A DNA stretch of 52,850 nucleotides, filler included, from Bipalium vagum (lineage: Eukaryota), in the NCBI GenBank assembly GCA_037834085.1. It is 3 parts of 3 records of this genome, joined end to end, with 100 filler letters (N's around TTAATTAATTAA, not from the genome) between each part and the next. Parts side by side here need not be neighbours in the genome. Positions count along the whole stretch, not along the records: positions 1 to 18,216 come from JBBMKC010036014.1; 2 more parts are not named here. One strand, written 5' to 3'. A model generated the notes under the pieces. That model saw nothing but the letters and a program-made list of their open reading frames with translations, was not told the DNA's origin and did no database searches. The translations under genes were made by a program, and so were the position numbers. Below are positions 1 through 52,850 of the stretch, piece after piece. Numbering within the stretch: position 1 is the first letter of the stretch; each line of letters opens with the position of its first letter.

Positions 1-322
1 AATTAATTTTTAATTATTAATATTATTAATAATAATACTATTATTATTATTATTATTTATGCATTATTTATCATTTTTATTATTTATTTTTCCCCGGGGG
101 GTGTCTTGGTAAACCCAACAACAGTATGAAATCTCAAGAAAAATATCGACAATTGATTTAAAATACGAAACATTAAAAAATGTAATATTTAATATAATTA
201 CATAAAATTATCTGAAAACCATAAGAAACGGTCCACAACCGTATAAAGCAAAATCTAGTATTTAAAAGACAATCAGTATAAACATTCCAGATCAGAGATC
301 AATAGATAGAAGATCAAAGAAA

Positions 323-2274
323 TCATGTAGTTTGAATATTGTTCCAGTCTGATAGAACATAACAATTATTTTTAAATATTGCACCTTTTTTATTGTTATT
401 GTGACACAATGATTTCTCTTTATAATTTGTATAATTTGGTAAGATGATTCCATCTAATATTTCGTCGACACTCCATTTCAGATCATTAGAAAAAGTTTTA
501 TTGGACCTGGACATAAAATATTGATCAAAATGTAAATAAAATTGGGAATTAATTTCCAGAGCAATTTGTTCAATTAAAGAAATGGTCTGCTGCCTTTGCT
601 TGTTCATCAAACAAACTGATGAATGAGATATGACTCGTTTAAGGGTTTCCAAAAATTCCTTTGCTTCATTGACTTTAAAATGATTTTTTAAGTAGCTTAG
701 GATAACTTTACGTTGTGATGACAAGTCAATGTAATCAATAAAAAATCGTGAGCACATATATCTTTCAAGGATTGACGTTTTTGAACTGTCGGGAACGGTA
801 AAATTTTGAACGAGTAACTTACAATATTTCAGGAGACCCCCTCCACGAATATTTTCTGGTTCAGAAGTGATAATATATCTTTTTCTCAAGTGATTAAGGG
901 CGTCTGTTAAATTTAACCATTTTGAATTGACATAGACTGTCGGATAGAAATTTTTATTAATGTACACACCGTAGGGAGAAAATTTAGATAGTGCCTCATA
1001 AAATATCAGTAGACTATCAAGGATGATTTGAAAAGAATCAATCGAAAATTCATATTGTCGTTTCATACGATGCGTGAATTTCAGATCAATTCTACACGAT
1101 TTCCAATCAAATTGGCCATTGCATCCCAATCCCAAGAGAGACCAACTATCACCATTATCAGGATTTTGAACTTTTACAAGCTTGTGAATATAAGATAGCT
1201 TTTGAGTTTGAAAAAGTTTCAACGTGCTTTCAGACATCGGCTGTAATAGATCATAAATCACTTCCAAAACTGCCCTAATTGTATCACTGAAACAATCATC
1301 ATCATCTTCAATTTGGGAACTATCAAGAATAATAAGTATGTCGATATCATTATATTTAAATGCTTCATGAGGATCTACAATGATTGAACCAATTAATCAA
1401 GTAATATTTAAAACGAGGTTAATTAATAAAATATCAAAATTACACACGCATATAAAAAAGTCAATAATAATAATCATAATAATAATAAAGTATTAATTTC
1501 AATAAATATAAAGAATAATGAAATATATTTTCTGCTTCCTTTATTTTTCTTTTTCTTTTTCTTATTAATGTTAATGCTATTCCTTTATTTCTGTTATTAA
1601 TAAAATGAATATTCTTATTGTTTCCATAAATTATTAATTTATTATTATTTTTATGGTTTCAAAACACAAGTTTCCTTAGAAATTAAAAATTATAATCAGT
1701 ATCATTTTTTCTACCAATAAAAATTTCCATTTGAAATTAATTTCTTACATTAATTTTCCTTTTTTAAGATTTCGACATTTAATAAAATAATGTCATAATA
1801 AAAAAATTGACATTGAAACAAAATTATGCTCCACAATGAATATATTTTTCAATTTAGAGAATTGGGGTTTTGAACAGATGTGATATACTGTCACAAGATT
1901 TCTTGAAGCCCCTAAAGACCATTTACTACATAATTAAAAGAATAATTATAAATAATTGATAATTTTTCTAGTTTTTAAATAATAGAAAAATTATAAATTA
2001 AAAAGAAAAATTAAAATCAATAACCAAGAACAGCTGCTGCACCTCCACCATTTAATCTTATGTCAAGCATGGGAAATTGGAAAATTTCTAATTTATGTTT
2101 AACTTCTAAAATAAAATCCTTCACTGTTACAGATATAGTCGGTAAGCCACAGTCTCCGCAGATGATCAAAGTCTCATTCAAAATACCATCCAATCGACGA
2201 ACTTGATTATATTTTAAGATATTGTTCTTCGAGTTTCTGTTGAAAGTTTTACAATCACTGGCAGTCATTATCAT
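323..2274 (-). CDS. TENT5: Terminal nucleotidyltransferase 5 / FAM46-family non-canonical poly(A) polymerase; exons 2274-2025 and 1374-323
   Basis: A phase-1 intron 2024-1375 (GTTATT...TTGTAG) joins IRLNGGGAAAVL to DPHEAFKYNDIDILI, rebuilding the NG(G/S)AA...DxD nucleotidyltransferase motif. Exon 2 has the FAM46 signatures DSWSLLGL, DLKF..MKRQYEFSIDSFQIILDSLL, IRGGGLLKYC and LERYMCSRFFID. Start could be ATG 2274 or 2268. Confidence 0.92.
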
Positions 2275-4223
2275 GATAATTGTTGTAGCAATAAGCAAAT
2301 AGGCAAATATTAAATAAGTCTATAAAATTGCTGAATTTCTATTGGTTCCTGCAATACGTGATTTAGAATGGTCAACGAAAATTCACTGCATGTATTCCTC
2401 GTCCACTGCCTTATTATACAGCATACATAATGGTTTTCATCGATTTATTATCCTTATACAAACTAATTTTATATTTGGTCGTGGTGGGATGCAGAATTTT
2501 CAGACATTGATGTCTGTTACAAATTCCAAACACTGTTTGATTTTTTCAAAATAATAATGTACAAATTTTTTATAACTTCATGTACCAATAATATAAAGCC
2601 TGTTGGTTTTAAATTATGATAACATAAATAAGAAGATAGGTTTTAATAATTAAAAAATATTTCTTTTTTTTTAATATAATAATAATACGACAGTCAACAT
2701 ATTGATTATAACAATTGCGAAATATTTTTTTTAGTTTAATTTTTCAAAGAATATCCATTGAAATTTATTTATTCACCTTTAATAAAATATTATGATATTA
2801 GTTCCAAATATTGGTGATAATTGTTTATTTTTTATTAATTTAAAATCGGTGACCCTTAAGATTTAATTTTAATAATTTTAAAATATATTTATCTTATTTT
2901 AAGGAATCAAGTACGGGATCGAATCTTGGGGAAAATATATTTTTGTTGTTGGGACTGTCCCGTCTCTTTTAACAATTAATGATAATATTATAAGATAAAA
3001 ATAAAAACACTTTAAAAATTAAATTAATTAATACTTCTTGTTGAAGTTAGTATAATAGTATGAATAATATAAATAGTTTAAAAAATTGAAAAAGGAAAAA
3101 CTCTCAGAATATAAAGCATGCTTTTGAAGTGAAATTCAGTGATATATAATCCAAGGAAGAGGCTTATCCCAATATTCTGAAATTTTAATTTTTCCAACAT
3201 ACTTTTTGATTCAAATTATGCATTTATTCGTAATATTATTTTTATGACTCTGAAAGTAAATAACAATCTACTTTTTTGATATGTAAAGGTTAATCTAAAT
3301 CAAAACTTTAAATCAAATTGGTCAATAAAATTTTAGACTTTTAAACATGAATCTTTAATTTAATATAACCTGTGATGCATAAAAAAGTGCACAGAGTTTA
3401 AAGTACTTAAAAACATAAAGTTAAAAAGCTTAATGTTACTTAAATAAAGAACATTAAAAATATGTTTATTTATAAGATTGTTGGGATCTATAGAAAAAGA
3501 GGTCTCAAGCAATTCTAAAACTGAGATTACAAAGGAACCGGAACCACAACAAACCAACCAAGAGCTGATGGACAGTGATTCCCCACATCTCATAATTGAC
3601 ATGTAACAATTTTTGTGAATTTGCATGAAAAAGCCATGTTAGGCTTACTTTCCTTTTATTATAGACTCCTTATGTAGTTTTATATTTTATAAAAAATAAT
3701 AATATTTAAATTATAAATTTGTTTTTAATGAAAATAAATAAATATAAATTGTGGGTTGAAGTTAATTAAAACTTAACCCACAAAATTAATAAAAATATTT
3801 AAAATGAATAATAATGATTCAAAAAATGAAACTTACTCTAAATACATTAATATTAGTGAATGTTTTTTGTTCTCTTTGCAAATCGATTCTGCTTCGCTCT
3901 AGGCGACAGAACACGTATTTTTGACATAAGGGCTTCTTGGTTATCATAAAACCAGGAAGACATTAATTAATTAACTAATAGATATTATTGCTCAGAAAGA
4001 GTTGTATTGTTTTGAAAAATATATTTTTGTAATAAAATTGTGCTATCTCAGTTGATTATAGCTAGATTTAGTTCATATCTTAAAACACTCATTTGTTATA
4101 CTACCTTTGAAGGAGTTGGTGAGCCCACATCTAACCTATATTTATATAGTTAGCATTTTATATTTTCGAGATTAATTCTCGCATTAAACGTCGAACCAAA
4201 CACTTACAGGATATACTGATGAC

Positions 4224-5280
4224 TAGGGCCACAAAAAGTCAATGACGTTAAAAAACATTTTTAAAGTCAATAAAGTTAATAAAAAATTATATAGTCAATA
4301 TAGACAAATAAAATTAAAAAATTTTTAATAATAAAGAAATTTTTTAATAATAATTAATATTTAAAATGCCAAAAATTGCAAAATCTTTAAGAGTAAGTCT
4401 CAAAAAATTACAAGAAAATATCCGGACGAATTTTTAATTACATCTGAAGGTAATTTTTTTGTTTGTGTTGTAATGCAGACATCACATATCATAAAATGTT
4501 TTTTGTTGATAAAACAATTGATAAAAAAATTTTTTATTGTTGAGCATTTCTGCAAAATAATAGCCAAACAAATTCAAAGAAACTTTTCAATTAGTAATTT
4601 TTGCCAAAGAACAATGATGATTTTATTATAAATCTAACAAAAGCACTCCTAGCTTCTGATATTCCATTGTGGAAATAGCTAAATTAATCTCTTCCTGAAC
4701 TTTTTCTTCTTTAGGACATCCTCTTCCTATCAATGAAACATACAGATCACATTTATCAGCTAAACAATGACGAAATCCAGGCAGTAAAGAATAATGAACA
4801 AAACAAGCAGATTTTTAAAATTATGGATGAATAAGAAGTTTTGAATTATAAATGTATTAATATTCTCGTGAGTATTCTTGAAAAGCCTGGCGTCTCTTAT
4901 TTATGTGAATGTCTTATTCTTGATTCATTCATTAACTCTACTGGTATTGTTCATATTATAAATGATACTTTTCCATTTCTAGGATGTGGTCGAGAACAAT
5001 TTTGTTTACTTCTCACAGATACCGCGCCATATATGGCATGTGCAGTGTAATCTTTGAATATTTTATATCCACATCTTTTTCATGTGATGTGCATAGCAAA
5101 TTTACTTCATAATTGTGCAATGAAAGTTAAAAGCTATGAAAGTTAAAAGCTATTTAAAGTTAAAAGCTAAAGTTTAATAGCTATTTCGCTATTAAAAGCG
5201 ACCAAAGTATTTAAGTTAATTTGTGCAACATTTGTTGAGAATCCTATCAACAGCACCATGTTTTTAGATTGGTAAAAAGC
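4224..5280 (+). mobile_element. Decayed hAT-related (CGGBP/DUF659-like) DNA transposon
   Basis: Possible left end TAGGGC at ~4224. Frameshifted reading from ~4366 gives MPKIAKSL..KYPDEFLITSEG..CCNADI..KMFFVD, later FCLLLTDTAPYM..LYPHLFHVMCIANLLHNCAMKVK, which are typical of this transposase group. Multiple stops. Confidence 0.7.
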
Positions 5281-5599
5281 AAATGGAAAAAGGGCGCTAC
5301 ATTATATGACTGAAAGAAAAAAAATTGGACAGATAAATAAAATAAGAGGACATCTATAAACAAAGGCTTTTTATCTTTGTTGACTAAAAAATATTATATT
5401 TTTTGTTTATGTAAATTAAATATATTTTTTAAATGTACATATGCGTTTAAAACGATACATTTATCTAAGATTATTATTTTTAATCAGAAAGCAATAATAA
5501 GCCAAATGAATGATTTTGTCAAAGGTACAATATTTGCATTTTTCAAAAATATCATTTTTCTTGAAAGGCTCTGGCATTCGCTTCAAAAATGTCAGATCA

Positions 5600-5780
5600 A
5601 TAGATGAATTGGTGATTTTGATAGTTCAAAAACGATTCCAATGATCTGTAACGCAAAGTGTGTTCTGGTCGTTCAGTTTCTGTGACAATAAATGAGGAAA
5701 TCGAAAAAATTTTTGAAAATGATTGATGATAGCCCTTTCCTTAATCTTCGGGAAATGTCAGATAAGTGTAATATTCCTCG
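5600..5780 (+). mobile_element. Short mariner-like transposase N-terminal fragment
   Basis: Degenerate W..RFQ....SGRS....EEIEKIFE.IDDSP.L.LRE reading resembling the mariner HTH region. Confidence 0.35.
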
Positions 5781-6625
5781 TGAAAAAAATTAAAACTAAT
5801 CAATTAAATCAATGGAAAGCAGAAAGAAGATTAGAACCAGATTTAGAGAAATTTCATAAACCAGTTACAGATGTTCTAATCATAAAAATGAAAAAGATAG
5901 TAAAGAAAAGGATTCAGCAAAGCCTCCCGAGACGAAGTCGAAGTTCTATAATGAAAACCTTCAATAGATTTTAGTAAACAACCTATTTCACCATCTTTAA
6001 CTTTGGATTTAAATACTTCTAATTTAAAACGAACCATTACTCCATTAATTATAGATAACACATTAATAATAAATCAAATGCCATTTTTAATTATCAAAGC
6101 AAATGAAAAAGCATTTGGAAAATATAGTAATCCAAAAGATCTAAAACCAAATGATGAAAAATTATTTGAATTAACTAAAGATTTAAACTTATTAATAGAA
6201 GGAAAATTTAATTCAAATATTTCAAAAATTTCTCAAAAAAATTTTTTCAAAATTTAATTCAAAAATTTGTGAGGATTAAAATGTTTTAAATAATTTAATT
6301 AGTTAAAATATTTATTATTTAAATTAATTAATTAATTTGTTTGAATAATTGTTATATTAAAATATAATTTCGAAATGACTCTTGATAATTTATCAACCGA
6401 TATAAATGTAACTAACAAAATTTAAGTAACTATCTTAAAATAATAAAAATTGATACACGATCACAAACATATAAATATATTAAAAGTATAAACAAAGAAG
6501 CATTTACAAATATATAGCAAGATGGACAAGGATATAAAATTTATAAACCAAAATATTTACCTGATAAATTTATAACTTTAAGAAAATATTTACCTGCTAA
6601 AAATCTAGGCCATGATAATCTTGAT
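5780..6625 (+). pseudogene. Conserved Polinton coiled-coil protein, copy 1 (paralogue of 14381-15163)
   Basis: KTNQLNQWKAERRLEPDLEKFHKPVTD ... GYKIYKPKYLPDKFITLRKYLPAKNLGHDNLD, alignable by eye to copy 2. Frameshifted and cut by a MITE at 6626. Confidence 0.7.
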
Positions 6626-6851
6626 ACACAAAGTGTACCCTGTTTATCCCCACGATTTTTCATGAACAAAAACTGCCCTAAAAATGGGTTAAAAAATATA
6701 CTTTTGGCAACAAAAAAAATTATACAAAATTACTAAAAATATAAAAAATATAAAAGTAAAATATAAAAAAGCACAAAATATATATTTTAATAATTCATGG
6801 CTTGTTTTTGTTCACGAAAAAATGTGTTGATAAGCAGGGTACACTTTGTGT
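6626..6851. mobile_element. MITE with ~50-bp imperfect terminal inverted repeats
   Basis: Left ACACAAAGTGTACCCTGTTTATCCCCACGATTTTTCATGAACAAAAAC; the right end is its near reverse complement GTTTTTGTTCACGAAAAAATGTGTTGATAAGCAGGGTACACTTTGTGT. Confidence 0.85.
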
Positions 6852-7260
6852 CATACAAATATAAAAAAATGTAAGATACATTTTTAAAAAAATCACTAAA
6901 AAAAATAATTTTACTGGAGACAAATATATATTTTTTTAGTTCAAAAAAATCAATAAAGAATTCACTAAAAATTGTTGAAAAATGGTATTGTGAATTTTGG
7001 GAAAAATCAATTAATAAAAAAATAATTCATCATGAAAATACAAAAATACATGAAAAAAATATTCAACAATTTCAACGACTAAAAACAACGACAATGACGA
7101 AAAATCAACGATATCGACGAATAAAAACAAGACCTATAAAATAAAACAACGATTAAAAATAACAATAACATCAATAAAAAAACAAAAATTTATCAACAAC
7201 TAAAAATAAAAATCTAAATATTCAAAACATTCAAGAAAGATTTCTATCTTTTTTATAAAA

Positions 7261-8952
7261 ACAGGAGGTGACATCCAATCACAAATTACAAATAATAAAT
7301 TTTTTAACAAATTTACAACTGGAAGATATCCAGGTGAATTACATTTAAAATCTTCAAATTCTTTAAATAAAACAAACCCAGTTCACAATTTTACGGGTCA
7401 ATTGGGCTTGAGTGGACTTTTTATAGAAGTCTGCTTGTGTTCGTAAATTAAATAAAAAAGCTGAATACTTTTAAATTATTTTACAAATGCAACACCTTCA
7501 AATTACGGGAAACTAAGGAGTGTCTTGTTCTACTACTTCAATTGAGAAATCTTTTGAAGGATCTCAGGTAATGACTGATCTCGAAAGTAATAACGAATAA
7601 GAATTGGACAATCCGCAGTCAAGCTCCTATGTTCATTATGATAAGAATATGGAGAAGGTTCAGAGACTAAACAGAGGTGAGCTTGAGAAATCTAATCAAT
7701 TTCAATGATAGCTTAAGATATAGTCCAGAATAGAAATATTCAATATGTTCTGCCTGGAACAAATGTTGACAAACGTTTAGAAAACTATGAAGAAATATTA
7801 GAAAATTTTGAAGAAAATCAAGATTTATCAATTCTCCCAATTCCAAAACCTTATTCAAATCCAATAAATCGAGTTGATCAAGCAGCAATGAAATATTATG
7901 TAAAATATATGTCATTTGATTTAAAAGATAGAAATGTTGAGGATGTTGAAATGATTCATGAAATGAAAAATATTCAAAATCGAACTCCAATAGAAAAACT
8001 TGAAAGTGCAATTGTAAAATAAATTATGCGAGCAAAAATTGCTCTTGGATCGGCTCTGCCGACTCTGAAAGGAAAGATAGCTTTAAGTTTAGGATTAGAA
8101 AGATCTTCAAAGACACTCGCAAATGAAAAACTTTTCAAAAATTCAAAAATTCTTCCTCCCGAAAAAAGTAAGCAACTAGCAACTAAACTTCATAAAGATT
8201 TTAGAAAAACTAAAAATTTCCTAAAAGTTAAAGTTAATAATAAAGATGATATTTGGTCTGCTGATCTTACTGAAGAAAAATATTATAAAATAATTCTAAC
8301 AGTTATTGATTTATATACGTTTTGCTTTTGCTGCTCCTTTAAAAAAAAAGCAGGTCAATCAATTACAGATGCTTTCGATAAAATATTTGAAGATTCTAAT
8401 AGAGTTCCAGAAAAACTTTGGGTAGACAAAGGAACAGAATTTTATAATAAAATATTTGAAAATTTTTGTGATGATAATGAGATTGAAATTTACTCAACAG
8501 AGAATGAAGGAAAAGCAGTTGTAATAGAAAGATTTAATAAAACTCTAAAAAATTTAATGTTTAAAAATTTACAGAACAAGGAAACAGAAAATGGTTAAAT
8601 CTTTTACCAAACTTAATTAATTTTTATAATAACAAAATTCATGATTCAATTGGAATGAATCCTAACAAATCCTGAGAAATTAAAGATTGAAAATAATAAA
8701 AATGAAAATAATTCGAATGAAAATATAAATCCATTAACTTTGAAAACTAAATTTTATATCGGAGATAAAGTTACAATTTTTAAATATAAAAATAAATTTG
8801 AAAAAGGATATACTGCAAAATGGACAGATGTAATTTTTATAATAAATAAAATTTATTATACAACTCCAATCGTTTATGGATTAATAGATTTAAATGGAGA
8901 AAAAATATTGAGCAGATTTTATGAAAATGAATTGCTGAAATCTTCATTTTAA
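7261..8952 (+). pseudogene. Polinton PLA2X (parvovirus VP1u-type phospholipase A2) domain in frame with retroviral-type (rve) integrase; interrupted and frameshifted
   Basis: GGDIQ..GRYPGELHL..HNFTG|PGTNVDKRL..PINRVDQAAMKYY..Y..DR..D, then after one TAA MRAKIALG..LATKLHK..DDIWSADL..LWVDKGTEFYN..KAVVIERFNKTLK (D,D,E present). The C-terminal part reads KF.IGDKV..FEKGYTAKWT..RFYENEL (8740-8952). Confidence 0.88.
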
Positions 8953-9481
8953 AAATTAAAATGTTATTGTTTTACTAAATCATTTTAAAAATAAAATGTT
9001 TTTGTATGTCTACGTTGATAAACAGTTCAAGATTTCAACTTTTATGTCTATGTTTGTAAAAAGTTGACAAGATAAATTTAACCAACTTGGCTGATATTTA
9101 TTAACAAGATCAACCTAACCAATTTGGTTGATAAGAATTAAATAAAATTAAACAATAACAGTAAAAATAATAATAAAGGAAATAGTAATATATAATCAAT
9201 GTTAATCACAAATAAAAATAAAATAAATACTGAATGAAACATTGTAATTTTTCTTTTTTGATTTCTTTGGTTTTAATTCTATATTAATTCTAAACAAATG
9301 AATAAATTCATGTGTGGTTCATTGAGATTCATGGAGATAAATTTTGTCCCCTTGTTACAGTTGTCTTACAATTTGGACCACTCATGTATTTCATTTAGTG
9401 TTTTTTAATAGTATTTCTATTTAACTAAATAGATAAAAAATAAATAAATAAATTTAGTATTTTCAAATTTATTTTTAAAAA

Positions 9482-10044
9482 ATGATTAAAAAATCACTGA
9501 GGAAAAATTAAAAAATATTATAGAGATAAGAAAACATAAGTATATTAGTTTCAATGGTGAAAAATATTACCTCTCCAAGAAAATAATTAACCAAGTTAAA
9601 GAACAAATAAATGAAAATGAAGAAATTAAACAAGGCGGTGTTCTTCCATTAATTCCAATACTTTGAGCAATATTTGCAGGTTTAGGAGCAGCTGGTGGAG
9701 TTGCAGGAGGAATTGCAACAACTGTTCAGAAAGCAAATGAAACAGCAAAAAATAATGCAGAGAAAGAAAAGATTGAGTTGGAAAAAGAGAAGTTAGAAAT
9801 GGAAGTTGAAAAGCTGAAACCAAAAACGTCCACAGAAGTATCAACTGGAACTGGACTTTACTTCAATCCATATTTTGGAAAAGGGTTGAGAGATACATTT
9901 TTAAATAGTACAGAATATAAAAGTTTACAAAAACCTGAAAAGAAAGATTTAAAGGAATTATTGCAAAAGCTTTGTAAAAATAAAATTAAAATAATCAAAC
10001 AAGGATCTGGAGTATTTATTGATCCTTACGAGAAAAGTAAATAA
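9482..10044 (+). pseudogene. Polinton/adintovirus core or membrane-active protein (adenovirus pX/pVII-like, 'cupiennin-like')
   Basis: IKQGGVLPLIPIL*AIFAGLGAAGGVAGGIATTVQKAN...GTGLYFNPYFGKGL...QGSGVFIDPY. GG-xLP and G.GLY..PY motifs, located directly upstream of the protease. Confidence 0.75.
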
Positions 10045-10179
10045 ACACACCGAATGTGCTAGAGCCGAAGACTCGTTTTCCCAACTCAAAATTTCCCCAG
10101 CAATATTTTTTTTCCCAACTTAAATTTTTTTCTAATATAAAAATTTCTAACAATTTTTTTTCAATTTATTTTTTAAAAA

Positions 10180-10580
10180 ATGATCTAAGAAATAGTGGAA
10201 TTCTTTTGTAAATATGGTAATATCAACTACAAAATTTGATTTAATCAATATTGCAAAAGATTTAGGTAAGTTTTCATGTAAGATGAAGAAATTAAATTAA
10301 AATATATTAATTCTGATTTTCCTTTAATTTGAAAGAAGAAGGAATCCATTGGCTTGGATATTGTAATTGTGTTTATTTTGACTCTTATGGTATTTTGACG
10401 AACTATAGTATTCAATAAATTAGTTTTTCAAATTGAAATGGATTTGATGTATAGTGGACAATTAACTTTATATGTTTTATATCAAATTTATAAAGAAGTT
10501 CCATTCAATAATTATTGTTCATGTAACCAAAATGAGAAATTTTTAGAAATTTTAAAGGGTTACAAAATGTTATTTTAGAA
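10180..10580 (+). pseudogene. Adenain-like cysteine protease, copy 1 (decayed; catalytic Cys reads Ser)
   Basis: ..STTKFDLINIAKDL..GIHWLGYCNCVYFDSYG..FQIEMDLMYSGQLTLYVL; alignable to copy 2. Confidence 0.75.
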
Positions 10581-10638
10581 AAATTAAATTAAAAAATAAG
10601 AATATAAAATTTAAAAAATTAAATTTTATTTAAAAAAA

Positions 10639-11080
10639 ATGAGTCAATTTAAGATTGTAAAAACAAATACATCACTAGAGTCTTATGTAAATATGGAATT
10701 AACTCAACTACAAATGTTGATTTAATAGATATTGCAGAACATTTAGAAATGCCCTTAAAAGTTTTATTGAAAGATGAAGTAACAGAAAAAAGAATAAAAT
10801 CTGAAATTCCATTAATTATTAATTATCAAAATACAAATCAAAAAGGAATTCATTGGGTTGAATATTACAAAAATTTTTACTTTGATTCCTATGGTTTACC
10901 ACTACTTGAAGATTTGGAAAAACATGTAAAAGAGTATAACAAATTTGATTTTCAATCTGAAACAGATTTAGCGTATTGTGGACAATTATCTTTATATGTT
11001 TTATAGAAACGTTTTAGTGGAAAAAAATTTGAGAAAATTTTAGAAGAGTTGGAATATTTTATTTTTGAAAAGCTAAAATT
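10639..11080 (+). pseudogene. Adenain-like maturation cysteine protease, copy 2
   Basis: CKYGINSTTNVDLIDIAEHLEMPLK..IINYQNTNQKGIHWV..YFDSYGLP..FQSETDLAYCGQL, with His, Asp, Gln and Cys in adenain order. One 5' frameshift and a premature TAG at 11004-11006. Confidence 0.85.
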
Positions 11081-11094
11081 TAAATTTAAAAAAT

Positions 11095-12217
11095 ATGGGT
11101 GATAAAGTTTTTGTTAATATTGCTGAAAATGGGGAATATATTTATACTAAAACTAAACCACCAATTTATTATGATGATAATGATAATGAAGAAATAAACG
11201 AAATAAATGAAGAAATTCAAAATATTCAAAATGACTCAGAAAATAAATTTTTAAATGTTACTGGAGATTCAATGAAAGGAATTTTAAATATGAATAATTT
11301 TAAAGTAAAAAATACACCAAACCAAAAGATGATAATGATATTGTAAATTTAAAATTTGTAAGATCAATAGAAAATCAACTTCAGACTAAAATTGAAAATA
11401 CTATAAAAAAATTAGAAGATGCGTAAGCAAAGCTTGCTAGTGATATGAACACGAAATTTAAAGTTTCTCTTGAAAATTTCAAAAAAATTATTCCAATACA
11501 AAAAATTATTGAAACCAAAAATATTAAGGAATCTCCAAAAAATTGATGTAACAGAATTTCAAGAACTTAAAACTTTTATAAATCAAATAAAAGCAAATAT
11601 GAAAGATTCTTATGCATTCGAACTATATAAAACATTATATGAAAAATTTAATCCGATTTCATGGAGATTATATTGGAAATCTTTGGTAAATGAAATTTCT
11701 AGTAAAAACAATTTAAAAATTTATAAAGATAATATTGGATATTTTCAAGATGAATAAAGAAAAAATTTATAAGATAGCTTTACTATTGTTTTAGTTGCAG
11801 AAAAAATTAATTATGAAATATATAATATTATTAATTTTGGAACAATAGATAATAAAAATGTTTTTCGTTGGTATAATAATAATAGAAATTATATTTTGTT
11901 AATAAAAATCTAAAAGAACGAACAGAAGTAACAGGATCTTCAGTTTTAAATCATAAATTTGGAACTAATTTAATTTTTTTCAAGTGTGTTAAATCAGAAA
12001 ATTTTTTAAACTATTCAACATTTTTTTATTATTCTGAAAAAAAATTTCAACAATTTTTCCTTCAATTAATAATTCTAATTTTCAATTTAATTCAACAAAT
12101 ATAAAAATTTATGAAATAATAATTTTTAACAGAATTTTATTAGGTAGTTAAATGATAGATATTAAAGATTTTATGAAAAGTTTCTATAGAAATATTCAAT
12201 ATAAAATTAAACATTAG
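11095..12217 (+). pseudogene. Putative virion fibre/receptor-binding protein (stalk repeat, coiled coil, possible LamG/ConA-like head)
   Basis: FLNVTGDSMKGILNMNNFKVKNTP.PKDDNDIVNLKFV resembles the GDTMxGxLNMxxxKIxNLxDPxxxxDAATKxYVD fibre/YadA-stalk repeat. The C-terminus reads FTIVLVA ... IKIYEIIIFNRIL..MIDIKDFMKSFY. Confidence 0.55.
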
Positions 12218-12272
12218 ATTTTTTTAGAAATTATAAATCTCAAAATAATTATTGTAAATTTTTTATTAAAAA

Positions 12273-12413
12273 ATGGAAAACGAATTTGGAAAACAAAATG
12301 AAATTTCTGAGTCATCTTTGATGTTTAGCGCTCTCGCCTCTTTATATCCTAATTTAGAAAAAGAAGATTATGGTGTGATTAAAGAGTATCTAAAAAAAAT
12401 TAACAGTTTATAA
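12273..12413 (+). CDS. Small uninterrupted ORF (46 aa) within the Polinton, unknown function
   Basis: MENEFGKQNEISESSLMFSALASLYPNLEKEDYGVIKEYLKKINSL*, preceded by the element's TTTATT-AAAAAATG start motif. Confidence 0.45.
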   Translation: MENEFGKQNEISESSLMFSALASLYPNLEKEDYGVIKEYLKKINSL

Positions 12414-12441
12414 AAAAAATTTTATTTTTATTTTTAAAAAA

Positions 12442-12576
12442 ATGAGTGAAATATTTAATAAAAAAATAATTGAATTAAATAAAATTTTATATTTATTAGA
12501 AATTTTTCCTATTTTGAAATATATTGAAATTCAATCGCTTCAAGATATTTATGATTTTTTGGAAATTGAATATTAA
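12442..12576 (+). CDS. Small uninterrupted ORF (44 aa) within the Polinton, unknown function
   Basis: MSEIFNKKIIELNKILYLLEIFPILKYIEIQSLQDIYDFLEIEY*, preceded by TTTATTTTTAAAAAAATG. Confidence 0.45.
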   Translation: MSEIFNKKIIELNKILYLLEIFPILKYIEIQSLQDIYDFLEIEY

Positions 12577-12861
12577 GAATTTCCTTTGGAATAATTATTT
12601 TAATTTTTTATTTTAATTTAGCACTTATGGTGCTAATATTTTTTTTCAAAAAATTCGAAATTGTGGGGACTCCCAGGCAAACGTTCAGGATCTTCAGGAG
12701 ATGAAAGACTGAACAAATCCCTTTAAACATTTTTGATTCATTCAATCTTTTTGCGTGATCTTTTGCATGAAACAAAACATCTTATAATATTGTAAAGAAT
12801 TTTTATTGTGCATGTGTGTAGAATAAATGTGAATTATTATTTAATATATGTAAATTATTAT

Positions 12862-13905
12862 TGATAAATCCCGAAAACTAAAATTCATAAAAATAAAAAA
12901 TAAATAAATAAAATATAATTAAAATTTATAAAAAAATGGTACATAAATTAAAATAATTCCAAATTTAGAAAGTTCTGTAAAAATAATTACTAAAAATAAA
13001 AATAATCATTAACAGCAAAATTAATAACAAAAGTAATATATAAAAATTAAAATTAGTAAATTTATATTACTATAAATAATTAAAAGATAAAAAATTATAA
13101 TATAAATTAAGTCGCTTTTTTATTTCAAAGTACAAGAAACAACAAATAATTAAGAGACTAAGCGAACTAATGTCGACAACAATTATTATCAATTTGGAAA
13201 TTAGAGATTATCAAGTCATCGATAATTAGAAAATAAGACAATATTTTCGTGTCGCGAAAACCATTTCAACAGCAAGTTCTCAAGTTTCATCTCAACTGTC
13301 AGATATTCAAAGAGATTATTCGGAAATTGGATATAGGAAAAAGAAGTCAAAAATTCTATATAAAGTAAGAATTCTATTAATCAAAAAAGAAAAGAGAAAG
13401 ACGACGAGAAAGGAGCAAAAACAAGAACAACAAAATCTAGAGAGGAGACAAATATTCAGTCAAAGCAAGCACAACAGGAGATAAACATTCAAGAGGATAT
13501 AAACGGTAATAGAAAGGGGAAAACAAGGAAAAATCTTGAATTCTAACGACGTATATTTTGATTCCGAAGTATTAAAGTCAAAGATATCTAGATTAACCAC
13601 GCCGTCCTATAATTCAGATTTAAAAGGTAATTATTTTTCTATTTAAGTCAACAATATTAATTTGACTACAAATTGAATATTGCGATTAAATTATCACCTC
13701 TAAATTAACCAGAATTAAACAATTGGATAGATCCCCAATTGTTGTTCCAATATCAAAATTTTTTTTTGTGTTCTTCTAATTTAAACTTTTTTGCTTTCTC
13801 AACGTCAAGTAGGGCGGAGAAGCGCTTTTTACTTTCGAGGGCTCTTGAGGCTAAGATAGCGAAGAGCATAAACTAAACATTTCAAAGTTTCTCCGGGACT
13901 TATCA
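12862..13905. mobile_element. Solo-LTR-like or short-TIR repeat (~1.04 kb)
   Basis: Begins TGATAAATCCCGAAAA and ends TCTCCGGGACTTATCA (TG...CA, imperfect inverted termini). Internal blocks recur at ~50620-51190. Confidence 0.55.
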
Positions 13906-14187
13906 TTAATAATAATATAATAATATTTGTGTTAACAATATTGTTCAAAAAAGTTTTGATAACTGAATATATTTTATTTAAATTAAATAATCCTTTTGAT
14001 TTGGCTTAGTAATCGAATTTTATTGAAATATTTAAAATTAAAATCGTTTTCACAACTGTTTCAGTATCCGATTATTTGCACACAATTTATCATCACCCAG
14101 TCGATTTAAAAAAAATATATATATCAAGGCAACCTTTTATATAAACCGAACGTAACACATGTAAGGAGTTTAGATGAAAAATTAATG

Positions 14188-14259
14188 GGGGACGTAGCTC
14201 AGCGGTAGAGCAGTCCATGCGCATGAGAAAGGTCCCGGGTTCGAATCCCGGTGTCTCCA
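14188..14259 (+). tRNA. tRNA-Ala(CGC)-like gene, probably a pseudogene or tRNA-derived element
   Basis: GGGGACG/TGTCTCC acceptor stem with G3:U70, D arm GCTC/GAGC, T arm CCGGG-TTCGAAT-CCCGG, discriminator A, intact A and B boxes. The anticodon stem (GTCCA/GAGAA) does not pair and position 33 is G. Confidence 0.75.
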
Positions 14260-14380
14260 ATTTATTTGAACCTCTAAATTCTTCTGAGCAATTTTGTAAT
14301 AAACGAGCCACGTTAAGTTTTGAAAAGATATCTAGGGTTCGAACAAACTATTTCCCAACAAACCATCAAAACTTAACAAA

Positions 14381-15163
14381 ATGGATGCAAATCAAAATTC
14401 AATTGATCTTAAAAAAAGAATAGAAAAATTTTAAAAATTAAAAGAAGTAAAAGAGAAATTTGAAACTAATCAATTAAATCAATGGAAAAAAGAAAGAGGA
14501 CTTCAACAAGATTTAACAAATTTTCATAAACCTGTTAATGATGCATTTAATAAATCTAAACAAGAGATAAAAAATGATGAAAACAAAACTAAAAAATTAA
14601 TTGTTTCTGAAAATAATGAAATTAAAGATGATCTCCCTGATAATTCAATACAACGAGTAAACATTCAATGGGATACAAATGCAGAAAATGTAACAGAAAC
14701 TATAAAACCAGTTTTTAATAACAATTTCTTAACAATAAATGACGGAATATTTTTAGTTTATAAAAGAAGTGAAAATACGCTTTTAAGAAATGAAACAACT
14801 AGAAAAGAATATGAATTAAAAGAAAGACTTTAAAAATTATTGTTCAAAAATAATCTAAAAGACATGAAGAATTATATAGAAATAATCAATAGTGCAAAAT
14901 CAAGGATGAAATCAATTTAGGTTAAAAATATTAAAACCCAAATAAACAAACTTAAAGCAATAAAAAGAGAAGAAGGTTATAAAATATATAAACCAAAACA
15001 TACTCTTGATCAATTTTTAACATTAAGCAAATATTTATCTGCTAAAAAGCAGGACATGATAATTTTGATCATTTTATTTTAAAAATTTTAAATAAATTAA
15101 AAAAACAAAAAAATTACAGATAACAATTTTGAAAAATTACGAACAAAGTTCTCTCTAAATTAA
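14381..15163 (+). pseudogene. Conserved Polinton coiled-coil protein upstream of penton, copy 2
   Basis: MDANQNSIDLKKRIEKF*KLKEVKEKFETNQLNQWKKERGLQQDLTNFHKPVND...GYKIYKPKHTLDQFLTLSKYLSAKK(A)GHDNFD. Several stops and frameshifts. Confidence 0.7.
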
Positions 15164-15194
15164 AATATTTTATTAAAATATTTAGTTATTGAAA

Positions 15195-15685
15195 ATGTAT
15201 TTAAATATGATAAAAGTTTAAAAACATTAAAAGAGAAAGAATATTATATAAAAATAAAACCAAATCCAATTTCTTTAAATTGTCTAATGAAAATATCAAA
15301 AGGTTGTTTTGTTCAATTTCCTAAAGAAAATTCTTTAGCTACCATTTTAGGATTTGAAACTGAAAAAACTTATGCAGAAGAAATTCATGAATCTAAACCA
15401 GTTAATATTTCAATATATATTTCAAATATAAATAGAATTTGATTGATTGTAATATTGTTGAAGGAGCATTTTTCAACCGAGAAGGAACCAACATAATATT
15501 TGATTTTCCTTCAAATACTGTTTGAAAAGGATATAGAATTATTGAAAGATCAAAAATTCCAATTTATTTTACTTTGATTACAAAAATATTTAATGAAATT
15601 AAATTTAAAATAATTGATGATAAAGGAAAATTAATAGATTTTAATGGAGAACAATAAAAGTTACATTGAGTGATAAATCAAATGA
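15195..15685 (+). pseudogene. Polinton minor capsid protein (penton), N-terminally shortened
   Basis: IKIKPNPISLNCLMKI..NSLATILGF..ESKPVNI..NINRI.IDCNIVEGAFFN..IIFDF..GYRIIERSKIPIYF..IIDDKGKLIDFNGEQ. Confidence 0.85.
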
Positions 15686-16074
15686 AATTCAACCTCCTGA
15701 TAAATTAGATAAGAAATTTAAAAAATTATTTATTTTTGATGACGTAATAAATGAAAAAAAAATCAAACTATTATCGAAATGTATTTTACAAGAGGAAGAC
15801 ATAATAAATGTTCAATAATTTATTTATTTCAATCATTTTTCATTTACCTTTAAGATGTATAAGGAATAATACTAATGTTTTAATTTTATTTAAAATTTCA
15901 AAATCAGATAAAAATCAAATTTATTCAAAAATATTAGCTCATTTCATAGAGAAAGATGATTTTGATTATTTGTATGATTTTCACATGAAAGAAAAATATA
16001 ATTATATTTTTATAAATTTACTAGATGAAAAAATATTACATTCAATTTTTATATCTACTTGTACAAATATTTAA
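15683..16074 (+). pseudogene. FtsK/A32-like genome-packaging ATPase, C-terminal half only
   Basis: EIQPPDKLDKK....FDDVINEK.QTIIEMYFTRGRHNKCSIIYLFQSFF.LPLRCIRNNTNVLILFK, giving Walker B, the RGRH arginine finger and the Q motif. No Walker A. Confidence 0.85.
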
Positions 16075-16113
16075 AAATAAAAATATTTTAAAAATTAATT
16101 TTATTTCTAAAAA

Positions 16114-16500
16114 ATGAGTAATAATTTAAACTTAGATAAAAATACATATCATCACGATTAACAGTAAAAAATTTGATTATTTAGAAACTTGTTTTAATCC
16201 AACAACAGCAACAAATTTAAATAAAAATGGAAATTTAACTTTTAGCTTATTAAAAACAGCAAATGCTTTGGATTTATCAGAAAAACCTTTTAGTTTTTGA
16301 AATTGAAATAACAAATATAAAAGCAGAAAATTAGGATCAACAGAAGTAGAAACAATTGAATATTTAGGAACTTCAAATTCTAACAATTTTTTATTAATTG
16401 ATAAAAATAATGATGGAGAAATTTTTGGATGTGTTTCTGATAAAATTAAAGAAAATCCAAATAAAGATAATAAAGAATTTAAAACAAGAAAAAATCTATA
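16114..16500 (+). pseudogene. Polinton major capsid protein (hexon), N-terminal fragment
   Basis: MSNNLNLD..DYLETCFNPTTATNLNKNGNLTFSL..ALDLSE.FLVFEIEI..LGSTEVETIEYLGTS. Follows the ATPase and carries the shared start motif. Confidence 0.65.
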
Positions 16501-16529
16501 TTCAAATAAATAATAATAATTTTAAATAA

Positions 16530-17030
16530 ATAATTTTGTATTTCTTCTTTTTTTATTATTTTATTGAGGAACAAATAATTATTCCAAAAAATTTTCACCT
16601 GATATTGTCCAAATTTCATTTTTATCTTTTTCTTAATTTGGTTTATTATCATATAAATATCCAAACATTACTTTATAATCTGGATTTTTTGTATTTATAT
16701 AGTTTTTTATACATTATTATACATTAGTAATTAATATATTTATGACTAAATTTTAATTCAAAAACTAGTTTTCTTTTATAATTCTAAAAAATCAATTCCT
16801 TGATATCTTTTCTCAAAATCTTTAAATGAATTTATAACATGTTCAAAAATGTTACCAATTTGAGATTGAATATAACCAGATAATTGGTGCAATATTTGAA
16901 CTTTAATTGATAAAAATGTGTTCATAAAATTTGAATGTTTTGGTTTATAAGTAAAATCTAGATTAAGACATTCATTAAATATTTCCTTTACTTTTTCTTT
17001 AAAATAAAATGAATCAAAATATTTTAAATC
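16530..17030 (-). pseudogene. PD-(D/E)xK restriction-endonuclease-like gene (Eco47II-like layout), frameshifted
   Basis: DLKYFDSFYFKEKVKEIFNECLNLDF..ILHQLSGYIQSQIGNIFEHVINSFKDFEKRYQGIDFL/NYKRKLVFELKFSHKYIN..KKLYKYK/NPDYKVMFGYLYDNKP..EIWTISGENF. Confidence 0.55.
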
Positions 17031-17819
17031 TATATTATATATATATAATATAATATATATATATAAATTTTATAATATGTTTCATTTTATATATTTTGTT
17101 TTGGATTTTGTTTTCATTTTTTATTGTTTTTTTAAAGAATAAGTCGATATATCGTGCAATATTTTTTGACAGAAAATTAATGCAAATCCAACTTAGATTT
17201 TGTATGAATATCAAGTAGCTTTATTTAATAATTTTGAATCAGACAACTTGAAAAATATTCCTATTATAGCTTCGAAATAGCTTCAAAATATTCTGTTTTA
17301 TGGATATTTTGTTCGTGAGTAGTCATATTTACCTAATTTTGTTTATGAATTAGGCAAATATACCCAATTTAGGTTAAATAACTTCAAAATAGTCTACTTT
17401 ACTGAATATTCCACAAAAGTCATATTTTGACTGTTTTATTTTATAAATGTGTAAAATATGGGTTATTTAGGCTAAAAATAGCTTCGGAATATCTTGCTTG
17501 GGGAATATTCCGGATCTATAACTATTCACTTCCCACAGTACTAAAAGCTGTTATTTTCGGTACTTTTCATCTGTGTTTTAAACTGGTCTTCAATGAACTA
17601 TAAATATCAACTTTATTTACAGATTAATGACATTTATGATTCTGATGATGACTGGTCATTGATTTTGTTGAAGATAATGTACATCGGCTTTTTAAAGATA
17701 TTAATAATTAAAAAGAATATAATTATTGGGTTGAACGGAAAGTTCGTACTTTCTTTGGTAGATGTTTTTAAGCAGTTTTGTAAGTAATATAAAAAAATTA
17801 TTAAACAATATATAGACTA

Positions 17820-18216
17820 TTATGATCGATTATCTGTCCCCATTTTTCGGGAAGTTTCATGATACCGTCAGAAAAGAATTGTGTTGGCTGAAGTACTTGT
17901 CCAGGTGAAATTTTATATCTTTTAAAGATTAATATTCTTTTCCATCTAAACTAGAGATGGTAATCTAAAAGAGTGTTTTCAGAGGAATGAGCGAGGTGAC
18001 TTAACACCTCCCATCCAAACTCTGAAAATTTTCGCAGCACACTCTTTGCTAAGTAATATCTGTCGTTATCATGGTGAAATACCACTCCTTTTCGATTAGC
18101 TAATTCTGGAAGTTTTTTATGTGTTACGATTTTATTTCACTATAAACCCAGTCGTAACCTTAGCTTGAAACTTCACTGACCCCTTCACTTGTTCCTATTC
18201 GTGTACGCAATTGAAT
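17820..18216 (-). mobile_element. Mariner transposase C-terminal relic abutting a gap
   Basis: Reverse strand gives GVVFHHDNDR..FGWEVL..DY.. and DGIMKLPE(K)W. Confidence 0.7.
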
Positions 18217-18316
18217 NNNNNNNNNNNNNNNNNNNNNNNNNNNNNNNNNNNNNNNNNNNNTTAATTAATTAANNNNNNNNNNNNNNNNNNNNNNNNNNNN
18301 NNNNNNNNNNNNNNNN
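18217..18316. other. Assembly gap with TTAATTAATTAA linker
   Basis: N-run, all-frame-stop spacer, N-run. Confidence 0.97.
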
Positions 18317-19509
18317 ATTATTATTTTTAATATTATTATTATTATTTTACCTCTGACCCTTTTGCGGTCTTTAACTTAAATTTTAAAAGGTTATAAGGGA
18401 TATGCCCTTGATTAACCCAACATATATATTACCAATAATATATATTTTATTGAGACCAATGAATATATATAAATAAACAAATTATGTCTAAAATCACAAT
18501 ACGTGAAAATAATTTTAAAAACCAATTCAAATAGGATGAAAATATTTTTTATCTTCAGACATTCTATTTAAAATGAAAAGATGCATACATTTTTTTCTTT
18601 CATGAGAATGGGAATTGAGAAAACTATTTAGATATAATTAAGTCTTTATGATACAACTTTGTCGTAGAATTAAATCTAACATAGTTTTCTGCAATATGGG
18701 TGTCAATTCATTATTCTTGTCTTGAAAGAGATTTTATAAACTATAATTTTCCTGGAATATAGATTTTCAGGGCCGGACTGTTCCATTGGGATGCCAGATT
18801 GCTGATCTAAGACCATTTGACTTTTTTCCTTTGAGGACGTCTGAACAGTTATATAAAAGAAAACTATAAGATTTACAAGACCTGAAACAAGTCAGTCAAT
18901 TTTAATCAGTTAAAGTATCAACAGAAATGTGTCAAAACGTTATAAATGACTTTTTTAATCGCCTATATAAGTGTATTTTGTAGAAAATATTACATCTTAA
19001 TAAATAAATGTTATTATGTAAAAAATTTGCAATCCTATGTTGAATATACTTTACGGTATAACATTTTATAACATTTTCTATTTACAAATCTTAATATATT
19101 AGTTAAAATTTTTAATTGATTGAAAGTATTAGTATGCAAATAGATAACTTTAAAAATTGGTAGATTCTTTAGACTTGAATTAAGGTGTTGAGTTTTTTAA
19201 TTCATTTTAATACTATTACAGGTAGTAAATTAATATCACTTAAATGTCTGGATGTAAATTCTAATGTTCAGCATCAAGCAAAAACATTCTTATACATGTA
19301 AAAAATTCATGATATCCTGATTTTTATGTATCATTTATAATATAATTTATTTTTATTTAATTTATGATATAATTTAAGTTTTCATATACTTTGTTTTACT
19401 ATGCAAAAGTATAATTTTAAAATTACTGTTTCAACATATAGTTTGAAATTTTATTTTCTATACAGAAGAATTATTGAAATATTTATTTAAAATATTTTTT
19501 AATAATATA

Positions 19510-22500
19510 ATGTCTGGATTACTTATACTATCTGAAGCATTACTTATAGCAACAATTGTTTGTTTTCTAAGTTTTTATTATGGAAATTGGAAAAAACAAC
19601 ATAAAATTGTTACTATAATTTCATTTGTTTCTTGGTATTTGCCAATTTTTATTTTATTTGTAATTCCGATCGATATATCAGTTGTAAGTATCTGATTATG
19701 TAGTGTTTTGCCTTAATTAATTAAAAATTAAACAGGCTTACTATTTGAAATGTAAAGGTGATCCAACAAATTTTATTAATAATTCGTCGCACGCTTGTCA
19801 GTCTCCGTGGTTGTACATTGATCAATCAGTATTGTTGATTTTTTGGCATATTGTTTATTGGACGTCCTTTTGCTTAACCTGGTAAGTTTTTTGGAACTAT
19901 AGTTTTAAAAAAACAATAATTGTTCATTCCCAAATTCAAAATTGTTAAATACTCAAAGATCAATTTTAAAGTTATATAATTATGATTTAATCTTAAGATT
20001 GATGTCTTCGGGGCGTTAATTAAAATCTTCCAAACGTCAAAATGTTCATGAGAATTGACATTTGACTTTTAATGTTCATTTTTATGAGTGCAGAAAGAGA
20101 AATGTTTTTTTATGTTTTCCAGTATATGTTATATCTCTTTATTCAGGCTTTAAATCCATTGATCTGTTTATATTTCCCATATGGTCAAATTTGTTTTCTG
20201 TCAATGACCAAAACGATATTGAAATGTTCTTGTTTCAAACCGTCACTTTAAGAACTGTTTCATAGGAGACGTTACTCTTATTGGACAGCCCTCTAAGTCA
20301 CGTGTTCTGCTCCTTTTGAAAGACATGCTTAATTCTTAGTCCTACTTTCTTGGCTTCCACTTAATGAGCCTAAGACATTGGTCATTTGATAAAGAACTCT
20401 TTATTCATTTCTATTCTTTTGGTGGATGAGAATTCATTTTTCATTTCCCATTTGTAGAGTGGTCTCACAGGAAAATTATGTTTATATTTGAATTTCACAA
20501 ATTAAACCTTTTCCTCTCTTCTGTAAGTCTGTCACCAATTGACACAAAATATTTGATCGAAAATTAAAATACAAGAACTCTTTTTTAATCACGATGCGTT
20601 TTTTCTGGAAGAAATTTGTTCCGCACGGATTCTATTTTTTAATTAAATGCTTAATCCAAACTATGGTTCTTGGCAACAGGTAATGGTGATTGAGCGGAAA
20701 TTTCTGTGAACTTTCAAAACAACTTTTAACAACGCGCAGTAAAACACTTAAACAATACCTTAAGCAATCAAGGATTTAAATGTTTATCTAAATTGTATGG
20801 CTATTTAATCGTGTTACCCTGATCGATGTTCCTTAATTTTCAATAATTATCTGTTTTAATGTTAAAAATTTATTAATCCTTCAAATATTTGGTGGGATTA
20901 AATATGCTAAGTCTTTCGTTAGAGGATCTTGAAATACCATGAGATTATTTGTACTAAAATCAATTTATTTATCTCCCTTTTGAAAGTCTGGAAAATTATA
21001 TTTTGTAACACTTTTCTAATAAGTAACAAGTTATTAAATGGGTAAAGTAGCATTGATTACATAATAATATTTTTATTTTATCATAATCTAAAATTTATTA
21101 TTATTTTTGGTTTTATGTTTACTCTATTTTATTTTTCCTTTGTCTTTATCATTTCTTATCATGTCATCAAGATAATAAAATCTAAACCATGAAAAATGGA
21201 TTAAAAATTATCAATTAAAAATCAATTAACTTTTTCAAAAAATAATTGTATTGAGCAACAAATTCACACATTTATTGACATAAAAATAATTTTTTATCAA
21301 TTTATTAATAATATACAATGTACGTAGGTCAGTCGAAAAGTTTTCGATATGACACAAACAGTATATATTTATTAAAATAATAAACATAATTGCTTTCCGA
21401 AGTATTCCCCGTCAAAATCTATACACTTTAGCATTTGATCAAACCAGTCCGAAATCGGTATGTCCAAAAAATGTGATTTGAATGCTTCTACAGTCTGTTC
21501 GGGACATGAAAACCACTGCCCAAGCAAATTTTTTGATGGAACCAAATGTGAAGAAGTCATTTGGTGCTAAATTAGGACTATGAGATGGATGGCTTAATAA
21601 TTCAACGTTTGGAGAAATGGTAGCGACATGATCTGATTTGGCTGGGAAACAGGCAACCATTTTCTTGGAGTTGTTTCGGGATCAATCAAATTCCGTTGGT
21701 AATTTTTCTCCCTGAAACACCCAAATAGTTGACTGCTTTGTTTCGAGTGCAGATGTCATAAAAATGTTTTGAGGTTTAATGCCTAAATTTATCAACCAGA
21801 GCTTTAGATCTAATATTGCGATTTTTTTATCCATTGTAAGAATATGCGGTATCCAACGAGAACATAGCTTTCTGACACCCAATTTTATTATTAGATTAAA
21901 GTAATATAGTATTAAAATAACGCATTTTATGATTAAATTTTTTATTTTCTACAAAATCTTTCCATATTCTCCAATCCAGAAACTTTTCAACTTTGTTCAT
22001 CCAAAACAGTAAAAATTATATTACTTTGTTTAAGTATTTTTTTATTATTGTCCAATGAAAATTATTTAAATTAAATTTACATAATCCTGATATATTAATC
22101 TTTAAAAGGATATTTCTACCAATTCTGCAATCGTATGCCAAATCGGGTTCGTTCACAATTTGTGGGAAATTAAAGTCTGCCTTGATTGACAACGCTATTT
22201 ATTATGGAACCTATTTGTTTGTATTTATTCTTATCGGCATTTATATTCTCATCAAGAAGACCATTTCTTTTGATCTGTAAGCCTTTTTTATGAACCAGTG
22301 TCTCATATTTATGTTATTGTATGTTTGATATAAAAATATTAGGTTTGTGCTTAAATTTCGTTCTGGTATTTTACACCGAATTAGATAATAATTTTATTTA
22401 AAATAATAAAAGCCTTATTCAATAATTACATTTGTCATTCTATTGGAAAAGACTTCTCTCTATCCCTTTTTCATATGCTCAAGCCAAAAATCAGAATATT

Positions 22501-25500
22501 TAGAGATTCTGGACAAATAATTTGTTCAAAGAAAAGTGCTCAATCAGCACAAATCTTGACGAAGCGCAATGTAATTTCTGTTAACTTCTCAGATGCGGCT
22601 AGGCAATTGGTTGCTTAATTTCTGTTTTTTACATTACATATTTCTCTGAACTAAAATAGTTTTGGTTTGAAGGATTATTATTTGGTTCTATAATAATAGG
22701 CAATAGTAATTACATTCTTTAATGAAGGTTAGAAAAAGTATTTCTCTGCTGATATCACGATGTCCTACGATTATGAAATTAGTTTTACACTTTCTTTCAT
22801 AATTCATTTTAATTTTCAATGAAGAATCAATGAAAAAAATTTATTTTATACTATTTATTATCCTTTTCACGAAACTATAAATACCCCAATATAAACAAAC
22901 ACAATTAATAATTTTTACATATTTCTCTTTTTATTCATTTCACTATAGTTTGACGCAATAATAATAAGCTATTAATTTGGCAAAAACGTAATTATCGATT
23001 TTACATAAATACATTATATTTCAACTAAACTGTATTTTAAATAAAATGATCATTTAAATAATATTAAAAGATAATTGATGAATTCAAATTTCAGTCAGTA
23101 AATTAATTTCATACATTGCTTTATTTCGTTTTTTATTTGTCAGCTTTAGCATGGAAGATCGGAATACGAATTTGAGGAATTTTTCACTTTTCTAGTATCG
23201 GAAAAGAAAAAATGCATCGCAAAAAATATGGGAATTATGTAGCGAGAATTCATTAAAAGAACCACAATGTCGGAAATGTTTGAGAAATTCCAAAGGGAGT
23301 GATTTTTCAATCAAAGATAAGCAAATGTCTGACTGTCCACTAGATGTCCACACAGAATACTTAATCAATAAGGATCGTCAAAAAGCAGTACGTGACATTG
23401 AAAGGATGTTAAACGTATTACTTGCAGCCATAAAAAGCATATGGGATAAGTGAAAAATTGATTTATTGGTTCTTTACAAACTTTTGGAACGTCACATTAA
23501 GCAACGCTTTGAAATCTATAATTTGCTTATCAAACTAAAAAAAATAACCTATTTTTGAAACAATTGTAACGGGCGATGAAAAATGGATTTAGTACAATAA
23601 TGATCATCTGAAAAGCTAATTGTACAAGTTAGAGGAAATGATCAAAAGAGCTGTATTATAAGATTGGTGGGATTATCAAGAAAACATATACTTCGAAATT
23701 CTGTCAAGTAGAGGCAAAGGATTAATTCTGATATTTACGCCAAAAATTGGCAAACCGTTTTCATTATGACATGTATAACCACTTCTTCGGTACTCCGTAA
23801 AAAGTATTGAGTCTTAGTTAGTAGAGCATTGTCACAACCAACATATAGTCAAGATTTTCGATTACCATTATTTTTCTTTCTACTTGAAATATGGTAAAAT
23901 TTTTACTAATGATGATGACGTCTAATCTGAGTTTTTGCAGTTTTTACATATAAATCCAAGGGATTTGTGAACCATGAATTTTTATGCTTTCTGGAAAATA
24001 GAAAAAAGTTCTGGATAAAATTGGAAAATTCATATATAGTTTCATATAGTGTCTTATTTCTTCAAAAACTCGGAAATTACTTTCCTGCCAACCAAATAAT
24101 ATTAATTATAAAAGAAAGAAAATAAAAATCCTGGAAAATAAAGATCTGTGAATATTCATCAATAATTCTGTAACTTGATGGATTTGTCTCTAATGTTTTT
24201 TATAAGATAAATCAATTTGAAAAATATTATTAAACATATTTTATTGACCAATGAATTAAGATTTAAAAATCCAAATCATAAATTGACTGTCTTTATCACT
24301 ATCATTTATTTAACTCTTGATATACAGAGCCAGCATCAAACTTCTAATCATATCAGCCAGTAATACTTGGGGTTTGCTGTGGGTAGTTCTTTTTCTCGGT
24401 TATGGGTTGGTAGCGGTTCCCCGAAATATTTGGGGGAAAAGTGATAATATGAAGACTTTGACAAATGCTTATTTTATTTTACCTCGCTTGAACATGGAAC
24501 GATTAGAAGAAGAAGAAGAATTAGAGTACCTAATCCAAGTAATCAATATGGGTTGTTATTTGTGGATAACAGGCTTGTGTTTAGAAGGCCAAACATTGGT
24601 CCAATCAAATATCAAGTTCCCACCAATACCGGAAATATATGGATATTATTTTAGATAAAGTCAGAGCAGTTTTCATTGTTAAAATTGAAATAGACATTTC
24701 CTTTTCTACATTTATTAATATTATATTATTATATTGATATTAAAAAGATTTTCGTTATTATTTTTTTTATTTTTGTTGTTACTATTAATATATCTCCGTC
24801 ATTCTATTTTTAAATTAATTATTATTAATTTTATTAATGGTAGTTATAATTTATATCTTACTATTATTATTATATTATATTTCTTAATTATATTTAATTG
24901 ACTATTTACAATAATATTATCATTGTTCGAATATTGTATTGTTATATATCATTTAATTTTTATTATTATTTTTACACTTTGGTGTGGTTTCCAATTAATA
25001 TTATCAAGTTCCGTATCATTCCACACTTATTAATTTTACTAAAACCTATGTTTAATTGAAAGAAATTCTCTTTAAAAGAATTTTTGGAAATATTTAATTA
25101 TTATTATTACTCTTTCATGGTCTCTTTTGTTACTTTTTTGAATTATCTTGAAATCAATAAAATATTCCTTTCATTTCTTGTTTTCATTTTTATATTTCAT
25201 TGTTTCTTTTTTGGAAGTAAACCTCATCGGAACCACTACACACGACTTTTATTCAATAATTCATGAATATTATTTGTAGATCGAAGAAGCCGAAGGTGAC
25301 ATCATGCAAACTGCCGATAGCAGACAGAAAAGAAAGTTTTCTCGATCTCTGTCAATGAGAGACTTACGAAGCATTGAATCGGAGAATATTGATGATTCCC
25401 TGAAGTTAAGGACTCTAGAGGTTTTGCACAGGGGTCTGAAAGTTACATTGCATCGCTACCTCAGGGCTCATGCATTGTGGGAAGATCAGATCAGACAAAC

Positions 25501-28500
25501 GATATGGCTAGAAGATATCGAGTCCAACATGATCTCGGGGTAAGTGTTACTTTTAGATATTTTGTTTCAAATTAAATATTTTTCCATTTGAATCAATTGT
25601 GATTATTATCCAATAAGAATTAAGTTAAATAAATTGAAATGAATAAATAAATAACACAATGGAACTGATTTTCTTTTATAAAATAATCGTTATAAAGTTA
25701 TATTTATTCGATTATCCATCGTCAGTACTGAAAAGGTCCGAAAAATAGGAGTTTTATGCTTAAATTTCAGCGTATATCATCCGACGACTTTCTAAAATAA
25801 TTCAGCGAATAACTCGAACCTTTTCATCAATAACATAGTCCTGATTCATCGCTCAAACAATAGATTTTTCTTTGATTTCCTTAAACCATGACTAAACTGT
25901 ATTTTTGATGATTGCTCATAACATAATGCAAAATTTGAAACAATTGCTGTGGTATCAATCCGGAAACTTTTCGATTAAAATCATTTTATCAGAAAAAGCA
26001 TAAATAAAAAATAAAAACCATCTAAAATCACTGCAAAGAAAAAATCTCAATTTGGAAAACCCCGTTTTATTATGATTGTAAGGAATCATGCCTTGTGAGT
26101 TCCGTCCAGAGAAGCAAGTAATTATTTCATTCAACCAACGTTACCACATTTGGATAATTGAAAAGAAGCAGCAATTTAAGAAATCTAACAAAGTTGAACA
26201 TCAGAATAAGGACTGTAAGTATTTTTACAATTACCCGTCAGAAATTGTTACAGAACTTTGTGGTCTCATTCACCTTACAATATTATTTATTGTTATAGTA
26301 CTTTCATTAATTCTGATCTTTATAAAACTTAACAAATGGCAGAATTTTACTTTTTAAAAAAGGTACGAAGACAACTCTAGAAATTTCTAAGTAATAAATT
26401 CCTCGAAGTAAATTTGTAAAGTACCTGAAAGATGGTGCAAAGTTATTGAAGAAGGATGTTTAAATTAATAGTTTTATTATATAAATAATTTTAAAAAATA
26501 CAAGTTTTGTCTCTGTATAATAATGAAAGAACGAAATATTATTATTCAACTCAACAACAAAAAATAGATTTTATTGATTTTTCACAATAATTATTAATTA
26601 GATGCTTTTAAACATTACGTGTGTTTCTTTTAAGAATAATAATAATTAATTTTGATACACCTAATCAATGTGAATTGAATTATTGGTCTATATTAGAAAA
26701 ACACAAATTATTAGGATATTTTTAATAAAAATTTTCAATTTTCTAAAAATTTTTGTATATATTATTTTTAAATATTGGACACACAATTATAAAAGAGTTA
26801 TTAAAATATTAAATATTTATAAAATATTGAGAAAATGTGTAATAACCAAACGCAGAAATAGAAATCAATGAATGATTAATATTTTCTTAATTTATGATTT
26901 TGTTAATTTAATTTTTATTAAAAGTTTTATAAAATTGTATTCAATTTTAATTATAATTATTTTATTTATTTTCATTAACTTAATTTTAATTTTTTAAATT
27001 AATTATCCTAATATTAAGTAATTATAGTTATATTGGTTATAATTATAACATGTGATACAATAATAAATATATTATTATTAATACAGGTAAATAAATAGGT
27101 AATCTATGAATTTTATGAATTAAAACTTAATTTTCTTTTGAAATCTGAAAATAATTCCTGATCAAGATATAATCTTATTTCAGTTGTTGTTTTGATAAAA
27201 ATCAGTGACTAAAATTTATTTAGTGTTACTAATTTTACTAAAAAATTAATATTCAGTCAATAAATATGACTTATTTTTAAAAATTCTCATTTCATTTCAA
27301 TTATAATTTTGATTGATTGGCTTTTTATGTAATTGAAAATTTACTACATTACCACCCTCCTTTTAAAGGATCCGCATTTTTCGAAAACCGGGACTCATTC
27401 TCCATAATTCAGAATCTGGATTGAATCGATTATTAAGTTCGCTTGAGTGGTATTGGAAGTGTCAATTCCGACCGTTTTCCATGAAGTGCTTGGCAGTGAT
27501 TTCCATGGTTGTCAGTGGCCTCGTTGTGTGGAGTGAGTGCACATTCTGGGTCCAATCACCCGTTTTGAGTGTTTTTGCTCTAATACTCCAACTAGCGGCT
27601 GCTTTTTACAACTACTTCTTCATTTCAGTACGTTCTCGATTTTTTCTTCCACTAGTGATGATAATTCAACTTTTAATAATCATTCAAATCGATAATACAT
27701 TTTTGGGTCCATTGCAAAAAAATCAATTGATTTTCTTTTAATAATTTTTTAAAACAATTAGAAAATATTTTTTTTATCAAGATGATGGTGGAGTCAGAAA
27801 TTCAATTTCGGTTCCACGACGTCTTAGACTGGTGATTACATTCTACAAAAATTAACGAATTTCCACTAGATTTTACATAATTATTTTATGTTTCCTAACT
27901 TTGTTATTTAATAAAATCAATAAATTGCTTTATTCCAAAACTATCGCAATTCATTTATTTTTGCTTTATCGAAAATGGAATTTTATATTAAATTAATAAT
28001 TTATTATTATATATTGTGAATATCGTCAATAATTTAGAAATTCCTTTAAAATCTTTTTTTTATTATATTTATTTAGGATATAAATACGGATTGATTAAAA
28101 TTATTTTATTTGCTTTTTATATTTTAAATGGATTTTAAAAATTTCTCAAAGGAAATGATACTCCATTCTTAAACATTTTACAAAAAGAACAACATATTGA
28201 TTGAAGAAATTCAGTAAAAATAAGATTTACGAAATTTCAATTGAAGAGTTATTGTGAAAATTATCGATTTTTATTAGAATATACTGATTTTTATCTTATT
28301 AAAAAAATTAAATTTTTTCTGTTATACATTGAACGGTTGATTTAAAAAAACGATTTCTTTACATCTCATAGGACTTAAGGAATTTCTTATTAATTGGTCT
28401 CAGTTATGAAAGTAGTAAAACAAAATATCAATAGAGATCTTAAAGGATTATTTTAATTTGGAGGATCTTCATTTGACGAAAATGAATTTGAAAGTAAAAT

Positions 28501-31500
28501 AAACTAACAATACTGTTATCCTTAAATGATTAAGGGTGCTCGAGATGTTTAATTTTACTGTTTAAAGTTTCAATTGATTTGTATTATTTTTTTATTTTTC
28601 AATCAATAAAATGTTAGAAAAATAACTGAAGCACAGACATTACGATTTGATAATTAATAGTGAAATATACTAAAGAGTGTTTCAGATCACATTTAATTTT
28701 CGATATTTTTATAATAACGAAAAACTGTCAATATTTAAAAAAGAATGCAAATCTATGTACAAAAGATTTATTTTTAATATAATCTCAAGAAGACATTAAC
28801 TCACTTTGATCTTTAATCAACGATCAAGTTAAAAATGAATAAACTTATTGTAAGTTAAATGGGACTTTAAGAACTTTAATATAGTAAAAGGGTCCATTTA
28901 ATCAATCATCATTTTCATTTTTCTGCAATGTATACAGGAAAATATATTGCTAAAAACTATCGACACTATTTATGTTAAAGTGATTTTTTCAATAAATTCC
29001 AGAAAAATCCACACCAAATAACATTTCTGGGATATTTAAAAATTTGTGTACATGTGAACAGTTGTGTCAACGGCAAAGACGGAAAGAGTTTTTAATTAGC
29101 ATTGTTACAGACGAAGAAAAATGGATTAATTATAGAAGTCTGAAGCGTAAAAGATCATGGTACCAGCCGGGTCATGCGTCTACATCGGCGAGCAAACCAC
29201 ATATTCGTGGTCAAAAATCCATTCTGTGTATTTGGTTGGATCAGCTTGGTATCATATATTATGAGCAGTTGCAACAAAACAAAACAATCACTGGAATCGG
29301 TATCGAGATCAATTGAAGCGTTTAAGCCTTACGAGATAAACGACCATATTATGTCGACAGGCATAATAAAGTCATTTTGCAACTTGACAATGCTCGGCCG
29401 CACGTTTCGAAAACTGTTAAAACATTTTGGAAACACTCAGATGGGAAGTTCTACTACACCCGCCATATTCGTCCGATATTGAACCTACATATTACCATCT
29501 GTTTCTTTTCGTGTCTCATGGCCTGGCTGACCAGTATTTTCAATCCTATGAGGATACCAGAAAGTTTCTCAAATCTTAGATCGCCTCAAAAGTCCGGATT
29601 TTTTTTAAAACACGGAATGTGTACCTTGGCAGGAGGTTTGGAAAAAGTATTGAAAAGAAGTGGAGAATATTTCGAAGAATTAATGTGTTTATTTTTATAA
29701 CAAATTTTAGTTATTTTTTTTAAGAAATCTGGAAACATATTCACAACTAATATTTTTATTTATTGTTTTATTTTATTATTTGATTATTATTGGTTTTAAG
29801 ACTTAATTTTTATATTTTTGTAAATGATTAAAAATCTAAAATATCAATAAAATGAGCAGGGCCTATGAAACTACTTTAATAAAAGAACGAATTCTGGTCT
29901 ACATTTTTGACAGTTGTTTTTGGAGAAATTTACTTTATTTTTCCCAATTCGCTTATTTACCTGACCGATTTAGATCGTTTCTCTACTGTCCATTGGGTAT
30001 TTGAGTTGTTGCGTTTATTTTACGGTTTTCCGGTTGCGATTATTCAATTATTTCCGATTGGTTCCCAATCATCATTCCGACGAGAACAGTCTTATATTTA
30101 GTGGAATGTAAGTTTTATTTATTTAAAATATTTTATTGATTTTTTACAATTAATTATTTTGTTGTTAGTATAAAAATTGATTCAACGAAAATCTATACGA
30201 GATTTATGTTTAAAAGATTAATTCTCTCAATTATCAAAAATCTATAAAAATTTTGCATTTTTTATCTAAAATTTATTATTTATTAATCTACCCAATCGGT
30301 AGATATCGATTTTCTGTTACTTCAAAAAGTTTTTTGTTTTTAAGTAATATTTCTTTTCATTAAAAGTGACCTGATATGCATTATTCGAATTTAAATTGGA
30401 GATATGATTTTTCTTCATTTGTCATTTATTAAGTTTTCAGCTAGATAAGTTTTTTTATCAAATTGCTGTCTGATCAGCCTCCTCACTATTATCGATGGCA
30501 GGTTGAGTGCTGAAAATTATGGATTAAATTGGAATTTCTAAAAAATCGTTTTATTTGATTTATAGTCATTTTATTGATTTATTATTAAAATCTATATAAA
30601 TAATATTTGTGATTGATTGGTATTTTTTTCAGAATTTGACTGAGTTTTGATGCATTGTGTCAATATGAAATTTTTATCATTTCTTTCAATAATTACATAA
30701 CAATAAAATTTATTTACTTTTTAAAATCAATAAAAATGCGTCAACTAAAATTCTTAAAAATTGATAAATAAGTAAAAATTGGTAAATCAAAATGACATTT
30801 TTTCCAACATTATCATTAGCTAAAAGGAATTTATTTTGTCGATTATTTTATTTCTCAGATAAAAGCGGCCAATTCTCAGTAAACAGGAATTAAATTATAT
30901 TTTTACCAACATTAACCATTTGATAAATATTGAACTTTGGTCAAAAATCTGAAACCGAAAATTGATCTATCGTCATCTTCTATGATAGTGCAGAAAAATT
31001 AACATTCATTTAATACATGATTTATTTTTAAAATTTTAATGAAAAAAAATATGATCATTTATAATCAATAAATTTTGTGTTTTTTGTGAAGAAAATAAAA
31101 ATATTATTTGTGAGGAAAAAATCCGAGTCAAAATTTTTTCAAACGAAATTTGTTCTTGTTTTAATTTTAGGAAATTTTCTTTTCGATTATAATTTGTAAA
31201 ATTATTGAGTTTTGTTCTAAAAAATTGAAACCTGCACAAAATTACTGTGAAAAATATACATCATTAAATGTGAAAGGATCAAAATGAAAAGATTCTAAAT
31301 AATCAGAAAGAGGGGATGTCAAAATCCATTTGGTAACCAAAGCTGGCCAATCGAATTTTAGAAAATATATTTAAACAATTTCCGTATTTTGAGTTAATTT
31401 TTTAGTAATTAAATTGTAAAAAAATTTTGTTTTCAAGTATTGTTCTGAAAGTAAAATAATGAAAAATTTTATTTTAATTTTGAAAAAAATTTGTCCTTAG

Positions 31501-33243
31501 ATTGAGGTTTCACTTCCGATGTGTTGTTAAATAAGTATTTTTATCGGGATTTTAGCTATGCTTTGTCAAAACCGAGCGTAAACGTCGTTACATTAATGGT
31601 CGGCTGGATATATTTTTTTTTAATTTTTTTTTGTTTATAAAATTGTCTTGGCGATAAAATTGAATCGGTGACAAGAATAAATTGATATTTTGCACTTGGA
31701 ATCGATAAAAACTAATAAAAAACTCAACTAATTTTGGAAACTTTTTTCAAGGTTGCTTTGTCGTTTGACTCCTCCACTGTGCCTAAATTTCCTGGGACTG
31801 GTACATTTGGACAGTCACATACTGGTACATTCGACGGCGAATAATGTCTCACATTCCGTGGAAACGGCCTACACAAAATTTATGGGCCACCTTGATCTCA
31901 TTCAATTAATTGCCAGTGGTTTCAACCTTTACTTTCCACTGCTGGTTCTCATCCTCTGTCTGTGCACTGTGCTCAGACTAGGAGACAAAATTCTGCAATT
32001 TCTCGGCTTGCAAATGCTCTTCGGCTATGCGGACGACGATAAAGGAACCTATTCCAATTCAGTAGAGGAAGGCCGAATTCTTTTGAAACGGGGTTCGATA
32101 TTTTGCATTTGTGATGCTTATGAAACATATATTTATTGTTTGTATGATAACGGTAGAACGCCAGATCTATGAGAAAGAGCTGAAATACTTATCGGCGGCT
32201 GATTCGAAAATCGATTACAAATCCACAGTCATTGACATGGCATCTCGGAACAAAGAAGAAAAGCATCCGCTTCGCAACTACGGATCGCCTTTCATAGGTA
32301 AGTTGCTATCTTAACATACGGATATTGTTGATGATTTTGATTTTTTGAGTTTGTTTCTTTTTCTTCGAAGATTTTTTGTCATAAATATTGGTCATGGGCA
32401 AAATATATTGGGTATTGGAGAGTCAGAGATCAATGTCATTTTATGAAAAACATGATTTTTACGATTTTTTTTTTTACGATAAATTATGACTGAATTAATT
32501 TATTTTATTCTTATTATAAAGGTTAACATAATTCAACGTTCAGAACGTTCTCAGCAAATTATTTTGTTAATATATTTGATAACCGATGGAACATTTGGGT
32601 AATATATGGACCAGATGGAAATTTTAACTTTTCTGATCTAAGCCTTTGGTAATTTAATATCTTTTTTCAATATTATATACCGAAATACAGAATCATTAAC
32701 CAATGAAAATTTATTTATTTTTAAATAAGTCCCTAAACTGAAAAATTGGTCATGCCATTTTATGGGATTCGTAAAAACAGATGATAATAATATGTTTAAT
32801 AATAATAATCATCGTTCATGATATGCAATTTCTGTTTTGTAAATCAATCGAATTCCACGTCCCACTTTTTGTTTTGATAAGTATTCCCTGACGAAACTGT
32901 TGGTACTGCATTATTTTTCAATCTCCATCATCAATTTATATTATAAATTTAATTAATTAATCTGACCAGCCAATTCTTCTCTCGTCTGTGCTCAAACTTC
33001 TATGCACTTTCGATCAATATATTTCCATAATAACTTTTAGGTGACACTCAAACTCAAAAACTATTGGACGAGAATTCAGACGACTGGACTCCTGTTGAGT
33101 ATAACGAAGATTATATAGATAGAGACTATCAATTAGTTACCCCCGACAATTCAAGAATTTCTCAATCGAGACCTGATCAGCAAAGTCAGACTCGACCGGG
33201 TGCGACCAAGCAAACACTAATGAAAAAACTGTGGCCACTTTAA
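19510..33243 (+). CDS. LMBRD2: LMBR1 domain-containing protein 2; exons 19510-19683, 19736-19881, 22109-22276, 24328-24538, 24585-24659, 25280-25539, 27369-27627, 29974-30107, 31752-32092, 32157-32297, 33041-33243
   Basis: All junctions are GT-AG with consistent phase. Motifs: [121 protein letters not shown]. Confidence 0.93.
20005..20295. mobile_element. Short mariner-derived element in LMBRD2 intron 2
   Basis: Ends CGGGGCGTTAATTAAA and TTATTGGACAGCCCTCTA resemble degenerate mariner inverted repeats. Confidence 0.35.
21321..21885 (-). mobile_element. Mariner transposase relic in LMBRD2 intron 2
   Basis: GVRKLCSRWIPHILT, ETKQSTIWVF, HPSHSPNLAPNDFFTF, KCIDFDGEYF. Confidence 0.85.
23090..24100 (+). 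mobile_element. Near full-length decayed mariner in LMBRD2 intron 3
   Basis: VTGDEKWI.YNN, IWWDYQ, LSQPTYSQD; right end CGGAAATTACTTTCCTGCCAACCAAATA. Confidence 0.8.
25640..26560. mobile_element. Rearranged mariner fragments in LMBRD2 intron 6
   Basis: N-terminal-like reading on the minus strand (~25700-25990) and C-terminal-like reading on the plus strand (HPPY.., KVPERWCKVIEEG). Confidence 0.5.
29040..29751 (+). mobile_element. Mariner transposase C-terminal relic in LMBRD2 intron 7
   Basis: IVTDEEKWINY, ILCIWLDQLGIIYYE, LDNARPHV, LHPPYSSDI, GEYFE. Confidence 0.85.
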
Positions 33244-34270
33244 ATTCCTTAAAGAGATTACCTATTATTATTATTATTGCATGCTGTGATCATCTCTATT
33301 GTGTAGTCGTGATCAATTTTAATAATTGTCGTCTTAATATCCTTGACTCGTTTTCTGTGTCTCTCTTGACATGGAGGCAGCATTTATTCGTGTCAATAGA
33401 TGCATATTAAAATGACAAATATTCCAGTGAACATTTCATTGTTTTCAAAATGTGATATCAATACTCACCGGCTTTGTGACTTGCGGCTTTTTGTTGTTTT
33501 CCATTATTATAGCTTATACTTTTGATGATTTACTTGAATCTAAGGGAGCATTGAAAAATTAAATGTTTATTTTAAAATAATCTTTGAAATTTCTTCCAAT
33601 TCTTTTTCTGATTTTTAATATTTGGGATTAAATTTGTCCAATGGTTACGTCTATTGTTTGGACAGTATTAAACTTTGAGATAATTTTTGGTTTATTCTGT
33701 TGGGTTTCAGTTTTAATCAACCAATCAAGTTCATGTTTAATTTTTGAATTTAATTTTAAGGTTTTTAAAACAAAACCCTTCAGTGACGCTTTGCACATAC
33801 TTGTAATTCTCACGGGTGAGTGTGGGTAAAATAACCTAGTGGCAGTTATACAAATTTTATTGATATTTTTCGAATCCGGTAAGTCGAACAATTAATGCAT
33901 GACTTGCAAAATTCGGTTTTACGTGGTGGGTTGTGGGTATTAGTTTTTAAAAATATTATTTTTCCGACTCCTGATCTGACGTTGAATGAAGACTTTAATT
34001 TTTCAAAAATGGGTTTAACGATTGAATACAGTTGAGATTTAATGTCCTCTTGTCGTTAACAATGGTTTTGGGTTCATAAAAACAACTGTGAAACAATGCT
34101 AAAGGTTTTGATTGAGATTGTATTTTTTGATTACTTATTCTCATTTTTTATGTTGCCTCGTGTTTTAAAATGATTGTGAGTCTTTAACACAATGACAATT
34201 TGCATTTCCCTGAGATTATAAATGGCCAAAAAACTCAATTTGCTCCTAGATCTAATATTTAATGTTGGTA

Positions 34271-34486
34271 CAGGGTGTTTCATAAGTAACTGACTATTTT
34301 ATTTTTTAAATATCTTTTTATAAAAATGAAAACTGAGACAGATTTTTTCTTTACGTTCTTTTATTTTGTAATTTTTCATGCTGATATTTTATGATATGAT
34401 GAATATATATATATATATATGATGAATCAAAAATTTAATAATAAATCATTCATTTAAAAAATGTCAGTTACTTATGAAACACCCTG
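34271..34486. mobile_element. Tc1/mariner-type MITE with TA target duplication
   Basis: TA|CAGGGTGTTTCATAAGTAACTGAC ... GTCAGTTACTTATGAAACACCCTG|TA, perfect 24-bp inverted repeats. Confidence 0.9.
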
Positions 34487-35733
34487 TACTTATCAGCTAA
34501 ATATATTATGATACTGTCCAATTTCAAAAATTTCCTATAAACATGAAATTGCGTTTCCAACAAAGTTATTGTTGGAATTTAGGTATTGTTAAATAATATA
34601 TTAAATGCTGATTTGAATCACTTTGAGGTATGAAAATAATTTGGTTACGGTTATTTTGAATAAAATATGATAAACATCGATATTTGAGAAATTTTAAGAA
34701 GGCAGATTTTTTTATATTTTGTAGTATTTATAGTTACCGCTTATTGTGTGACAATGATTTCAAATAATGTAGTGTTCTTTAGTTATCATTTAATTCAGGA
34801 TATCATCGTGATAATTTTTTTAAAACAGCAGTGATACCACACAAAGGTCTACTGTATAACAATAAGAACTAAAATGATAGTGAAAGTATTTATTGGTTTG
34901 CGATTTAGAGCATTCAAAAACCAAGAGAAAAAATTACAGAACATGAGAATTTAAAAGTAATACCATTAACATCAAAAACTAAGAATTAGTTTTAAAATTT
35001 TGTTGCGAGCTAATATCGTGTACCAATTTAAATGTCATTAATGTAAGAAACACATTGTCATCTCAGAACATGTATTAGCGAGCAATCATAACCAAGCAGA
35101 ACTAAACAAGTATTGGATCAATCATTAAGTTGAGGTGAAGGAAAAAACGAATTCAGTAATATTATGGGAAATTTTGATAATAATGACGAATAAATAAAAA
35201 CCAATAAGACTTTAAATATTATAGCGTATAATTCATGCAGAATTTCAGTTTTTAGTTCTTCAGATTAACATAATTTATCAAGTAAATCAATGCAATAAAA
35301 CTTATTTTACTTGTTTCCTCAAAAAATTCATAATGTCGAAAGATTAGGTATATATATATATCATTTTACCCTTACTAATCTATCTGATACTAGTTAGAAT
35401 CAAAAGCTTGAAATTATTTTTCTAAAAACAATATGATTAATAAATTAGAACTTAAAAAGAAACCAAAATTATAAAACAAATCTTTCTCAGATTTCAAAAT
35501 GTTAGCAGTATTAAAATTACCAAAGAAAATTTCATTTATACATTTTTCGAATTTTTTTAAAATTTTTGGTTGGTATCTCTATCACCCATTCCAACTCTAA
35601 TACAAGAATATCTCTTTTTATATATACCAATATTTTATATCCATTAATCAATTTTTTTTCATTTACACATTTACTACTTCTGTATCATATCCAACAACCA
35701 TAAATACAAAAATATATTTTAAAAACCAAAAAA

Positions 35734-36110
35734 ATGAAATTTAAATGTAAAATCTGTAAAAGAAATTTTCAAATCAATACGTGATTAATAAGTCATTTAA
35801 AATCAAAAAATAATGATGAAGAACGTTACACAAAATATTTATTTAAGCATCGCCATAATATAAAACAGATGATCTTAATTAAAATTAAGAAATCTTTCAT
35901 TGGGAATTTAATAAATATGATTATAATATTGAATAATTTTAAAATTAATTAAAGAAATTAATAATAATAATCATAATTTTAAAAAAGTATTATTGAAAAT
36001 ATTAGAAAAATATTTTAAAGTAATAAATTTAAATATCAGATGTAATTATGAAAGAGATGTTTCTGGAGAAAAACAAGACTCTTATTCTAAACCATAAAAT
36101 ATAAATAAAT
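35734..36110 (+). pseudogene. Zinc-finger-led fragment resembling the N-terminal region of Polinton pPolB
   Basis: MKFKCKICKRNF..LISHLKSK, KSFIGNL, INLNIRCNYERDVSGEKQD. Intronless, A-rich, preceded by AAAAAAATG. Confidence 0.3.
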
Positions 36111-36314
36111 AAGAAATACACTTTTATCAAATTTAGATTATGATTAAAATTGTGCATACAGAATTAATTTTAACCATTTAATTTATCACGGTATATTCAA
36201 TATACCGTTATACATATCACGCGAAAGACTTGATCGAACAAGCTCATCCGTCACATTAAATATGACTTTTGAAATGTGTTGAATAAATTTTGTATTTTAT
36301 CACTTTATTTATGC

Positions 36315-36414
36315 NNNNNNNNNNNNNNNNNNNNNNNNNNNNNNNNNNNNNNNNNNNNTTAATTAATTAANNNNNNNNNNNNNNNNNNNNNNNNNNNNNN
36401 NNNNNNNNNNNNNN
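36315..36414. other. Assembly gap with TTAATTAATTAA linker
   Basis: N-run, all-frame-stop spacer, N-run. Confidence 0.97.
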
Positions 36415-36419
36415 TTCTC

Positions 36420-37660
36420 AATTCATTTAATTAATCGAACGCAACCTCAAGCAACCTTCAACCGTTGAGACCTAAGATACATTTACGCTCCAAACTATAA
36501 CATCTTTTTGTCCATCAACTTAGGATCTTAACAAGTGCCTTGTCCGTACAAGCACAGGTTGACTCTTTTTATGAAATTTTTTATGACATTTTTGGATTGG
36601 TCCTTGGAAATTTCAGTCATCCTGCTTCGCATTTCTTCTTTTAGCTCATTAATGGTTTGGGGTTTGTTGACGTATACCTTATCTTTAAGATAACCCCAAA
36701 AAAAGTAGTCTAGCGGCGTCAAGTCACACGACCTTGGAGGCCAATTCACATCACCTCACTTCGAGATAAGACGAATATTAAATTTTGTTCGCAATAACTG
36801 CATGTTTCCTTGGCAGAGTGACATGTTGCACCGTCTTGTTGAAACCAGATGCCATCCACATCCATACCATCAGTTTCATGCAATAGAAAGTTCGAAATCA
36901 TCTAACAAAGTCGAATACCACTCCTTGTCCACTTTCATTTTCAAAAAAGTCCTCCAGCCCAAATTCCACACCAGACCGTAATCAACCCAGGATACATTGG
37001 AAGTCCAAAGATCGCTTTTGGATTTTCCGAACCCCAAATTCAACAATTTTGTCTATTGACATGGCTATAAAAATGCACCTCATCGCTAAAGATGATTTTT
37101 TTCGAAAATTATTCATCATGCTATTTATGTTTTAAAACCCAACTTGCAAAACTCTTGACGGCTTTCATGATCATGTGGTTTCAATGCTTGTGCCAATTGG
37201 ATCTTGTAAGCATGCAAATGTAGGTCTTCCTTTAAAATTCGTTGAAGAGAACTTTTGGAATTCCAATTTGTTGACTGCGAATAGCAATTGATGTGAAACC
37301 ATTTTTTTGGACACTGACTTACAGAGGCTATAATTTCAGTCGTATGAGAAGTACAAATATGGCCATAGAATTCTTCGTTACAAACGGAATCACTTAATTC
37401 AAATTTCTTTATTAAATTTACTACGGTGTTGTGACAAGGTGCATCACGATGACCAAAAGCAGTTCTGCATTTTCGAATTGTTTCTGCAGAACATGACCCA
37501 TTTTGATAATGAATTTCAACAATTTGTATGCGTTACTGGATTGTATAATTTTTCATTTTGAAATATCAATATTTATAGATATTATTAAAACAAATATATA
37601 TACGATGGTATTTTTGCCATAAAAATTATAGCCAATGAGTCCTTTATGAATGACCCTATA
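36420..37660 (-). mobile_element. Decayed Tc1/mariner-superfamily element (DUF4817-type HTH plus DDD transposase)
   Basis: RIQIVEIHYQNG, ILKEDLHLHAYKIQLAQALKPHD, IIFSDE.HF, WFQQDGATCH, WPPRSCDLTPLDYFFWGYLKDKVY; end TATAGGGTCATTCAT at 37660. Confidence 0.88.
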
Positions 37661-39918
37661 TTCTCATCATTTCAATGAAACAAAAAAATAATTTAAATAA
37701 GCATAAAGTACCATTTGTGCCAAAAGAGGTCAATCCATATGTTTCAGAAGCTCGGCCAATAAAAATCTTTTTGGTTTATTTAGTATATTTTAGAGGTTGA
37801 CAAGATAAAAATCGACAACAAATTACTAAATCAAAATCACAATTGAAGAAAGTTGATTTGAATGCTATACAAACCATAATGAGAGGTTTTCGTGGAAAAT
37901 TACGCAAAATTGAAGATAAAGGAATTTTATTTATTTTTGTATATATACAGTTTTGTTCGTTCTCTCATTGCATTGTTGTATTCAAGAAATAATTAAATAA
38001 ATATAAAATGTAACTTATGAAGATCCGTTTAATTTTCTGACCAAAATTTTTCGATCACTATTAAAAATTGATTTTGTGTTCATTTGTGATAAAAGATATA
38101 CTTAAAAGCAATTGAATTAGAAAAAACATCCAAAACCTTTTATCTTTTAAGTTTCAGTTCTAGGAACTTAATACAATTATATTTGTTTTCCTCAGCCTAT
38201 TTATTTGAAATTAATATCAGAGTATTGATGAATCCAGTGTCGACAGTCAAGTCTAACCATTATTAACAGTATCAACGCTATCGTCGAAAGATCAACAATA
38301 AACAAAACTAATCAAAAGCTTATCCTGAAATATCTCTACATATTAACCAATATTGGAAACTGTTTAATTAAACTTCAGCCAATCAAATGTGAACAATCAA
38401 TTAATAATTTAATTTCCCCAATTAAGAAATTACGAGTTTGTTCAGCCGACTGAATAATTACAACAACCAAAGTTGTGGCTTTTTCCAAATTCGTTAACAA
38501 AACTAAGCTGATGAGGCAAGAGTTGCCAAAAGAGGGAAGTTATTAACCAGCCGACATTTTAATTATCGGTCAACTTCTGTTTCAATATTATCACAGGAAT
38601 GCAATAGAAAAACTATAAGCCAAAAATTTATTCTTTAACCAAAGAATTCAACAAAACAAACTAAATAAAAAATAATGTCAATTTAAACAAAGTTCAGATT
38701 ATCACAGCAATGGTAAGAATGACAAACCAAGTGCAAAATTGATTTACTCTAATGACAACGACAACAGCTTCTGTTTATATAACATTTATCAACCACTTTG
38801 TCTGGCTTTGATTGACAAAAGACATCAATTGTCAACGGTCAATTACCATTACCCCAACGTTGGACGTACAATCAATAAAACAAGAATTGTTAAAACCGGC
38901 AATTTCTCAAAACCATATCAGAATATCTTTTGGTGTGATCGATTTGATATTTTAATGTGAAACGTCGCTCATATAACCATCATTGCGTGGTTTCAAATAG
39001 TATTAAAATGGGTTCTTAATGCTCTAATAATCGCTTCTATTGCTACTTCTACTACTGTTATGCTAATAAAAGTTTAAAAAATCACCAAATAACCCCACAA
39101 ATTAATCAGACAATTAAACTTTAAATTGGTATCTCAGAAAATGTTATCACAAATAATAATTATGACGATGTCGAGTCATCCATCAAGTGACAAGAAAATA
39201 CAAAAACATTTGCCTATCAAAACTATGGGAATTGATCTCGCTCTCTCTCTATCTCTCTTTGGTTCAATTTTATTTCAATATGATTCCCCACAAAAAAGAT
39301 AAAAATAATAATAAATATACGTATTTAGGGAGCATTTTTGAATGACCACAAAAATCAATATTTACAAACATTTAAAATAAACGAACTACAATTTTGAGAA
39401 AACATTTATTCTATAATAAAACAACAATCGAACCGATTATTCTAAGATATGATAAGGAAAATTAGGATGAAACCAATAAAAGGAATCAATTATATTAATT
39501 AACCGATTAACTATTATTGATTATTGTTAATTATTATTATATTACTGATTTGTGTTATTGATTATCATTAAGAAAATCTACAGGTTGAGAGAATTATAAG
39601 ATCGTAAAATCGATAGGTACATATGATTAAATATATATACGTTTCTCTGTACAACACACACAAGTCAGAAACCATTGATTGGATGAGCAATAGAAACTTG
39701 TGATAGTAATAATAGTAATAATAATAACAATAAAGATAATAAAATAACCAGAGAAAGGACACATACAAATAGAGAGAGAGGGAGATTAAGAGAAAAGTTA
39801 CACTTTTATTACTTAACTACAACATTTCGGTAAATATATATATTTGCTTAGACACATTTATTTATATCATTATTTATTATTATCATTTTCAGATACATTC
39901 AAGTGATTTTTTTCCTGT

Positions 39919-45936
<6,018 letters not shown>

Positions 45937-48900
45937 TCACTTCGTAATTTAAATTTACTCAGTTAAATTATTAAAATTACGTGTTTCAATTACGCTAAAT
46001 GAATTTATGAAAATACAGTATTTAAACAATTGGTTTGTCAGAATTTTCCATTTTTAAATATTTATTAAATTTATTGAAATTTTAAAATTATTTGGAAAAA
46101 TCAATTTAAAATAAATAATATTATTATAAATTGCTAAAATATATTTTTTAATGTATTTAAGAGTCTTTGTGTGTTTATATATAATTTAAAAGAGTTTCGC
46201 TTATCAAAAATTATAAAAATCAAAATCATTAAAAAAAATTTATTTCTCAAGATTATGTTAAAAAATTAATTAAATATAATTAAATAGCAAATAGTAGAGT
46301 TCTTAAAGTTTATTTCCTAAAACAGCCAATTTTATCATGGTTTTCAAAGTAAAATGAAAACTAAGTCTAAATAATTATATATAATAATATAAGCATCAAT
46401 TTTTTAATTAACTTTAATTTAATTACTTTTATAAAATATTTAATTAATAAGAAGTCTTATATGTTGCATTAATTTGAAACCTTGTTGAATCCAAAAGTAT
46501 ATTTCAATTTGTTGAAATTTTCTGTAATAAATATATTCATAATACAATTTTTAGATAAATCTGTTCACATTATAAAAAAAATAATAAATAATGCAATAAT
46601 TAAATATAATAATTATATTGTTAGGAAACGCTGAAATAGATAAGAATTACAGTTAGTATGTTGATATGAGATAACCTTAAATTATTTACTTTTATTATTA
46701 TATTCTCATAAAATAATAAAAATATCCAAGTAAGATTATATTTTTAATTTATATAATTAACAAGATTATAAAATTATTATGAGTGTATATAATGGAAATT
46801 TTCTTACAAGTGGTGAGATATTCTTTATTCTTATTGATTTTAAACCTATTAATTTTACGGCAATCTCAGTCATATTTTCAACTGAGCTCCCGTGTGAAAA
46901 CTTCTCTTCTTCACTACAATACTACGAAGCCTTCTAAGCGCGTCCGATAATTCGTTATTAATGAAAGCCTGTTCTTTTCATTACTTATATTGTTTACCAT
47001 TTTTCATTCATAATATGAGTCATTAGAGATGGGTTTAGTTGGATAAGAAAATCGTCTTTCGCTTTATTCTCTACTATAAAAAAATAATATGAATATCTTG
47101 AGGCTATTTCTTTTCTTTATCAATAGAAGAACATATTATGTTGATCATTGAAATATTCCTTTAATTATCTTATCTTCTTGAATTTACTACATAAGTTATT
47201 ATCTTACCAATTCATGCCTCTTGCTCACTATTTACGTTGAAACCTTATTTTTCCTCATATATATATCTTTATTCAAGGTTAAATTAGTTTTTAAACTTTT
47301 AATTAAATCTTAGATCTTGTTAAATGTATTTTATTCACTGAATCTTATCTTGATTTAAAGCTATACTAAAAGCGACCTGATCTATAAAAGATATTTGATA
47401 AATAATAATTACCAGTCATTGATTTTTTATGCTATAAATCCGTGTTCATGGACCTATATATCATAATAAAAAAATAAAAACCAATGATCAGTGCTATCTT
47501 AGTTTTACTTCTTTGAATTATGATATGGTATTGGACCTAAATATACAAACATATAAACATTCTTTTTTGATAAACACCTGATAAGAACAGAATCAGAAAT
47601 AAATGTTCCGGCTCTAATGAATGTAATAAGGTATCAGTTAATTATAAACTTGACTTCATTCCTACAAAAATGTCCTCTGACAACGACAATCTTTTTAAAA
47701 TAATATTTTGTATTATGATTTTCAATTTTTTAGTTCCCCACGATTTACAACTACCGGAGTTCTCTTAAAAGAACCCCAGACTCTGTAAAAGAAAAAAAGG
47801 AATATTAATGTATTTACCATTCCCTCGAATATTAAAATCCTGACCAAACATCTCTTATATACCGTTTACCAGTCTAATTTGATTGGTGTTTCTATTTCCT
47901 AATCATCCAATATTATTTAACAATATGCCACGAATATATAAAGCTTATTCTTATGATTATATGACAATTATTTTTCACTTTACCTTTTCTTCGGTCTTAA
48001 CTTACATATTTTCATTATTTTATAATTTATTCCATATTACATATATAGGAGAGTATGTAATTTATTTAAGTATACACAAATAGCAAATTTTATGGAAAAC
48101 ATTGATGTCATAAGAAATCACCTATGCCTTTCCGAAATTATTTTACGCAAAAGACACAGAAATCGTGATTTTCCAATATTACCACATTTATTTACCGGCT
48201 GTTGAACATGTGTACATGTAAGTCGTACAGGGGGCATCTCAATATTTTGTTTTATATTTCCAAAATGTATCTGGGAGTCTCACTGCATGCCGTGATGACC
48301 ATGTTGTGAAGCTAAATACTTTTCCACTGAGTTAACGAAAAAAAAGAATTCGATTTTCAGTAGTAACTTAAAGAAATTCAGAGTCTGAAAACCAGGTTCA
48401 AGTATTATTTTCAAAAGCGATTTCACAGATTTTTTTTCTCTTTAATCAAACATTCTCTCAACTTTCTGAAAATAGCACTTGAGACTGTTTTTAGACTGCG
48501 TATTTTTATGGATTTTTCTAATGTTAAAAGTTCCTTTTCCATATTTATAAGCATACTTTGAAACTAAATTGAAAATTAATATTTATCGAAACCAGCTAAT
48601 GGTGACATCTTTATTATTATTATTATTATTGTGAAACATAATATCTGGGAAATATTGAGTTCCTTGTTGTAAAGAACAAATATATTATTGTTTACCCTCA
48701 ATCATTTGATTCCTAAGAAAATTATTCACTCATTTTCATCAGAAAAACGTATTCACTTTCAAAATCCACAAGATAATTTTAGTCGATTCGATCCTTTCAT
48801 GTGTGACAGAATATTTACTCATTCGACCCCATTCTCTTTAATTCCACAATTTTCTTCCGTTTATCAGTCTATTATTCTTAATCAATTTTAGAAAGAAAAA

Positions 48901-50599
48901 ATCTGTTTTAGGAAACCCACGTTATATTAAGCATATCGTTCTTCGAGTTGCATTTCTTTTTCATTTGATTAACTTTAATTTATTATATTATGTCAGCAAC
49001 CATGATCGATTGGATTACATAATAACAGGTAAAATTACGATGGATATTATTTAATGAAACATTGATAAATATTTATTTGTATAAACAATAAACAATCATT
49101 AAATGAGGTCAGAATACAATACTTATGCAAGTAAATTGTGGACAGATGATACATCTGAGATAGAGAGGTTTTTGTTGGATTGTCATATTGATGGTATTGA
49201 TAAAATTAGTGTGAAATCAATATCAATGATAAACTTTTTTCAAAATAATAACATTTCAAGATATTCCATTGATTTTATCAATTTTTACTAATTTATATAT
49301 ACAATATTGATTTTTCTCTAAATTTATTTATTTTAACTTTAATTTTTTTACAATTTTAAATGTTCGCCATTTTTGAAGTTTTATTAATTCAAACTTTAAA
49401 ATATTTTTATAAATAAATGATTTATCTAAAATTGAGTTAAATTAAAAAATTAATTTTTTCTAAGTTATAAAAAATATTTTCAAAGAAATAATGTATTTAG
49501 GAATTATTTTAAGGAAATTAATGATAAAAATAAAATTTTAGATATATTTAATTTTAAAATAATTAATTTTTGATAATAGTGAAACTTTTATTTTCACACA
49601 AACGATAAAAAATTAAGAATTACTTTAAAATCTGAAAAAAAGTTACATGGGCCTTCATTTTTGTGTACTTTTCTTATCATTTTTGGTTTTTGTTGATATT
49701 TTGACCATTTGTCTTCATCTTTCTTGATATATCTGACCATTTTAGCATCATGTGACAGAATATTAAAGTTTATTGTGATTTCTTTGATTCATTGTTAAAA
49801 GAACACGTTATAAACATAAGTAAATATTGACCTCAAAGTTATATAATAAAGGATTTTCAGAAATATTTAATCCTCATTTTCAAAGTAATTGATCCTATTT
49901 TAATTATTTTTAGAAATAGTTTTTCTAAAAAATAAAACTATAATAATAGAAAATAAGTTTGGTTATCAACAAGTATCCAACAAAATCAGGAAAGTGATAC
50001 TTTTGAAGTGTGGTACTGGAAAGTTATAAAAATAAAATCTGGGGAATAGGAAATTCCATATAGGACAGTTACATTGATCGTCCAAAAATTTAAATTAACA
50101 GGAGAATACACAACAAAAAATAATGTAAGAAGATATGAAGCTGTTTTGAATCGACATTGTCAAATCATTTGTGGATACTCCCACCCTCAACTCAAATAAA
50201 CCAAAAAGGTCAATAAAATTTTTCAAAATAACATTGATTTTAAAAACACTGTCTAACGATCCTTTATTGATCCTTTTATTTTTATGTATGAAAATATAAT
50301 TTTGTGTGATTTTATTTGTTTATATTTTGTAAAAGATAGAACACGTAGAGATCTAAAATTCATATATCTTCTTAAAACATATATCAAATAAAATATCAAA
50401 TAAAAAAATATATGAAATATAAACATTATTAATATAATTATAATTAATTAAAAAACAATCATTTTGATGATTAATTAGATAAAAATTAGGAAATAATTAT
50501 TCAGTAACATTTTTAAAAGTAAAATCTAAAAATAGTAACAATAAGTTATTAAATTTAGAAATAAAAAATATAAATACTGAAGTATTTCAGTACTTAGAC

Positions 50600-51190
50600 A
50601 CAAAATAATAATAGTTCAAAGCAGAGCACAAGAAGAGACGTGGAATTCAGGAGAAATCAAAAAGAAATAGACGCAAAACAAGTGAAACCGCAGAATCTAA
50701 TCCAACGGAAAAATAATATTCGAAAATAAATCAAAACAAGTGGAATCAACCCAACAAGGAGAAAGGAAAACCATCACCAAATTCAAATAGTATAATTATT
50801 TTATTTATTCAGTTTATTAGATTTGATCAAAAATCTAAATAAACTATTATTAACTAAATAAAAATAATAATACTTTTTTGGTTTTACACTGCTCGCAGGT
50901 GAACCAATCATCAAGCACATATTAATAATGTAAAACAATAATTAAAGCTATAATTAAATTATGTATTATAAGCTATTAATTTAGATAAATAAATAATAAA
51001 GGTTGGATCAACAACCCCAACACTTTAGGATTAAATAATTTATTTTTTTACTTTTTCCCAGTATCTTCTTTTTTGTATTCTTCACTTCAAGTAGGACGGA
51101 GAACTGAATTTTTATCTGAGAGCTTTTGAGAGTTGTTACCGAAAAATGTTCTTTCTTACCTTAAGTAAATCTTCTTCTCCGGGTTCTAAT
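50600..51190 (+). repeat. Diverged copy of the 12862-13905 repeat family
   Basis: TCAAGTAGGACGGAGAAC..GAGAGCTTTTGAG..TTCTCCGGG versus TCAAGTAGGGCGGAGAAG..GAGGGCTCTTGAG..TTCTCCGGG at 13806-13897. Confidence 0.55.
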
Positions 51191-52638
51191 TTAAATCTAA
51201 GTTTGTAACTTAGATTTCCTATTGTAGATTTATTAAAAATATATTTTATAAAAAATAATTATTACTTTGACTGATAACAATTTTTCACTTTTATTTACAA
51301 TGTTTAATTTTTATTTTCAATTCAGTGTTTCATAATCGATTTATTGTTTAGTTAATTTTTACATTGTAACTTTAAATATTAACATTTTTATTAGTCTTAA
51401 TGTTACTCGTACATAATTCTTTCCGATTTAAGTAAACCCTTTAAGTTGCCTAAAAGCCAGACATTGATATTTTTAACCCCACTTTTGTATCAAATTGTTA
51501 GGCACTTAACAAATCAATAAATAATAATGCCAGTCTTACTCTTTAGCAGCTAAAAACCAGTGTTGGATTTGACCGGTAGAATGTTTTATTTGCCTACTTT
51601 ACAAATAGAACTTTCAGATTTCGATAAACATAATAAAACATACCATTTAATTGTTTTAATTGGGGTTTTATTAGTGGACTAAATATTTTGATAAATCCTG
51701 TATTATTGTTATATCTTTTTAGATGAAATATAACAATTTATATTAGATTAAAGCTATAGCCGAGTATAAAAAGAATACAAGAATAAAGTTTAACAAATGT
51801 ATGATTGATTACAGGGTTCTCAAAGGATGATTAACTGATGAGGAAAGCATAACATTTTTCAATATTGGGCAACATAGCTCAGGTGAATGTTGAAAAAAGC
51901 TCACCAGAGTCTTTAAACTAAAGTTTAGTACACCAAAAAGAAAATGAAAACAGTTAGGATATCTAACGTCTTTAAATGTACCAAGGAAATGGCTGATGAG
52001 TCCATTTAGCTCAAAGCATCGAATGTGTTTCTTGAATGTTCTAAAAAAATTAATTTATTTTTAATTCGACAAATTTAATAGGGATTCTGCACTTAGAGAA
52101 GAGGAATTAATCAATATAACAATCATGTTAAAGATGTAAATGCTGAATTCGATATTCAAATCAAGAATATTTATATTATTAATAATTCTGATAATACTGG
52201 AATTTTTGAGGTGGAGCACATGAAATCCATTATTGACAAAGTTGGTGCAGAGTAAACTGCAGTATCTTCAACCAATTTAATGAAGTTTCAATTAACTTGA
52301 ATCTATACTGCATCTGGATCTGGAATAATACTTGATTCAACAATAATAATCAAAGGAAAAGATGACTCTATTTCTTCAAAAGATTGTATTGTTTAATTAA
52401 TTTTTATAAAGACATGGATCAATTAAAACCTTTTTATAAAGTAGATTAATTTCATATTTTCTGCAATCATTACTCTTGCTAACTTAATTTTACTGATTTT
52501 TGACAGTGCTAGGTTGCCCATTTTAATGAACGTCAAAAACTTTCTAAAAAACAGAAAGATTTTATATTTTAGAATACCCGGTGATTGAACTAAACTCTTG
52601 CAACCTAGCAATACAGCTTAATTACAGCTTAAAAACTA

Positions 52639-52740
52639 CAGTAGATACGCGAGTATAACGCCACCCGACTATAACGCGAGATATACAAAATTGGGTGAAA
52701 AAGTATTAAATGCAAAACGCGAGTATAGGAAAAATTTTTT
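52639..52740 (+). mobile_element. Left end of a pogo/Tigger-like element or MITE
   Basis: TA|CAGTAGATACGCGAGTATAACG with internal repeats of ACGCGAGTATA. Confidence 0.45.
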
Positions 52741-52850
52741 GGAAAAATTTTTTCTGACACAAACCGAAACATTAATTTATTTCATAACATACATATTAAA
52801 TAATAATATTTCCTTTACATAATAGCAATTTAGCTAGTCTGTACCTAAAA

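Follow-up and report, generated by a model that had tools for sequence, protein, structure and literature searches.

A broken gene, very probably for an endonuclease of the Eco47II type, lies in a decayed Polinton/adintovirus-like region of the nuclear DNA of Bipalium vagum (assembly GCA_037834085.1), where the phospholipase A2-like gene is interrupted by a group I intron at a GGNCC site, the predicted target of the enzyme. The window (the whole stretch of DNA analysed, 52,850 nt) contains the broken gene with its motifs, the intron and its GGT/CC exon junction (the slash marks the intron position), and no methylase match is present in the scanned segments. The position of the intron on a GGNCC site points to shielding by the intron, not by a methylase, and to an enzyme that shut out rivals lacking the intron or served homing into them. 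We infer the specificity and activity of the enzyme, its co-inheritance with the intron and the context in which it acted, and put the full intron-nuclease mechanism at about an even chance.

Genomic setting and features

The window is AT-rich eukaryotic nuclear DNA. Its features are as follows.

323-2319, TENT5-type nucleotidyltransferase (profile annotation of the window)
7210..8019, + strand, phospholipase A2-like (PLA2X-type) gene with a group I intron inside (PF08398, E 0.0092, weak)
7399..7752, + strand, group I intron of 354 nt (Rfam RF00028)
8023..8949, + strand, rve integrase gene, broken (PF00665, E 3.6e-9)
15164..15654, + strand, penton (minor capsid)-like gene, broken (from its frames)
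15645..16071, + strand, likely A32-type packaging ATPase fragment (ESM Atlas matches)
16114..16510, + strand, major-capsid-like ORF, truncated (from its frames), converging on the 3' end of the nuclease gene
16561..17039/17040, - strand, broken gene, likely Eco47II-type PD-(D/E)xK endonuclease, ~160 codons visible
16779..17069, - strand, first frame of the nuclease gene, 97 stop-free codons, with a long helix carrying Glu and then G-I-D
16676..16783, - strand, second frame of the nuclease gene, with the E-L-K motif and an in-frame stop at 16726-16724
16561..16713, - strand, third frame (C-terminal part) of the nuclease gene, with internal stops at 16635-16633 and 16581-16579 and no profile match itself
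19.4-32.2 kb, LMBR1-like gene, rich in introns
41-46 kb, P-type cation ATPase

Mariner/Tc1-like fragments with Pfam matches (PF01359, PF16087) are present at 28996-29313 (+) and 37128-37532 (-), and further ones were recognised by eye at 17954-18136 (-) and 18706-18895. The two copies of an 85-bp inverted repeat (34269-34353 and 40435-40519, 95% identity) are separated by 6 kb. Paired 44-N gaps occur at 18217-18316 and 36315-36414, with a 12-base AT spacer inside the first pair.

The Polinton/adintovirus-like element

The stretch from ~5.7 to 17.1 kb is a decayed Polinton/adintovirus-like region. The ATPase fragment has no Pfam match; its ESM Atlas matches score 0.94-0.97 with a recognition value of 3622, and Pox_A32 is carried by 13% of one cluster. 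The gene at 15164..15654, which we take to be penton-like, matches neither Pfam nor PHROG. The ORF ending at 16510 is presumed to be hexon on the strength of a motif. The initial annotation had the nuclease gene converge on a hexon fragment; the convergence on this truncated ORF stands, and the hexon identity finds no match in Pfam or PDB. The ORF ends after ~130 codons, ~50 bases from the 3' end of the nuclease gene, and the junction between the two may be an insertion or a deletion. A tandem duplicate gene (10202-10481 and 10681-11005, 66% identical, both copies broken or partial) is presumably protease-like; no profile match stands behind that label. No polymerase match was found among 157 segments of 3300-18200, and no terminal (inverted) repeats were found for the element.

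One gene of the element occurs twice, with 82-84% identity between 5786-5873 and 14456-14543 and between 6528-6625 and 14973-15069. The pair reflects either two adjacent elements or an internal duplication, and suggests two copies; the block with the intron and the block with the nuclease gene may come from two different copies. The linkage in cis of nuclease and intron is uncertain, since 8.8 kb separates them and the gene pair suggests two copies. Their co-occurrence is seen in this one region only.

A 48-bp inverted repeat (88%; 6626-6673 and 6804-6851) surrounds 130 bp and resembles a small inserted transposon. A weak inverted similarity (69% over 162 bp) connects 6166-6323 with 11945-12095. 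Queries with the integrase, the phospholipase and the ATPase found no relatives of the element; one candidate locus was rejected by eye as a copia-type retrotransposon.

The broken nuclease gene

The nuclease gene is real and is dead (a pseudogene) in the present copy, because its reading frame shifts twice (near 16784 and near 16690) and three in-frame TAA stops interrupt it ahead of the final stop at 16563-16561. Minus-strand peptides of about 165 residues across two or three frameshifts had been read here before; they are present, in three frames, and the internal stops had gone unmentioned. Upstream ATGs are found at 17117 and 17085, both beyond a TA-rich tract, and the start of the gene may lie as far upstream as 17117.

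The feature test for PD-(D/E)xK enzymes (Glu in a helix, Asp in strand 2, E-x-K in strand 3) finds the order present. The candidate catalytic residues, in superfamily order, are Glu 16844-16842, Asp 16793-16791, Glu 16759-16757 and Lys 16753-16751, an arrangement that supports the catalytic core proposed in the initial annotation (a helix with E, then GxD, then ExK); the catalytic roles of these residues are putative and follow from their spacing. Single-sequence modelling of residues 1-87 yields just two helices (pTM 0.39), with residues 36-78 helical; the strands lie beyond the first break.

The composition of the nuclease strand (A 0.451, C 0.076, G 0.100, T 0.373; G+C 0.176) agrees with that of the coding strand of the penton-like and ATPase genes (A 0.443, T 0.370), from which host intron DNA differs (A 0.323, T 0.385). 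The A-T skew changes sign at 16.5 kb. The Polinton-like composition noted earlier is thus confirmed, and composition and contiguity make the gene a probable cargo of the element, a proposal to which the evidence for the neighbouring ATPase also lends support.

Family assignment of the nuclease

Eco47II enzymes are a PD-(D/E)xK type II family, and the residue order of the superfamily is among the matters described in PMC3424549. The Eco47II model of Pfam, PF09553 (RE_Eco47II), ranks first of 24,736 models for a 119-residue X read-through spanning the first break and one stop (E 1.8e-4, 21.6 bits). The match aligns residues 44-104 with positions 56-116 of the 202 in the model, covers part of the gene, and does not reach the cut-off of 25.9 bits. 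The frameshift repair and profile search proposed earlier therefore put the expected family first at a score below its threshold, and a homolog search of PDB gave nothing. Neither the unjoined first piece (87-97 residues) nor the C-terminal read-through has a Pfam match, and NCBIfam matched neither read-through. In the ESM Atlas, the top three matches of the unjoined first piece are PmeII/EcoO109I/Eco47II clusters (0.91, 0.91 and 0.90), in which PF09553 is carried by 26%, 96% and 86% of the members, respectively. Lower ranks (0.80-0.88) are EcoO109I, HinfI and ApaLI clusters, of which the HinfI and ApaLI families recognise sites other than GGNCC. The family or clan is common to all ten of the 10 best named matches, at a recognition value of 1942, where high scores count from 2300.

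As a control, 157 natural segments of at least 36 aa from 3300-18200 were searched at E <= 0.01. The best chance-like match among them reached E 5.3e-4, so the E value of the nuclease is modest by itself; none of the 157 matched a restriction-enzyme or methylase family at that threshold. The family call goes beyond chance because two methods, applied to two queries, name the family that had been predicted in advance. The initial Eco47II-type call is upheld by both, and the gene very probably belongs with that type, as profile and Atlas matches indicate; it is classed here as Eco47II-like, short of membership in PF09553.

No direct homolog was recovered. The first piece had no true match in a 5.8-billion set (longer proteins) or in PDB, no match to 1.84 billion representatives at E <= 0.001, and chance matches only among phages and plasmids; neither it nor its last 53 residues had a true match in GTDB. 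The X read-throughs had no true match in phages, plasmids, PDB, viral and metagenome contigs or the 5.8-billion set. PF09553 had no match in any of 27 records or 14 controls, nor in E. coli K-12. One candidate locus was rejected, the match being confined to a small part of a giant-virus-like ORF of 738 aa. Degenerate motif scans yielded 35 viral loci, none of which (0/35, by eye) encodes the family in the matched frame.

The group I intron

The intron at 7399-7752 is matched by RF00028 over 7408-7743, with 60.7 bits where the threshold is 50 (E 1.6e-13). It has U before the 5' splice site and a terminal G, and its P1 hairpin folds. It contains no stop-free run of more than 52 codons in six frames and therefore encodes no nuclease itself. 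The folding energy (z = -1.74; 4 of 100 shuffles equally stable) adds little. The intron lies between Gly and Pro codons of the phospholipase A2-like gene, and the exon junction GGT/CC is a GGNCC site. Among the 3,730 positions of the element that end in T, 2 give this junction, a figure that exaggerates, since introns prefer codons that are conserved and rich in G+C. An Rfam scan found no second intron near the nuclease gene, and the intron-exon junction pattern led to 19 viral loci, none of them (0/19) homologous. The interpretation given in the initial annotation holds in part: the family and the cargo reading are supported, and the group I intron on a GGNCC site had been overlooked.

GGNCC sites and search for a methyltransferase

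GGNCC has been assigned to an Eco47II homolog, according to a passage of PMC10305163. The element contains 2 GGNCC sites against 3.0 expected in 11.4 kb, where a depletion lacks power in one AT-rich copy. One of the two, at 14231, lies inside a tRNA-like insert; the other, GGACC at 9375, is unexplained. The dipeptide Gly-Pro is absent, against 5 occurrences of Pro-Gly (2.3 expected for each; P about 0.1), a weak and non-significant trend in the direction that fits avoidance. The whole window holds 25 GGNCC sites against 24.0 expected (~one per 2 kb), so host DNA is not depleted; with sites at chance level there, an active enzyme would endanger the host unless confined.

The tRNA-like unit extends over 14188-14259 (+), has an abnormal anticodon arm, and carries one of the two GGNCC sites of the element. 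The site at 9375 falls in a 100-bp patch (9301-9400), possibly an insert, whose G+C is 33% where the flanking windows have 17% and 10%.

None of the 157 segments (at least 36 aa, 3300-18200) matches a methyltransferase at E <= 0.01, a search that short or decayed remnants could escape; this agrees with the earlier remark that none is visible. The decayed copy may once have carried a methylase that has since disappeared; a polymerase match is missing from it as well.

Proposed mechanism

The Eco47II-like nuclease would have cut GGNCC, as its family resemblance suggests. The Gly-Pro of the phospholipase would force a GGNCC site on the gene, and the group I intron would have hidden that site from the predicted enzyme, so that in the carrier the site would exist only in spliced RNA. 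Where two such viruses shared a cell, the nuclease might then have cut the rival's phospholipase allele, which lacked the intron. A rival genome so cut would perish or be repaired from the intron-bearing copy, and the repair would spread the intron; this would be collaborative homing with a five-base cutter.

Alternative explanations

That the gene is no more than a fortuitous reading of AT-rich sequence, or that it inserted next to the element without being related to it, is improbable, more so than any other alternative considered. The PF09553 score is below its cut-off, the first piece is without a homolog among the 1.84 billion representatives, a control segment reached E 5.3e-4, and fragments that look mariner-like by eye lie just beyond the nuclease gene; yet the agreement of two methods on two queries over a family predicted beforehand speaks against chance, motif order and spacing fit, and the strand composition is that of the genes of the element. 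If the gene is taken as real, the enzyme may have degraded host DNA in lytic growth, with the virus's loss of its own sites and the intron as side effects of self-protection and with no role in rivalry or homing. Restriction enzymes of chloroviruses do break down host DNA, and GGNCC occurs in the window at the expected rate of ~one per 2 kb. However, the element integrates, as the rve integrase indicates, and would need the host to survive. Such degradation, rather unlikely as a full account, is also compatible with the intron-nuclease mechanism and not exclusive of it.

The alternative that we rank foremost, unlikely as it is, supposes a viral restriction-modification pair of which this gene is the nuclease member; the methyltransferase would have been lost in decay, and the intron site would be coincidental. 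Such a pair has a precedent in group G2 of the Tetraselmis Polinton-like viruses (PLVs), where an adenine methyltransferase is described next to a restriction endonuclease (PMC9356565); the present copy is incomplete, with neither a polymerase match nor terminal repeats, and GGACC remains at 9375. The absence of a methylase match in all 157 segments argues against it, and the intron position on GGT/CC would be left without explanation. A slightly less probable proposal is that of a free-standing selfish endonuclease that landed at the capsid gene or close by and has no connection with the intron. It would suit a gene that is distant from the intron and whose 3' end adjoins a capsid-like ORF stopping after ~130 codons; free-standing homing nucleases are reported as common in PLVs in the portions of PMC12220804 consulted, and PD-(D/E)xK homing enzymes exist (described in part of PMC3943268). 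The nearest families, however, are short-site restriction enzymes, and beyond the nuclease gene neither a continuation of the capsid gene nor a second intron is seen.

Comparison with known systems

With the Eco47II family (PF09553; related EcoO109I, PF14511) the nuclease shares its top Pfam and Atlas matches, the order helix-Glu, Asp, E-x-K and a similar size. It differs in scoring below the cut-off, in being broken, in lying in eukaryotic nuclear proviral DNA and in having no methyltransferase seen beside it in the scanned segments, whereas the family is entered for bacteria in a table of PMC3424549. Tetraselmis PLV group G2, as presented in sections of PMC9356565, offers a likeness in a prokaryote-type restriction endonuclease within an integrated element of the Polinton-like kind, with the destruction of competitors as its suggested role; the host there is an alga and the adenine methyltransferase is adjacent, whereas here no methylase is seen and the intron lies on the predicted site.

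Collaborative homing of phages, in the account available from PMC11296320, likewise combines an ORF-less group I intron with a separate nuclease gene, and in both cases the intron would block cleavage. There the homing enzyme is next to the intron; here the enzyme is a predicted five-base cutter of restriction type, 8.8 kb off, in what is likely an animal nuclear element. Group I introns of protist PLVs are of the RF00028 type, 309-376 bp long and situated in PLV genes (from parts of PMC12220804), which compares with 354 nt here. In Rhodomonas, Paulinella and Desmodesmus the gene that houses the intron is short and lies upstream of the one for the capsid, and those parts of the same source name no restriction-type partner. 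Alpha adintoviruses with PLA2X combine, as here, a phospholipase A2-like gene and an rve integrase in an animal-type Polinton (sections of PMC8502044); by term counts, the main text of that paper has no passage on an adintovirus nuclease gene or group I intron. HNH and VSR domains have been described, in material consulted in excerpt, from the polymerases of nematode and mollusc Polintons.

Biological significance

No report of an animal Polinton with an Eco47II-like gene or with a restriction site shielded by an intron was found in the parts consulted of the open main-text literature (PMC12220804, PMC9356565, 10.1101/2023.08.22.554363, PMC8502044, PMC11296320, PMC3424549, PMC3943268, PMC10305163); supplementary adintovirus maps may bear on the point. 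Animal nuclear DNA would not be expected to hold either an enzyme of restriction type or a protein gene interrupted by a group I intron. Our broader proposal is tentative, its probability falling somewhat short of even: animal Polintons may have acquired a bacterial restriction enzyme with a five-base site and used it without a methylase, shedding its site elsewhere and hiding the unrecodable site of the phospholipase gene under an intron, so that nuclease and intron would form a weapon that excludes or converts rivals in the animal nucleus, with this window as a decayed instance. If the pairing is true, it would amount to restriction without modification, in which RNA splicing is the immunity step, and Polintons would compete as co-infecting viruses.
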